A DNA stretch of 64,000 bases from Escherichia coli (GTDB taxonomy: Bacteria > Pseudomonadota > Gammaproteobacteria > Enterobacterales > Enterobacteriaceae). Positions 1 through 64,000 of this stretch are shown piece after piece. The notes under the pieces are model-generated. The model did not search any database, was not told the origin of the DNA, and was given only the letters and a program-made list of their open reading frames with translations. Location: NCBI RefSeq assembly GCF_016903815.1, contig NZ_CP069973.1; one strand, given 5' to 3'. Positions within the stretch are counted from its first letter, which is position 1. Every line of letters starts with the position of its first letter. Both the position numbers and the translations under genes were made by a program.

Positions 1-711
1 AGCGATATAAACAATACCTGCTAAACCAGTACCCAGCATGGTTGCCAGCGGAACGGTACGTTTCGGGTTTTTAACCATACCAGTACTTACAGCTGCGGAT
101 TCAACACCCACGAAGGCCCACAGGCAGAGCAGAATACTTTTAATGATCGCATGACCATCGGTGGTATCCGCAGTATTCCAGTTAGCAGCATAAGTCGCAG
201 CATCAAACCAATGCCAGCCAACAATAGCTGTCATTACCACAGGAATAAGAACCAGCACCAGACCAATAGTGGTTAAACGGCTTACCCAGGTACCGCCGAG
301 CATATTTACAAAGGTAAATACCCAGACGATAGCAATACAGGCGATACCCGCCGGAACAGGATCATTTAATACTGGGAAGAAGGTGGAAAGATAAGATACA
401 GCGGTAATACCAATCGCCAGGTTACCAATCCAGTTAGCATGGTAATAAAGAACACCTGTCTGAAAACCAAATGCAGGGGAAATTTCTCCGGCATAAGCAA
501 TTGGGCCACCTTGTTGCGGGTTTTTTGTTGCCAGTCGGGCATATACATACGCCAGCGACATTGCACCAATAATAGAGATAATCCAACCCCAGATAGCAAT
601 ACCACCGATACTTGCTAGGTTCGCAGGTAATAATGCAATACCGCTCCCCATCATATTACCGGCAACAACACCGGTACAGGCAAATAGCCCGATCTTCTTG
701 GCAGAACTCAT
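1..711 (-). CDS. cadB: Lysine/cadaverine antiporter CadB, N-terminal part (gene continues beyond window start)
   Basis: Minus-strand translation from ATG at 709..711 begins MSSAKKIGLFACTGVVAGNMMGSG, matching remembered CadB; sits downstream of cadC as in the cad locus. Confidence 0.93.
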   Translation of the reverse strand, partial: MSSAKKIGLFACTGVVAGNMMGSGIALLPANLASIGGIAIWGWIISIIGAMSLAYVYARLATKNPQQGGPIAYAGEISPAFGFQTGVLYYHANWIGNLAIGITAVSYLSTFFPVLNDPVPAGIACIAIVWVFTFVNMLGGTWVSRLTTIGLVLVLIPVVMTAIVGWHWFDAATYAANWNTADTTDGHAIIKSILLCLWAFVGVESAAVSTGMVKNPKRTVPLATMLGTGLAGIVYIA

Positions 712-1075
712 GCTCTTCTCCTAATTTCATTTTTGAATTTGGAGTCCGGGTCATGATGTATAACTATTTCCTGACCAGACCAAACTGGCGCTAAGAATAC
801 TCACAAAAAAGGATTAATCCTAAAGATTAGGTGAAATAACACAAAAGTTTCTGTAAGTGAGAACTTGAGGTTTTTTATTAACACATCAGGATCGCAAGTT
901 GATATCATGAAAAGATAAACATTCAATGTTTACAATGGATTGCGGGACATTTTCTGGTTAAATTTATGTAATAAAAATTATGCGGCAAATAAATTGCCGC
1001 AACATATTATACCAACAGGAACATACAAAAACTCAACAACAAATATTGCCGAGCATAAATCAACCCGGGAGTTAC
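712..1075 (-). promoter_or_regulatory. cadC-cadB intergenic region containing the Pcad promoter and CadC-binding region
   Basis: Position between cadC stop and cadB start; AT-rich; assignment from established knowledge of the cad locus, no sites mapped. Confidence 0.6.
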
Positions 1076-2614
1076 TTATTCTGAAGCGAGAAATTTGTCG
1101 AGATAAGGTACAACATAAGGAACAGAAGTCTGGAATATACCATTTTCAATCCAGTAAAGGGTGTTTGCCCCTGGGCGTAAATTAAAGGCGGTGAGATATG
1201 CATCAGCTGCTTCCCGGTTCATCCCCTTCATTTCATAAACCTTGCCAAGCAATACATAATTTAGCCAGGACATTTCAAGATCAATGCCAGTATTTATCGC
1301 CTGATAAGACTCATCTGTTTTACCTTTTACCAGAGCACTGACCGCTTTTATTTGATATATAATGGACAGGTTATTCAATTCCGGTAGTGTAACAATGTTA
1401 TCTATTTCTGTGTTCAGTGCTGCTAATTGTTTTTCATCTAAAGGATGTTGAGAATGGCGCACGATATCAACTAATGCTTTTTCTGCTCTCGCGTAGGTAA
1501 ATTCTGGGGATGATTGAACAATCTCACCTAATAATTCACTGGCACGGTTCAATGATTTATCATCGCCATGCAGTAAATAATCATGTGCCTGATAAAAATT
1601 AGTTAATAACGCACCACGATGAGGCAAAATTTGCTGGAGCATCTCCTGCATTCGTTGTGGCCACGGTTGGTTTAACGCTTTTGATAAACTCTCCAGTAAA
1701 TCATTTTGAATCGCCAGCTGATTACCGTTAGTGATGACATAACGTTTATCCAGCATGGTTGAACCATCTGCATTGTCTACCAATTTTACCGACATAAAGC
1801 ATTGTTGAGCACGGTATTGGCGCTGATTAACAAACGCAATAGATAATGTTTTACCGGAACTGCTCGGTTCATCAATGTTGTAGTTGATTTTGTCATGCAC
1901 CATAAAGGTGGAGAAGGTGTTAAGTGATGTCGCCACCAAATCACCCACGCCTATCGCGTAAGAGAGCTGATACGGGGAACTCCAGCTGTTACAACTTTTA
2001 TTTACCATATTAATGTCAATATCGCGTGGATTGAGCAAAATACGCGATTTGCTCATCGGAAGACGTGTATCAAGACTTGAAAACGCTACCAGTGCTACAC
2101 AGATACCTAACGACAACAGGAAAAAAAACCATACCCAAAAGGTAGTGAATCGTTTGCTTTTAACTGGGGATTGTTCAGGTGGCGTTGCGGTGTTTTGAAT
2201 GTTAAGACTGTGGGAGGGAGAATCTGTGTCAGGAACCGCCTCTGGTATAGGGGGAGGCGAAGATAGCATTATTTCCTCTCCCTCTTCTTCGCTGTACCAG
2301 ATAACCGGCACCATTAATTTATAGCCGCGCTTTGGTACAGTAGCGATATAGACAGGACTATCTTCATCATTATCTTTTAATGACTTACGTAGTTCTGAGA
2401 TACTCTGCGTCACAACGTGATTGGTGACAATACTTCTCTTCCAGACATTATCGATAAGTTCATCCCTGCTAAGTACTTCGCCACTGTGTTGAGCAAAGAA
2501 AACCAGAAGATCGATTAATCTCGGCTCAAGGGTAAGTTGACGCCCATTGCGGCTAATTTGGTTTATGGACGGAGTAACAAGCCATTCGCCAACGCGAACT
2601 ACAGGTTGTTGCAT
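1076..2614 (-). CDS. cadC: Transcriptional activator CadC (ToxR-like membrane-bound regulator), 512 aa
   Basis: ORF translation MQQPVVRVGEWLVTPSINQISRNGRQLTLEPRLIDLL... matches remembered E. coli CadC across its length. Confidence 0.97.
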   Translation of the reverse strand: MQQPVVRVGEWLVTPSINQISRNGRQLTLEPRLIDLLVFFAQHSGEVLSRDELIDNVWKRSIVTNHVVTQSISELRKSLKDNDEDSPVYIATVPKRGYKLMVPVIWYSEEEGEEIMLSSPPPIPEAVPDTDSPSHSLNIQNTATPPEQSPVKSKRFTTFWVWFFFLLSLGICVALVAFSSLDTRLPMSKSRILLNPRDIDINMVNKSCNSWSSPYQLSYAIGVGDLVATSLNTFSTFMVHDKINYNIDEPSSSGKTLSIAFVNQRQYRAQQCFMSVKLVDNADGSTMLDKRYVITNGNQLAIQNDLLESLSKALNQPWPQRMQEMLQQILPHRGALLTNFYQAHDYLLHGDDKSLNRASELLGEIVQSSPEFTYARAEKALVDIVRHSQHPLDEKQLAALNTEIDNIVTLPELNNLSIIYQIKAVSALVKGKTDESYQAINTGIDLEMSWLNYVLLGKVYEMKGMNREAADAYLTAFNLRPGANTLYWIENGIFQTSVPYVVPYLDKFLASE

Positions 2615-3189
2615 AATAGAAACTCATTCGAAAAGGGAATGATGCAATGATAATTGCCACAACCTATTTTTACCATCTATAGATGGTTTTATTTACATAT
2701 TATTGGTGAATGCAAGACGTTATTTTTACCAGCCATAAACTTCTTGATTACATAGTATTACGAAAGGATTTTACTGAGAACCAGAAGTAATATTCCTTAT
2801 CATCAAAATTCATCATCTTTGCCAAAGAAAAATGTTCAGAAAATAATCCATGGGAAATTGCCCGGCGCGCTTACTATTTTTATGGATTGTTAGTCTTTGC
2901 ATGAGCAAGCGGACTGATACATTTCTCTTTGTTCTCATTCAGAAAATCTCATCAGTCGGCGTTCAGACCGGTGTTGTGCTTTATGGATGCGTTACGCTCC
3001 TGATGACGTCATTTGACATTCAACAGCATCACGGGGTCGCACGACATTTCACGTCAGTCAGCGCTATAGCTCAGGAACAAATTTTCCCGAATTGGGATAT
3101 ACCCGCAAAATGCTGGTGTTGTGGGGAGAATTTGGTTGAGTTCGGTAGAAATGATTTTTAGGCAGAACGCTTAAATTGTGGCGTCCTGA

Positions 3190-3221
3190 AACGAAAAACG
3201 GACCTCCGTGGAGGTCCGTTT
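3190..3221 (-). terminator. Stem-loop (AAACGGACCTCC / GGAGGTCCGTTT) with T-rich tail on minus strand; likely the tRNA-Phe terminator
   Basis: Perfect 12-bp inverted repeat at 3196..3207 and 3210..3221 read directly from sequence. Confidence 0.5.
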
Positions 3222-3230
3222 ATATGAATT

Positions 3231-3252
3231 TGGTGCCGGACTCGGAATCGAA
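3231..3252 (-). repeat. 22-nt copy of the tRNA-Phe 3' end (island attachment-site direct repeat), not a full tRNA
   Basis: tggtgccggactcggaatcgaa is the reverse complement of the tRNA-Phe 3' end (GGTTCGATTCCGAGTCCGGGCACCA) with one C missing; homology stops after 22 nt. Confidence 0.7.
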
Positions 3253-3362
3253 AATTTCTTTTATCATATTGATATTAATCTGATTTGTTTGGTTTGATTA
3301 AAAATGTACCCTCAATTATACCCGCAGTCCCTTTTGATATCGAAAGGGAATCACACTCGGGA

Positions 3363-4205
3363 TCAGGCTGAGAGCACAGAAGGAAAGTGCCTGACTATTA
3401 TATCGTTAATTCTGTCAATCAGTTCCAGCCTTTTGAAAGTGATGTGTGCAGATCCCTTCTTAAAGTATTTAATGATAAACATTTCGTCTTCATAGTACTC
3501 TTTACCCTGAACAGACCGGATATGCTCATCCAGACGAATTATGATATTTTCCCGGTTGTCGGGAGTGGGGATGCCACTGAAGAGATGCAGCATCCTTTCC
3601 AGGTCGGCAACCCGGTCAGTCTGTGGTCCGGTGATAAGATGAAATCCCCACCGGCCCCATCTCACCAGATTGTTGACGATAATTTTACTGCCAAATTTAC
3701 AGGGAGAGTTGGTTTTATAATTCCAGCTCAGTCCCCTGAAGACGTTAATCACTCCCCGCTCAAACACCTCATCCTTATTCTGGTGCAGTTGTTCAAATGT
3801 GCTCATAATGTTCGCTTCACTGATTTCCGGAAAATTATCGTACTCCAGTGACCGGTACCATGTATCACGGGTCTGCGCATCCATTAATGACAGCATCCCG
3901 GAGCGTTGCATCAGGTCACGCCAGATTTCACGGTCAAGGTTGCGGGTAATGGCTTTCATTGCCGTTTCAGGTTTCTCCATGAGCCAGCAGCCGCAGCGAA
4001 AATCCTGTTTCATGGCCCAGTCCAGTGCGGTTTTACCGCCAATACTTTCTGTCATTGCTGAGATTTCAGCCAGTTGCCGGATAAGTATGTCGATTTGCAA
4101 CAGTGTACTCTTTCGTACAGCCAGAATGTGGCTGACTGAGGTTGAGCAGATAACGTCCGTATGTCCGTTGACCACTTCCGGACGGGAGACTGTGATTTCA
4201 GACAT
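3363..4205 (-). CDS. Hypothetical protein, DUF4942-like, last gene of the CP4-like module
   Basis: 280-aa ORF directly downstream of the YeeW-like gene; family assignment from memory only. Confidence 0.45.
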   Translation of the reverse strand: MSEITVSRPEVVNGHTDVICSTSVSHILAVRKSTLLQIDILIRQLAEISAMTESIGGKTALDWAMKQDFRCGCWLMEKPETAMKAITRNLDREIWRDLMQRSGMLSLMDAQTRDTWYRSLEYDNFPEISEANIMSTFEQLHQNKDEVFERGVINVFRGLSWNYKTNSPCKFGSKIIVNNLVRWGRWGFHLITGPQTDRVADLERMLHLFSGIPTPDNRENIIIRLDEHIRSVQGKEYYEDEMFIIKYFKKGSAHITFKRLELIDRINDIIVRHFPSVLSA

Positions 4206-4289
4206 AATCGTTTTTCCTTTTTGCAGATAAATGAAAACGCCAGCCCTGTTCAGGCTGGCGTCAGTGGAATGAAGTATGGTGAGTAATAT

Positions 4290-4712
4290 TTACCGGTTCT
4301 GGTGCAGAAGCTGCAGTTGGCGCAGGGTATGGATATCTTCCCTGGCCTGTTCAATGCAGGGCAACAGTGCTGCCGAATCCGTTTTATCCTCATCGTTGTC
4401 GAAGATAATCCCCGATTCGCAGTCGATATTGTCCTGCAGCCACACAATCAGAATATCCAGCGCCGTTTCTGTGGCTAATGGCATTACGCTCTGTATCACT
4501 GTATTGTCTTCCGGCAACTGATGAGGGCTGGCAGAGGTCGCCGGTGTTTCGGTAGTGACACGCTCATCCACCACGCGGAGTGAATAACCATTTTCCGCGA
4601 CTTTATTAAACAGTTCAGCGAGATTAACACCATCGACGTCAACGACAATGCGCCCCATGTTCAGTGCCTGCACGTTAATGCTGTCGGCTTCCAGCGTCAG
4701 GGCCAGTTTCAT
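4290..4712 (-). CDS. YeeW-like protein
   Basis: N-terminus [31 protein letters not shown] resembles YeeW; 4-bp overlap with the toxin gene. Confidence 0.6.
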
Positions 4713-5086
4713 TGTTTCGCCTCCGGATGCTTCCCCCGGGTAATGTTATTTACCGTTCTGTAGTTGCTGCGGGTCATCAGACCTGTTGCCCGGCGAGCCC
4801 GGAGAATATCAATGCTGTTGATTAACTGCGACGAGGCTCCTGCGCTGAATCCCGGCTGGTCAGTTCGTACCAGTGCGTATTTTTCCACGAGAAAGTTCAC
4901 TGCATCACACAGTGAAATGCCTGCCTCAATATGCTGCTCAATCACGCGTTCATCCACGAACGGTGTGTCATTCAGCGTAAGGCTGTAATGCTGGTCCAGT
5001 AACCGGGTGAGCAGTGTCTGCCAGATGGTGACGGGAGACGGGCAGCACGATACCTCCCGTACATGCGTGTCGGGTAATGTTTTCAT
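4709..5086 (-). CDS. CbtA/YeeV/YkfI-family toxin (type IV toxin-antitoxin)
   Basis: MKTLP...[42 protein letters not shown]... matches the CbtA family. Confidence 0.85.
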
Positions 5087-5175
5087 ACTGAAGATTTTCC
5101 TGATATGCAGAGATAAAAAATGGGACAGTGGTGTGGTGAAAACACCAGGCCGGAGCAGAAGGTTATTCTGGTGGT

Positions 5176-5544
5176 TTACTTTTTCGTTTCAGGTGTCGGA
5201 TAAACAGCCAGATAAACGTAACCACAGGAGCCGAGGGTGTCGGCTTCACAGGTCAGCCCCTTCGCATACAGTGTCACGGTATGCTGATGGCGGGGATTCA
5301 GTTCACCACTGGTGAGCATTAATTTCAGTTGTTTCATCAGCAGCGGAAAGGCCTGGTCCAGAGGGTACGCATCCGCATCTCTGAACCGGCCTCTGTTACC
5401 GGCACGGTCGGCAAGGTAATGCAACCGGTTACCCTCCTGCACCAGACGGGCGCCGAAACAGGGCGTCACTGTGCAGGGTAGTCCCCACCAGGGATGGTCG
5501 TGATTGTCATCGGGATGCGTTGTCCCGGAGAGTGTGTCTGACAC
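5176..5544 (-). CDS. CbeA/YeeU/YfjZ-family antitoxin; probable GTG start at 5544 (the in-frame ORF extends to 5652)
   Basis: [49 protein letters not shown]... matches the CbeA family. Confidence 0.8.
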
Positions 5545-5706
5545 GATAAAATCCTCACAGAAAATCGGTGAATGATAGTTTAACGATGACGGGTCAGCCG
5601 GCGCGCAGACCGGCTTCGGTAAAGGTGTATTCGTTGATGAGCAGGACCTCATCCACAGCGGCGTCTGAGCTCAGCCAGTCGTACTCGTTTTCCGGGTGAC
5701 GGAACA

Positions 5707-5928
5707 TCAGTTCAGGGTGACGCTCATCAGCCGGACATACGGACCAAAACTGTCCTTACGGCGTTCTGCAAACACGGCCAGCACACCGGGAATATCCTGC
5801 ACTTCACGACCGGTATACGCTTCAGCACTGCCGTGCCAGCGGTATTTGCCGGTACAGAACGGAAAAAGACGGGATGCCGGATGCTGACGGTGAATACGCA
5901 TGGCTTCGCCACGGGTGATGATTTTCAT
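5707..5928 (-). CDS. DUF987 protein (YeeT-like), 73 aa
   Basis: MKIITRGEAMRIHRQHPASRLFPFCTGKYRWHGSAEAYTGREVQDIPGVLAVFAERRKD matches YeeT; start at internal Met of the 109-aa ORF. Confidence 0.8.
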   Translation of the reverse strand: MKIITRGEAMRIHRQHPASRLFPFCTGKYRWHGSAEAYTGREVQDIPGVLAVFAERRKDSFGPYVRLMSVTLN

Positions 5929-5992
5929 AGTGGGATACCTCTGAAGACAGAAGATAAAAGTGAAAACAGGTGTGATGTGTGGTTGTGACGGG

Positions 5993-6469
5993 TTAAAGCA
6001 GACCATGTTCGGCAAAGGAGAAAACCTGGCTGCCACCGACTATCAGATGGTCCGGCACCCGGATATCCACCAGGCCCAGTGCCTGTACCAGACGTTCCGT
6101 GATAAGGCGGTCTGCCTTGCTGGGTGTGACTTCACCGGACGGGTGATTGTGTGCCAGCACCACAGCAGCGGCATTGTGATACAGGGCGCGTTTAATCACT
6201 TCCCGGGGATGGACTTCCGTGCGGTTGATGGTGCCGGTGAAGAGGGTTTCACCGGCAATCAGCTGATTCTGGTTATTCAGATACAGCACCCGGAATTCTT
6301 CACGCTCCAGTCCCGCCATGTTCAGAATCAGCCATTCCCGTGCCGCACGGGTGGAGGTGAAGGCCACGCCGGGTTCATGAAGATGGCGGTCCAGGGTTTT
6401 CAGGGCCCGCTGAATGAGACTGCGCTCGCCGGGCGTCATCGCTCCGGGCAGAAAGGAAATCTGTTGCAT
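5993..6469 (-). CDS. RadC-like JAB-domain protein (YkfG/YfjY/YeeS family)
   Basis: HNHPSGEVTPSKADRLITERL motif (JAMM/RadC). Confidence 0.85.
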   Translation of the reverse strand: MQQISFLPGAMTPGERSLIQRALKTLDRHLHEPGVAFTSTRAAREWLILNMAGLEREEFRVLYLNNQNQLIAGETLFTGTINRTEVHPREVIKRALYHNAAAVVLAHNHPSGEVTPSKADRLITERLVQALGLVDIRVPDHLIVGGSQVFSFAEHGLL

Positions 6470-6484
6470 TGTTCCTGCCCCCTT

Positions 6485-6964
6485 TCAGTCAATGATGCGC
6501 ATAATGGCGTCGTATTCCGGATGTTGCAGGGCGTAATCCCGCAGCCGGTAATAATGGACCGTCATGGCATAATTCTCCGTACGACAGGCATGATGACTGT
6601 ATGCCATCAGACAGGCTGCAATGCCGGCGGCTTCCGGACTCATTTCAGCGCGGTTACCGTTCATGGCATTGAACAGTACCCATGTTTCGTCATCATCGTC
6701 ATCCGGTTCGGGGGCCATAAATGCGCCACCGTTGTTCAGGGTGTACAGATTCCAGATGCCCCCGCAGTAGTCTTCGCACAGACGGTCCATCCAGCCGAAG
6801 ACACGGGGCTCCAGGGTCACCCACTGTGGAATGAGGCCAAAATGCTGCGGCCAGAAGCTGATACGTTGTTCATCAGGGACGGGAGTAGCAACCAGTTGGG
6901 GCTGGTTATTCCCTGGTGCTGTGGCTGAAGAAAGAGCAGTTGTGTTCTGAGAAACGATTTTCAT
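6485..6964 (-). CDS. Antirestriction protein, KlcA/ArdB family (YafX/YfjX-like)
   Basis: Acidic DDDDDE stretch and conserved C-terminus; start taken at internal Met (MKIVSQNTTAL). Confidence 0.75.
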   Translation of the reverse strand: MKIVSQNTTALSSATAPGNNQPQLVATPVPDEQRISFWPQHFGLIPQWVTLEPRVFGWMDRLCEDYCGGIWNLYTLNNGGAFMAPEPDDDDDETWVLFNAMNGNRAEMSPEAAGIAACLMAYSHHACRTENYAMTVHYYRLRDYALQHPEYDAIMRIID

Positions 6965-7229
6965 GAGTGAAATCCTTACAATGTGTATAAATGAGAGGAA
7001 ATAAAGGCCGGGGGCTGACAACATCACGTTCATCACTGACCGTGAGACCCGGCAATATCAGGGATGAATGATATTCGGCTGAAATTCCGGACAGCCGTAC
7101 GCGTAACCGTTCCGGTCACAGACGGATGGCCAGAAGATGCCATTGCCTGTACTCAGTCTGCACAGACTGAGTTCTCCGGGGCGTCGGGTGATTCTGGTGC
7201 CTGAATCACGCCTTCAGGGACAGATTGCA

Positions 7230-8048
7230 TCAGCGCAGGCTCTCCAGTAGCGTTTCTGCCATCACCCACAATGCGCGATTGAGCTTAATGTCGGTGTCGA
7301 TGCTGTGAATGGCACGGGTGTGGATACGTTTTCCTCTGGCACTGCGACCGGAAATTCCGCCTTTCAGCATATTCTCCTGGATGGTCTGATAAGTACTCCA
7401 CAGGTCCTTACCGTAATCCTCCCGGCGTCGTGGCGTCAGAATGTCGGTAGTGGTGACGGGCTGATGTTCATCACCATAACGGTAAGTCAGCGCCGCCTGT
7501 GCCAGCGCCTGGCGTGCCGGTGGCGGCAGGACCAGCGACTGCATGGCATCACGCTTTTCCTCAATCCGGTCAAACACGCCCACCACTTCGTAAGCACCTT
7601 CTATGACCCTGTCCACCACGTTTCCCCGGTGTGGCACCCGGACTTCTCCCAGCGACTGACCGCAGACCAGGCCATTGGTACAAATGGCACGAAAATATCC
7701 GGGTAACATCTGGTAGCTGGATGAACCGTCATGGGAGTTGAGCAGAATAATTTCAGGCACATGCTGACCGGTTATCTGTCCGGCCCGCCGCAGACGCAGC
7801 ATATGTTTGGTATATTCCCGGCGGCTCTGGTCGCGCACACGGGTCTGGCAGGCGAAGAACGGCTGAAAGCCTTCCCGCTGCAGATTTTCCAGGACGGTGA
7901 TGGTGGGAATGTACGCATACCGTTCACTGCGGGAGGTGTGCCGGTCTTCTCCAAAAATACTCGGGACGTGGTACATCAGTTCTTCGCGTGTCAGTGGGCG
8001 CTCCCGACGGATCTGATTTACATGACCAAAACGACTGGCTAATTGCAT
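7230..8048 (-). CDS. DUF932 protein (YafZ/YfjQ-like)
   Basis: 272 aa at the expected position in a CP4-like gene order. Confidence 0.7.
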   Translation of the reverse strand: MQLASRFGHVNQIRRERPLTREELMYHVPSIFGEDRHTSRSERYAYIPTITVLENLQREGFQPFFACQTRVRDQSRREYTKHMLRLRRAGQITGQHVPEIILLNSHDGSSSYQMLPGYFRAICTNGLVCGQSLGEVRVPHRGNVVDRVIEGAYEVVGVFDRIEEKRDAMQSLVLPPPARQALAQAALTYRYGDEHQPVTTTDILTPRRREDYGKDLWSTYQTIQENMLKGGISGRSARGKRIHTRAIHSIDTDIKLNRALWVMAETLLESLR

Positions 8049-8137
8049 ACTTTGCTCCTTATGAATGAATTAGCGGTATAAACGAAAAGGCCGCGTCTCC
8101 CGGAGAAGACGCGGCCTGATGGATGAAATGAAGACGT

Positions 8138-8371
8138 TTATTGCCTGAGAATTCCCTCACTGGCGAGGTACGAATTTAGCTGTTTTCCGGCGTCAGACTC
8201 AAAATTCCAGCACCGCCAGCGTAGCTGCCCTTCGGCATTGCGGATAACCAGCAGGAAATGCGTTCCATGGTCATCTTCAATAAGCACATTGCGGTAAGCT
8301 GTTGTGGCAGCCATTGCCTGTTTGCGTGAGAAAGGGCCTTCGGGCAATAAAACAGGGTGACAGTCCGACAT
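8138..8371 (-). CDS. Small hypothetical protein (77 aa)
   Basis: ORF in operon context between the lipoprotein and DUF932 genes. Confidence 0.45.
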
Positions 8372-8376
8372 ACCGG

Positions 8377-9054
8377 CTATTTTCCGATAAATTCAACGCT
8401 GGCACTGGTGGCATTACCGTCAGCACCAACCGTGACGGTCACTTTGTCGTACGCACGGTCTTCAGGATTGAATACTTCAAACTCAACCTTATTGCCTTTT
8501 ACTTCGTAAGAGCCAAAATCAGCGGTTTCTGTTGTTTCCTCGTCATATTCCCGGGCGTATGCCTGCCGGGCAGCCTGCAGGACGGAGTCTTTATTAATAG
8601 TGGTCGTCTGTTTCGGGGAAAAACCGGCAAGTGATGTGACAAATTTCGGACAGACCTTCAGCATATCACCGCGGGTGAATTCCATTCGTACACCAAATGC
8701 CTGTAAAACGGACACATCACGCTCTGCTATGGAGTGAACGGCTTTTTTGACCATTTCCGGCGCCTGTCCGATTTCCACCTCAACAGCCCTGAATCCCGTC
8801 TGCTGATTACACATTTGTGATGTGGGGATCAGGTTACCGTTAATACTGATACGGCTGCCCAGGAGCGTCTGTACGCCATTCGGGCATCCCTGCATCAGGC
8901 CGGTAATACCAATCGTGCCATTTTTCAGCATTACCAGCGCCTGACCATCTTCCGTCATGGTCTGACACCAGCCGTTTTTGACAGCCCAGTTGCCGGCGGA
9001 GGCGGAGAATGATGCCACAGTGAACAGCAGGGGAAAAAGAGCTCTGGTATTCAT
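8377..9054 (-). CDS. Putative lipoprotein (YafY/YfjS-like)
   Basis: Signal-peptide-like N-terminus [21 protein letters not shown] from internal Met; start codon at 9052..9054. Confidence 0.6.
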
Positions 9055-9201
9055 GACTGACCTCTGAAATGAACGTACGGTGTTATTGATAATGATGGAA
9101 GGTATGCAGTGACTGTTCAGGGAATGACGTAGCCGTATATTTAGTTTTCTGTTCAACATATTGTCTCCATACCTGTCGGGACGGCTTTGGCAGGCCGGCG
9201 A

Positions 9202-9882
9202 TCACAGGTTAAAGGTGTTGATAAGTTTATGGATGAAAGAGAAATGTGGCAGGGCGGAGATAAAACGCTCTTCAGCGACCAGACTGTGGATGTGGCCTCT
9301 CCGTTCAAACCGTTCTGATGTCAGGCTGACTGATTTGATATCTGCCAGAGGAAAGACCTGCAGTTTTCCCTTCTGTAACGCGATCAGATACCAGCTACCG
9401 CTGTAATAAATGAGCCGGCAGGGCTCCAGTGACGGATACCATCGCTCAGTCATCAGAGAGATGTGGATACACTGTCTTATTGCCAGGATGAGTTGCGAGA
9501 AACACTCGGGGAACGTTGCAGTGATATTCGGCGCCGGTAGCCAGATAAGGCAGGGAGAGGGCTCCTGGTTGTCGGTAAGACAGGTTATCAGTCGTCCGTT
9601 CCGGAGCGGAAGTATCCGTGCGATCCCGGTATTCTGTATAAAAGAAAGCATTTCAGGGATCGCACCTGGGCTGCTCTGTCGTCTGAGGCTGTACCTGCCA
9701 TTTCTGTACTCTAAATCCAGGTGAACCAGACGCTGATGAAAATCGCGCTGTAAAGTACGTTCTGTAACGCCAAATTCATCTGACAGTGCTTTTAGTGACA
9801 GAGATTCTCCGGCCATCAGTCGGCTGATAATGAGTGATAAGCGAACCGCCAGGCGATCATGCCGGGAACGATTATCAGACAT
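9202..9882 (-). CDS. HTH plus WYL-domain transcriptional regulator (YfjR-like)
   Basis: N-terminal HTH (LSLKALSDEFGVTERTLQRDF) and a C-terminal SWYLIA motif. Confidence 0.65.
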   Translation of the reverse strand: MSDNRSRHDRLAVRLSLIISRLMAGESLSLKALSDEFGVTERTLQRDFHQRLVHLDLEYRNGRYSLRRQSSPGAIPEMLSFIQNTGIARILPLRNGRLITCLTDNQEPSPCLIWLPAPNITATFPECFSQLILAIRQCIHISLMTERWYPSLEPCRLIYYSGSWYLIALQKGKLQVFPLADIKSVSLTSERFERRGHIHSLVAEERFISALPHFSFIHKLINTFNL

Positions 9883-10084
9883 AGATGTGCACTCCGTAAG
9901 AAAACATCTTTTATTTCATGATGTTATTATGCCTCATGGTGTTGAAAGGATGTGTCGTATCTGAATAATCAGGAATAAAATGCAGCAGAAAAAATATTCC
10001 TTTAATTATCTGATTTTTAATGATGATTTCATAAAAAGAAGAATACTCATTAATCCAGCGACACATCCTGTCGGCGTGAGTGTG

Positions 10085-10969
10085 TCAGAACAGACGATCC
10101 CACAGTGTTTCTAGCAGGCGGATAATGCGGTCCCGGGCTTTACGCAGAAGCTGTAACATCCAGACCGGAAAAGTGAACCGGGCAACGGCGTCGTCAAAAC
10201 TTTTCCCGATGGCGTCACCAAAAGTCTGTTGTGCGTGTTTCTGGGCCTGTTCAGAGCGGTTTTCCCCCCGGATATGTGAATAAACCGCACTGGTTGCCTG
10301 CGGTGGCAGGGCGTGGATCATCAGCGACACAAACGCCGGAAGATTCCAGCCGACAGGCGCAGCAACGGGGAGTACCGGAAATGATGACGGGAACAGGGTT
10401 GCCACCCTGGCTGTAACAGTTGCCAGTGAGAGTTCCTGGTGACGGGATGGGCATTTTTCTGTGGCATTCCATTCTTCAGCAGGAAACACGCGATCGGCAT
10501 GGCTGAGAACAAACAGAAAACGCGAGGGATCTGCACCTTCATTCAGTAAAAACTGATGCATGGCAATATCGGCAGCATACGCACGTTCATCAGCCCGCAG
10601 GATCCAGATAATCAGATCCAGTTCCGGCAGTAACTGACGGTAAAGCTCCCGGTATTCCTGATCATGCTGCGGTGTCTCACCAATGCCGGGCAGATCGACC
10701 AGCGTCATTCTGCGTTCACCAATCTGCAGGGTGAGGCGATGAGCCTGGCGGGTGCAGCCGTTCAGGGGATGCGTGGCGCAGATACGGGACTGAAAAATGG
10801 CATTACACAGACTGCTTTTGCCGGTGCCGGATTTACCCATAATGCCAATCACGGGCTCGTAATGAATAACACCGTGGAGATGTTCAAGGATTTTCTGGCG
10901 AATTTCTTCAGGAAGAAACGTCAGATATGATTTCACTTGCGCGGAGAGGGAAGAATTGCTGAATGGCAT
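10085..10969 (-). CDS. GTPase of the YeeP/YkfA/YfjP family
   Basis: P-loop GKSGTGKSS and DLPGIGE motifs. Confidence 0.85.
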   Translation of the reverse strand: MPFSNSSLSAQVKSYLTFLPEEIRQKILEHLHGVIHYEPVIGIMGKSGTGKSSLCNAIFQSRICATHPLNGCTRQAHRLTLQIGERRMTLVDLPGIGETPQHDQEYRELYRQLLPELDLIIWILRADERAYAADIAMHQFLLNEGADPSRFLFVLSHADRVFPAEEWNATEKCPSRHQELSLATVTARVATLFPSSFPVLPVAAPVGWNLPAFVSLMIHALPPQATSAVYSHIRGENRSEQAQKHAQQTFGDAIGKSFDDAVARFTFPVWMLQLLRKARDRIIRLLETLWDRLF

Positions 10970-11069
10970 ACCGGTATCCTGTTGATTTCACTGAACCGGA
11001 TCACACTAATCCGGTTTATCATTCAGGTAATATGGGTGTGAAAATTTTTCCATTGACGGGAAGAAGAGT

Positions 11070-12293
11070 ATGGCTAAAAACAAAGGTATCTGTCGGAATA
11101 AAAAATGCAGTAATCCTGTTTCAGAATTTGATGAGGCAAATGCCTTAAGGTTATGCGATGATCATTATAAGCTATGGAAGCGAAATAAAGAGAATCGTCG
11201 GGTCAGGAATATTTGTCGTATAATTAGTAGATATGACAAAAGTCTGGACTGGGAGATATTTTATAGAGTAAGAGATGCTGCAAAAAATAAAACGGGAAAG
11301 AGAATTATTGAGGACGCAAAAATATTACATCAATGGCGTGCTTCAAAGCAAGTAAGAAAAAGTTTTCACAAGGGTGTGCTTCGGTCACGGGAATGGCTTA
11401 ATACACAGGAGTTACTGAGCAGAAAACATATATCTGTTACAGGTGAACTATTTAAATTTTACATAAAAGATATTATCAGATTATATTGCTATAAGTTTCT
11501 CTACAGCAGAGAATATCTTAATGAAAACGCATACAAAAAACGATATCAGAGAGATATTCACCCCAGAAAAGTTAATGTTCCGATACTGCAACTTGAAGTT
11601 GCATGGATAAATAATAATTGCCGCTCAAGTGATTCAAGCACTGATATTATTATCCTTCCGAGGATGATAAGAAGAATGGTTGTATTTAATTATACGAAGA
11701 TAAATAAACAATTAGAGAAAGTGTTGGGGGGGATAGCACGAAAACAAACCTCAGAAAGAAATAAAGGCGGTCTCTATACCAGAATAAAAAAAGAAAGTGA
11801 CTTTCTTTCTATGGATAGATTTATGGTGGAAATAGAAAATATCATAAGACCTGAAAGGTTTCCTACATCAATTTATCCAGTCTTTTCACATTCATTTATT
11901 GAACGAGAGCTTCCGCTACTGAATCTTGCTCGATCACAGTATAAAAGAGCAATAAGTAAAAGAGTGGCGAATTCAATTTTTTATACTTTGCAAAAAACTA
12001 ACGTGGCATTATGGCTATATCTTGAAATGTTTGCTCTGGTGGCATTCATTAAACTGTATACAGGAAAAGGTTTTGAATTCATAAAGAACATGTGTGTATT
12101 TATCGATTATGAGAAAGGGATAATAAAATCCACACATGAAGAACTGCTGGGTGAAATTAAGCGTAACATTCAAGTGAATTTGAAGGTGAATCCTGATAAT
12201 TTTCCAGAGTTAATAGACATATACAATTCATGCTTTAGTGAAAATATATTGTCATATGATATTCAGGATGGTAATTTTAAATGGCGCTCATGA
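11070..12293 (+). CDS. Hypothetical 407-aa protein with Cys-rich N-terminus (C-x4-C ... C-x2-H), AT-rich gene
   Basis: Long uninterrupted ORF in a markedly AT-rich segment; no family recognised. Confidence 0.6.
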   Translation: MAKNKGICRNKKCSNPVSEFDEANALRLCDDHYKLWKRNKENRRVRNICRIISRYDKSLDWEIFYRVRDAAKNKTGKRIIEDAKILHQWRASKQVRKSFHKGVLRSREWLNTQELLSRKHISVTGELFKFYIKDIIRLYCYKFLYSREYLNENAYKKRYQRDIHPRKVNVPILQLEVAWINNNCRSSDSSTDIIILPRMIRRMVVFNYTKINKQLEKVLGGIARKQTSERNKGGLYTRIKKESDFLSMDRFMVEIENIIRPERFPTSIYPVFSHSFIERELPLLNLARSQYKRAISKRVANSIFYTLQKTNVALWLYLEMFALVAFIKLYTGKGFEFIKNMCVFIDYEKGIIKSTHEELLGEIKRNIQVNLKVNPDNFPELIDIYNSCFSENILSYDIQDGNFKWRS

Positions 12294-13455
12294 TGTAAAA
12301 ATATTAATTTCACATTACATATTAATTATTCACAAAAAACATATAATTAATTTCAATGAGTTACATATAAAAATGTTGATGATTAGCCAGCTTAGTATGG
12401 TTATGCAATGTGATGCTTAACGCTTACAGATAATAACACATTCATATGAGCTATATATCATAATATTCAATAATCATGATATGCTAATCTGATTATGGAT
12501 AAAAATTACTGAATGACGCCATATTATGATTGGCAGTGTTTCCTGTATACGATGACTTATCTCTCCCGCATCATATGGGGGCACGTTTCTTAGGAAAAGT
12601 GACGGGGTTACAGAAGCCAATTACGATAGTTTGTTGTAGAGTTATCACGAGTTTTTGTTGTTCTGAAGACGGAATCAAAAAAATAATTCCAGAGTAAACC
12701 TGTCTGTTTTTTGACCAGTAAAGATCCATGCTGGCCGTGAAAAACTGAAATCAACACTCAGTCTGCATGGATGTCTGAAGATATTGAGAATGTCGGGAAT
12801 GGTACTATATACGTATTATACAGACATATCTTCACTAAGTGTTATACACGCATTTTCATAGACAATCATACAAGTATTTTCATTAAGCATTGCTGTACAC
12901 ATTGCTTTGTCTGAAACACATCCAGTTTAGTAAATTTGTTAGTCCTTTTTTTACGATCGCTAAAATCAGTTAACCTCACTACAAAACCCTCTGTCCTGTT
13001 TAAGCAATCAAGATGATATTCGATTTTACTGAACCTGTGTTTAACCTTTTCTGAGTTTTCGTGTTTTAGTCGTTAACCTGAGAAAAGTATCTTTACGTAA
13101 AGCCCAGTGAATTAACTCAAATCCGATTGAGGTAACCTGATGCGATTTACTGTGAGTTTGCGATAACACTGTTAAATGGCTTATGGATGATTTTGTAACG
13201 GCGAGATTGATAAGGTGATTAACTGGCCCTGGTGTTTTTTCTCAGCGTAAGGTGATTATCTTCATCATAAGGCTCTTTTCAGAAAAAGTGTGATGATTGG
13301 TTGTGGTGTTTTGATTCAGATGAGGATCTGCCAATGATTATGATGTATTGTAAGAAATAACGCCTTCAGAATGTTGGAGCATGCACTTACACAAACTGTT
13401 TTTCTAAAATTAAGGGAACAGTTTAAAGAGTATAAACTGTTCATCTTCTTCAGGA

Positions 13456-13986
13456 TTAAGCTACATTGTTGTTATGACTGACAGGATTGTTTTCTTCCCC
13501 TGACTCTGGGCTTAACAGTCCCTGGCGTTGTAGATATTCACTGACTGACATTCCAGAACTACGGATCCTGTCAGAGATTTTACGAAATTGATCCTTCCAT
13601 TCTGCAGGTAATTTCTTAATTTGTCTGACTTTACAGGCTACACTGTACGGGGTTCGCCCTAGTTTCTCTGCTAGCCAGAAAAGGTGTTTACCAATTTCAT
13701 CGTCCGGTACATCCTCCAGAACATCTCGCAATAAACTCTCGTCTGCCTCATTCCATGCCACACCAGCATTTGGGAAACGAGGATCGATCTCTCTTTCCTT
13801 CTTCTCCTTCTTACTTTGCTCTTTTCGGGATGATACAGATACGACAGAACGTTCTTTTACCGCTGTAATTGCCATAACTGCATTGAGCAGAGATCTGCGC
13901 TCCACATCGTTCAGCATTTTTCCTTCACAGATCAAATCATTCAGGATGTCAATGACTAGATTCAGACTTTCTTCTGTTAGCTTCAT
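13456..13986 (-). CDS. Hypothetical 176-aa protein with Lys/Glu-rich linker
   Basis: ORF in AT-rich block; no family recognised. Confidence 0.5.
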   Translation of the reverse strand: MKLTEESLNLVIDILNDLICEGKMLNDVERRSLLNAVMAITAVKERSVVSVSSRKEQSKKEKKEREIDPRFPNAGVAWNEADESLLRDVLEDVPDDEIGKHLFWLAEKLGRTPYSVACKVRQIKKLPAEWKDQFRKISDRIRSSGMSVSEYLQRQGLLSPESGEENNPVSHNNNVA

Positions 13987-14655
13987 ATTTCAGACCTTGA
14001 AGTATGTAGATAATCAGCACAATTACTAATGTGATAAATATCAGAAGATAATTTACAGGTAAACCGGAAAATACATCTGAAGAATAAAGGCCTCAGCTTA
14101 ACGTTTCAGCCAGTTTGTGAGCTGATTGAGGTACGGCGATGACATTAACGGGAATTACTCCCCTATAGCTCTGAGCTTATTTTTCACCCTGGCAACATAT
14201 GGTGGCTACTGCGCATGGTTTTGGAGTAGATATCTTACTACTCGTAGAATTGTGCTTACTGGTCAGGCCAGCGCACAGGCATTCCGTGCAATCAATAGAA
14301 CACTGGTTTTTTAGTCTTCCGTTACCCATCAGGATGTTAGTGCAGATTCCGGTGTATTCGATCAGTTGTTCGGCGAATCAGCGATCGATCACGATGCGAT
14401 TTCGTATGTTAGGGATGCTGGTATGATTACTCGCTGAAAAATAATGTGAAAAGGCAGTTTTTCTTTAGACATTTAGCTCATTCATGCTGTTGTTTTACGT
14501 TTTGCTGTCGTGTGCAGGATTATCTTTTCGTTACGGGACGATTCATTCTGTTTTAATCAGGAGCCATTGGCGTTGCTCAATGGCGGGATGCCGTAAAGTT
14601 TTACCGCAGTGATTAATGATGTGAAGTCAATCCAAATCAACGGAGATCTCTCATC

Positions 14656-15387
14656 ATGAATCAACCAATACACAATGATTACTGGTTATCCCGTTTTGAA
14701 AGTATTCTCAACAGTGCCCTGGTGCAACACCGTGCCGTCTCGTTAATCCGGGTGGATTTACGTTTCCCTGAGTATATGCCTGTCACCATCATGGATCCCG
14801 ATCCGGATTCAGCGGTGATTTCCCGTTTTTTCGCATCCCTGAAAGCCAAAATTCAGGCTTACCAGCGGAAAAAAAGATGGGCCAATCAGCGTGTGCATGC
14901 AACCAGCCTGCGTTATTTCTGGTGCCGGGAGTTCGGCAAGATGTATGGCAGGAAACATTATCACGTGATATTACTGCTCAACAAAGATACCTGGTGCTCG
15001 CTCGGGGATTTCAGCGAACCGTCTTCGCTGGCGACGATGATCCAGGAGGCATGGTGCAGCGCCCTGCATCTTGAGCCCTGGCAAGGCGATGGCCTGGTCC
15101 ATTTTTCCAGGTGGACGCCTTCCCGTAAACCGACATCGTCTGATGCTCGCCCTTCTTCCGATGACACGCCTTTGTCGGGTGGATGTTCTGATACCAGGAA
15201 GGCTTCAGACAAAAAGCCAGGTGAAGCCGCTGTGCTCTGGATCAAGCGTGGTGATGTGGAAGCGCTGCAGAAAGCCCGGAACAGAGCCAGTTATCTCGTG
15301 AAATATGAGACGAAGCAGCATGACGGTTCCGGGCAACGTAATTATGGTTGCAGTCGTGGGCCGGGGCGTCTACTGGATGGCAGGTGA
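14656..15387 (+). CDS. YagK/YfjJ-family protein (Inovirus Gp2-like)
   Basis: N-terminal region resembles YfjJ/YagK of cryptic prophages; from memory. Confidence 0.5.
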   Translation: MNQPIHNDYWLSRFESILNSALVQHRAVSLIRVDLRFPEYMPVTIMDPDPDSAVISRFFASLKAKIQAYQRKKRWANQRVHATSLRYFWCREFGKMYGRKHYHVILLLNKDTWCSLGDFSEPSSLATMIQEAWCSALHLEPWQGDGLVHFSRWTPSRKPTSSDARPSSDDTPLSGGCSDTRKASDKKPGEAAVLWIKRGDVEALQKARNRASYLVKYETKQHDGSGQRNYGCSRGPGRLLDGR

Positions 15388-15907
15388 ACCCGGTAAAACA
15401 GCATCCGGTGCCTGAGCGTATACCACGGTCAGGACGTTGGCTGACGCCCTTAGCTCGTTTTCTGATAATCGCCCTGAAGTCATGAAACGGTATTTTTATC
15501 TGCTTCCATTCTCATGTTCATATTTCCCCTTACACTTTCACTGTCTGTCATTGGAAGTACCGATTTATTTTGGTGCTGCTCACTTACTGCCATTCACGGA
15601 AGAGGATAGTGGTGAACCGTACGATCCTGACTGCTGGCGAGGGAAGGTTCAGAACTGGTATGAGGTTTAGTGCTGGAAGATGACTTTGAATCCCGGACTG
15701 AGCAGTGAGGGGGCAGTGGGAGGATGCTCTGGTGTAACAGGCCTGGATTGCAAAATACAAAACCGGTTGTACACTCGTAACGGGCAAAAGGATACGGGCA
15801 ATAACACGTGGTACCCGGTGAGACAGGATCTTGTATCGCATTACCGGGAATATTCTGACAGGTGAAATGTTCTGATAAGAATCATCCTGAGGGAGGATAC
15901 AACGGAT

Positions 15908-16360
15908 ATGCACGTTATTAACAGCGGCATTCGTGATGTGAAATTTGGTGAAAATGTGAAAGTCGTCATGCCAGTAAACCTCTATGAATGTGAACTGGGG
16001 GATGATGTTTTTATCGGTCCCTTTGTGGAAATACAGAAGGGATGCATCATTGGCAAGCGGAGCCGAATTCAGTCCCACAGTTTCATCTGTGAGAACGTCA
16101 TTTTAGGTGATGGCTGTTTCATCGGTCATGGCGTAACTTTTGCTAATGATCTTTTTAAGTGTGGTGGTCCCGATGCCTCTGCAGAAAGCTGGATACGTAT
16201 CGTATTAGGTAACACTGTAACAGTGGGTAGCGGAGCGACTATTTTAACAACAGAAATTTGCAGTGGAGCAGTGATTGGGGCTGGTAGTGTGGTTACAAAG
16301 CCCGTGCTGGTAAAAGGCGTGTATGCCGGTAATCCAGCCAGACTTTTGAGAACGCTTTAA
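15908..16360 (+). CDS. Hexapeptide-repeat (left-handed beta-helix) acyl/acetyltransferase
   Basis: Repeated [LIV]G-x4 hexapeptide pattern (VILGDGCFIGHGVTF, IVLGNTVTVGSGATI). Confidence 0.75.
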   Translation: MHVINSGIRDVKFGENVKVVMPVNLYECELGDDVFIGPFVEIQKGCIIGKRSRIQSHSFICENVILGDGCFIGHGVTFANDLFKCGGPDASAESWIRIVLGNTVTVGSGATILTTEICSGAVIGAGSVVTKPVLVKGVYAGNPARLLRTL

Positions 16361-16895
16361 TTATTATATTTACAAATCGTAAGCCAGAATTGACTCCAGA
16401 CCATTATGTGTCTTATTCACCATGAGTGAAATGCGGGATGAGCCTGCAAGTTAAGAGGATATCGGAAACCAGCAACCAGGGCAGTGAGAGCGCTGTCGGG
16501 GTCATTGATATCTCCGAAGGGAAGCCCTGGTATAAGGTGTTTGCATAAAATTATTAAACAGGCTCATTTTTAGCGATCCTCATGAAATTCATCGTAACAT
16601 CCTGAATATCTTATGGTGTTTCCTGTCATCTCCGGTATTTATTCCGTTCATGCAAATAACCTGATGAAACAGGGCAACGCCATAAAACCGGATAAGGACA
16701 ACATGGATTAACGATAAAAATTGTGATCCTGTTTTCATTTTTCACTTTTTGATTCTGGACTGGTATTTACATTTCTAAAAACAGGCATAAAGTGAACACA
16801 TGTTTGATTTTGAATATATGTTCAACTCTATCTGCGTGGTCGAATAGAAATACAGATTTATTATTTTTGTGTTTTTAAATGTCAGGAGATGTGCC

Positions 16896-17831
16896 ATGTG
16901 TGATAAGGAATACATCATCACAATTGGCTCTGCCAATATAGATATAGCCGGATATTCGTATGCCTCCTTAAATTATGCTGATTCTAACCCGGGGAAGATT
17001 AAATTCACGCCCGGAGGTGTGGGGCGTAATATTGCACATAATCTTGCTCTGCTGGGTAAAAACTCATGGCTGATGTCAGCTGTGGGAGATGATTTCTACG
17101 GGCAATCATTATTAGCACAAACGACTCAGTCCGGCGTTAATGTTGATAAATGTCTGATTGTTAATGGAGAAAATACCTCAAGTTATTTATCACTTCTCGA
17201 TAAAACCGGTGAAATGTTGGTGGCAATAAATGACATGACGATTAGTGAACATATTTCAGCTGAGTTTTTATCACAGCATATTGATTTTATTCAGGGAGCG
17301 AAGGTTATTGTTGCAGACTGTAATATCAGTGAGTCAACACTTGTCTGGCTACTGAATAATGCAGGTAAGGTTCCGGTATTTGTTGACCCGGTATCTGCAT
17401 GGAAGTGTGTCAAAATTCGTGAACATTTAGCACAAATTCATACTCTCAAGCCCAACCGGCTTGAAGCAGAAACACTCAGTGGTATTTCGCTTTCAGATCG
17501 GAATGATGCTGAAAAAGTGGCGGTATGGTTCCATACACATGGTCTGAATCGCCTTGTGCTCAGCATGGGGGGGGATGGAGTTTATTACAGCGAACTGTAC
17601 GGAGCCAGCGGCTGGTCGCCGCCAGTAAAAACACAGGTGGTGAACGTTACGGGGGCAGGGGATGCCATGATGGCAGGGCTGGCTTCCTGCTGGGTTGATA
17701 ATATGCCATTTATTGATTCCATTCGATTTGCACAGGGGTGTTCATCAATGGCGCTGGCCAGTGAGTATACCAATAATCCTGAATTATCTGTTGCTAACGT
17801 TAAAAGCTTAGTGGAGAAACAGAATGTCTGA
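16896..17831 (+). CDS. psuK: PfkB-family kinase, pseudouridine kinase-like (YeiC/PsuK paralog)
   Basis: GGVGRNIAHNLALLG and GAGDAMMAG motifs; ATG at 16896 preceded by AGGAGA. Confidence 0.75.
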   Translation: MCDKEYIITIGSANIDIAGYSYASLNYADSNPGKIKFTPGGVGRNIAHNLALLGKNSWLMSAVGDDFYGQSLLAQTTQSGVNVDKCLIVNGENTSSYLSLLDKTGEMLVAINDMTISEHISAEFLSQHIDFIQGAKVIVADCNISESTLVWLLNNAGKVPVFVDPVSAWKCVKIREHLAQIHTLKPNRLEAETLSGISLSDRNDAEKVAVWFHTHGLNRLVLSMGGDGVYYSELYGASGWSPPVKTQVVNVTGAGDAMMAGLASCWVDNMPFIDSIRFAQGCSSMALASEYTNNPELSVANVKSLVEKQNV

Positions 17832-18759
17832 AATAACCATTTCTTCTGAATTACTGCAAATTTCACCGGAAGTACAGGATGCCATTAACAGTAAAAAACC
17901 TGTTGTTGCTCTCGAGTCAACAATTATCTCACATGGTATGCCTTTTCCTCAGAATGCTCAGACGGCTATTGAAGTCGAAGAAACTATACGTAAACACGGA
18001 GCAGTACCAGCCACCATTGCCGTTATTGGCGGTGTAATGAAAGTCGGGTTAAGTAAAGATGAGATTGAATTACTGGGTCGCGAAGGACATAACGTTACCA
18101 AAGTCAGTCGCCGGGATTTACCTTTCGTTATTGCTGAAGGAAAACATGGTGCAACAACGGTAGCTTCAACCATGATTATTGCTGCTCTTGCCGGAATTAA
18201 AGTTTTTGCCACAGGAGGAATTGGCGGCGTTCATCGCGGTGCAGAACACACTTTTGATATTTCAGCCGACCTACAGGAACTGGCACATACTAATGTCACC
18301 GTGGTTTGTGCAGGCGCGAAATCCATTCTCGATTTAGGGTTAACCACGGAATATTTAGAAACATTTGGTGTACCTTTAATTGGCTATCAGACAAGATCAT
18401 TGCCGGCATTTTTTTGCCGCACCAGTCCGTTTGAGGTCAGTATACGTCTGGACAGTGCAAAAGAGATTGCCCGCGCGATGGCAGTGAAATGGCAAACCGG
18501 CCTGAACGGTGGTCTGGTTGTTGCCAATCCGATTCCGGAAGCTTACGCCATGGCGGAAGAGAAAATTAATGCAGCAATTGACCAGGCCGTAAAAGAAGCG
18601 GAAGTGCAGGGCATTACCGGTAAAGAAAGCACACCGTTCCTGCTGGCACGGGTGGCAGAATTAACCGGTGGTGACAGTCTGAAATCAAATATTCAGCTGG
18701 TATTCAACAACGCAGTTCTGGCCTGTGAGATAGCAAAAGAATATCAACAAATTGTCTGA
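17824..18759 (+). CDS. psuG: Pseudouridine-5'-phosphate glycosidase-like (YeiN/PsuG paralog)
   Basis: 311 aa resembling YeiN; overlaps psuK stop by 8 bp. Confidence 0.75.
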   Translation: MSEITISSELLQISPEVQDAINSKKPVVALESTIISHGMPFPQNAQTAIEVEETIRKHGAVPATIAVIGGVMKVGLSKDEIELLGREGHNVTKVSRRDLPFVIAEGKHGATTVASTMIIAALAGIKVFATGGIGGVHRGAEHTFDISADLQELAHTNVTVVCAGAKSILDLGLTTEYLETFGVPLIGYQTRSLPAFFCRTSPFEVSIRLDSAKEIARAMAVKWQTGLNGGLVVANPIPEAYAMAEEKINAAIDQAVKEAEVQGITGKESTPFLLARVAELTGGDSLKSNIQLVFNNAVLACEIAKEYQQIV

Positions 18760-18842
18760 TATAAATGAACGGGCAGTGTGAGGTCGCCCGAAATTACCTG
18801 AACCAGATTCCGTGTCTGGTTCAGGTATAAGGGGAGAGCATT

Positions 18843-20093
18843 ATGGACATCATGAGAAGTATAGTGGGAATGGCAGTATTGCTGATAATTGCATTTCTAC
18901 TATCAGTGAATAAAAAACGTATCAGTTTACGTACCACAGGAGCTGCACTGGTTCTTCAAATCGCGATTGGTGGGATCATGCTCTATTTCCCCCCGGGGAA
19001 ATGGCTGGTTGAACAGGCTGCACTGGGCGTACATAAAATTATGTCTTACAGTGATGCGGGCAGTGCCTTTATTTTTGGCTCTCTGGTAGGGGACAAAATG
19101 GACGTACTGTTCGATGGGGCGGGTTTTATCTTCGCCTTCCGTGTACTTCCTGCCATCATTTTTGTTACAGCGCTTATCAGTCTGCTGTACTACATCAGAG
19201 TGATGGGGGGGCTTATCCGTATTCTGGGGGGGATTTTTCAGAAAGCTCTGAACATAAGTAAAGTTGAGTCATTTGTGGCAGTAACGACAATTTTCCTGGG
19301 GCAAAACGAGATCCCGGCAATTGTAAAACCGTTTATTAATCGTCTGAATCGTAATGAATTATTTACTGTCATCTGCAGTGGGATGGCTTCGATTGCCGGT
19401 TCAATGATGATCGGCTATGCCGGGATGGGGGTTCCGATTGACTATTTGCTGGCGGCGTCGTTGATGGCGATCCCGGGGGGGATCCTTTTTGCCCGTATTC
19501 TGAGTCCGGCCACAGAAGAATCAAAAGTCACTTTTGAAAATCTTTCTTTCACTGATACTCCTCCCAAAAGTGTTATTGAAGCAGTGGCCAGCGGGGCGAT
19601 GACCGGGTTGAAAATCGCTGTCGGAGTTGCAACGGTAGTGATGACCTTTGTTGCTATTATTGCTCTGATTAACGGTATAATCGGTGGTATCGGAGGCTGG
19701 TTTGGTTATGGTAATATTACCCTTGAGGGCATTTTCGGCTGGATTTTGGCTCCCCTTGCGTGGATCATGGGCGTTGACTGGGCGGATGCTTCACTGGCAG
19801 GAAGTCTGATTGGTCAGAAGCTGGCAATTAACGAATTTGTTGCTTATCTCAATCTTTCACCCTATTTACAGCCAGGCAGTACGCTTGATGTGAAAACCAC
19901 CGCAATTATTTCTTTTGCACTGTGTGGTTTTGCCAACTTTGGCTCCATTGGTGTGGTGGTGGGTGCCTTTTCAGCCATATCACCTCAGCGTGCACCTGAA
20001 ATTGCACAACTGGGCATGCGTGCACTGGCGGCGGCCACCCTGTCAAACCTGATGAGTGCGACTATCGCTGGTTTTTTCATTGGGCTGGCATAA
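18843..20093 (+). CDS. psuT: Concentrative nucleoside transporter (NupC family, PsuT-like)
   Basis: 416-aa polytopic membrane protein with NupC-like sequence. Confidence 0.75.
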   Translation: MDIMRSIVGMAVLLIIAFLLSVNKKRISLRTTGAALVLQIAIGGIMLYFPPGKWLVEQAALGVHKIMSYSDAGSAFIFGSLVGDKMDVLFDGAGFIFAFRVLPAIIFVTALISLLYYIRVMGGLIRILGGIFQKALNISKVESFVAVTTIFLGQNEIPAIVKPFINRLNRNELFTVICSGMASIAGSMMIGYAGMGVPIDYLLAASLMAIPGGILFARILSPATEESKVTFENLSFTDTPPKSVIEAVASGAMTGLKIAVGVATVVMTFVAIIALINGIIGGIGGWFGYGNITLEGIFGWILAPLAWIMGVDWADASLAGSLIGQKLAINEFVAYLNLSPYLQPGSTLDVKTTAIISFALCGFANFGSIGVVVGAFSAISPQRAPEIAQLGMRALAAATLSNLMSATIAGFFIGLA

Positions 20094-20102
20094 AAAATAC
20101 AA

Positions 20103-20130
20103 TCCCGGGTGTTACCCCCGGGATGTTTTT
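20103..20130. terminator. Bidirectional rho-independent terminator between convergent psuT and the regulator-kinase gene
   Basis: TCCCGGG-tgttacc-CCCGGGA hairpin flanked by an A-run and a T-run. Confidence 0.6.
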
Positions 20131-21206
20131 AACAGATATTGCGCGTTATTAACGGAAAGTGTTGGGTTATTGATGCTGGTGCTGGCACGTGACAGTGCTG
20201 CACATGCCATCGCAAAGTGAGCACTTTCCTGGAAACTACTTCCTTCCAGAAAACTGTAAAGCAGACCTGCCATAAAGCCATCATCTGCACCAAAGCTGTC
20301 CACAACGGCATGAACGGGCGGTGTGAGCAGAAATTGTTCTCCCTCTCTTTGGCTACAGAAAACGGATTCATCTCCCATCCAGACAAAAATCTGTTGCACA
20401 CCCTGCTGATGTAGTGCGTTCACTGCGGTGAGTAGATCGGTCTCATTGTTGACAGGGGAACCCCATAATATCTCCAGTTCTTTTTGTGTGGGTTTCAGGG
20501 TATGGATATGCGGAAGCCAGTTTTTTACATTAACAGCCTTAAATTTCGACACTGTATCAATAAAAACGGGAATGCCGTCAGCGACCGTAAAGATCCATTC
20601 AAGGGCGGCAGGTGTCAGATTACAGTCAGCCAGCACCACGCCAGCGTGACGGATTAACATACGTGAGGCGTCCAGCAACTGCGGCGTCAGTTGTTGCAGA
20701 ATATGGGTATCATTAATCGCCATCACTGTTTCTGCCTGTAGGTCGGCGATGGAGACATAAGTTGAAGTATTTTGTCCGTTCAGTCGAATACAATTGGTGA
20801 CATTAACGCCGGCCAGGCGGGTCTGCTCCAGTAATGTTTCGCCATAAAAATCATTGCCTACAGCAGATATCAGATGCACATTGCGGCCCAGAAGGGCGAG
20901 ATTATGGGCGATGTTGCGTCCGACACCTCCGGCAGAGCAGTAAATACTGCCCGGACTGGAGGATTTCTGTGGATAATGGATATCCGCCACCCCACGGATA
21001 TCCATGTTAATCGCCCCAAGAACAACACAGTATTCCTGTTCTGTCAGGATGTAGCCTTTCCCTTTAATCGCACCTTTGCGCATCAGATCCATAATGTGTG
21101 CAGCAACACGCGACCGACTGATTTGTAAAATCTCAGCAATTTCATTCTGCTGGATCAGTGGGTTGTGACGCAGGATCCTGAGTATCTCTTTTTCTCTGTT
21201 GTCCAT
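20112..21206 (-). CDS. HTH-domain fused to PfkB-family kinase (YeiI-like)
   Basis: N-terminal winged-helix (ILRILRHNPLIQQNEIAEILQISRSRV) plus GGVGRNIAHNLALLG kinase motif. Confidence 0.75.
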   Translation of the reverse strand: MDNREKEILRILRHNPLIQQNEIAEILQISRSRVAAHIMDLMRKGAIKGKGYILTEQEYCVVLGAINMDIRGVADIHYPQKSSSPGSIYCSAGGVGRNIAHNLALLGRNVHLISAVGNDFYGETLLEQTRLAGVNVTNCIRLNGQNTSTYVSIADLQAETVMAINDTHILQQLTPQLLDASRMLIRHAGVVLADCNLTPAALEWIFTVADGIPVFIDTVSKFKAVNVKNWLPHIHTLKPTQKELEILWGSPVNNETDLLTAVNALHQQGVQQIFVWMGDESVFCSQREGEQFLLTPPVHAVVDSFGADDGFMAGLLYSFLEGSSFQESAHFAMACAALSRASTSINNPTLSVNNAQYLLKTSRG

Positions 21207-21643
21207 GATTATGCAACTGCCTGTTCGGTTTTTCGTCAGCGATCATCAAAGTAAATAGCTTCGTTTTTCCCGGTGAACGTGAAGCTAGGGGAGATTATAC
21301 TTCCAGATGTTCATTCAGGGCAGAAGAATAATACATCAGTTAATTTTCTGTTAGTACTTTGTAGTCGAATGTTTGGGGAGTGTGTCTGAATGACAGCCAG
21401 ATGGAATGACTTTTTGTAGCCAGGTCATGACTACGACTCATACGCTATTCTTAATTCTTATTTCTTTCCATTATACGCAAGTATTTTTAATTTAGGTTTA
21501 TTACTATAATTATATTCACTTTGTCTTTATTCACTCTGTTTTTACTTACTCTCTATCTTTACTCATTCCATTACTCTGACCCTCACCCGATTATACTTAC
21601 TCCCTTCCTTGTCTAATCTTCATTGCCACCATTATCATGGTAT

Positions 21644-21697
21644 CCACCTTCTCCACCTTCTCCACCTTCTCCACCTTCTCCACCTTCTCCACCTTCT
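21644..21697. repeat. Tandem repeat, 9-bp unit CCACCTTCT x 6
   Basis: Counted directly in sequence; lies in a 1.3-kb AT-rich region without a convincing ORF. Confidence 0.9.
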
Positions 21698-22533
21698 CCT
21701 TCATTCAATCATAACTACTGTAATTCATACGATACTCAGATAAGTTATTTTACTACGTTGTTGCTAATATCTACCTGTTATCAGTCTTCACTGAAACAGC
21801 AATTGATTTTAGTCATTATCCATAATGAACTGTATTGACTTAACGATGATTGTTGTTGACCTGAAGTGTTTTAACTATTCTGGTAAATATCAATACTTCT
21901 GTCATCACTGATTAACTGGATGTTTACTCTTTGATAAGGTATCCATGATTTCGTCATGTTTAACAGCGCAGGATAAACAATGAAATTAACAGAGTGAATT
22001 CCTGATTATATTTGTTCGTTTCTGATTATCTTGTATGTTAAACAAAATGAAAATTATCCATCCATGGTATATTTTATTCTGGTGCCGTGTACCCGTTAAC
22101 GCTCATGTTTTGAAGTGAGTTGTTTTTAACAGATTAAATGAGAGTGTATGATTTTATCAGGTTACAGATATGTGTTGGCCTTGTACACGTTTTTGCAGAC
22201 TCACTGAGAGCAAGTTTGTAGTTTATGATGTGATTGGTCGCAATATGTTTCTTAATCTCCAGGTAGTGGGGTTTTAGCTCGTATTTTACAGTATTTCGTG
22301 ATGTTTTATTGAGTCTGTATTTTCTTTACTCCTCGTTTATCTCATCTCTTTAGCTAATACCATCAGATAATCCATTTCTTTCTGCATAATGCTGCGTATC
22401 GTTAATAACCCGTCGTATCCATTCTGCTACAGCATGCCTGATAAATACCATCTGTAAGTTATTACCGTTATGAGCGAAAGCATTAATTCGTTCACAGAGC
22501 TTAAAACATCATTAACTTTCAGGAGTCATCAAC

Positions 22534-23100
22534 ATGCCTAAATCTTACACACCAAACTGGTTTTTTACCGCTTTACTTGACAATCACATCAATCAAATGA
22601 TGGCACGCTATTCCTGCCTGCGGGCCTTACGGATGGATTTCTTCTACAGGAAAGATACGCCCGATTTCTTACAACCTGATCATCGCTGGCTTGAATTGCA
22701 GTTGCGTATGCTGCTGGAGCAGGTGGAACAATTTGAAAATATCGTTGGTTTCTTCTGGGTGATTGAATGGACGGCTGATCATGGTTTTCATGCGCATGCG
22801 GTTTTGTGGATCGATCGTCAGAGGGTTAAAAAAATATATCCCTTTGCGGAGCGGATTACGGAATGCTGGCGGTCTATTACACATAACAGCGGTTCGGCAC
22901 ACCGCTGTACATATCAGCCGCATTATACATACAACATCAACATTCCTGTGCGCCACAACGATCCTGAAAGCATCGATAATATTCGCGGTGCCCTGCATTA
23001 TCTGGCAAAAGAAGAGCAAAAAGACGGGCTGTGTGCCTATGGCTGCAATGAAGTTCCTGAACGTCCTGCTGCAGGGCGTCCTCGTAACCCTCACTTCTGA
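22534..23100 (+). CDS. YagK/YfjJ-family protein (Inovirus Gp2-like)
   Basis: 188-aa ORF with family resemblance; from memory. Confidence 0.5.
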   Translation: MPKSYTPNWFFTALLDNHINQMMARYSCLRALRMDFFYRKDTPDFLQPDHRWLELQLRMLLEQVEQFENIVGFFWVIEWTADHGFHAHAVLWIDRQRVKKIYPFAERITECWRSITHNSGSAHRCTYQPHYTYNINIPVRHNDPESIDNIRGALHYLAKEEQKDGLCAYGCNEVPERPAAGRPRNPHF

Positions 23101-23327
23101 AGCTTAAATCCTGAGCTTCCTGTCCTGGAAACATTCCGTCGGTAAAACCTTACCACCTTGCTTAATGATGTGAACTGAAGTCAACGGAGATCATTCACTC
23201 TTAACCACATCCGGTGTTCTGTCCCTTGTCGGTGACCTGATCTTCCCGTTCTGCTTCGGTTCTTCACTTATTCCATCAACCCCATCCGCAAGCTATAACA
23301 CGTCAGCTCATTCACGGGCAGGACGCA

Positions 23328-23933
23328 TTGTGGGCTGCGCATAACGGAGCATATCTTATGAATGCTATCCCTTATTTCGACTATAGCCTAGCACCCTTCT
23401 GGCCGTCTTATCAGAACAAAATCATCGGTGTCCTTGAGCGTGCGCTGCGTGAGCAGTCCGGCTCCCGGATACGACGGATCCTGCTTCGTCTGCCATGTGA
23501 ATATGACCGTACCTTCAGCAGCAGAAAGATCTGGTTCGGTATGGACTTTATCGAAACCGTCAGTGCGCTGATGAATGCAACACCTGGACGAGATCTCTGC
23601 TGGCTCCTGACCCGTCATCCTGAAAAGCCGGAATACCACGTGGTGCTGTGTGTCAGACAGGAGTATTTCGACGGCCCTGAACTGGACCGGCTGATTCTGG
23701 ATGCCTGGAGCAACGTACTGGGCTTCGCGTCACCGGGTGAAGCAAAGCAGTATCAGAAGCAGATCACCCGGGATGTGGTGCTGGACAGTCGTTCACCGGA
23801 CTGTGAAAACATCCTCAAAGAGTTGATATGGGCGTTCAGTGATTTCGCCCGCGATCGTCGTGGTGTGTGCGATCCGGAAGCCCGTTGCCTCGCCGGTAAT
23901 CCCGGCTATCCCGGATCTGCAGGACCGTTCTGA
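23328..23933 (+). CDS. Hypothetical protein, possibly a second YagK/YfjJ-like paralog; start may be the Met at 23358
   Basis: ORF adjacent to the YagK-like gene and AlpA. Confidence 0.45.
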   Translation: MWAAHNGAYLMNAIPYFDYSLAPFWPSYQNKIIGVLERALREQSGSRIRRILLRLPCEYDRTFSSRKIWFGMDFIETVSALMNATPGRDLCWLLTRHPEKPEYHVVLCVRQEYFDGPELDRLILDAWSNVLGFASPGEAKQYQKQITRDVVLDSRSPDCENILKELIWAFSDFARDRRGVCDPEARCLAGNPGYPGSAGPF

Positions 23934-24001
23934 AAGCTCGGTTCAGCATCTTTCCCTGCATTCGCACAAACTTCATAAATCTCACAAAGGACATTCTGAC
24001 C

Positions 24002-24235
24002 ATGTTGACCACAACAAGCCACGACAGCGTGTTACTGCGTGCCGACGATCCCCTGATCGACATGAACTACATCACCAGTTTCACCGGTATGACCGATAAA
24101 TGGTTTTACAAGCTGATCAGTGAAGGTCATTTCCCTAAACCCATCAAACTGGGGCGCAGCAGCCGCTGGTACAAAAGTGAAGTGGAGCAGTGGATGCAGC
24201 AGCGAATTGAGGAATCACGAGGAGCAGCAGCATGA
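24002..24235 (+). CDS. alpA: AlpA-family phage regulatory protein (MerR-like HTH)
   Basis: MNYITSFTGMTDKWFYKLISEGHFPKPIKLGRSSRWYKSEVEQW matches the AlpA pattern. Confidence 0.75.
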   Translation: MLTTTSHDSVLLRADDPLIDMNYITSFTGMTDKWFYKLISEGHFPKPIKLGRSSRWYKSEVEQWMQQRIEESRGAAA

Positions 24236-24357
24236 AACGTGTTGCAATGCCGGCGCTGGTATTGCGGAAATCAGCCCTGTCCCCGATGCTGGCGACACTC
24301 CCGCTCATCTTTCTGCTGACTCCTCTGGTCTGCCAACTGTTTGTCATCATTTCCTGA
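24232..24357 (+). CDS. Putative 41-aa hydrophobic peptide translationally coupled to alpA (ATGA overlap)
   Basis: ATG at 24232 overlaps the alpA stop; AGGAG-like motif upstream; below the ORF-track size cutoff. Confidence 0.3.
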   Translation: MKRVAMPALVLRKSALSPMLATLPLIFLLTPLVCQLFVIIS

Positions 24358-24526
24358 CTGATTCGTCATTCCCTTCGTCCCGCCAGTCACTGGTGTTTGT
24401 ATCGTACCGTCCGGTGTTGATGTGCGTTTTCCGTGTGTCTGCACCGGCTTAACAAAATTCAACAGGGTTTGAAAAGGAACATTTCGTGCAAATAACCGAA
24501 GCCTTAATTTCAGAGCCGGGAGACAT

Positions 24527-24891
24527 CCGGCGTTTTGTTCAGCAGGCGCTGGAGTTCTTTAATCTGCTTCATGGCAGCAGCAAGTTCAGAGGCAGGAACG
24601 ACCTGTTCTCCTGCGGCCACAGCAGTAAGACTTCCCTCCTGGTATTGCTTGCGCCAGAGAAATAACTGGCTGGCTGCCACACCGTGTTGCCGGGCAACAA
24701 GGGAGACCGTCATTCCCGGTTCAAAGCTCTGCTGAACAATAGCGATCTTTTCCTGTGTAGTACGCCGTCTGCGTTTCTCCGGTCCTAAGACATCAATCAT
24801 CTGTTCTCCAATGACTAGTCTAAAAACTAGTATTAAGACTATCACTTATTTAAGTGATATTGGTTGTCTGGAGATTCTGGGGGCTAGTCTA
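24527..24891 (-). mobile_element. IS2 fragment (left end with truncated insC)
   Basis: Near-identical to the IS2 left end seen intact at 53024; InsC translation diverges after LQRLL; terminal GGGGGCTAGTCTA. Confidence 0.85.
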
Positions 24892-24939
24892 GTTTTAAAA
24901 CGCCCCCTGCCGTATCAGAACTGGGGAATGCTACAGGGT

Positions 24940-26048
24940 TTGACCTGTTCCTCGAGGATCGTAGCGGAGCTGGCCATGAAAAAATGATCCAGGCCCGAAA
25001 TCAGCTTCTTGCTGAAGCGGCGAAAAGTCCAGCGTTAAACATGGTTCGTCCTAACGGCATGAACGATGAGCCTCAGTTCCAGATTCTGATTGATGACGAG
25101 AAAGTTCAGGCGCTTAAACTGAGCATGAGCGACGTCGACAACATAATGTCAGCAGCCTGGGGTTCGATGTATGTAAATGATTTTAACGATCGTGGACGGG
25201 TGAAAAAAGTCTATATTTAGGGCGAACCCGGCTCACGTATATCACCGCAGGATTTTGATAAATGGTATGTCCGTAACAGTGATGGCGACATGGTTTCCTT
25301 TGCCTCTTTTGCAACAGGCAAATGGATTTATGGCTCACCAAAACTGGAGCAATATAATGGTATCTCTGCTGTCGAAATCCTGGGGGAACCGGCACCAGGA
25401 TACAGTTCCGGGGATGCAATGAAAGCAATTGAGGATATTGCGGCAAGACTTCCCGAAGGTTTCCATATTTCCTGGACAGGTTTGTCTTTTGAGGAACGAC
25501 TTTCAGGTTCTCAGGCTCCTGCACTATATGCACTTTCACTGTTGATCGTCTTTCTGTGTCTGGCTGCACTGTATGAAAGCTGGAGCATTCCTTTCTCGGT
25601 CATGCTGGTTGTTCCGCTTGGTGTCCTGAGGGCTGTCTGTGCTACTTTGTTGCGCGGCCTTGGTAACGATGTCTTTTTCCAGGTCGGTTTATTAACAACA
25701 ATAGGGCTGTCTGCGAAAAATGCCATACTTATCGTGGAGTTTGCTCGTGAATTGCATGAGAAAGAAGGACTAAGCATTAAAGAGGCTGCTGTTGAAGCGG
25801 CGAGAGTGAGGTTAAGACCGATAATTATGACTTCGCTGGCATTTGTAATGGGGGTTATCCCACTGGCTGTCTCGACTGGAGCAAGTTCCGGAAGTAAACA
25901 TGCCATCGGTACTGGTGTGGTTGGAGGGATGATCACTGCTACGATACTGGCAATCTTTTATATTCCTCTCTTCTATATGTTAATTGCCGGGTTCTTCAGC
26001 CGCAGAAATAAGAAATCATCGGATAAGACTGAAGCTGAGCAATCATAA
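24940..26048 (+). pseudogene. RND efflux transporter (AcrB/MdtF family), 3' portion only, with in-frame TAG at 25218..25220
   Basis: Translation aligns to the C-terminal third of AcrB-like pumps in one frame across the stop; 5' end removed at the IS2 fragment. Confidence 0.8.
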
Positions 26049-26147
26049 GCATGAGTAAATATTCAGGTGCAGTAAACAACATACTGCGCCTGAGTAAATG
26101 GCTGTTGGGTTGGTACTAAATGCCCCAGAGATATTTCCTGAAATAAG

Positions 26148-26819
26148 ATGTCAATGGAGATTTCAACAGTGGTGCGGCACACAAAATTTGCAGCGGAAGA
26201 AACCCGCAAACAAATCCTGGATGCGGCAGAGTTCTGCTTTTGTGAGACGGGCTTTTCGAAGACGACACTGGAGATGATTGCGGTGCGCGCAGGTTGTACT
26301 CGGGGGGCCATATACTGGTATTTCAACGAAAAAAAAGATCTTCTGCGACAAGTCATCGAGCGGGTACCACTATCATTATTTGATGAGCTTACAGCCATCA
26401 AAAATGGGAGAGTTTCTGAACCGGTTAAAGCGATGTATCGTTGCTTATCACGTAGCCTGATTAAATTACAATATAATGTACACTTACGGAATGTAATTTA
26501 TATTGTGTTTTTTTGTGAAGAATGTCCGGATGATATAAGAATAAATTTCTTACAAAAAATGGTGGATGTCAATAATTTTGTGAAATTACTATGTTATATT
26601 TTCGAAAAAGGTAAGTTATATAGAGAAATATGTTCGGAAATTCGTAGTGAGGCTCTGGCGTTCCTGCTTTTTTCTTTGTTTACGGGGGTGGTGCGAAGTT
26701 GCATTCTGCAACCTGATAATAAATCCCTTTTCAGAGAGGGTTGCATAGTACTGGAGTTGACCCAATCAACCTTCACAGGCATCGATAAAAATGAACGCTA
26801 CTATAAAAAACAGCGCTGA
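26148..26819 (+). CDS. TetR-family transcriptional regulator
   Basis: N-terminal TetR HTH (RKQILDAAEFCFCETGFSKTTLEMIAVRAGCTRGAIYWYF). Confidence 0.75.
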   Translation: MSMEISTVVRHTKFAAEETRKQILDAAEFCFCETGFSKTTLEMIAVRAGCTRGAIYWYFNEKKDLLRQVIERVPLSLFDELTAIKNGRVSEPVKAMYRCLSRSLIKLQYNVHLRNVIYIVFFCEECPDDIRINFLQKMVDVNNFVKLLCYIFEKGKLYREICSEIRSEALAFLLFSLFTGVVRSCILQPDNKSLFREGCIVLELTQSTFTGIDKNERYYKKQR

Positions 26820-26937
26820 TATCAATGAGCTTGCTAAATGAATTGATGAAAATCTTGAGGTAGAACTCTCAATAAATATTGAGGCAAAAAAGCTGGATAT
26901 TCAAAATGGTATTTACAGAAATTGTTTAAACATATCA

Positions 26938-27135
26938 TTGGTATTTCTATTGGTAGGTATATTAATAAATGCAGCAGAAGAACTACGTTCTACTACTGAA
27001 TCGGTCACGACTATCACTTTTAAATATCAGTTTGATTTTCAGCAGACATTTACAAGGGCATTTACTCGCCGCTTTGGTATAGCTCCTATTGCATACCGAA
27101 AACTCGCTAAGGAAGAAGTGAGATGGAATAGTTAG
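26938..27135 (+). pseudogene. AraC-family regulator, C-terminal HTH fragment
   Basis: FTRAFTRRFGIAPIAYRK resembles the second AraC helix; upstream frame is broken. Confidence 0.45.
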
Positions 27136-27444
27136 TTATGTAAGCGTTATTTACTTAAGCGTGGATATATAAGAATGGTATTATCAATATGTTGCTCATG
27201 AGTTTTTAATAGCATATAGGCTTGTTAACATAGCCCAGCAATATAATTTGCAGTGGGAGCAGGTATGCATACAGAACAGTGGGCGAGGACGAGCGTCCCT
27301 TTTCGAACAAGGTAGCAAAAGAGGAAGAAGAAAGACAAATACAACTGGGCCTGAAAGGGTAGTGTTTAAGCCCCCTTTCAGGGGGCCGTGTCAAAGCCGC
27401 CCGCTATGCAGATGGTTTTTTACTTTATCTGTTAAGCAAAAAAA

Positions 27445-27474
27445 TGCCGCGATAAAGAAATTGTTATCGCGGCA
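27445..27474 (-). terminator. Rho-independent terminator ending the microcompartment operon
   Basis: 10-bp stem GCCGCGATAA/TTATCGCGGC followed by a T7 run on the minus strand. Confidence 0.65.
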
Positions 27475-27491
27475 GCGTCATAGCAATTTAC

Positions 27492-28037
27492 TTATTTTTT
27501 CTTGCCGCTGGAACGAGGACCTTTCTTTGCTGCCTCCTGCGGTACATCAGATTTTGTAGGTTTAGTGTTTTCTATTGAGGGTTTAACCGGTTGATGCTGC
27601 TCCATGGACTTCAGCGTTTCATCAGTGACATCCATACAGGATGCGCTGATTGACGTATCAAGGTTAACCACCGGGAATGTCTGTGAAGGCGCGTTTTCAG
27701 CCTGCAGTGTCGGTTGTGCAGCAGGCACTTCAGGTTGAGGTTCTGCGACGCCGGCGGTCACTTTAGAGTGAATAATCTGCTCGATATGCTGCGCGGTGCG
27801 GGCGATCACCTTATGGGCATACACCTCGCCAACCCGGCTTGCCGCGCTGATGGCTGCCGCTACCGCCGCGTTAATTGCGCCCACTTCCCCTTCCAGCTTC
27901 ACGGTCACCATCCCGCCGCCTTTCGTCAATTCATAGCCTACCAGACTAACGTTAGCGGATTTCATTGCGGCATCGGCGGCTTCTACCGCCGCAGACATCC
28001 CGACGGTTTCGATTAAGCCTAAACTTTTCCCAGACAT
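27492..28037 (-). CDS. BMC-H shell protein (PduA/EutM fold) with a long C-terminal extension (PduK-like)
   Basis: MSGKSLGLIETVGMSAAVEAADAAMKSANVSLVGYE... canonical BMC domain; start at internal Met with AGGAGA upstream. Confidence 0.85.
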   Translation of the reverse strand: MSGKSLGLIETVGMSAAVEAADAAMKSANVSLVGYELTKGGGMVTVKLEGEVGAINAAVAAAISAASRVGEVYAHKVIARTAQHIEQIIHSKVTAGVAEPQPEVPAAQPTLQAENAPSQTFPVVNLDTSISASCMDVTDETLKSMEQHQPVKPSIENTKPTKSDVPQEAAKKGPRSSGKKK

Positions 28038-28081
28038 AAATTTCTCCTGTAATAAATTCAACTGTGCTGCGCGTCGTCGGC

Positions 28082-29233
28082 TTAACGTCCAACGTCTTCG
28101 TATAATAGCGCCGCTTTGTCCGTAACTTCCCACGGAAAGCTGTCGCGACCAAAGTGACCATAGCAGGCTGTTTTACGATAGCGGGGGACCAGCAGATCAA
28201 GCGTAGTAATGATGCCGAACACGCTAAGATCGAAATGGCTGTTAACGCCTCTCAGCAACGCTTCAGATGACACTGTTTGTGTACCGAAGGTGTTAATCCT
28301 GACGGAAACAGGGCGGGGCAGGCCGATGGCCCATCCCAACTGGACTTCACAGCGTGAGGCAAGCCCAGCGGCGACGATGTTTTTCGCCACATAGCGAGCA
28401 GCGTAGGCGGCGGAACGATCGACTTTCGACGGATCTTTGCCTGAAAACGCGCCGCCGCCATGGCAAGCCGCGCCGCCATAGGTATCAACAATAATTTTAC
28501 GCCCCGTTAGCCCGCAGTCACCCACCGGCCCGCCAATCACAAAACTGCCTGCAGGGTTCACCAGAAAGCGGGTTTGTGGCGTGAGCCAGTGCGAAGGCAT
28601 CACAGGTTTAACAATTTCTTCGATGACCGCTTCCCGTAGCGCGTCCAGAGAAACGTCAGGGCTGTGTTGGGTAGACACCACAACGGTATCTACTGAATGA
28701 ACACGATTATCCTGATAGCGCAGGGTAACCTGGCTTTTGGCATCAGGGAGTAAAAATGGTAACCGTTGGGATTTACGCAACTGCGCCTGGCGCTCCATCA
28801 GACGATGGGCGTATACCAGCGTGGCGGGCATCAGTTCCGACGTTTCATCACAGGCGTAACCGAAGGTGATGCCCTGATCGCCCGCCCCCAGTTCTTCCAT
28901 CGAGTGGCCGCGAATGCCGTCAGCAATATTGGCGGACTGTTTGCCAAGGATATTTAATACACAGCAGGTATTGCCATCAAACCCCAATCGCGAATGGTCG
29001 TAACCAATCTCTTTTATGGTGTTGCGGACAATCTTCTCAATATCCACGGCGGCATGGGTAGATATTTCTCCGGCAACAATAGTGGCACCAGTTTTCACCA
29101 AGCATTCACAGGCAACCTTACCCCACGGGTCCTGTAGGAGTATCGCATCCAAAATGGCATCAGAAATTTGGTCCGCCATTTTATCGGGATGCCCTTCGGC
29201 AACGGATTCGGAGGTAAACAGGTAATCGTTCAA
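28082..29233 (-). CDS. S-adenosylmethionine synthetase (MetK paralog) embedded in the microcompartment locus
   Basis: [32 protein letters not shown]... and [19 protein letters not shown] motifs. Confidence 0.9.
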
Positions 29234-29361
29234 AGCGAGCCCACTTGTTTGGGAAGTTTATTCCTATCTTAGGATAGGAACCTGACAAGTGGGCGTAAAC
29301 TATCTTGCGGGCGTGTTGGACTATTTTGCTTTCATTATCGGGCCAATGCAAAATCACGCCA

Positions 29362-30417
29362 TCACCGTGTAATTCCCGGGGACACGACTTTTCGATAATC
29401 AGAGGGGGTCATGCCAGTATCTTTTTTGAAGATGCGGCAAAAATAGTTTGAATCCTGGTATGCCAGTTCCAGCGCAATGGTATTTACTTGTAAGTCACTG
29501 AACCGCAATAACGATTTGGCGATAGTAATTTTACGCGTGGCAATATAGTTCGAAAACCCGAACCCGGTAATTTTCTTAAAGGTACGGCTCAAATAGCAGG
29601 CACTGACAAACGATTTTGCTGCCACGTCATCGAGCGTCAAGTTTCTGAGAATATTTTTCTCAATATGGAATTTCGCTCGTTCGATAAAATCGATATTGCC
29701 TGTATAGCCTTTTAATGCGTAATCAAACAGTTCTTCGCTAATGGTCAGCAGGCTGATCATGATGCGGAAATAGCGGCTTTCCATCATGCCATACTGGTTG
29801 ATGTCTTTGATCAGCGCGGCGACTTTACGGTTAGTCGGCATTAACTTTTCCCCTTTGGCGGTCATATACTGGCTAACTATTTCCAGAAAATCGATCACGT
29901 CTTTGCGCTTATCCTCTTCTATCATATCCACCGGACAGGCACCGTTGATCGTGTCAAAAATAAAGTTGTGCCACTGGGTGTAATCGCAATCGTCTATCAT
30001 GGCGAACACTTTCTGTTTTAGGGCGCGGGATTTTTCATTTTCTCCTTCGTCGAATGCTAGGGTTTTTTTGATGGTGTCGGTCAAGATACATTTTTTCACT
30101 GGTTTGAGCAGATAATCATCCACTTTAAGGTTGTACATGCTGCGTACTATATCAAAGTCATCATTGGCCGTGATTACGATGATTTTAGTATCGCTGTTTT
30201 TTTTCTTCAGATATTCAATCACCTGTTTACCGTTCGGCAACGGAATATTAATATCCACTAAGATCATATTGATTTGACTCAGTTGGTCAATTAAGTGAAT
30301 CGCTTTTTTACCGGTTGAGGCTTCATGGATCGCAGCGTTTTCCACACACTGGGAGATAATCTGCCGCAGGGATTCTAATTCGATGGGCTCATCTTCAACG
30401 ATAACAATGGTAAACAT
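29362..30417 (-). CDS. Response regulator, REC domain plus AraC-type HTH output
   Basis: N-terminal receiver (IVIVEDEP ... LVDINIP) and C-terminal AraC HTH. Confidence 0.8.
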   Translation of the reverse strand: MFTIVIVEDEPIELESLRQIISQCVENAAIHEASTGKKAIHLIDQLSQINMILVDINIPLPNGKQVIEYLKKKNSDTKIIVITANDDFDIVRSMYNLKVDDYLLKPVKKCILTDTIKKTLAFDEGENEKSRALKQKVFAMIDDCDYTQWHNFIFDTINGACPVDMIEEDKRKDVIDFLEIVSQYMTAKGEKLMPTNRKVAALIKDINQYGMMESRYFRIMISLLTISEELFDYALKGYTGNIDFIERAKFHIEKNILRNLTLDDVAAKSFVSACYLSRTFKKITGFGFSNYIATRKITIAKSLLRFSDLQVNTIALELAYQDSNYFCRIFKKDTGMTPSDYRKVVSPGITR

Positions 30418-30433
30418 ATGTCTTTTTCCTGTA

Positions 30434-31696
30434 TCAGGCTTCCTGCATTGGGAACCGAAGTTTAATGGTTGTACCCATCCTGGGTTTGTTAGGGCTCATT
30501 ATTTCCAAGCCATAGCTCTCGCCAAATAACAACTTCAATCTATTTTTTATGTTGTTAATACCAATACTGCCTTTTTGCAATTTTTGGTCGCCTGATAAAA
30601 TGCGATTAATGGTATCTGGTGCGATGCCGTCGCCATTGTCAGTGACTTCAATAATCACGTTCAGGCCATCGTCCGTGGCACGGATCAGCAGATGACTATT
30701 GCTATCCCTTGGCTCCACTACGTAGTTAAAGAAGTTTTCCACCAGCGGTTGCAGGATCAAAAACGGGCAGACTACATCCAGATATTTTTCCGGGATATCG
30801 CACAGGTAATCGAAACGGTCTCTCATACGCACTTTTTGGATCGACATATAGTTGTTGACGTAATTTATTTCATTACGCAGAGTAATCAGGCCGTGACTAT
30901 TTTTACGTAACAAATAGCGCATCATGTCAGAGAAATCGTGCACCATTGTTTCGGTACGCTGCGCATCTTCAAGAAAAGCTAACCGGCCAATGGTATTTAA
31001 TACGTTAAATAAAAAGTGCGGATTTATCTGATAAGAGAGCGCTTTAAATTCAGCTTCATGTAGTGAGCGTTCTATCTCTACACGTTTTCTTAACTCATTA
31101 GCCAGTGCAAGATCCTTTTTACGAAGTTCGCGTTGGATATTATTGGTGTGCGCTTGTTCGACCAGATAAGACGATACGTGTAGTAACGTCGAGGCAGTAG
31201 ACTCAAAACGCTCATACGGCATGCGACGTGTATTCTGGTGCAAATTAATTAACCAAGGATTATCTTTCCAGACGTCATTATTATTCAGAATATAGGAAAT
31301 GCTCTGTTCTTTCTCTTCTTCGACTTTTACCTGACCGGAAATAAAAGCACCGAGATAATGATCGTTAATCATGATTGGGACAGCGAATTCGACAAAACCG
31401 CAGTGGCAGCGATAAACCACCGGTTTGCGAGCGTGCATCGCGGCACGGCCACCAGCGTTGTCGCTTTCATAACAGTGGTGCGCCAGTGTCGGGTTGAGAC
31501 GCGAACGCATGCAGAAGTCTGAAAAACCGCTGGGCTTAGTGACCGGGATACCATTCTCATCCACAACCACGAGCGCGATCATCATTGATTTTGAAAAGTT
31601 GTCCTGCAGGGTCTGAAGGCGTTTTACATCCAAAAACTCATTTAATTTGTATTTATTCTTCATACTTTCAGCCTGCATTTTTAAAAACATAATCAT
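30434..31696 (-). CDS. Sensor histidine kinase with PocR-like sensory domain; start may be a downstream Met (about 31663)
   Basis: His-kinase motifs ([13 protein letters not shown]) and HATPase region; N-terminal domain resembles PocR. Confidence 0.75.
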
Positions 31697-31965
31697 ATAT
31701 TTATAAATAATTTGTCACGAAAAAATTGAAATGGATCACAGCAACAAAAACAGCTCCGGCTCTGAAAGTAATGCTTCGGTTATTTGCAAGGGATACTCCT
31801 TTTCAAACCTTGCTGAACCAGTGCAGATACACAGGGAAACGTATACCAGAACTGCCACAATACAAACGCCAGTTACTGGCGATACGAATGGAATGACGAG
31901 GCAGTCTGTCAGAAAGCCCCACATGAACGATCACCACCTACATAGGAGGTGTTTTAAAATTGATC

Positions 31966-33769
31966 GAGTAGGAGGCGGGATCACTCCCGCCGTCCTCTCA
32001 CACCACCGTACGTGCGGTTCCGCATACGGCGGTTCATGTTAACTCTGGAACTGCCTCTACTGTTCCAGCAGTGATATCAGACCCTGCCTCCTGAACCATG
32101 CATTCTTTATCGCCTGATTCATATGGCTTGACCCTGAGTTCCACCATGGCCCGTGGTTGTTGTACGCAGAGATCATTGCCCTGTCCTTACTCAGTCCTGC
32201 TCTTTGCAGATTCTTTGCCCGGGTTCGCGGTCTCTTCCACTGCCGCTACAACAAGCAACGCAGTTTCCGTTTGATCCAGCCATCCAGCTCCTCCAGCACT
32301 CCTCTGACTTCCGTCAGCCTGAAGTAGCTTATCCATCCACACAGCACTGGTGTCAGAGCATTGATTGTCGCTTTCACTGATTTGCTCCGGTTTCCCGTCG
32401 TCAGACTGTGGACTTTCTCCTTCAGCCTGTTCACGCTCGTCAGGGCTATCTTCAGCTTCGCCTGTTTGTGCCATGTCACACTGTACCCGAGGAACTTCCG
32501 ATCCCACGGGCGCGCCACCGCGCTCTTCTTCTCATTCACCTTCAGTTTGTTCTCCACGAACGCCCTGATGTTCTTCAGCAGATGGTCGCCCGCTTTCCGG
32601 CTGCTTACGTAGATGTTGCAGTCGTCTGCGTAGCGGCAGAAGCTGTGTCCACGACGCTCTAGTTCTTTATCCAGTTCATCCAGCAGGATGTTCGACAGTA
32701 ACGGCGACAGTGGGCCGCCCTGCAGCATGCCCGCCTGCCGTTTCTCCCTTTGCCCGTCTTTAACCATTTCCACTTTCAGGTAGCGGCGTATCAGTCACAG
32801 CACCCGCCTGTCCTTTATCGTTCTGGCCAGACGCGTCATCAGGAGTCTGTGATCCACCCGGTCGAAGAACTTCTCCAGATCCATATCCACCACCCACCGT
32901 TTGCCACCCCGTATGTAACGCTGTGCCTGTTGCACCGCCTGCTGGATAAGCCTGTCCACCACCGTCGGGATGCCTGAGGTTCTCACGCCGCCATCCGGCT
33001 TCGGGATATCCATCCGGCGTATTGCCCGCGGCTGGTAGTTTCCGTCAATCAATGCCTGCCTGACGCTGCGCCAGTTCTTCTTCAGCCACGGTTTCAACTC
33101 CGCCACGCTGAGGTTATCCACCCCCGCCGTGCCTTTGTTTTCCAGCACGCGCTGATAAGCCAGCATCAGGTTTTCTCTCGTTATCACCGCTTCCATCGTC
33201 AGCGGCACTTCCGCTTTCGTTTGCCCACCCGCCGCCGTGCTGATTTCAGCGCCATCATGCAGCCCTGACGGATACTGTCCGTCTCCTCTGCCGCTGGTCG
33301 CAGTTGCCTGCGCTTGTGCTTCATTAATCATCATCGGGTTCGGATGTCCTAATCACAGTTAATCATGTTCGGCCCTTCATGCTGCCGGTTTTGCAGCACT
33401 ACTACGGCGTCGGCTGACTTCTGCCGCCCCATCCCGGCGCCTCACGGCGCCGGTAGCACACTGGCAGGGCGACAGATCTCCCGGGGTAATTCACGTGACT
33501 TTCCTGCTTATGCCTGTCGGCTTTACGTCACAGCGTTCCGTGTGAGTATCGGGCTTTGGTGATTTGTGCCACCTTACCCTGCTGCGCCGCCTTAACCGCT
33601 TCCTGTTCGTCAGGCCAGCATTTTGCATCCAGCTTCCTTCAGATTTCACCTCGCGATGAACACCCTTGCCTTCCGCTAACACTTCCCCTCACCGGGTGTG
33701 TGGAGGACTTTCACCTCTTAGTCGTTCTTCTGCCACCACAGTTGAAGAACAGCGCCAGTCACGGCGCAC
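31966..33769 (-). mobile_element. Degenerate group II intron (class C-like) inserted after a terminator hairpin
   Basis: 5' end GTGCGCC immediately after hairpin 33771..33810; domain V-like CCGTATGCGGAACCGCACGTACGG near 32000; disrupted RT ORF inside. Confidence 0.65.
32246..33334 (-). pseudogene. Group II intron reverse transcriptase, disrupted (in-frame stop, internal deletion, C-terminal truncation)
   Basis: Two abutting ORFs (179 and 175 aa) with RT motifs FCRYADDCNIY and GGPLSPLLSNILLDELD. Confidence 0.8.
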
Positions 33770-33770
33770 A

Positions 33771-33810
33771 TAACAAAAAGCCAGCAGGCAGACACTGCTG
33801 GCTTTTTGTT
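33771..33810 (-). terminator. Rho-independent terminator after the membrane-protein gene
   Basis: AAAAAGCCAGCAG...CTGCTGGCTTTTTGTT hairpin. Confidence 0.7.
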
Positions 33811-33819
33811 ATGGCGGGA

Positions 33820-34725
33820 TTAAAACAGGGGAACCAAGGTAAATAATCCAATGGTCGCCAACAGATTAATCATCGTGGTCATAATGGTGATGACCATCGC
33901 CGGCGGGTCAATATGTGTATCGCCGTGGATCAGGAAGATACGCGACATCAGTTCACCCAATATCGCGCAAATTATGCCAACGATAGCAGCCCAAATCAGG
34001 CTACCTGATGGCACCGCTACCAACGCGGCAGGCAGCGAAATATGATGTGACACCGGTACCTGAGTATTGAAATGCAGGAAAATCAGTGAGAACGCGGAAA
34101 TACCAAACGCCAGCAGCGCGCCGTTGCCGCCAAACTTCAGGCCTAAAAAGCCTGCCATCAAGCCAATACCCAAGCCCAGCACGGAAAGCTGCGGAATGCG
34201 GCTATGGTAAGGTATCCAGCACTTATCCTGCGGCGGATAGCAGTGACGAATTCCCTGCTCCGGTTTTCCAAACAGGCCAGTTTTACCGAAAACCAGACGC
34301 GAGACCACGCCAGAAATCACCACGGTTAGTGCCACGGTATCGGTCCAAGCATTGCCGGACGGGAAGGCCGGAATCTGGTTCAACCCCCAGGCGATGATGT
34401 AACCAACCGCCCCAAAAACCCCGCCTACCAGCAGCACATCGTAAGCCGCCAGACCGCTCAACCCGGCAGTGATATCACGCCCGGAACCCAGCTTGCCTTT
34501 CTTCGCTGCATACGCCGTCGCCGCAACCCCAGCGGCAAAGCCGCCGGTGTGCGGGCCAAACAGTCCAAACGGAAAAGTAATAAAGTCCGATGATGCTCCG
34601 GTAATAATTTGCACTACCGTCATGGCGATAACCAGAAGCCCAACGAATTCAAACGCCGCCAGCGCGCCAACAGCCGCACCAAATATGCCGCCGCCGAAGG
34701 CAACTACAATATCTAAGCTATTCAT
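33820..34725 (-). CDS. Integral membrane protein (putative substrate transporter of the locus)
   Basis: 301-aa highly hydrophobic, Gly/Ala-rich ORF. Confidence 0.6.
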   Translation of the reverse strand: MNSLDIVVAFGGGIFGAAVGALAAFEFVGLLVIAMTVVQIITGASSDFITFPFGLFGPHTGGFAAGVAATAYAAKKGKLGSGRDITAGLSGLAAYDVLLVGGVFGAVGYIIAWGLNQIPAFPSGNAWTDTVALTVVISGVVSRLVFGKTGLFGKPEQGIRHCYPPQDKCWIPYHSRIPQLSVLGLGIGLMAGFLGLKFGGNGALLAFGISAFSLIFLHFNTQVPVSHHISLPAALVAVPSGSLIWAAIVGIICAILGELMSRIFLIHGDTHIDPPAMVITIMTTMINLLATIGLFTLVPLF

Positions 34726-34861
34726 CTAGCTTACCTCTGTAATTAAATCAAATGACAATATAAGTAATGCAGATTGCTCTATATTTTTAAAATTGAAATA
34801 GTATTCATGCGTAACAAATAAACAAGTGCAGCATTTTTTCGCACTCTTATTACATCTTTTA

Positions 34862-35779
34862 TTAACCGCCGATATGGCAGTTAAAACCTAAGGATTCAAC
34901 CATTGCTTTTAACTCTGCCATTTGGGCTTCTTCGATACTTTTTGTATCGCCCATCGGATACTGGCGACCAAGCAGATTATATTTATTTTCACCGAAGCTG
35001 TGATAAGGCAATAAGTGAATGGTATCGACGTTCTGCATCAGGCGGGCGAACTCCGCAATATTATGGATTTCCTGCGAATTGTCATTCACTCCTGGGATCA
35101 CAGGAATACGCACAACCACTTTGGTTAAAAAGGAGATGCGCAGCAGATTCTCCAGAATCACTCTGTTATTCACGCCGGTGTTGCGCTCATGGATTTCCGG
35201 ATCGATGGCTTTAATATCGGTCAGAGCAAGATCGACATAGGGAAATACCTCATCAATCACCGCTTTGGTGGTGAAGCCGCTTGTTTCAATAGCGGTGTGC
35301 CAGCCTTTGGCTTTACAGGCTTTAAGCAACTCGCGGGCAAATTCCGGCTGCGCCAGCGGTTCACCACCGGACAGGGTAATCCCGCCGCCTGAACGCCGGT
35401 ATAAATTCTCTTCTTTTTCCAGTTCGCGCATCACTGCCGTTACCGACATACGCTTGCCCTTCATTTCCAGCGCACGGGTAGGGCAAATCTCAGTACATTT
35501 CCCACACTGAATACAGCGGTCGCGATTGATAAACCAGGCATTAGTAATGGAAAGAGCCTGTTGTGGGCAAGCATCAATACATTTTCCACAGCGGATGCAA
35601 TCATTCTTTTTAAATAATAACTCTGGGCTGTGACGTTGTGATTCAGGATTACTACACCATTTGCAGGACAGCGGGCAGCCTTTAAAAAAAGGAATGGTTC
35701 GAATGCCTGGACCATCATGCAAAGAATAGCGTTGAATATTAAATATGACGCCTTCGGTTTCGTATTCAACTTTATTCAT
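34862..35779 (-). CDS. Glycyl-radical enzyme activating enzyme (radical SAM, with ferredoxin-like insert)
   Basis: CPLSCKWCSNPE radical-SAM motif plus CIRCGKCIDACP and CIQCGKCTEICP clusters. Confidence 0.9.
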   Translation of the reverse strand: MNKVEYETEGVIFNIQRYSLHDGPGIRTIPFFKGCPLSCKWCSNPESQRHSPELLFKKNDCIRCGKCIDACPQQALSITNAWFINRDRCIQCGKCTEICPTRALEMKGKRMSVTAVMRELEKEENLYRRSGGGITLSGGEPLAQPEFARELLKACKAKGWHTAIETSGFTTKAVIDEVFPYVDLALTDIKAIDPEIHERNTGVNNRVILENLLRISFLTKVVVRIPVIPGVNDNSQEIHNIAEFARLMQNVDTIHLLPYHSFGENKYNLLGRQYPMGDTKSIEEAQMAELKAMVESLGFNCHIGG

Positions 35780-35887
35780 AACATCACTCTATATTTACCA
35801 GATGAATTACCTTTTCAGATAAAAGTAACAACCAGAAGTCGTGGAGAAAGTAACGGGCTATATATTGATACATAGCCCGTCTGGTAT

Positions 35888-38440
35888 TTACGACAGTTGT
35901 TGCTCAGTACGGCTGATTATGTCGTCCTGAACTTCTTTCGCTAAAACTACCCACTGGGCGCTATAGCCCGCAACGCGTACCACCAGATCCTGATGTTGCT
36001 CAGGATTTTTCTGGGCTTCGATCAAAGTGTTGCGGTCGATAACGTTAAATTGAACGTGCATCCCTTTCTTATCGAAGTAGTGACGTATCAGGCCGCTGAA
36101 GTTGCGCAGACCGTTCTCGCCAGCCAAAGAAGACGGCAGGAATTTCTGATTATAGAGCGTACCGTTGGAGGCGATAAAGTGATCCAGTTTGGCAACTGAG
36201 TTGGCTGCGGCGGTTGGGCCAAGGGTGTCTTTACCCTGACGTGGAGATACGCCATCCGCCAACGGCTCTTTCGCCAGACGGCCATCCGGCAGTGCGGCAA
36301 CGTCTTTACCAAACAGCACGTTCGCAGACACCGGATAGATACCAGCCTGGAACTGGCCACCGCGCGGGTTGGTATATTTCTCAACTTCCTGGCAGTAGAT
36401 CAGCGCACATTTACGCGCTACTAAATCCACGTCATCGATGTCGTTACCGAAGCACGGTGTGTTTTCCAGAATACGACGGATCTCCTCGTGACGGGACATA
36501 GTGCCGGATTGCACCGGTGCTGCACTGCCGGAAGTCAGCTGGCGATAAACTTCGTTTTTAATCGCTGCCGGATCCAGAGCGCCATGCTGTTCAATGATGC
36601 GTTTCACCACATCGTAGATATCCTGCTCGTTGAGCGAGGATTTCGCCGCTGGAGTGTGCGGGTTCGCACCCACCGGATAACCGAAGTTGGCGTCCAGTGC
36701 GCTTTTCAGTTCGCTCAAAGACAGTTTACGATCTTCGAATACCTGTTTCTGGATGGCATAGACGGAGTCGCCGGTATCGGCTACGCCGAATGCTTGCGGC
36801 CCAGTAAAGTTGTAAATCGCCCCGCCTTCCTGGAGAGATTTACCACGGCCGATACAGTCGTCGACCAGTGCTGATAGGAACGGCAGCGGGCAGCGTTCGC
36901 CGTGGGCAATATCCACGCTGTTACAGGCTTCAACCAGTTGATGAACGAAGTGCGCCATCTGTTTCTGGAACGCGGTGTAGAAGTCCTCCATGCTGGTGAA
37001 CTGAGTCAGTTCGCCAGTCACTGGGCCTAGCTGTTTATTGCCAACGCGACCGTTGTTCAGGGTGATTTCCAGCACTTTTGCAACGTTAAAGAACGCGGCG
37101 TCATGCCAGCCCTCGGTGCGATGCGGTGCCTGCGGCTCTACGCAGCCGATGATACAGTAATCACGCGCATCACGCAGCGAAATGCCACGGTTCTGCAGCG
37201 CCGGGATGATTACTTCATCGTTGTACATTGCCGGAACGCCCAGGCCCATACGCACCAGCTCGCAAGCGCGATACAGAAACTCATCCGGAGTACCCTGCCA
37301 TACGCGGATTGAGAAGGATGGCTGCGGCAGACGCACATGGGCAGTCGCTTCCATACACATGTAGCTCAGATCGTTAGTTGCGTCGCGACCGTCTTCTGTC
37401 TGGCCGCCACAGCACAGGTTCTGGAACACTGCGTAACCGGCAAACGCCTGGGCAGAGACTTCGTCACGCGTTTTGTTAATGTCGTTAAGCTTGATCCAGC
37501 AGCAATCCACCAGTTCCTGCGCGAATTCACGCGAGATAGATTTGTCCGACTCCAGATACGGGTACATATACTGGTCGAAACGCCCCGGGGAGATAGAATG
37601 ACCGCTGGATTCAATCTGTAACATGCTCTGAATAAACCAGAATGTCTGGCATGCTTCCCAGAATGTGGTAGCACCGTATTCCGGCACGCGAGTACAGTTT
37701 TGAGCAATCTGCTCCAGTTCGCGTTTACGGGTCGGATTGCTCTCCTGCTGCGCCAGACGGGATGCTTCTTCAGCGTAACGATGGGCGAAACGGATCGCTG
37801 CGTTATAACTGATCAGCACCGCATTATAGAACTGTTCTTTCTTTATATATCCTGGTTCAGTGCGATCTAATGATTCCAAGGCACGGCTAACTTCATTAAT
37901 GATACCACGGAAACCAATTTTCAGCACTTTACCGTAGTCAACACTGACATGACCGACGCCCCCGAAGAAGTAGTTACCAACAGTGAATACACCGCTCGCC
38001 ATACTCTCTTTAGTGCCTTCTGACATGTAAGATGCCGCCAGAGCACTGGTAGTTTTACCCGGCCAGTATTTAAATGCTTCATGAAGCTCCTGAGCAGTCT
38101 TTTTCGGGATAACAAACGGGTCGGCAATACGGTGTTCCATAGTCTCAAACTCTTTTTCCACCCAGTCGTAGGAGAACTCAGGGCAGATTTCAGTTGAGCG
38201 AGGATTAATAGTTACCGCTCCAACGATTAATTCGTCTGGGCGAATTGTTACCGGTAATTGGTTAAAGATTTTTTCCACCACTTTAGCACGACGCATAATC
38301 GCGGGCAGTTGTTCTGTTTCTTTATATGCTTCGGTTGCTAACACCGCGCGTTCTGATTCCACATACGGCTTCGCCGTCAGGATCATATTTCTCAGTCTTA
38401 CAACACGGTCTGTCGGATTAGAAAAGCCTTTCTCTAACAT
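35888..38440 (-). CDS. Glycyl radical enzyme (PFL-like), 850 aa, probable 1,2-propanediol dehydratase-type
   Basis: C-terminal glycine-radical motif RVAGYSAQWV and catalytic loop GCVEP; substrate is inferred from locus type. Confidence 0.85.
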   Translation of the reverse strand: MLEKGFSNPTDRVVRLRNMILTAKPYVESERAVLATEAYKETEQLPAIMRRAKVVEKIFNQLPVTIRPDELIVGAVTINPRSTEICPEFSYDWVEKEFETMEHRIADPFVIPKKTAQELHEAFKYWPGKTTSALAASYMSEGTKESMASGVFTVGNYFFGGVGHVSVDYGKVLKIGFRGIINEVSRALESLDRTEPGYIKKEQFYNAVLISYNAAIRFAHRYAEEASRLAQQESNPTRKRELEQIAQNCTRVPEYGATTFWEACQTFWFIQSMLQIESSGHSISPGRFDQYMYPYLESDKSISREFAQELVDCCWIKLNDINKTRDEVSAQAFAGYAVFQNLCCGGQTEDGRDATNDLSYMCMEATAHVRLPQPSFSIRVWQGTPDEFLYRACELVRMGLGVPAMYNDEVIIPALQNRGISLRDARDYCIIGCVEPQAPHRTEGWHDAAFFNVAKVLEITLNNGRVGNKQLGPVTGELTQFTSMEDFYTAFQKQMAHFVHQLVEACNSVDIAHGERCPLPFLSALVDDCIGRGKSLQEGGAIYNFTGPQAFGVADTGDSVYAIQKQVFEDRKLSLSELKSALDANFGYPVGANPHTPAAKSSLNEQDIYDVVKRIIEQHGALDPAAIKNEVYRQLTSGSAAPVQSGTMSRHEEIRRILENTPCFGNDIDDVDLVARKCALIYCQEVEKYTNPRGGQFQAGIYPVSANVLFGKDVAALPDGRLAKEPLADGVSPRQGKDTLGPTAAANSVAKLDHFIASNGTLYNQKFLPSSLAGENGLRNFSGLIRHYFDKKGMHVQFNVIDRNTLIEAQKNPEQHQDLVVRVAGYSAQWVVLAKEVQDDIISRTEQQLS

Positions 38441-38488
38441 ATAAAACTCCCGAATATATTTTGTTAACCTTGCGGAGATGCCAGGGTA

Positions 38489-39064
38489 TTAATGAATAAT
38501 GCTAGTGCCCATTTGAGTAATAAAGTGACGTAATATTGCTGGATGCCCCATCCAGGTAGTCGCGGTTATTAAATTACCATCCACAATGGCTTCATCATCT
38601 GCGGCAGTGACCCACTGGCCACCCGCCATTTCCACTTCCGGTTTTACCGTAAAATATCCCGTCAGTTTCCGGCCTTTTAATACCCCAGCAGCGGCCAGAA
38701 TTTGTGGGCCATGACAAATTGCAGCAACAGGTAATGTTAAATTCATCGCGTAATGCACGATATCCAATACTGACTTATTTAATCGCAAGTATTCCGATGA
38801 ACGCCCACCAGAAATATAAACACCACTATATTCCTGTAACCTTATGTCATCAAATGATGCAGTTAATCTAAAAAGATGTCCGGGTTTTTCGGTGTAGGTC
38901 TGATCACCTTCAAAATCATGAATCGCGGTTTTAATAAACTCGCCGGTACGTTTTCCCGGACACACTACATCCACTCTGAAACCTAACATGTTTAATGCCT
39001 GCCATGGCACCATGACTTCATAGTCTTCAGAGAAATCGCCTGTGATAAGTAATATCTTCTTCAT
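38489..39064 (-). CDS. DJ-1/PfpI-family protein
   Basis: Nucleophile-elbow motif AICHGPQIL; start at internal Met MKKILLITGD. Confidence 0.7.
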   Translation of the reverse strand: MKKILLITGDFSEDYEVMVPWQALNMLGFRVDVVCPGKRTGEFIKTAIHDFEGDQTYTEKPGHLFRLTASFDDIRLQEYSGVYISGGRSSEYLRLNKSVLDIVHYAMNLTLPVAAICHGPQILAAAGVLKGRKLTGYFTVKPEVEMAGGQWVTAADDEAIVDGNLITATTWMGHPAILRHFITQMGTSIIH

Positions 39065-39074
39065 AAGCGGACTC

Positions 39075-39374
39075 TCAAAACTGGTTATCGTCTTCCTCAA
39101 TGATTCGCATGGCTTCATGCACCGCCGCGACTTCGCCAAAAATGGCCAATGTGGTGATATGCTGAGGGCAACTGCCAAAGATTTCTGATACCACCACATT
39201 GGCGCTTTTACTGGCTACGTCGGCATAAAAATAGAGATCCGGAACCGGCAGTATTAACAAACCAATGGCGTCGATGCGAATCAAATCCAAACGCGAACGA
39301 AACTCCCCGGGCATACGCCGTTTCAACATAGCCAAAATATCCGGGGTCGGTGCGTTTATGATTCGTTTTTTCAT
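39075..39374 (-). CDS. EutS/PduU-type permuted BMC shell protein, GrpU-like, with GSCPQ motif
   Basis: Permuted BMC pattern similar to EutS; GxCPQ motif associated with Fe-S binding in GrpU. Confidence 0.7.
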   Translation of the reverse strand: MKKRIINAPTPDILAMLKRRMPGEFRSRLDLIRIDAIGLLILPVPDLYFYADVASKSANVVVSEIFGSCPQHITTLAIFGEVAAVHEAMRIIEEDDNQF

Positions 39375-39397
39375 CTTTAAGTCACCCTTCGCGATAG

Positions 39398-40915
39398 TTA
39401 GCGAATATTCAGCGCTTCAACCATTACACAGCGACGACGGCGTGCAAACGAACGCGCTGACGTAAGTCCCTCGCCGGTCGGTCCGGCAATCGTAAAGGTG
39501 GCATGCCCTTCACCGCCCACCCCCAGCCCTGCATAAGAGGGACCATTTTTAACAAAGATGGTGGTCTGGATCAGGCGCGCCATTTTGGTCAGCTTTTCGA
39601 CGTTGGTGGAGTGCATAACCGCGGTATGACGATTGCCGTGCTCCACTTTCACCGCCAGCTCAATGGCTTCATCAACATTGTCTACGCGCACCACCGGCAG
39701 GACCGGCATCATCAGCTCATGCACCACAAACGGATGTGTTTTCTCAGCCTCAATTAAGATGACTTTGATATCGTCGCCAACCTGGATTCCCAGTTGTTGC
39801 AGGATATAGCGCGCATCTTTGCCGACAAAGGCGGTATTCGGCCCAGTGCCTTTTTCATTAAGCACCAACGATTGCAGTTGTTGACTTAACTTCTTATCGC
39901 ACAACAGATAGGCACCGCTTTTCTTCATGCAGTGAATCAGATAGTCCGCTACCTGGTTCACAACAATCACCTCTTTTTCCGCCACGCACGGCAGGTTGTT
40001 GTCGAAGCTACAGCCCTTAATGATGTCGCGGGCTGCTTTTTCGATATCCGCCGTTTCATCTACCACAGCTGGCGGGTTACCTGCGCCTGCACCAATCGCT
40101 TTTTTACCTGATGACATCACGGTTTTCACGATGGCTGGACCGCCAGTCGCTACCAGCATGTTGATACGTGGGTCGTTGATCAGGACGTTGGTATTGTCGA
40201 TGGACGGTTTGGTCACCGTTACCACCATGTTAGCCGGTGCGCCCAACTGGGCAAGCTTGTTGTTGATCAGCTCAACCGCGTACAGCGACACTTTGCGCGA
40301 GCGCGGATGTGGACTGAACACCACAGTGTTGCCTGCCGCCAGCATGCCTATGCTGTTGTTGATAATGGTTTCGGTCGGGTTAGTCGTTGGTGTAATCGAA
40401 CCAATCACTCCGAACGCAGAGTATTCGATCAACGTTAAACCCCCGTCTCCGGAAACCGCGCTGGTGGTCAGATCTTCGATACCTGGCGTTTTCAGCGCTG
40501 CGACGCGGTTTTTGATCAGTTTGTCCTCGTAATTCCCCATGCCGGTCTCTTCCACCGCCATACGGGAAAGGGCACACAGCACATCTTCCTGCAGGAAGAC
40601 ATCGCGAATGCCATTGATAAACGAGGCGCGGTCTTGCATAGAACAGTGGCGATACTGCACTTGTGCCAAGACGGCGGCGGAAATCGCCTCATCCATGGTA
40701 TCGAATGCTCCAGTGCTAGCATTCGCTACCTTCGCTACCTGAGAGATCGCACTGGCGTCGCGCACGGAAGAGTGCTGCGCCAACGCCTTAGCGACAATTT
40801 CATCCAACCCGTCGACCCGCGCTGCTTCTGACGTGGCGGGAGCTTCATCCGGTGTTGCTTTGGTGAATTTGCTCAGAATGGTCGAGACAGCCTGAGCGAT
40901 TTCAATATCATTCAT
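39398..40915 (-). CDS. CoA-acylating aldehyde dehydrogenase (PduP/EutE family)
   Basis: 505-aa aldehyde dehydrogenase-like sequence with N-terminal extension typical of encapsulation peptides. Confidence 0.85.
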   Translation of the reverse strand: MNDIEIAQAVSTILSKFTKATPDEAPATSEAARVDGLDEIVAKALAQHSSVRDASAISQVAKVANASTGAFDTMDEAISAAVLAQVQYRHCSMQDRASFINGIRDVFLQEDVLCALSRMAVEETGMGNYEDKLIKNRVAALKTPGIEDLTTSAVSGDGGLTLIEYSAFGVIGSITPTTNPTETIINNSIGMLAAGNTVVFSPHPRSRKVSLYAVELINNKLAQLGAPANMVVTVTKPSIDNTNVLINDPRINMLVATGGPAIVKTVMSSGKKAIGAGAGNPPAVVDETADIEKAARDIIKGCSFDNNLPCVAEKEVIVVNQVADYLIHCMKKSGAYLLCDKKLSQQLQSLVLNEKGTGPNTAFVGKDARYILQQLGIQVGDDIKVILIEAEKTHPFVVHELMMPVLPVVRVDNVDEAIELAVKVEHGNRHTAVMHSTNVEKLTKMARLIQTTIFVKNGPSYAGLGVGGEGHATFTIAGPTGEGLTSARSFARRRRCVMVEALNIR

Positions 40916-40975
40916 CTTTAAATTCCTTACTACTCTTCATCTGCCGACCGCGCCGCGTGCATCGTCATCAGATGC

Positions 40976-41761
40976 TTAGATATATGGCGTCGTGGTGGAT
41001 TTAATTTCCACCGGATCTAACGTGGAGAGCAGTTGTAGACCGACTTCACGCGCGGCAATCACCGCCTGACGTACTGCACCGGAATCACCGGAGAAGGTGA
41101 AGATCACTTCGTTACTAAAGCTGGTGCCTTGCGACGGGCTGGCATAACCCACCGGGTCAATCACGGCGGATTTCGCCGCAGCGTCGGCAATCACCAGGCC
41201 AATCGCCGCAGGCGAGGCACAGGTCATCCCGAAGGATTTACCAATCGGCGCACCCAGCGCTTTATTCAGCGCGTAGCTGGCACGAGCGGTGTACTGGAAT
41301 TCAAGATGTCCGGCTGACGAGCCATAAACGTCACCCATGGTGCGTTCAATTTCAGACAGCGCCACTTCAACCGCACGCCTGACGTCGGAAACATCAGACG
41401 CACCGAAAATAATTAAGCAACCGTGTCCGCCACCTCCTTCGGTATCGCGGGCCAGCTCAATAGAAATAATTTCGCTGTTGGTTGCTTTAATCGCTTCGTC
41501 AGCCGCAAAAATTTGCGGGCCTGCGCCAGTACGTGCGCCAAGAATACCGATAGAGCGATATTTCTTGTCGATATTCATGACTTCATGCAATTGATTATCA
41601 ACATTGGCAATCACTAGGCCGATAGTGTGGCCCAACGCAGTGCCGACAAATTCCGTAATACCGCAACCAGCGAAATTCGCTGCTGTTTTAGCTTCCGGTG
41701 AGATATCGGTTTGTTTATTCATTACGTCAGATATAATCTGCTCAACAAGATTATCTCTCAT
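40976..41761 (-). CDS. Tandem-BMC-domain shell protein (BMC-T, PduB-like)
   Basis: 261-aa protein with PduB-like N-terminus MRDNLVEQIISDV. Confidence 0.75.
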   Translation of the reverse strand: MRDNLVEQIISDVMNKQTDISPEAKTAANFAGCGITEFVGTALGHTIGLVIANVDNQLHEVMNIDKKYRSIGILGARTGAGPQIFAADEAIKATNSEIISIELARDTEGGGGHGCLIIFGASDVSDVRRAVEVALSEIERTMGDVYGSSAGHLEFQYTARASYALNKALGAPIGKSFGMTCASPAAIGLVIADAAAKSAVIDPVGYASPSQGTSFSNEVIFTFSGDSGAVRQAVIAAREVGLQLLSTLDPVEIKSTTTPYI

Positions 41762-41782
41762 GATCAGTATCCTTTATTGTTA

Positions 41783-42064
41783 TTAACCGATAGCCTTCGG
41801 TAGAATTTTTTCCACCTCAATGTGTGGGCGTGGAATAACATGTACGGAGACCAGTTCTCCCACTTTACTCGCAGCAGCGGAGCCCGCATCTGTCGCGGCT
41901 TTCACTGCGCCAACGTCGCCGCGAACCATCACAGTCACCAAGCCGGAGCCGATTTTTTCATAACCCACTAGGGTCACGTTGGCAGATTTCACCATGGTAT
42001 CTGCAGCTTCAATTGCAGAAACCAGACCTTTCGTTTCAACCATTCCTAATGCTTCTTGTTGCAT
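41783..42064 (-). CDS. BMC-H shell protein (PduA/PduJ-like)
   Basis: [45 protein letters not shown] canonical BMC domain; start at internal Met. Confidence 0.9.
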
Positions 42065-42348
42065 AACGACCTCAATATTTCCGATAGAAAGAAAACGTGC
42101 ACAGAGGAATAGCAATCTACGGATTCACCCATGTGCATTAATTATTTAATTATCATAATGCTAAGGTTATTCAGACAAAATGTTTTGCGCGTCAGTGGGA
42201 CTATCTTGCTTTTGCATTCCCGCAATTGACAATAAAATCCACCCGAGGTTTGTAATAAAAGATCTGCGTTTAAACTTCCTTGCAAAATAGCCCCGCTCTG
42301 AATAGCGATCATAATTACTGTTAAAACTGTCGTATTTTTGCCAATTAG

Positions 42349-43545
42349 TTATGCCGTGCGGGCAATCTCCGCTGCATCTATAGCAATCATTTTTTCTTCA
42401 TTGGTTGGGATGACCGCAATCTTCGTGGTGTCGGTTTTAGAAATCAGTCCGCTACGTCCGCCGAACAGCTGCTGGTTACGTTCTTTATCCAGTTCCAATC
42501 CCAGCGCCTGAAGGCGTTGCACGGTAAGTTCTCGAATTAACGCCGAGTTTTCGCCAATTCCACCGGTGAAAATCAGCGCATCGAAGCGTTTAAGCGAGGT
42601 CACGTGGCCGCCGATATGTCGTGCGAGACGATGTACTAACACGTCGATGGCTAACGCTGCCCGTTCGTGGCCCTCATCACGCGCCTGCTGAAGGGTGCGG
42701 CAATCGCTGGATAAGCCGGAAATCCCCATTAGGCCGGACTGGTTATTGAGCATTTTGTACAGCGTGTCGAATGTTTGACCTGTGCGTTTCGCCAGATATG
42801 CGACGACACCAAAATCAAGATCCCCGCAGCGCGTGCCCATTACCAGCCCTTCCAGCGGGGTCATACCCATTGAGGTGTCAATGCTCGTGCCGTTTTGCAC
42901 CGCACATAGCGATGAACCGTTGCCCAAGTGGGCAATCACGATGCCATGATCCGCCGGGTCGAGATCTAGTGATGCAAGCGCTTCTGCGGCAATATAGCGG
43001 TGAGATGTTCCGTGAAAGCCGTAACGTCGCACCATATAATCTTGCTGGAACTCCAGCGGGATCGCATAGGTGTAAGCAGCCGGAGACAAGGTCTGGTGGA
43101 ACGCAGTATCGAACACCGCAATATGCGGCAACGCGGGCAACAGAGCCCGAGCCGCTTCAATACCAATCAGGTTGGCAGGGTTATGCAAAGGGGCCAGCAC
43201 CGACAGCGCGCGGACTTTTTCGATCACATCATCGGTAACCAGTACTGATCTTTTGAAGTCGCTGCCGCCATGAGCCACGCGGTGCCCAACGGCGTTGATG
43301 GCTTCCAACAGTTGCTGTTCGTCGAGCTTCGCGAAGAGCACTTTGAGCGCATGCTGATGGCTGGCGTCATCCAGCGCGACAGTGGATTTATGGCCGTCTC
43401 GGTCTTTAAACGTTATGACAGCATGATCAATACCCAGTCGTTCCGCTAGGCCCGACAGCAACGGCTGATCTGCATCCTGAGGAATGACGGAGAATTTCAT
43501 TGATGAGGAACCACAATTAATCACTAATACACAAGCTAAAGACAT
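42349..43545 (-). CDS. Acetate/propionate kinase (AckA/PduW family)
   Basis: VLVINCGSSSMKFSV N-terminal motif; start codon at 43543..43545. Confidence 0.85.
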   Translation of the reverse strand: MSLACVLVINCGSSSMKFSVIPQDADQPLLSGLAERLGIDHAVITFKDRDGHKSTVALDDASHQHALKVLFAKLDEQQLLEAINAVGHRVAHGGSDFKRSVLVTDDVIEKVRALSVLAPLHNPANLIGIEAARALLPALPHIAVFDTAFHQTLSPAAYTYAIPLEFQQDYMVRRYGFHGTSHRYIAAEALASLDLDPADHGIVIAHLGNGSSLCAVQNGTSIDTSMGMTPLEGLVMGTRCGDLDFGVVAYLAKRTGQTFDTLYKMLNNQSGLMGISGLSSDCRTLQQARDEGHERAALAIDVLVHRLARHIGGHVTSLKRFDALIFTGGIGENSALIRELTVQRLQALGLELDKERNQQLFGGRSGLISKTDTTKIAVIPTNEEKMIAIDAAEIARTA

Positions 43546-43573
43546 GATGCCCCCTGAAATGGACTGCAAAAAA

Positions 43574-44071
43574 TTAACGGGTTGTTGTGAGGGGATAACG
43601 CAGAACGCTAAACTGCGCCATCGCCTGGCGGGCGATGAGCATATCTTCCTCAACACTGCCGCCGCTGATGCCGATGCCGCCTAGTAAGCGCCTGCCCGAC
43701 CAGCAGGGAAAACCACCGCCGAAGCAGCAGATATCTTTTTCTTTCTCAAGGCCGTACAAATCACCACCCGGCTGTACCAGCGTTGCCAGTTCGTGAGTTG
43801 GCATTTTGAGAGCTACCGCGGTCCAGGCCTTTTGTGGTGCCAAGGTATGGCTGACCAGCAGGGCGTTATCCATGCTGAAGAAAAAACGCTGCTGACCGCA
43901 GGCATCCACTAGGCTAAAAACGATCGATACATTGCTGGACTGTGCCATTTCCCGGGCCAACTTTGCCAGCAGTTCACTGTCCTCCAGGCTCAGCGACATC
44001 CGGAGTTCCGGTAACTGCGTGGCAATAGCCTCATTAATCCAGTTGTCGAGTGAAGCCTCATTCGCAGACAT
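43574..44071 (-). CDS. GlcG/HbpS-like (DUF336, PduO C-terminal domain-like) protein
   Basis: 165-aa ORF with GGIGISGG motif. Confidence 0.6.
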   Translation of the reverse strand: MSANEASLDNWINEAIATQLPELRMSLSLEDSELLAKLAREMAQSSNVSIVFSLVDACGQQRFFFSMDNALLVSHTLAPQKAWTAVALKMPTHELATLVQPGGDLYGLEKEKDICCFGGGFPCWSGRRLLGGIGISGGSVEEDMLIARQAMAQFSVLRYPLTTTR

Positions 44072-44098
44072 AAGTATTCCTCAGCGTACGCGCCGCTA

Positions 44099-44368
44099 TT
44101 AACCGTTAAGTTCGAGCGTGTCGACGATACCCACCACGGCAGCGTCAATCACCGAGTGATCTTTGTTGTTGCTCATACGCGCCGAACTGCCGGTGGTGAT
44201 GATCACAATCTCTCCATTGCCCGCGCCGACAGTATCAACTGCCACCTGGGCATGGACAGTCGGCTGATAGTTTTCATCGAGCCGCGCCACTATCAGCAGT
44301 TTTGAGCCATTCAGCGAGGCGTGTTTGGTGGTGGAAACCAATGCGCCAGTAACTTTAGCGAGGTACAT
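44099..44368 (-). CDS. BMC vertex protein (BMC-P, EutN/PduN/CcmL family)
   Basis: MYLAKVTGALVSTTKHASLNGSKLLIV... matches the EutN/PduN pattern. Confidence 0.85.
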   Translation of the reverse strand: MYLAKVTGALVSTTKHASLNGSKLLIVARLDENYQPTVHAQVAVDTVGAGNGEIVIITTGSSARMSNNKDHSVIDAAVVGIVDTLELNG

Positions 44369-44379
44369 ATTTCCTCCGG

Positions 44380-45105
44380 TTAACCATGGATAACAGTGAG
44401 ATTACGCCGCTGGATTTCATCTCTGGCAGCAGGGGTAATCAGCGTGTCGCTCTCAATGCGCAGCACTGTGCCAATGGTCAGTAGGCGGATATCGCTCTGG
44501 GTGATTAAACGTTTTTTACCGGCTACTGTCAGGGTGGATTGGCTTCCTTGCACCGACTTGACATGGGCTGCACGTTTACCGAAAAGCGTAATGCCATAGC
44601 TCTCTAGGACCTGAGCGTAACCTTCCAGACAAGACAGCAGTGGCATCGGTAATTCGCTATCGACGCATTGTTGATGCAGCGTGGCGATAATCTGTTTACG
44701 GTGCTGTAACGCCTGAAATACAGTTTCACAGGCCAGATTATCGCGAATGCCCAGCGCAATTTTGCTCATGCTGTTGACAGAGAGCGCAGGCAGATAGAGC
44801 ACCTCATAGTGAGGCGGCGATCTGTCAAATCCAGCACGAGAACCACGCTGAATTAGCGCATCCATGCAGACAGATTTCAGCGCCGACTGGCTGGCGCTGT
44901 GAGAAAAATTTACCCACAACTGATAGCCCGCCAGCTCAAGCGCCTCAAGGCAGTTCAGCGTTTCCGGCAGCGAGGAGATATCCTCACCAGTCACCACTAC
45001 GCAGACATTTTTCTGCGCGACGGATTGTGCCAACACTTCAGCGATGACCCGGTCCAGCAGTTGCGATAAGGTTTGATTGTCCATTGATTTACCCCTGGTC
45101 CGCAT
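44380..45105 (-). CDS. Microcompartment-locus protein of unrecognised family (241 aa); alternative start at 45084
   Basis: ORF inside the operon between the eutJ-like and vertex genes; no motif recognised. Confidence 0.55.
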   Translation of the reverse strand: MRTRGKSMDNQTLSQLLDRVIAEVLAQSVAQKNVCVVVTGEDISSLPETLNCLEALELAGYQLWVNFSHSASQSALKSVCMDALIQRGSRAGFDRSPPHYEVLYLPALSVNSMSKIALGIRDNLACETVFQALQHRKQIIATLHQQCVDSELPMPLLSCLEGYAQVLESYGITLFGKRAAHVKSVQGSQSTLTVAGKKRLITQSDIRLLTIGTVLRIESDTLITPAARDEIQRRNLTVIHG

Positions 45106-45909
45106 TCATGGCGATGCCTAATGGTGTGACCAATAGTGGCTCTGCCGAAGGAATCACATTTTTACCGGTTTGTTTACTGAACACGTTGGCAAACTGGCTG
45201 AAGCTGCTCGCGCCACCTACCAAATAAATATTTTTTACCTGCTGGGTAGCGAACCATCCCGACACCAAGCTGGCCATTTTCTGGGCCACCGGTAGCACCA
45301 GGGTAAAGACCTGCGCTTCCTGCCCGTTTTTTTTCATTTCTTCCGCCTCGGCATAAGGCAAGCCCAGCGCGCCAGCGATCACCAACTTCATATGGCTTCC
45401 ACCGGTGGGCTCATCGGCACTGAACGTCACTTTACCGCTTTTCAAAATGCTCATGCCGGTGGTGCCTCCTCCGACATCCACCACCGCCCCGTTTTTAATA
45501 TTCAGCGCGCTGGCAGCGGCTACCGGTTCATCTAGTACTTGGGTCACGATAAAACCCGCCAACTCCACTACGTTGACGATCACTTTTGTGTTGCCTTCAG
45601 AGATCCCCGGTGGGACTGCGATCGCCGCGCGCTCCAGCGTGCAGCCCTGTTTCTGTTCAAGAATTTGTTTGAGACGTGCTACTACCCGGCTGGCGGTCAG
45701 GTAATCCACCACCACGCCGTCTTTCACCACATTGGAGGGATACATTACCCCTGCCACCGGCTGGTTATCTTCATCCAGCACCACGATTGCGATATTGGCG
45801 GTACCGAGATCCCCCCCACCTTCAACGCGCCGGAGTAGGGCCGACATTCGCCGCTGTCAATCAGCGCGGCCAATTCGTGAAATCGGCAGTTTTCGGGGCT
45901 GTTAGCCAT
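45089..45909 (-). CDS. EutJ-like actin-fold (Hsp70-type) protein with an apparent frameshift at a 7-nt C run (45811..45817)
   Basis: ORF from 45847 starts at the DLGT phosphate-binding motif; an ATG at 45909 in another frame encodes ...ALKVGG, which would precede DLGT after a 1-nt shift. Confidence 0.6.
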
Positions 45910-46588
45910 GGCGCGCAGCCTGTTTTATGCCGCGAACGGTATCGCCATTACGCAGACCGACGCCGTTAGCTTCTTCCATATCAATATGCAGTTCCAGCAC
46001 TGCATCCGCCGTGACGCGTACCACTACATGGCTGAGCACACCACCGCGCGGACCGTTTGTTTGCACATCGATTTCCATTCCGTCATGCAGGCCGTGCAAT
46101 TCGGCTTCTTCGGGCGAGATATGGATATGGCGCCAGGCGACAATCATGCCGTTGTGTTTCACCACCCGCCCTTTCGGACCGATGATTTCAATGCCCGGCG
46201 AATCCAGCAGATCCCCCGACATGCGCACCGGAGCTTTAGTGCCCAGCGCAAAGCCGTCGGCCACAGAGATTTCCACCTGCGTGGCATTACGCAGTGGCCC
46301 TAACACGCGCACTTTGTTGAGCTCGCCTTTTGGCCCGCGCAGCGTCACCATCTCTTCGGCGGCATACTGACCGGGCTGTTTCAACGCTTTAGAACGGGTT
46401 AGCGTAGAGCCGTAGCCAAACAGAATGTCCATATCTTCACGGCACAGATGAACATGGCGGTTGGACACGCCCACCGGAATATTCAGCGCGACGGGCGCGG
46501 CAGCAGGCGCTGCCGTTTTTTTACTGGTGGCAAGTTCCTGCAAAATTTGTTGGGTAATCCACTCGGCTTGTTGTTCGGTGTAATTCAT
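45902..46588 (-). CDS. Phosphotransacylase, PduL type
   Basis: GVSNRHVHL ... ALKQPGQYAAEE ... AWRHIHISPEEA motifs. Confidence 0.85.
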   Translation of the reverse strand: MNYTEQQAEWITQQILQELATSKKTAAPAAAPVALNIPVGVSNRHVHLCREDMDILFGYGSTLTRSKALKQPGQYAAEEMVTLRGPKGELNKVRVLGPLRNATQVEISVADGFALGTKAPVRMSGDLLDSPGIEIIGPKGRVVKHNGMIVAWRHIHISPEEAELHGLHDGMEIDVQTNGPRGGVLSHVVVRVTADAVLELHIDMEEANGVGLRNGDTVRGIKQAARHG

Positions 46589-46727
46589 AATGGGTACGAC
46601 CTGATTATTGGGTTATCTTATGGGTAATGGGCGTCTAACGATCAGGATAGGGAGTAACGACGCCCGGTTTTTGTTTATCAGCAGGACTTTTTTGACTGCT
46701 TCACGGAGGCTGAACAAAGTTATCCAG

Positions 46728-47846
46728 CTAGCCGGTAATCAGGTCGATCAACCCTTCGACATCATGCGTCGTCACCTGCCGCGGGTTCGACGCGGTACAA
46801 CCGTCGGCCAGCGTCGAATTCACCAGTGCGCTGCGCAACTCGATGATTTTTGCACGGTCGATACCCAGTTCGCTGAGAGTGACGGGGATGCAGAAATGGC
46901 GATTGATCTGGCGGATCTCCTGAGTCATCAGCGCGATGGCCTGCTCCGGTACCGCATGGTCAATGCCTATGATTTGCGCGCAACGGTGATAGCGATCGCG
47001 GGTTTCAGTGCTGGCCCGTTTGCTGTTGAAGTCGATGACAATCGGCAGCAGCATGGCGTTAATTTTGCCATGAGGAATATGCAGCATCCCGCCGATGGCG
47101 TGTGCCATGCCGTGTACCAACCCCAGCCCGGCGGAGTTAAATGCCATGCCTGCCATACAGGAGGCATTGTGCATGTGGGTGCGCGCCGCAATGTCTTTTT
47201 CGTCGTTAAACACCTGCGGCAGATAGCGCCAGGTCAACGCGATGGCTTTTTCCGCCAGCGCATCGCTAAAGTCATTTGAGCCAGTAGAGACAAAGGCTTC
47301 AATGGCATGGGTCAGCACGTCCATGCCGGTATCTACCGCGACATGACGCGGCGCGGTTAACACTAGGTTAGGATCGAGAATGGCGATTTCCGGCACCAGT
47401 TGCCCGGAGATCAACGGATATTTGCGGCCATTTTGCGGATCAGAGATGATCGCGTAGGACGTCACTTCAGAGCCGGATCCGCTGGTTGTGGGAATAGCAA
47501 TGAGATCGATTTGATGATCTCCAAAATACTCTTCCAATGTGACTTTAATTCCTTTCGCAGCGTCCAGCGACGAGCCGCCGCCGAGGGCGATAATAACGTC
47601 GGGCTTAAAGGCTTTAAAACGCGCCGCGCCGGAAGTCAGAATATCAATATCTGGATCCGGAGTAACCTCGCCGAAAATGCATACCGATGCCTCAGGCATA
47701 TGGCTTATTAAATAACGAGTTTTACCTGATGACATCATAAAATCATCGGTGACAATACCGACTCGTTTATTATTAAATTGGCATAGAGAGGTTATTGCCT
47801 CTTCACCAAAATAAATTTTGGGGCACGAAAAATAATAGCGGGCCAT
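46728..47846 (-). CDS. Iron-containing alcohol dehydrogenase (PduQ/EutG-like), first gene of the operon
   Basis: GGGSSLDAAK and His-rich metal site (HGMAHAIGGMLHIPHG). Confidence 0.85.
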   Translation of the reverse strand: MARYYFSCPKIYFGEEAITSLCQFNNKRVGIVTDDFMMSSGKTRYLISHMPEASVCIFGEVTPDPDIDILTSGAARFKAFKPDVIIALGGGSSLDAAKGIKVTLEEYFGDHQIDLIAIPTTSGSGSEVTSYAIISDPQNGRKYPLISGQLVPEIAILDPNLVLTAPRHVAVDTGMDVLTHAIEAFVSTGSNDFSDALAEKAIALTWRYLPQVFNDEKDIAARTHMHNASCMAGMAFNSAGLGLVHGMAHAIGGMLHIPHGKINAMLLPIVIDFNSKRASTETRDRYHRCAQIIGIDHAVPEQAIALMTQEIRQINRHFCIPVTLSELGIDRAKIIELRSALVNSTLADGCTASNPRQVTTHDVEGLIDLITG

Positions 47847-48064
47847 GTGTAACTACCTTAATCATGGTAAACGACCAAATTTGATGTCGTTAACCTAACA
47901 TGGCGATTTTTTTAATGGACTGAGGATGTTTGTGCAGGTGAAGGATTATTTTGCGGTATTGTTTTGCCTTGAGCAAAAAAGTCCTTTTCTAGGAAATACC
48001 TAAAATCTGATACAGTCAAACTCAATATTTATTGTCAGAGAATGAATAAAAGCGGGGTGTTTTT

Positions 48065-48703
48065 TTGCCGCTGCACTGCTTCAGGAATGTATTCACCCCT
48101 CATAAAGGCTTCAATGACTCTCCGCCATGGCAAACATGCCATAGGGGGAGATTTTCAGATAATGATAATAATGTTCGCCCACATCCGATTGTAAATGGAT
48201 CAGAAAAACGGCCGCGTATTGCCCTGCTGAATGTGGATTACGTCACCAGTTTTGAACTGCCTTTTCGCTTGCTGCTTACCCGGACACCACAACTGATTGC
48301 CGCGCTGCGTGAAGAATGGGGCATCAGCCAGAAAAATGTGGTGTTTAACGATAAACGGTTTGGTTGCGTGTACAGCCTGAAGGCCAGCCTTTCTGGTGTG
48401 CCGGATACATTCCGGTATCATCTGTCTCACCGTATTCGTCGCGTGGTTGGGAATGAAAACACATCATTGCCATATCAGCAGGTTGCCCGGGAAGTGAAAG
48501 CGCCCCGTGAACGGCTGAAGTATGCACTGGAGGCGGGTTTACTGGTGACTGCACTGGACGGCCTGTTCTGGTTTGGCAGTCAGCGTATTGCGGCTGATGT
48601 TCTGAGGCTGAGAAAGGCCGGAATGCCGGTGGTGACCACGACCGTGGAGGTGCACGATAACCTGACAGGAACAACCCGCAAAGTACCGGCATACCATCTC
48701 TGA
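48065..48703 (+). CDS. Hypothetical protein (start uncertain)
   Basis: 212-aa ORF, no family recognised. Confidence 0.4.
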   Translation: MPLHCFRNVFTPHKGFNDSPPWQTCHRGRFSDNDNNVRPHPIVNGSEKRPRIALLNVDYVTSFELPFRLLLTRTPQLIAALREEWGISQKNVVFNDKRFGCVYSLKASLSGVPDTFRYHLSHRIRRVVGNENTSLPYQQVAREVKAPRERLKYALEAGLLVTALDGLFWFGSQRIAADVLRLRKAGMPVVTTTVEVHDNLTGTTRKVPAYHL

Positions 48704-48798
48704 TACAACCATCAAGGGGAATATTGCTCTGGCAGCAGCAGTACGACATTCTTTATACTTTATCCCCGTGCCTGAAAATATGTGCTAAGGAAACGGGA

Positions 48799-49032
48799 AT
48801 GGCAAGGTCCGATTATGATATTATTAATCTGTCTCTGAAACATGAACTGAATGAGTGGCTGACAGAGAGAGGTTATGCCGGACTGGCGGATAACCGGAAC
48901 CGCTTGGCAGAGGTGGTTACCCGGAAATTGCAGGACAGCTTTTATATAAACGTTTCCTGGGATGCGCTGAACACGGCATACAGTGAACACCCTGAGTGGT
49001 TTTCAGGGCTTGTCTCCGGAGATGAGAATTAA
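48799..49032 (+). CDS. Small hypothetical protein (77 aa from the Met with AAGGA Shine-Dalgarno; ORF extends to 48724)
   Basis: ORF with plausible ribosome-binding site. Confidence 0.4.
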   Translation: MARSDYDIINLSLKHELNEWLTERGYAGLADNRNRLAEVVTRKLQDSFYINVSWDALNTAYSEHPEWFSGLVSGDEN

Positions 49033-49084
49033 TAAGTGGATTATGCTGCCATCAGGCAGTGTGATTGCCGGCAGGGATTTCGTT

Positions 49085-49276
49085 TTATTCTGTTTCTTCC
49101 CGGGGGGCGGGTTTGAATTTTCCCAGAAAGTTGTACATCGGTCGCATGCAGGGATGCGGATAGCCGTCCCGCATAAACACCACCCGGGTTTCCTCAACAC
49201 TGGTCACGGTGACAAGCGCACCATGATCGTCTTTGTATCGCTGATTGACTTTCGGTAATGGAACATCTTCTGACAT
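49085..49276 (-). CDS. Small hypothetical protein (63 aa)
   Basis: ORF only. Confidence 0.35.
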   Translation of the reverse strand: MSEDVPLPKVNQRYKDDHGALVTVTSVEETRVVFMRDGYPHPCMRPMYNFLGKFKPAPREETE

Positions 49277-49906
49277 AAATTTTAGTACGGTAACAGTTAA
49301 CTAAATTTTCATGTGGTAGCACTGAATCAGGAGACTGCGTTTCCTGATGTGCGCTGTTAATTTTCTGTTTTTACGAAACATTTTCCCCTTCTTCCTGTAT
49401 ATTTTATTGCGCTCCTCCTTTCATGTCCTTCCCATATCCTGAAACTCACTTAAATGCTGTTGAATCGTCATGCATTGCAATTTTCAATGACTGAAATCAA
49501 AAATTGCTATTTTTTTAGCTAACCAACTGTATTAAAAGCATTCAGTGGAATAATTTTCTGCACTTTTCCATTAATTATGGTTATAAATTTTGCAATGTGC
49601 TGTTTTTGCGATATATGGCAGAATAAAGAACTGTTCATTTGTGTTATATCGATCGATAAATCTGTCACATTGCTGTAGTTCAGATCATTATTCTATAATG
49701 ATCAAAAATAAGTCAGCTAAAAATTGGCAGATTTATTGCTCAGCATTCTGGTACCGGTTGATGCGGGTAAATACCGGAAGGGCGGTAGCGTGCCATCGCA
49801 AAACATGGTGGGAGGTATCGTCAGGAGGCTGGTGATTGTTGGTATGACATGAATAAAAGGTTTTTCGTTTGACTGGAAAATTATGTTGCAGGAACGAGAG
49901 GGCTGA

Positions 49907-50257
<351 letters not shown>

Positions 50258-50357
50258 CCACTTCAGTTTTTTTATTTCTGAATAAAGCGACATCCACGAT
50301 ATAACGTCGTGGGTGTCGGTGATGATTCTTTTTTTGTTCGCAGATTAAGGTGCGTTT

Positions 50358-52145
<1,788 letters not shown>

Positions 52146-52538
52146 TACCGGACCATTTCTTTATTCCGGACTTTCCCCATACTGTTATTATCAGGTTTAT
52201 TTAATTCGCCATGAACCCGTTATTTAACGATATTCAGATGCGTCTTTTTCATCTGAACCACTCGCCGTACTCCTGGTACTGGAATGTAAGATTCATACCT
52301 CTGGAAGCCGTGTATATTGGCAACGATACCTGTCATATCACCATTACCTGTAATCAGTCCGGTTTTCACTGAGCGTTATATCAGAAACCTTAATGAGCTG
52401 TTACCGGTTCTGAAACGGCGGTGGGATGTGACACCGGCAATCATCTGCGCAGTGGAATACCTTTCCTGGGTAACGGTATCGCACTGACTCTCTCCCTATA
52501 ATTAACAATGGTTTAATACCTAAACACTGAATCTGCCG

Positions 52539-52979
52539 ATGACTTCTGAAGTGAAACTGAAAACCGGTGGTGACCCCCGGTCATTACCGGATTATGCTGC
52601 CCTGCGCGATGAAATCAGCAAACTGACCCACCCGGCACGCCCTGATGTGGACTGGCGTTACGTGGAAACGCTCTGCCTGCGTCTGTATGAACACAATGGC
52701 GTGGAATTACAGACGGCATCCTGGTACACCATTGCCCGGATGCATACAACAGGGTTAAGTGGTCTGAATGAAGGGCTGGCTCTGATTGCTGCGCTGACCC
52801 GGCATCACTGGTCAGTGATGTGGCCGCTGAATACACACTCCCGGCTGGAAATTATTACCGGTCTGTTCAACCGTCTGCAAAAAACGCTCCGGGCCATGCC
52901 TCCGGATAACCGTGACAACCTGCCCCTGCTGTATCAGACCGAAACATTCCTGAAGACACTGAGTGATCTCCTTCCATGA
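52539..52979 (+). CDS. ImpA_N-domain protein (T6SS-associated TssA/VasL-like N-terminal domain)
   Basis: [40 protein letters not shown] fits the remembered ImpA_N pattern. Confidence 0.45.
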
Positions 52980-53114
52980 AAATACGCAGGCTTGGCACGA
53001 ACTTAAACAGAGCAGTAAAGTGGTAGACTGGCCCCCTGAATCTCCAGACAACCAATATCACTTAAATAAGTGATAGTCTTAATACTAGTTTTTAGACTAG
53101 TCATTGGAGAACAG

Positions 53115-53480
53115 ATGATTGATGTCTTAGGGCCGGAGAAACGCAGACGGCGTACCACACAGGAAAAGATCGCAATTGTTCAGCAGAGCTTTGAACCGGG
53201 GATGACGGTCTCCCTCGTTGCCCGGCAACATGGTGTAGCAGCCAGCCAGTTATTTCTCTGGCGTAAGCAATACCAGGAAGGAAGTCTTACTGCTGTCGCC
53301 GCCGGAGAACAGGTTGTTCCTGCCTCTGAACTTGCTGCTGCCATGAAGCAGATTAAAGAACTCCAGCGCCTGCTCGGCAAGAAAACGATGGAAAATGAAC
53401 TCCTCAAAGAAGCCGTTGAATATGGACGGGCAAAAAAGTGGATAGCGCACGCGCCCTTATTGCCCGGGGATGGGGAGTAA
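53115..53480 (+). CDS. insC: IS2 transposase InsC (orfA)
   Basis: [56 protein letters not shown]. Confidence 0.95.
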
Positions 53481-54343
53481 GCTTAGTCAGCCGTTGTCTC
53501 CGGGTGTCGCGTGCGCAGTTGCACGTCATTCTCAGACGAACCGATGACTGGATGGATGGCCGCCGCAGTCGTCACACTGATGATACGGATGTGCTTCTCC
53601 GTATACACCATGTTATCGGAGAGCTGCCCACGTATGGTTATCGTCGGGTATGGGCGCTGCTTCGCAGACAGGCAGAACTTGATGGTATGCCTGCGATCAA
53701 TGCCAAACGTGTTTACCGGATCATGCGCCAGAATGCGCTGTTGCTTGAGCGAAAACCTGCTGTACCGCCATCGAAACGGGCACATACAGGCAGAGTGGCC
53801 GTGAAAGAAAGCAATCAGCGATGGTGCTCTGACGGGTTCGAGTTCTGCTGTGATAACGGAGAGAGACTGCGTGTCACGTTCGCGCTGGACTGCTGTGATC
53901 GTGAGGCACTGCACTGGGCGGTCACTACCGGCGGCTTCAACAGTGAAACAGTACAGGACGTCATGCTGGGAGCGGTGGAACGCCGCTTCGGCAACGATCT
54001 TCCGTCGTCTCCAGTGGAGTGGCTGACGGATAATGGTTCATGCTACCGGGCTAATGAAACACGCCAGTTCGCCCGGATGTTGGGACTTGAACCGAAGAAC
54101 ACGGCGGTGCGGAGTCCGGAGAGTAACGGAATAGCAGAGAGCTTCGTGAAAACGATAAAGCGTGACTACATCAGTATCATGCCCAAACCAGACGGGTTAA
54201 CGGCAGCAAAGAACCTTGCAGAGGCGTTCGAGCATTATAACGAATGGCATCCGCATAGTGCGCTGGGTTATCGCTCGCCACGGGAATATCTGCGGCAGCG
54301 GGCTTGTAATGGGTTAAGTGATAACAGATGTCTGGAAATATAG
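53438..54343 (+). CDS. insD: IS2 transposase InsD (orfB)
   Basis: 301-aa ORF with the IS3-family DDE core; overlaps insC in the frameshift arrangement. Confidence 0.95.
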
Positions 54344-54355
54344 GGGCAAATCCAA

Positions 54356-55084
54356 GTGGCTTTACCGGAAGCCATGGTGAAGGGATATATCACCCGCCTG
54401 GAGAACCAGCCTGTGCAGGGGGAAGTATCGTCTCCGGTAACGCTACTGGCGCAGGCACTCAGGCTTGAAGCTCCGGATGTGCAGGAACATCAGACCCTGC
54501 CGCACTCCCGTCTGGTGTATGTTGTTTCTGAAACAAAAACAGAGCCCACACTCTTCCTTCAAAAATCCCCGCTCACGTTTCTGAAAACGTTTGTTACAGG
54601 TGTCTGTACGGCATTGCTGGCGGTCTGCGTGGCCATTCCGGGATGGCAGTTTCTGACACAGCCATCACCGGCGGAGCAGCAACTCAGGGCGCTGCTGACA
54701 CCCTCACCGGATGTGCTTTCAGCAGACCAGATGATGCAGCTCAGCAGAACACTGTTAAATCATGCGTCAGAGTGGATAACCCTTTCCGGTCAGCAGATAA
54801 CGCGACTGACAGAATTCCCCCCGGCATACAACCTGCAACGCAGTGTGCAATTGCTGCAGCAACTGATGGTACTTTTCCCCGACAATCCTCGTGTTCAGGA
54901 AATGGTGGATAACTGGCAGAAGAGTGCAAGGAGTCGTGCGCTCCCGGAAGAGGCGATGACTGGCTGGAACGAAGGCATGACCCGCTTACAGCTGTTGGCT
55001 GAGCGCCTGAACCGTCCGGATGAACAGCGGGGAAAATACATGACGGTCAGTGAGCTGAAAACGGAGGTGTCTGGCATCATGTAG
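54356..55084 (+). pseudogene. Membrane protein gene split by IS2 (5' 60 bp at 52964..53023, remainder here); possible VasL-like C-terminal part
   Basis: Reading frame is continuous across the IS2 target duplication; contains a transmembrane segment. Confidence 0.55.
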
Positions 55085-55275
55085 GCTTTTAACCGGCATA
55101 TCCTGGCAGAAGAACAGTTGTGTCACTATGGTGAAGTCCGCAACCAGAATGGAAGCGAGCAGCAGCAAAAACAAATGAAAGATGCATTTGTTAAGCTGAT
55201 TCACGTTTACTGTTTTATATAAAGCCTTTAGGATGTGGGGGAAGGGGAGTGTTGCAATTTATTCGGTGAGATAGT

Positions 55276-55983
55276 TTGTTTGTGGAGTGTTTAAGCGCTT
55301 TTGGATGTTCGTCTGTTGTTTCGAATAGTATGGTGAATATGAATGGTAAATATAATGTCAGGAGTGAATTGTTAGCTCGTTGTATCGGAACTGGTAGATT
55401 GAAAGGAGATGTGAGAAGTGATTTTATTGGGTTTAATGGTAGTAAACAGGTAGGTTATGTTTTATTAACTTTGTTCTTAACGAAAGTAATAAATTCTGAT
55501 TTGCTCTCTCATTATCGTATATTTAATCGTTTTTTGCATTATGAGAGAAAAGTTATGGACATATATAATTCTTTGAGTGATATAGAAGTTGATTGTATTT
55601 GCCAGGAAGTGATGGCTATATATGAACATACTCAGCGATGCTGCAACGAAAAGAAAATCACAACTATCCAGTTAGGCAGGAAACTTAATGGCAGGTATGC
55701 AGATACGATTGCTGAGTTAAAAGAAACAGCAGAGATAAGAGGGGAGGATGTGATTTCTTTTGAGATGGATATATTGAATTCTTTTAATGATGCGGATGAA
55801 TATCACGGACGTGTTAAACTGGAGTTGGATATACCTGCTTCAGATATATTATATTGCCATGATTTTATTGATTCAAAACATGTAAACTCCTGGTTGGTTG
55901 AACCACATGAGTGGGTGGTTATAAATCGTTCTCTCAATGGGATTGTTACAGTGCCAGTATCATCAATAAAGATTCTTTATTGA
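55276..55983 (+). CDS. Hypothetical protein, AT-rich gene (start uncertain)
   Basis: ORF only. Confidence 0.45.
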   Translation: MFVECLSAFGCSSVVSNSMVNMNGKYNVRSELLARCIGTGRLKGDVRSDFIGFNGSKQVGYVLLTLFLTKVINSDLLSHYRIFNRFLHYERKVMDIYNSLSDIEVDCICQEVMAIYEHTQRCCNEKKITTIQLGRKLNGRYADTIAELKETAEIRGEDVISFEMDILNSFNDADEYHGRVKLELDIPASDILYCHDFIDSKHVNSWLVEPHEWVVINRSLNGIVTVPVSSIKILY

Positions 55984-56123
55984 TAAATATGTTTGTAATA
56001 TGTTTTATATGTTCATCAGGATGAAAGTAAGCAATTTTAGTAGTGGCTAATTAAACGTCATTTAATGTTTGTTGCTATATGTTGAAAGCATAAACAGGTT
56101 TCTTTTGCATAAAGTAAAAATAA

Positions 56124-57356
56124 ATGAATGATAATTTTTTAACGGAGAAAGTCCTTACTGGAGAGAATGTTCTGCGTGCAGCAATTGCTCGTATTGAGTG
56201 GATTTTTGAAATATTTCCATCAGTTTGTCTCTCTTTTTCCGGTGGTAAAGATTCCACCGTGCTTTTCCATCTTGTGGCTGATGTGGCCCGCAGGAAAAGA
56301 CGTCGTTTCTCTGTACTGTTCATTGACTGGGAGGCTCAGTACCAGTGCACCATTGAACATATTCAGAAGATGCGGGAAATGTACCATGATGTGACGGAAA
56401 CCTTTTACTGGGTGGCGCTTCCCCTGACCACGGTAAACGGTGTCTCGCAGTTTCAACCGGAGTGGATATGCTGGGAGCCTCGTGTGACCTGGGTTCGCCA
56501 GCCACCGGAAGAGGCCATTACGGATATGGCGTATTTTCCCTTTTACCGGTATGCCATGACGTTTGAAGAATTTGTTCCGGCATTTTCTTCCTGGTTTGCT
56601 GGCAACCGGTGTGGAGTGGCAGTGCTGACCGGTGTCCGGGCGGATGAATCCCTCAACCGCTTTATGGGACTGGTGTCCCAGCGCAAACTGAGATATGCCG
56701 ATGATAAGCCTTGGACCACGGCATCGCCTGAAGGGTTTTACTACACTATGTATCCGCTGTATGACTGGAAAACTCGTGATATCTGGATATATCACACCAG
56801 AACCCGTGCCATCTACAATCCCCTGTATGATCTGATGTACCGTGCCGGCGTACCGTTACGCAACATGCGTGTCTGTGAACCTTTTGGTCCTGAACAACGT
56901 AAGGGACTGTGGCTTTACCATGTTCTGGAACCGGAAACCTGGGCCAGGATGTGTGAGCGGGTGTCAGGGGCTGCCAGCGGGGCACTTTATGCCAATGAAA
57001 GCGGGGCTTATTTTGCCCTGCGTAAGCGCATATCAAAACCAGCCCATCATACCTGGCGCAGCTATGCGATGTTTCTGCTGGATGTGATGCCGGAAAGAAC
57101 GGCAGAACATTACCGCAACAAGATAGCTGTCTATCTGCGCTGGTATCAGACGCGGGGCTTCCCGGATGACATCCCGGATGAACAGGAGAATGACCTGGGG
57201 AGCCGGGATATTCCGTCCTGGCGACGTATCTGTAAGACTCTCATAAAGAATGATTTCTGGTGCCGTACCCTCTCCTTCAGTCCGAACAAACCCCGGCACT
57301 ATGAACGTTATCTGCAGCGTATGAAAGAAAGGAGGAAGGAATGGGGGATTCTGTGA
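56124..57356 (+). CDS. PAPS-reductase-family PP-loop protein with C-terminal extension (IbrA/YbdN-like)
   Basis: PP-loop motif SFSGGKDST; 410 aa; followed by an overlapping ParB-like gene. Confidence 0.75.
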   Translation: MNDNFLTEKVLTGENVLRAAIARIEWIFEIFPSVCLSFSGGKDSTVLFHLVADVARRKRRRFSVLFIDWEAQYQCTIEHIQKMREMYHDVTETFYWVALPLTTVNGVSQFQPEWICWEPRVTWVRQPPEEAITDMAYFPFYRYAMTFEEFVPAFSSWFAGNRCGVAVLTGVRADESLNRFMGLVSQRKLRYADDKPWTTASPEGFYYTMYPLYDWKTRDIWIYHTRTRAIYNPLYDLMYRAGVPLRNMRVCEPFGPEQRKGLWLYHVLEPETWARMCERVSGAASGALYANESGAYFALRKRISKPAHHTWRSYAMFLLDVMPERTAEHYRNKIAVYLRWYQTRGFPDDIPDEQENDLGSRDIPSWRRICKTLIKNDFWCRTLSFSPNKPRHYERYLQRMKERRKEWGIL

Positions 57357-57979
57357 CACCGGAGATACTGAGCAACATGATTCGTCAGTACTTCAGCCAG
57401 GAACGACCAGAAGAAGAGGCCATACAGGCCCTGAATCATCTGCGCAGGGTGCTTCATGAGGTCAGTCCATTTGCACAGGAGCCTGTGGACTGTGTGCTGT
57501 GGGTGAAAGCAGATGAGGTGGTGGCCAACGATTATAACCCCAATGTCATGGCGCCGGGTGAGAAGAAACTGCTGAAACATTCACTGGAGCAGGATGGGTT
57601 CACGCAGCCTGTGGTTGTCTCGGAAGAGAAGGAGCATTATCTGGTCGTGGATGGTTTTCATCGTCAATTACTGGGCAGGGAAGCAGGTACGGGAAAACGC
57701 CTGAAGGGCTGGTTGCCAGTGACCTGTATTAATCCGGAAAGAAAGGGACAGGCCTCACGTATTGCTGCAACCATTAGACATAACCGGGCCAGGGGGAAGC
57801 ACCAGATAACTTCAATGTCTGATATTGTCAGGGACCTGTCGCGGCTGGGCTGGACGGATGAACGTATTGGTACGGAGCTGGGTATGGACCAGGATGAAGT
57901 TCTCAGGTTGAAACAGATTAGCGGGCTGACGGAGCTGTTTCTGGAAGAGGATTTCAGTCCGGCATGGACGATTCGCTGA
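57341..57979 (+). CDS. ParB-like nuclease-domain protein (IbrB/YbdM-like)
   Basis: ParB/Srx-type motif VVDGFHRQ; 16-bp overlap with the upstream gene. Confidence 0.7.
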   Translation: MGDSVTPEILSNMIRQYFSQERPEEEAIQALNHLRRVLHEVSPFAQEPVDCVLWVKADEVVANDYNPNVMAPGEKKLLKHSLEQDGFTQPVVVSEEKEHYLVVDGFHRQLLGREAGTGKRLKGWLPVTCINPERKGQASRIAATIRHNRARGKHQITSMSDIVRDLSRLGWTDERIGTELGMDQDEVLRLKQISGLTELFLEEDFSPAWTIR

Positions 57980-58018
57980 GACCGTCATATATGTATATTA
58001 TTTCAGTGAGTTAATGTT

Positions 58019-58327
58019 TTGAGCAGGAAAAAGAGTACCCCGGAAGTCGTGGAATACATGGTTGCACAGAAGCTGGAGGCTGCGGGTTGCTGGCGCAGAG
58101 CTTCCGCCCGCTGGCTTTTTGTTATGGGAAATGTTGAATGTACAGAAGCACAACGGGAGTGGTTGTTGTTGCGCAGGAATTATTGCCTGGCGCAGATATC
58201 GTCCCCGCCGCTACCTGAAAAGCTGGATATCAGCGAAGTGGCGAAAGCTGCAGATGCCACGCTGAGGCGAATGGGGATTGCCAGTCCGTCCGGGGAGGTA
58301 TTCAGAAAAGGTACACCGGTCTGTTGA
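58019..58327 (+). CDS. PerC-family transcriptional regulator-like small protein; start uncertain (TTG 58019 or ATG 58058)
   Basis: KLEAAGCWRRASARW resembles the conserved PerC-family core; from memory. Confidence 0.5.
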   Translation: MSRKKSTPEVVEYMVAQKLEAAGCWRRASARWLFVMGNVECTEAQREWLLLRRNYCLAQISSPPLPEKLDISEVAKAADATLRRMGIASPSGEVFRKGTPVC

Positions 58328-58347
58328 TATTCAGGTAACAGGTATTA

Positions 58348-58992
58348 ATGATGAAGAAAGGAATGGCAAACAGTATATCAATGACATGGCAACTTTTATG
58401 CGATGATCATGGTTTTACCCGGGAGCACTACAATCAGCTGAAGAAATTCAGCCCGGAGGCATTACGTGAAATTATTGCTGAAATAGCCTGCTGCCATCCG
58501 TCAACCAGTATATTGCTCAGGAATAAGTGGCTGACACTGCCGGAGGATATTCCGGAGCAGGTTACCCGTGAATACGAACGAAGAATACAGAACTGTCCAT
58601 CTTTCAGGAGCGAGAAAGAGGCGGAATCCTGGCTAAATGAACTGTTTTTTGCTGTGATTGCGCCGCTATACCGGGTTGTCCCCGGACAATCAGAACAGGT
58701 TGAATCCTTTGTTCTGCAGCTTATTGCCGAACAGGAGCGGGTTTGGGAGCTTATTCTAACCAATGATGGTTATTCATGGCATTGCGCACTTTATGATATA
58801 TTATTTCATCTGGTTTTACGAAATATGGAAGACCAGCCTGAACATCAGAGACAGCGAATAACAAAAATACTTAATGAGTCCGATACAAGGCGGGTTGCAG
58901 AAGAGATTAAATTCCGGATTCAATATCTTCAGGATGAAGAACAAAAGAGAGTTTTAAGTGAGTTGGTAAATGTCCTGATTTCAAAAAGATAA
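58348..58992 (+). CDS. Hypothetical protein (214 aa)
   Basis: ORF in the same-strand cluster. Confidence 0.5.
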   Translation: MMKKGMANSISMTWQLLCDDHGFTREHYNQLKKFSPEALREIIAEIACCHPSTSILLRNKWLTLPEDIPEQVTREYERRIQNCPSFRSEKEAESWLNELFFAVIAPLYRVVPGQSEQVESFVLQLIAEQERVWELILTNDGYSWHCALYDILFHLVLRNMEDQPEHQRQRITKILNESDTRRVAEEIKFRIQYLQDEEQKRVLSELVNVLISKR

Positions 58993-59056
58993 AACATGTC
59001 GGAGTAATTTTTCTATATATTAAAAAAACAGGTTTGTATTACCATAAAGGAGATCG

Positions 59057-59380
59057 GTGAATAACCGTTATTGGATGATCTCCTTCCATAAAAATACGCG
59101 CAATCTAACGGTTCGCTCTGTGCCAAAAAAAGACATTGCTCACAATATCGAGTTAATCATTCGGCCGTTGAACATTCCCATTGAAAAATTTCTCAGTATA
59201 GAATATACCAATGTTGAGGGCATTCCTCTTACATCTCGAAGGATAACTATCATGGGTCTAAAACCAGGTCCAAAACCAATTGCTAAGTCAACAGGAAAAC
59301 CGGATCAACGCCGACGCGATAATAAAGATACTCCTGGCAATACTCCGGGATTAAAGCCAAGTAAGTCCACAGGTAAGTAA
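59057..59380 (+). CDS. Hypothetical small protein with Lys/Pro-rich C-terminus; start uncertain (GTG 59057, ATG 59075 or ATG 59252)
   Basis: ORF only. Confidence 0.3.
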   Translation: MNNRYWMISFHKNTRNLTVRSVPKKDIAHNIELIIRPLNIPIEKFLSIEYTNVEGIPLTSRRITIMGLKPGPKPIAKSTGKPDQRRRDNKDTPGNTPGLKPSKSTGK

Positions 59381-59388
59381 AAAATAAG

Positions 59389-59412
59389 GGTATAAATACT
59401 TATTTATACCCT
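59389..59412 (-). terminator. Rho-independent terminator (perfect 11-bp stem GGGTATAAATA / TATTTATACCC) with T-run on the minus strand
   Basis: Hairpin read directly from sequence. Confidence 0.65.
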
Positions 59413-59427
59413 GACTACATATCCAGT

Positions 59428-60210
59428 CTACTGAAGGTGTTTCTGCAGCCAGATGCACGTTCCTTCTATATCATACGCCTGTGCCCCATACCCTTTAGCA
59501 AGCAAAGTCTCTGGTAAATACTCGTCATATTTATCCAGATACTTGTCGGGAACAACTGCAGCAAGCTCAAACTCTGAAGGTAGCCCCGACAATAGCATTT
59601 TCTTAAGTGCACGCTGGACAGAGGCAACGCCTGAGTCCTCTACCTCTATCACACCTGCAAATGAACTGGCTTTAAAGCCACAACGTATAATCAGGGACGT
59701 AATTGTATTGACAATTTTATCCCCCATCCACGGGATCACGTAGCAGTTCTGACCACTGGCAATAAAACAGTCATTTTGTAGATTGTAGCGTTGGAAGTTG
59801 TCACTTCCTTCCGCGAAGAGGCTTCTGGCTGCGGCATCAGCATAATCGACTCTCTTGTTGCCTACCGCGATACGGTAATCATTTTCCCTGTAGATAGTGA
59901 GCATTTCCTGGCGAACAACATCATGAACAGACATCCCGGTACCACTGAATAGTGGCGGCTGACCGCCTTTAGTCGTCTCAACATAGATAACCTTTTTTTC
60001 AACCTCGATCTCTGTCACTTTCCAGCGCCGTCCGCCGAAGATGATGTGCTGCTCCGGCAAAAGTGGGGAGTCTACAGGCACTGTGCCAAGAGTTCGGTTT
60101 CCCGTTACAATGCGAAACTCCTCAGGTGTATTGAATACGGCATAAAACGTGTAGTGATTAGTCAGCTTCTCCCCCTCAGCCCCGACAACTATTTCACCGC
60201 TGGTTAGTTG
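59428..60210 (-). pseudogene. 3' remnant of a gene truncated by the IS629-like element; function unknown
   Basis: The ORF's first ~14 codons are read from IS sequence, so the native 5' end is missing. Confidence 0.5.
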
Positions 60211-60604
60211 AGTGAGCAGTACGGGGTCGGACCGGTATGCAGCGAACTGCATATTGCCCCGTCAACGTATTACCATTGTCAGCAACAGCGACATCATCCG
60301 GATAAACGCAGTGCCCGTGTGCAGCACGATGACTGGCTGAAGAGAGAGATACAGCGCGTATACGATGAAAATCATCAGGTGTACGGTGTGCGTAAAGTCT
60401 GGCGTCAGTTGTTACGGGAAGGAATCAGGGTGGCCAGATGTACAGTGGCGCGCCTCATGGCGGTTATGGGACTTGCCGGTGTTCTCCGGGGTAAAAAGGT
60501 CCGTACGACCATCAGCCGGAAAGCCGTTGCCGCAGGCGACCGCGTAAACCGTCAGTTCGTGGCAGAACGTCCTGACCAGTTGTGGGTGGCTGATTTTACT
60601 TACG

Positions 60605-63344
<2,740 letters not shown>

Positions 63345-63389
63345 TGAGTTCACAGATAAAACACTCTCCAGGAAACCCGGGGCGGTTCA

Positions 63390-63532
63390 TTCCTAAAAAG
63401 ACATGTCTTGCCCAATATACTCAACATGAACTAGATCTGGTTGCTGCTCAGCTAAACAACAGACCGAGAAAGACACTGAAATTCAAAACACCGAAAGAGA
63501 TAATTGAAAGGGGTGTTGCATTGACAGATTGA
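63390..63532 (+). pseudogene. IS30-family transposase, C-terminal fragment
   Basis: Translation ...[29 protein letters not shown] matches the IS30-family C-terminal motif. Confidence 0.6.
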
Positions 63533-63538
63533 ATCTAC

Positions 63539-63874
63539 AGTAGCCTTTTTTAATATTTCATTCTCCATTTCAATGCGTTGTAGCTTTTTCCTCAGCTTAC
63601 GTATTTCGATTTGTTCTGGTGTTATCGGAGAGGCTTTTGGTGTTTTGCCCTGATGCTCATCACGCAGTTGTTTGACCCATCTTGTCATTGTGGAAAGGCC
63701 AACATCCATAGCTTTGGCGGCATCTGCCACCGTGTATTTCTGGTCAACAACCAGTTGAGCGGATTCGCGTTTAAACTCTGCGCTAAAATTTCTTTTTTTC
63801 ATTGGAGCACCTGTGTTGTTCTGAGGTGAGCATATCACCTCTGTTCAGGTGGCCAAATTCAGTGTGCCACTTCA
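63539..63874 (-). mobile_element. IS911 fragment (left inverted repeat and 5' part of orfA)
   Basis: [49 protein letters not shown] matches IS911 OrfA, diverging after ILKKAT; terminal ...AGTGTGCCACTTCA. Confidence 0.8.
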
Positions 63875-64000
63875 AGCCGGGAGCGGCGTCAGCCAGTCTC
63901 CCTTTACCCGCGCTTTTTCGGAAAGCCCACCCCAATGTTTTTCTCCTACACCCCAGCCGGTCAGCAGGACCTTATCCCCGGTCTGATATTCAGGATGTGA

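Follow-up and report, generated by a model that had tools for sequence, protein, structure and literature searches.

The ibrA-ibrB pair of an Escherichia coli tRNA-Phe island is an already named two-gene unit in a probable mosaic of cargo genes

Introduction

Six open reading frames (ORFs) lie on one strand between positions 55276 and 59380 of the window, the 64,000-nucleotide stretch of Escherichia coli contig NZ_CP069973.1 that was analyzed, and their arrangement raises the question of whether they form one system or several. A first-pass annotation had proposed the former: a single five-to-six-gene system, with a modification or restriction-like activity, containing a PP-loop enzyme and a ParB/Srx-type protein. 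The six ORFs are present as described, and RefSeq has already given the names IbrA (PAPS reductase), IbrB-like and PerC in the island. The answer reached here is different, as the cluster is an already named two-gene pair amid a mosaic of cargo genes, and a larger multi-gene system is not supported. The explanation that we favor, and consider probable as a whole, is that separately mobile modules form a mosaic in a cargo hotspot of the island, bordered on one side by the end of a decayed type VI secretion cluster (vasL) and on the other by a Shango defence system. According to this explanation, ibrA and ibrB would make up the self-contained, translationally coupled IbrAB unit, perC and the SpnT-like orf5 a second, separate regulatory pair, and orf1 an independent single-gene cargo that is no partner of IbrAB, with orf6 and the terminal hairpin assigned to the Shango flank; a proposed mechanism for the pair is part of the same explanation.

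Location and boundaries of the cluster

The window is matched at 100% identity in hundreds of E. coli genomes, and the island type that holds it is the E. coli tRNA-Phe island. The features of the cluster and its surroundings are listed in Table 1.

Table 1. Features of the cluster and of its two flanks, with coordinates in the window
Feature	Position	Strand	Description
tssA/vasL fragment	54734..55084	+	Type VI secretion; RefSeq: VasL domain protein
orf1	55339..55983	+	214 aa; GC ~34%; RefSeq ATG start
Region 5' of ibrA	55984..56123	+	Intergenic; AT-rich; promoter presumed inside
ibrA	56124..57356	+	PP-loop ATP pyrophosphatase, PAPS-reductase superfamily, C-terminal DUF3440
ibrB	57341..57979	+	ParB/Srx-fold protein, C-terminal helix-turn-helix
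perC	58058..58327	+	PerC-family transcriptional activator; RefSeq start 58058, 89 aa; full-length PF06069 member (E=6.7e-35)
orf5	58348..58992	+	All-helical SpnT-like protein, 214 aa
orf6	59057..59380	+	107 aa; GTG start; Lys/Pro-rich tail; doubtful gene
Hairpin over orf6 SD and GTG start	59047..59085	+	Inverted repeat I6; dG -15.4 kcal/mol, z -2.8
Intrinsic terminator hairpin of sngC	59387..59412	-	T-tract on minus strand
C-terminal fragment of Shango helicase SngC	59428..60219	-	PADLOC SngC 1.4e-71; RefSeq pseudogene

On the 5' side, the vasL fragment marks where the island backbone borders the cargo hotspot and lies outside the ibr module. The N-terminal part of the same tssA/vasL gene (52539-52979; TssA by NCBIfam) is separated from it by IS2, and the same vasL end is followed by variable cargo at six other loci, L025 and L036 among them. 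On the 3' side, the SngC fragment is neighboring defence cargo, likewise outside the ibr module; it is cut by an IS3-family element, and intact SngABC occupies the same position in strain S42. The hairpin between orf6 and this fragment had been taken for a strong terminator ending the cluster. Its stem is AT-rich (3 of 11 pairs are GC; dG ~-12.8 kcal/mol) and the T-tract is on the minus strand, so the hairpin terminates the convergent, truncated sngC helicase gene rather than the plus-strand cluster.

The AT-rich character previously noted for the flanking hypothetical genes was borne out, with GC dipping to 32-35% across orf1 and to 35-42% across the 3' end of orf5 and orf6. In RefSeq, orf1 starts at ATG 55339 and not at TTG 55276. 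No family match was obtained for orf1, orf5 or orf6 in Pfam, NCBIfam, PADLOC or PHROG, and no PADLOC model matched any gene of the cluster except for weak matches to the PP-loop.

The ibrA-ibrB pair

The initial recognition of an IbrA/IbrB-type pair holds. IbrA carries the motif LSFSGGKDST and the Pfam domains PAPS_reduct and DUF3440, and matches phrog_2302 (1.5e-83) and phrog_15645 (2.8e-138); it scores far below the NCBIfam cut-offs for CysH and CysD, and the PDB contains no close relative. The residues invariant in the family (FSGGKDS, D68, E70, W123, R125, G170, R172, E175, S176, R179, P211, D214, W215 and D219) include the PP-loop and GxRxxESxxR. A search of the family alignment for an invariant cysteine found none, and phage homologs have Ala or Ser in place of C251 of IbrA.

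IbrB contains the motif VVDGFHRQ, in which DGFHR is invariant in 13 homologs down to 34% identity. The invariant motifs run NxxNPN, DGFHR and TxRHNRARGxH, followed by ELGMDxDEVLRLKQ. The protein matches phrog_2159 (9.4e-82, profile positions 1-225 of 365) and Pfam ParB_N only at E=0.013, and its helix-turn-helix is matched by phrog_6831 at residues 158-191. As IbrB has DGFHR and not a GERR-type CTP box, it is grouped with the ATP-using ParB/Srx members (DndB, sulfiredoxin). The two genes overlap by 16 nt, in agreement with the translational coupling claimed earlier, and purifying selection on both is strong (dN/dS 0.06-0.17 for ibrA and 0.04-0.08 for ibrB). Of the intergenic region 5' of ibrA, the E. 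coli island variants share roughly the final 45 nt only, and other species share none; no consensus promoter scored there, and the sequence upstream of ibrA showed no conserved repeat resembling a binding site.

Distribution of the pair and mosaicism of its neighbors

Outside E. coli, ibrA and ibrB are adjacent in all 13 loci of the cross-species set (12 other species, nearly all Enterobacterales), a small sample because a single-protein scan recovers only close relatives. No further neighbor of the pair is conserved across these loci, and perC, orf1, orf5 and orf6 stand beside ibrAB in none of them, so that conservation of the flanking genes with the pair, on which the one-system proposal hinged, is not found. 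In these species the pair resides among ordinary chromosomal genes, outside defence islands.

The association extends to viruses, where IbrB lies at most two ORFs from IbrA in 70 of 80 contigs, and annotated phages with the pair have Streptococcus, Mycobacterium and Flavobacterium hosts. Replication, recombination or packaging modules surround the phage copies, with helicases, RusA, exonuclease and terminase nearby, and one phage copy, 91% identical, is annotated 'Co-activator of prophage gene expression IbrA/IbrB'. Together, these observations support a translationally coupled pair with deep conservation, reaching from Enterobacterales to phages. In 42 of the 80 viral loci, an unannotated third domain of ~120 aa, absent from the enterobacterial version, adjoins the pair or is fused to IbrB, so that full self-sufficiency of the pair may not be universal.

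Within E. coli, ibrAB was found in 2029 of 5426 complete genomes (37%), the contiguous ibrB-perC-orf5 junction in 1024 (variants 80-100% identical), orf5-orf6 in 555, orf1-ibrA in 462 and the full cluster in 446. Among the carriers of ibrAB, perC-orf5 is thus present in only about half and orf1 in less than a quarter; in other strains, the slot 5' of ibrA is taken up by Zorya II, a Mokosh-like helicase or an OLD nuclease. Identity among the 446 full copies is 93-100%, pointing to shared island descent rather than independent retention. Comparison of the same strain pairs gave dS values of 0.2-0.6 for ibrA and ibrB versus 0.01-0.2 for perC, orf5 and orf6, a several-fold gap indicative of recombination between modules.

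The flanking genes

The product of orf1 possibly has an ADP-ribosyltransferase-like fold, as weakly suggested by our analysis, and a homolog is found in Serratia without ibrAB, after vasL and Kiwa. The assignment of perC to a PerC-like regulator was confirmed; PerC is absent beside ibrAB in the loci from other species. The relatives of orf5 are few (39 clusters, all named ones from Escherichia; 36 representatives) and share the core motif LLRNKWLTxPxDIL. Its AF2 model (pLDDT 81, pTM 0.75) has no match in the PDB, its AFDB50 matches carry the name 'SpnT protein', and its dN/dS is 0.2-0.9. PerC homologs (49-58% identity) adjoin orf5 homologs without ibrAB in L031 and L036, and one orf5 homolog (44%) shares 4 nt with a perC gene, the order of the two being reversed. 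Another (54%) sits directly 3' of vasL with neither ibrAB nor perC. It is probable that orf5 acts together with PerC rather than with IbrAB.

A closer tie between the two pairs, in which ibrA-ibrB-perC-orf5 is a real four-gene operon of the E. coli lineage with PerC and the SpnT-like protein as its output or control arm, is unlikely but not negligible. The contiguous junction is widespread, perC and orf5 are 20 nt apart, no plus-strand terminator is predicted between ibrA and orf5, and L025 keeps an ibrB fragment together with perC and orf5. In addition, ibrB, perC and the next hypothetical gene (hyp3) are induced jointly when STEC is on epithelial cells (PMC7649339), the O157-type ibr copy with perC and hyp3 being the one discussed in that study. 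Co-regulation with ibrB and the presence of perC and orf5 in about half of the carriers make a lineage-specific functional link possible. However, ibrAB occurs without perC or orf5 in about 1000 E. coli genomes and at all 13 loci from other species, the PerC and orf5 homologs pair without ibrAB, and the halves differ several-fold in dS. The four genes are probably co-transcribed in this lineage merely through juxtaposition.

The last gene, orf6, is doubtful both as a gene and as a cluster member, since its start lies inside a hairpin and the region from 59119 on recurs in other genomes beside sngC without ibr genes, unannotated there, and is frameshifted and unannotated in strain EC476. The 3' 260 nt of orf6 are part of the flank of the Shango element. 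The region from 59119 is frameshifted in L005, and O157-type strains have orf5 without orf6.

Proposed role of IbrAB and competing explanations

In the mechanism that we propose, IbrB would bind DNA through its C-terminal helix-turn-helix and a nucleotide through its ParB/Srx-type domain (DGFHR, RHNRARGxH), and would position or gate IbrA. The PP-loop enzyme could in turn adenylate a nucleic acid or a nucleotide at the expense of ATP, and the resulting product or mark may alter the expression of mobile-element genes. The proposal draws on the invariant PP-loop and GxRxxESxxR of IbrA, the invariant motifs and helix-turn-helix of IbrB, the precedents of DndB with DndC and DpdB with DpdA, and the modules that surround the phage copies. 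We reasonably infer a DNA-directed enzymatic role for ibrAB.

Two other readings of the pair are each rather improbable. In one, IbrB is a ParB-type transcriptional regulator or DNA clamp like KorB and BisD, with IbrA as an accessory nucleotide handler and no covalent modification involved. Gene activation is indeed the phenotype reported for IbrAB, IbrB has a helix-turn-helix, and ParB-fold regulators of mobile-element genes exist (bioRxiv 10.1101/2025.10.10.680097), but IbrB lacks the GERR-type CTP box, the upstream region offers no binding-site-like repeat, and strict co-conservation and coupling with an enzyme that has an invariant PP-loop favor chemistry over binding alone. In the other, the pair is a phage replication or packaging accessory that, for instance, marks DNA at packaging, and the chromosomal copies are leftover morons with incidental regulation. 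The recurrent viral neighbors (helicases, RusA, exonuclease, small terminase) fit such a role, as do the positions of the pair beside the large terminase in mycobacteriophage Bernardo and Flavobacterium phage FCL-2 and next to helicases in Gaia and Streptococcus phage PY1. Nevertheless, the chromosomal copies show strong purifying selection (dN/dS 0.04-0.17), occur as isolated cassettes in many Enterobacterales, distant from prophages, and are kept by more than a third of the complete E. coli genomes.

A Dnd/Ssp-like phosphorothioate (sulfur) DNA-modification module serving defence or self-marking is very unlikely. The PP-loop fold that IbrA has in common with DndC, SspD and BrxP (weak PADLOC matches: BrxP 1.2e-7, DndC 1.8e-4), the parallel between its ParB-like partner and DndB, and the location within a defence island all agree with such a module. 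The earlier comparison with DndC and SspD is retained for the fold and abandoned for the chemistry, as the lack of an invariant cysteine in the family makes DndC-like sulfur insertion improbable. The surroundings contain no conserved cysteine desulfurase, DndD/E, SspB/C or restriction partner, the pairs of other species sit away from defence islands, and the pair is common in lytic as well as temperate phages. The five-to-six-gene system of the first-pass annotation is hardly credible: the shared strand, short gaps, ibrA/ibrB overlap, intact block in 446 genomes and location among defence systems are countered by the near identity of those copies, the missing flanking genes at all 13 loci from other species, the replacement of orf1 by defence genes, the solitary orf1 and orf5 homologs, the association of orf6 with Shango, and the weak, PP-loop-only PADLOC matches.

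Comparison with known systems

The perC gene of the window is a full-length family member like PerC/Pch of EPEC and EHEC, but those are encoded on the EAF plasmid or a lambdoid prophage, whereas perC here lies in a chromosomal island by ibrB and a SpnT-like gene. The spnT gene is known from the Serratia marcescens spnIR mobile quorum-sensing element, and E. coli spnT is described in PMC11064533. SpnT overexpression is reported to give elongated cells and nucleoids. The orf5 product is 96% identical to a 214-aa 'SpnT' entry in AFDB50 and matches SpnT proteins of 400-484 aa at E ~1e-4, but covers no more than the N-terminal ~200 residues of these long proteins.

Precedents exist for a ParB-like NTPase working with a DNA-modifying enzyme, namely DndB with DndC (PMC10853773) and the ParB-like ATPase DpdB, which assists DpdA in 7-deazaguanine modification (PMC12839542). 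DndB/DndC (and SspD, BrxP) resemble IbrAB in combining a PP-loop enzyme of the PAPS-reductase superfamily with a ParB/Srx protein containing DGxHR, and in being carried on mobile elements. In contrast to IbrA, DndC has a characteristic cysteine dyad (PMC10853773) and its own C-terminal region in place of DUF3440; the DndC and BrxP HMM matches to IbrA are weak and confined to the PP-loop, and the partners DndA, DndD, DndE, SspB, SspC, PglZ and BrxC are absent at ibrAB loci. DpdA/DpdB likewise pair a ParB-like protein with a modifying enzyme, but DpdA, instead of being a PP-loop enzyme, is homologous to tRNA-guanine-transglycosylase, and queuosine-pathway genes are absent at the ibrAB locus.

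The closest relative is IbrAB ('immunoglobulin-binding regulator') of the genetic island of E. coli ECOR-9, which, as Sandt, Hopper and Hill reportedly found in 2002 (J Bacteriol 184:3640), activates prophage eib genes. Both loci have the same two overlapping genes, encoding PAPS_reduct plus DUF3440 and a ParB-like domain plus helix-turn-helix, and the RefSeq product names in the window are 'phosphoadenosine phosphosulfate reductase' and 'IbrB-like domain-containing protein'. The pair in the window is of the same family as the ECOR-9 pair, with no structural difference, and the two probably occupy the same island type; only the neighbors vary between strains.

Gene content and setting of the ibrAB locus

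Bases 55000-59500 are 100% identical to strain 7/2 and many further genomes. The island around them is associated with tRNA-Phe and carries a P4-type integrase, numerous IS elements, a group II intron and a degenerate type VI secretion (T6SS) cluster. An Rfam scan of window positions 48000-64000 returned nothing beyond the group II intron. The observations of the first-pass annotation were largely correct, and its interpretation of the pair and neighbours as one multi-gene system is refuted. Six genes do share one strand, although orf1 most likely starts at 55339 and not at 55276 as first proposed. The SFSGGKDST motif of IbrA and the DGFHR motif of IbrB were both confirmed in the sequence, and the coupling of the two genes takes the form of a 16-nt overlap. 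The PerC-like regulator matches Pfam PF06069 over its full length (E=6.7e-35, model positions 5-89 of 90), the flanks are AT-rich as described, and orf1, orf5 and orf6 returned no family matches. In the hairpin at 59387-59412, taken for a strong terminator closing the cluster, the T-run is that of the minus strand, and the hairpin is thus the terminator of the convergent helicase gene.

Genes of the ibrAB region, in window coordinates
Feature	Position	Strand	RefSeq annotation
orf1	55339-55983	+	hypothetical protein
ibrA	56124-57356	+	phosphoadenosine phosphosulfate reductase
ibrB	57341-57979	+	IbrB-like protein
perC	58058-58327	+	PerC family regulator
orf5	58348-58992	+	hypothetical protein
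orf6	59057-59380	+	hypothetical protein
helicase	downstream of orf6	-	truncated helicase pseudogene

IbrA and IbrB are a conserved two-gene unit

IbrA has Pfam PAPS_reduct matches at 34-89 and 165-240, a DUF3440 match at 242-390, and PHROG matches to phrog_2302 and phrog_15645. Its PP-loop, FSGGKDS, is invariant and is accompanied by GxRxxESxxR and PxxDWxxxD, two motifs belonging to the PAPS-reductase superfamily. The 13 IbrA homologs compared share no invariant cysteine, and C251 of the enterobacterial proteins is replaced by Ala or Ser in phage members. IbrB consists of a ParB/Srx-like N-terminal domain with DGFHR and a C-terminal HTH, matches phrog_2159 at 9.4e-82, and carries the invariant motifs NxxNPN, DGFHR and TxRHNRARGxH. 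Both architectures, together with the position of ibrB directly 3' of and overlapping ibrA, uphold the proposed identity of the pair. In E. coli, dN/dS values of 0.04-0.17 show strong purifying selection on both genes. A conserved operator or parS-like repeat 5' of ibrA was sought and rejected: the upstream alignment ends at ~45 nt, and repeat pairs occur at chance level.

The cross-species scan, with one genome per species and a single-protein query, returned 14 loci from close relatives only: Klebsiella, three Citrobacter, Yersinia, Edwardsiella (five ibrAB pairs in four loci), Cedecea, Enterobacter, Victivallis, Martelella and one short MAG contig. Viral contigs were therefore used to sample more distant bacterial contexts. 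IbrA relatives occur in 224 phage records, and IbrB was found within two ORFs of IbrA in 70 of 80 viral contigs (IbrA 31-92% identical), often with an overlap of 4 or 16 nt. In phage genomes the pair belongs to regions for replication, recombination or packaging, where its neighbours are helicase, RusA, exonuclease and terminase genes. Adjacency of ibrA and ibrB was likewise seen in all 13 cross-species loci having enough flank; as a two-gene unit, the pair is deeply conserved.

A third, unannotated domain of ~120 aa, here called C2 (consensus ...WKISCEHNLTNESMNRIAWLGQAAVC...), accompanies the pair in 42 of the 80 viral loci (L050-L123), standing alone beside it in 23 and fused to the C-terminus of IbrB in 19; examples are L105:7190-7651 and L041:5549-5947, the latter being mycobacteriophage Gaia gp106. 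The fusion accounts for E. coli IbrB covering only 1-225 of 365 phrog_2159 positions. C2 is absent from the enterobacterial loci and the window and has no NCBIfam, PHROG or PDB match, and no solved structure was found for it or for a close relative of IbrA or IbrB. PerC, which follows IbrB as C2 does in phages, was considered as a divergent C2 and rejected (hhalign probability 0.3%).

The neighbours form a mosaic

The five-to-six-gene system of the first-pass annotation did not survive a neighbourhood check, as the flanking genes are not conserved with ibrAB. By tblastn, perC, orf1, orf5 and orf6 were found in 0 of the 13 cross-species loci, and all-against-all clustering of the neighbouring ORFs in the cross-species loci produced no further conserved real gene. 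In other species the pair is an isolated cassette amid fimbrial, transporter, regulator and housekeeping genes. Among 5426 complete E. coli genomes, ibrAB is present in 2029 (~37%), the ibrB-perC-orf5 junction in 1024, the orf5-orf6 junction in 555, the orf1-ibrA junction in 462 and the whole block from orf1 to orf6 in 446. The pieces of the cluster are nested, not co-inherited, within E. coli. For the same strain pairs, dS is 0.2-0.6 for ibrA/ibrB versus 0.01-0.2 for perC/orf5/orf6 (window 56124-59380 against comparison loci L002, L003, L006 and L007), a several-fold gap that indicates recombination breakpoints within the apparent operon and a shuffling of its halves.

No plus-strand terminator was predicted within ibrA-ibrB-perC-orf5, and ibrB, perC and the next gene are induced together in STEC on epithelial cells (PMC7649339). 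The four genes are probably co-transcribed in this lineage. We read this shared transcription as juxtaposition, and give a genuine functional link a minority chance.

Genes flanking the pair

The orf1 product is rare: 5.8 billion sequences yielded no more than five protein clusters for it. A 63% homolog in Serratia follows T6SS tssA/vasL and a Kiwa system without ibrAB, and a 33% homolog lies within an ICE transfer region. R-S-E ADP-ribosyltransferases carry Arg, Ser-Thr-Ser and Glu-x-Glu catalytic motifs on the ART fold; R114, S148 and E188-x-x-E191 are invariant in orf1 and come in the order expected for such enzymes. The gene may encode a new ADP-ribosyltransferase-like protein that stands alone as cargo in defence hotspots, which we regard as a lead and no more.

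The orf5 gene encodes a genuine protein, all-helical, whose NKWLT core is conserved; its relatives are few, and UniProt uses the name SpnT for them. Foldseek against AFDB50 retrieved a 214-aa 'SpnT protein' that is 96% identical; the long SpnT proteins it also returned scored E 1e-4 to 1e-3 and TM 0.58-0.62 and have the N-terminal domain alone in common; relatives of ~460 aa were reached by phmmer at E 3.5e-5 to 5e-4. The PDB fold search gave generic helical repeats only (E>0.4). A 54% homolog comes directly after vasL without ibrAB or perC, a 44% homolog and a perC gene, in reversed order, share 4 nt, and a 47% homolog lies two genes past a perC which itself follows vasL. PerC-family genes and SpnT-like orf5 homologs are thus found in three arrangements (window 58058-58992; L031:7001-7917; L036:1037-2827), two of them without ibrAB, and this co-occurrence suggests that the two constitute a separate two-gene module.

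From 59119 on, orf6 recurs beside the Shango helicase in genomes without ibr genes, where it is unannotated, and the region is frameshifted in strain EC476. A stable hairpin at 59047-59085 (dG -15.4 kcal/mol, z -2.8) buries the Shine-Dalgarno sequence of orf6, AAGGAG, and its GTG start by pairing them with codons further downstream. The structure may keep orf6 from being translated or may mark a recombination joint, the latter option arising from the breakpoint of the Shango flank at about 59119.

A cargo hotspot between T6SS and Shango

The slot 5' of ibrA, occupied by orf1 in the window, holds a helicase matching the Mokosh MkoA and MkoC models in strain S42 and O157-type strains, an OLD-family nuclease plus orf1 in strain N62, and type II Zorya in a Canadian food isolate. 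At the other end, the helicase downstream of orf6 is SngC according to PADLOC, and strain S42 has an intact SngABC there. Since the neighbours swap or stand alone, gene by gene, the region from the end of the T6SS cluster to Shango is a cargo hotspot in which ibrAB is one insert of several.

The site directly downstream of tssA/vasL is a hotspot common to E. coli and Serratia (window 52539-55084; L007, L022, L025, L029, L036, L039). Across genomes its cargo comprises NERD-UvrD, Zorya II, a Mokosh-like helicase, OLD nuclease, Kiwa, type I R-M, Shango, ibrAB and perC/SpnT-like genes. A conserved gene for a ~204-220-aa HTH-repeat protein follows vasL in four loci (L007, L029, L036, L039) and is absent from the window; as a relative of IbrB or orf5 it was rejected, blastp linking its members to one another only, with no homology to IbrB or orf5. 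The T6SS remnant of the window contains an intact 595-aa NERD + UvrD-helicase protein (50358-52145; PADLOC candidate C3a187, E=4e-140). Further downstream, within 59428-63347, sngC is truncated by an IS3-family element, itself split by the group II intron (ltrA 61276-62784, RF00029 62788-62874).

A possible mode of action for IbrAB

A working scheme can be proposed for the pair. IbrB would bind DNA plus a nucleotide and would position or gate IbrA, which would spend ATP in adenylating a nucleic-acid or nucleotide substrate; the outcome would be altered expression of mobile-element genes. This outcome fits a phenotype attributed to Sandt et al. in 2002, in which IbrA and IbrB together reportedly activate prophage eib genes. 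Insertion of sulfur is unlikely because IbrA has no conserved cysteine. Precedents for a ParB-like NTPase aiding a DNA-modifying enzyme are DndB with DndC (PMC10853773) and DpdB with DpdA (PMC12839542).

We tentatively put forward, as a reading with clearly less than even chances, that IbrA and IbrB together make up a compact machine which modifies nucleic acids or transforms nucleotides, that its product is an epigenetic mark or signalling nucleotide not yet described, and that phages and islands have carried the pair across bacterial phyla. In detail, IbrB would be a DNA binder of the ParB/Srx type, gated by NTP, and would be coupled to IbrA as a PP-loop enzyme that adenylates independently of cysteine; the product would switch on mobile-element genes or counter host defences, and C2 would act as a co-worker in many phages.

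The pair, named 24 years ago, occurs in phages of at least four phyla and in over a third (~37%) of complete E. coli genomes. The sequence features narrow the options to a self-sufficient unit of two genes (three in many phages) whose ATP-pyrophosphatase site is intact, which lacks a conserved cysteine and which includes a predicted DNA-binding partner, and the question thereby becomes directly testable on a small construct. The failure of the claim to a new multi-gene system is itself worth knowing, and the vasL-downstream hotspot of E. coli and Serratia and the PerC/SpnT-like pair as a separate module are useful by-products.

Comparison with known systems

The whole cluster was compared with catalogued defence systems, and the possibility that it belongs to one of them found no support in PADLOC-DB v2.0.0: orf1, IbrB, PerC, orf5 and orf6 matched 0 families and IbrA gave weak PP-loop matches only. 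The same database does recognize the neighbours, namely the NERD-UvrD candidate C3a187 and SngC. No mechanistic study of IbrAB was found in the literature search.

The likeness to DndC and SspD drawn in the first-pass annotation holds for the PP-loop, where the SGGxDS motif is shared and FSGGKDS is invariant in IbrA, and goes no further. DndC has a conserved cysteine dyad (PMC10853773). The conserved cysteines of the DndC/SspD enzymes, which serve sulfur transfer as a dyad or as Fe-S ligands, have no invariant counterpart among the IbrA homologs, and the partners DndA/IscS, DndD/E, SspB/C and a cognate restriction module are neither in the window annotation nor conserved in 19 loci. The PADLOC DndC family HMM matched IbrA weakly, at the PP-loop (E=1.8e-4 and 1.3e-3); no single stretch passed by itself, and a full-length match was lacking. 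Similarly, the resemblance to BrxP of BREX type 4 is confined to residues 33-98, again the PP-loop (E=1.2e-7), and BrxC, PglZ and BrxL are absent near ibrAB in the window annotation.

Despite its RefSeq name, IbrA scores far below the cut-offs for CysH (TIGR02057, 33 bits versus 254; NF002537, 34.6 versus 154) and also for CysD, and it differs from CysH in lacking the catalytic C-terminal cysteine motif, having no invariant cysteine. IbrB in turn differs from partition ParBs, which carry a GERR-type CTP box and work with a partner ParA and parS: it has DGFHR, reaches only E=0.013 with Pfam ParB_N and 19.5 bits against a cut-off of 315 for Noc, and no ParA gene is found in the window annotation. 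Its DGFHR box is closer to the ATP-using ParB/Srx members, such as DndB and sulfiredoxin, than to the CTP-clamp ParBs. IbrAB is already known as a named pair in a known type of island, and is annotated as such; because the defining features of the Dnd, Ssp, BREX, CysH and partition-ParB families were tested and are missing from it, the pair stands outside all of them.

Follow-up and report, generated by a model that had tools for sequence, protein, structure and literature searches.

The open reading frame (ORF) on the minus strand near the right end of the stretch of Escherichia coli DNA analysed here (64,000 nucleotides of contig NZ_CP069973.1, hereafter the window) is, as judged by sequence comparison, the C-terminal remnant of sngC, the gene for the Lhr-like SF2 helicase of the Shango operon sngA-sngB-sngC. 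We consider it very probable that this ORF is a non-functional pseudogene, that a deletion joined sngC to an intron-bearing copy of IS1203, and that the Shango system was lost with it. Shango is composed of a TerB-like protein, an ATPase, and a DEAD/DEAH helicase and, in experiments with E. coli and P. aeruginosa, has shown activity against phages (bioRxiv 10.1101/2022.05.11.491447; 10.1101/2022.11.11.516204). A phylogeny of helicases places SngC in one clade with BrxHI, DruE, and DpdJ (PMC12278908). Here, we describe the remnant, the protein from which it derives, the joint with IS1203 and its occurrence in complete E. coli genomes, and the readings that compete with a deletion.

The gene and the protein it encoded

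The six-frame ORF list places the ORF at 59428..60252 on the minus strand, with an ATG start and a product of 274 residues. In a BLASTP comparison with the intact allele of E. coli M217, residues 12-274 of this product are identical at 263 of 263 positions to residues 470-732 of the helicase WP_000093094.1. The sngC remnant proper occupies 59428..60219 on the minus strand (codons 470-732 and the stop codon, 100% identity over 263 aa), which is the 3' 792 bp of the gene, the last 263 of its 732 codons, and 36% of the protein. An earlier note on this DNA had described 59428-60210 as a C-terminal coding remnant whose lost 5' portion could have encoded a larger protein. The match to the C-terminus of a 732-residue helicase bears out both the remnant at this place and the larger protein; only the right limit was set 2-9 bp short, DNA homology to the intact M217 locus reaching 60219 and stopping there.

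When 5,426 complete E. coli genomes were searched with 59380-60210 (megablast), 785 genomes were matched, mostly over a full-length gene annotated as 'DEAD/DEAH box helicase'. In M217 the helicase (732 aa) is encoded at the end of an operon of three genes, together with a TerB N-terminal-domain protein (769 aa) and an ATP-binding protein (438 aa). PADLOC profiles recognize all three products as SngA (E=6.7e-100; Pfam TerB_N/TerB/TerB_C), SngB (E=8.7e-187; Pfam BrxC_BrxD), and SngC (profile PDLC03960, E=3.5e-278; Pfam DEAD at 25-200 and Helicase_C at 261-363). The remnant matches PDLC03960 over profile positions 468-719 of 720 (E=1.4e-71). The PADLOC profile of BrxHI is matched by the remnant over positions 437-691 of 698 (E=6.7e-14) and by full-length M217 SngC (E=1.4e-115). 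Pfam and NCBIfam scans of the 274-residue product are empty, even at E<=1, and a PDB sequence search with the remnant alone returns no relative; it is the comparison of E. coli genomes and the PADLOC models, and these only, that identify the remnant. The gene had been put down as one of unknown function, a label that no longer holds in view of the PADLOC matches and the M217 operon, which name it as sngC of the Shango defence system. The homologue search proposed at that time does recover full-length homologues, that of M217 having DEAD and Helicase_C domains in the part that is lost here.

An AlphaFold2 (AF2) model of intact SngC was built on 51 full-length homologues (pLDDT 91.9, pTM 0.91). 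Over its full length it superposes on Lhr-core 5v9x_A (Foldseek E=3.3e-30, TM 0.69) and on MrfA (YprA; 6znp; TM 0.61), and in the model the RecA1-RecA2-winged helix-domain 4 architecture belongs to the intact allele only. PDB sequence matches of intact SngC all fall within residues 4-410 (Lhr 5v9x/7lhl, MrfA 6znp, Brr2, Hel308, and RecQ), a part that is lost here. The winged-helix helices of the model span residues 418-432, 437-446, and 455-467 and are followed by a beta-wing at 471-481, so that the break at residue 469/470 cuts through the winged-helix domain between helix 3 and the beta-wing. The lost 5' 1.4 kb of sngC encoded both RecA motor domains and winged-helix helices 1-3. No catalytic motifs are left in the remnant, and the domains of an SF2 motor (DEAD/ResIII and Helicase_C) are both in the deleted part. 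When mapped on the model of the intact allele, the retained portion contains the beta-wing and a beta-rich module (about 503-551). It ends with an alpha/beta region (569-731) that corresponds to the 'domain 4' region of Lhr. In the search for the operon partners, the M217 segment L001 12841-21204 has no match anywhere in the 64-kb window. Both sngA and sngB are thus absent from the window, and SngC lacks its operon context here.

The joint and its distribution in E. coli

The window was aligned with intact sngC and with two complete IS1203-type copies. This three-way alignment places the deletion joint at 60212..60219 (no strand assigned), in the 8-bp microhomology GTGAGCAG, which is common to intact sngC and IS1203 and occupies IS positions 403-410 of the complete 1310-bp element. 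The microhomology forms the right-hand end of an imperfect match of 21 of 26 columns (window 60195-60219), and the IS match extends back to 60195 in megablast. IS1203 and the Shango region have 156 8-mers in common, GTGAGCAG being one of them, and six 10-mers. The proposal that the joint is the best homology available between the two was rejected on these numbers, and with so many shared 8-mers the deletion site was not uniquely favoured. The case for microhomology is that the joint coincides with one shared 8-mer, which is its sole basis. A joint in the interior of the IS is no transposition boundary; its simplest reading is a deletion between two internal sites at short homology.

In the history that we propose, an IS1203, which a group II intron had entered by then or entered afterwards, would have lain to the right of sngC codon 470. 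A single deletion would have fused sngC codon 469/470 with IS position ~403-410 through the 8-bp microhomology, the mechanism being likely RecA-independent short-homology recombination or replication slippage. This deletion would have taken the left end and orfA of the IS, the 5' 1.4 kb of sngC and, presumably, sngB and sngA. The native terminator would have been kept only as part of the undeleted 3' end, and the outcome would have been the loss of Shango immunity in the lineage of the window.

The joint was counted with a 321-bp query at 100% identity in 5,426 complete E. coli genomes. The exact joint is present in 88 of them, strain 7/2 included, and is therefore no assembly artefact. RefSeq/PGAP annotates it as 'ATP-dependent helicase; incomplete; missing N-terminus' adjoining 'IS3 family transposase; incomplete', so that the remnant is already known in public annotation as a partial helicase pseudogene. 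Strain 7/2 matches window 46060-64000 at 100% identity, and the M217 island runs collinear with 46037-60219 (98.7-99.5% identity), barring a 1.33-kb IS2 insertion. In other E. coli the intact Shango operon is found on the same phe-tRNA-type genomic island, and Shango has been seen on E. coli genomic islands of such kind (PMC11096173). At an identity of at least 95%, 544 genomes contain the 3' part of sngC and 462 contain the 5' part, a difference of 82 that is close to the number of joint carriers (88). This suggests that the carriers have lost the 5' part and that it has not moved.

These counts bear on another reading, in which the 5' part of sngC, together with sngB and sngA, reached another place in the chromosome through inversion or transposition between IS copies and would persist there as operon fragments. 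IS-rich islands often invert between IS copies, and the island adjoins cadC (pheU side) in strain 7/2 and pheV in M217, both of which would agree with such an event. With an inversion between IS copies, however, the joint would show a full IS end, and none is seen, and the count of the 5' part falls below that of the 3' part by about the 88 joint carriers. No second match is present within the window either, and we regard a rearrangement of this kind as very unlikely. For the deletion, we infer the order of events and, from the genome counts, the loss, rather than relocation, of sngA and sngB.

The junction between the IS right end and IS30 occurs in 177-209 genomes, five of which were inspected beyond strain 7/2. 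RIVM_C037794, WP5-S18-ESBL-07, and AF34 are like the window, and Ecol_881 and JCH767 carry a further deletion of 9.65 kb that joins window 52718 to 62371, with a 4-bp overlap in Ecol_881. This deletion places a T6SS ImpA-N pseudogene next to the intron maturase region and has removed the ibrAB-like genes, perC, the sngC remnant, the IS 5' piece, and most of the intron. The further deletion in these two genomes shows that the island erodes stepwise. The ancestral state, in which intact Shango and an intact IS1203::intron would stand together at this place, was not found with a reconstructed query of the full IS left half and intron or among the five inspected genomes; the reconstructed query matched complete IS::intron copies at unrelated loci only.

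Short database matches and expression of the ORF

A phmmer search with the 263-residue remnant against 1.84 billion representatives gave 1,294 matches. Among the best 150 of these, about 45% are 700-760 aa or longer by our own tally and are aligned at about residues 470-740. Many other matches are 255-285 aa long and start exactly 5 or 13 residues before the first residue of the remnant, at the equivalent of E. coli M465 (KHMGTCGLL) or of position 457. Eight short homologues (about 260-285 aa) were checked individually. Six of the eight are contig-end fragments (P0001, P0002, P0059, P0117 with two contigs, P0120, and P0114) whose called starts are 2-308 bp from the contig end; wherever there are upstream bases and readable DNA, their frame is open and helicase-like to the edge, P0114 being assigned by gene coordinates alone. 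In P0051 a 293-aa helicase ORF comes first and an in-frame TAA immediately precedes the Met, and P0138 has a frameshift near residue 447 with the motor domain in another frame. No ribosome-binding motif, which would have hinted at an internal start or at a split gene, is evident as conserved before the M465-equivalent Met, and full-length homologues mostly have Leu at this position.

True homologues of about 270 aa that start at the equivalent Met had been named as the observation that would overturn a truncation. None of the eight is a genuine short gene, and the truncation stands. The candidate family of ~260-aa database proteins was rejected, its members being fragmentary calls on broken longer helicase genes. 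The short matches have a common start because M465 or 457 is the first Met available. Gene callers in public metagenome collections start broken SngC-like genes at the same internal Met, even with an open frame upstream (L015). Searches with such remnants yield a spurious ~260-aa family, which calls for caution in the use of databases.

The ATG of the ORF, at 60250-60252, is antisense to IS orfB. It opens an IS-derived 5' extension of 11 codons (MQFAAYRSDPV; 60220..60252, minus strand) that is recognized by its alignment to IS1203, and the start codon is fortuitous IS sequence, as the earlier note had held. An in-frame TGA lies 9 nt upstream of the ATG and a weak GGGG Shine-Dalgarno-like motif 5 nt before it. 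On the minus strand, a crude consensus scan reveals nothing promoter-like from the ATG to 60700, so that the ORF is probably not expressed.

On the other side, the gene has kept its own terminator, which had likewise been recognized before. Folding and a scan locate an intrinsic-terminator-like hairpin with a T-run at 59377..59412 on the minus strand (stem 59387-59412). The AT-rich stem has 11 pairs, only 3 of them G-C, and is followed by TATTTTTT on the minus strand; the hairpin has an energy of -17.2 kcal/mol (z = -3.7 versus shuffles). It is flanked by sngC and by a convergent 107-aa ORF (59057-59380), and the same sequence is found 3' of the intact gene in M217 (100% identity over 59380-60210).

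An intact ORF with an ATG, a weak GGGG motif, and a terminator, many phmmer matches of 255-285 aa, and a retained region that forms a conserved module also present in BrxHI could together be taken for a stand-alone functional gene, which would encode a C-terminal-domain protein of about 270 aa from the IS-borne ATG. This reading is highly improbable, however: none of the eight inspected short homologues proved genuine, the break falls inside the winged-helix domain of the AF2 model, no promoter is predicted, and 100% identity to the intact allele provides no evidence of independent selection. It is scarcely credible that weak translation from the IS-borne ATG would supply a 274-aa module of winged-helix wing and domain 4 that binds DNA or a partner, for example interfering with incoming Shango or phage DNA.

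The IS1203 copy, its island, and comparison with known systems

The element at the joint is a 5'-truncated copy of the IS1203/IS629 type that is interrupted by an intron. Alignments assign IS positions ~403-795 to 60212..60604 (plus strand) and the rest of IS1203, positions 796-1310 with an intact right inverted repeat, to 62875..63389 (plus strand). The copy is 98.4% identical to annotated IS1203 (381 bp) and about 96% to IS629, with 95-99% identity over the 3' part. The gene had been said to end at an IS629-like element, a name that is fair at this level of identity; the boundary is not an IS terminus, as IS positions 1-402 are absent and with them the left inverted repeat, orfA, part of the frameshift region, and the first orfB codons. 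A complete IS3-family element has both inverted repeats and orfA-orfB with a programmed frameshift, of which this copy retains the right end at 63389 only. Between the two IS pieces, inside orfB, lies a complete-looking group II intron of 2270 bp (60605..62874, plus strand), which is identified by its domain V (Rfam RF00029, 64.9 bits at 62788-62874), its ends (GTGTG...CTAC), and a reverse transcriptase/maturase ORF of 507 aa from the ORF list (61261-62784, plus strand; annotated ltrA).

That IS1203/IS629 simply transposed into sngC is barely conceivable, although the gene stops where IS sequence begins and the region is rich in IS elements (IS2 at ~53023-54354; IS30 and IS911 fragments after 63389), since IS position ~403 and not an inverted repeat stands at the joint, the right end at 63389 alone is intact, there is no target duplication, and the 5' sequence of sngC is not resumed beyond the IS.

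Complete IS1203::intron composites in other E. coli are the same composite as that of the window. Composites with an intact IS left end are found at unrelated loci in PK5 (near yeeJ) and E89 (near IS66). Unlike a complete IS1203, the window copy is without positions 1-402 and cannot transpose on its own. The shared composite suggests retrohoming into an IS1203 site, or spread of the composite.

The right end of IS1203 is directly followed, at 63390-64000, by an IS30 transposase fragment and an IS911-type orfA fragment (63452-63838, minus strand). Beyond the IS911 fragment, strain 7/2 has an alcohol-dehydrogenase fragment, IS1, and an Orn/Lys/Arg decarboxylase-antiporter module. To the left of the sngC remnant, a plus-strand segment at 56124-58327 encodes an IbrA-like PAPS-reductase/DUF3440 protein (410 aa), an overlapping IbrB-like ORF (212 aa) without a Pfam match, and a PerC-family regulator (102 aa). 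It is followed by two hypothetical ORFs (214 and 107 aa) without a family match, the 107-aa one being convergent on sngC. The IS2 insertion (1.33 kb at ~53023-54354) is absent from M217 and splits a T6SS ImpA-family N-terminal pseudogene, with T6SS (VasL) and ShlB/POTRA fragments around it. An intact 595-aa protein with NERD and UvrD-type helicase domains is encoded at 50358-52145 (plus strand). It matches PADLOC candidate C3a187 (E=4e-140), shows GajB-like matches, and is called '3'-5' exonuclease' in RefSeq; an IS3-family insertion disrupts the Ecol_881 copy. We note it as a possible candidate for a one-gene defence system within this island.

The remainder of the window, 1-46000, was read by the annotation of strain 7/2, identity to which was verified over 46060-64000. 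By this reading the window would begin at cadB/cadC and continue with a CP4-like island segment (YeeU/CbtA toxin-antitoxin, antirestriction, and DUF932), pseudouridine utilisation genes, and a full glycyl-radical propanediol (grp) microcompartment locus with a small reverse-transcriptase-domain ORF. ARAGORN finds no tRNA genes, although window 3098-3252 is similar to the M217 sequence next to tRNA-Phe and to the first bases of that gene.

The picture is one of ordinary defence-island decay, in which one E. coli lineage (88 of 5,426 genomes) is without Shango through the erosion of an IS-rich island. As the remnant matches the SngC model at E=1e-71, it may be miscounted in inventories of defence systems, and the loss of Shango is relevant to predictions of phage susceptibility.

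Among known proteins, Lhr-core and MrfA (5v9x and 6znp) have the same fold as intact SngC, of which the remnant represents the winged-helix wing and the domain-4 region. Sequence identity to them is only about 17-19%, and SngC occurs in a TerB/ATPase defence context and not in DNA repair. BrxHI, an Lhr-like helicase accessory to BREX, has a profile that matches both the remnant and full-length SngC, but the SngC profile scores far better, and the intact allele is flanked by SngA and SngB, without BREX genes. Since the window has neither the motor domains nor sngB and sngA, the remnant cannot act as Shango; phage resistance, which has been demonstrated for other Shango operons, is not expected from it. 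Compared with the SngC of Shango (Millman et al. 2022; Johnson et al. 2022), the remnant is without the DEAD and Helicase_C motor and sngB and sngA are missing from the window, but what is left of it is 100% identical to the C-terminal 263 residues of that helicase.
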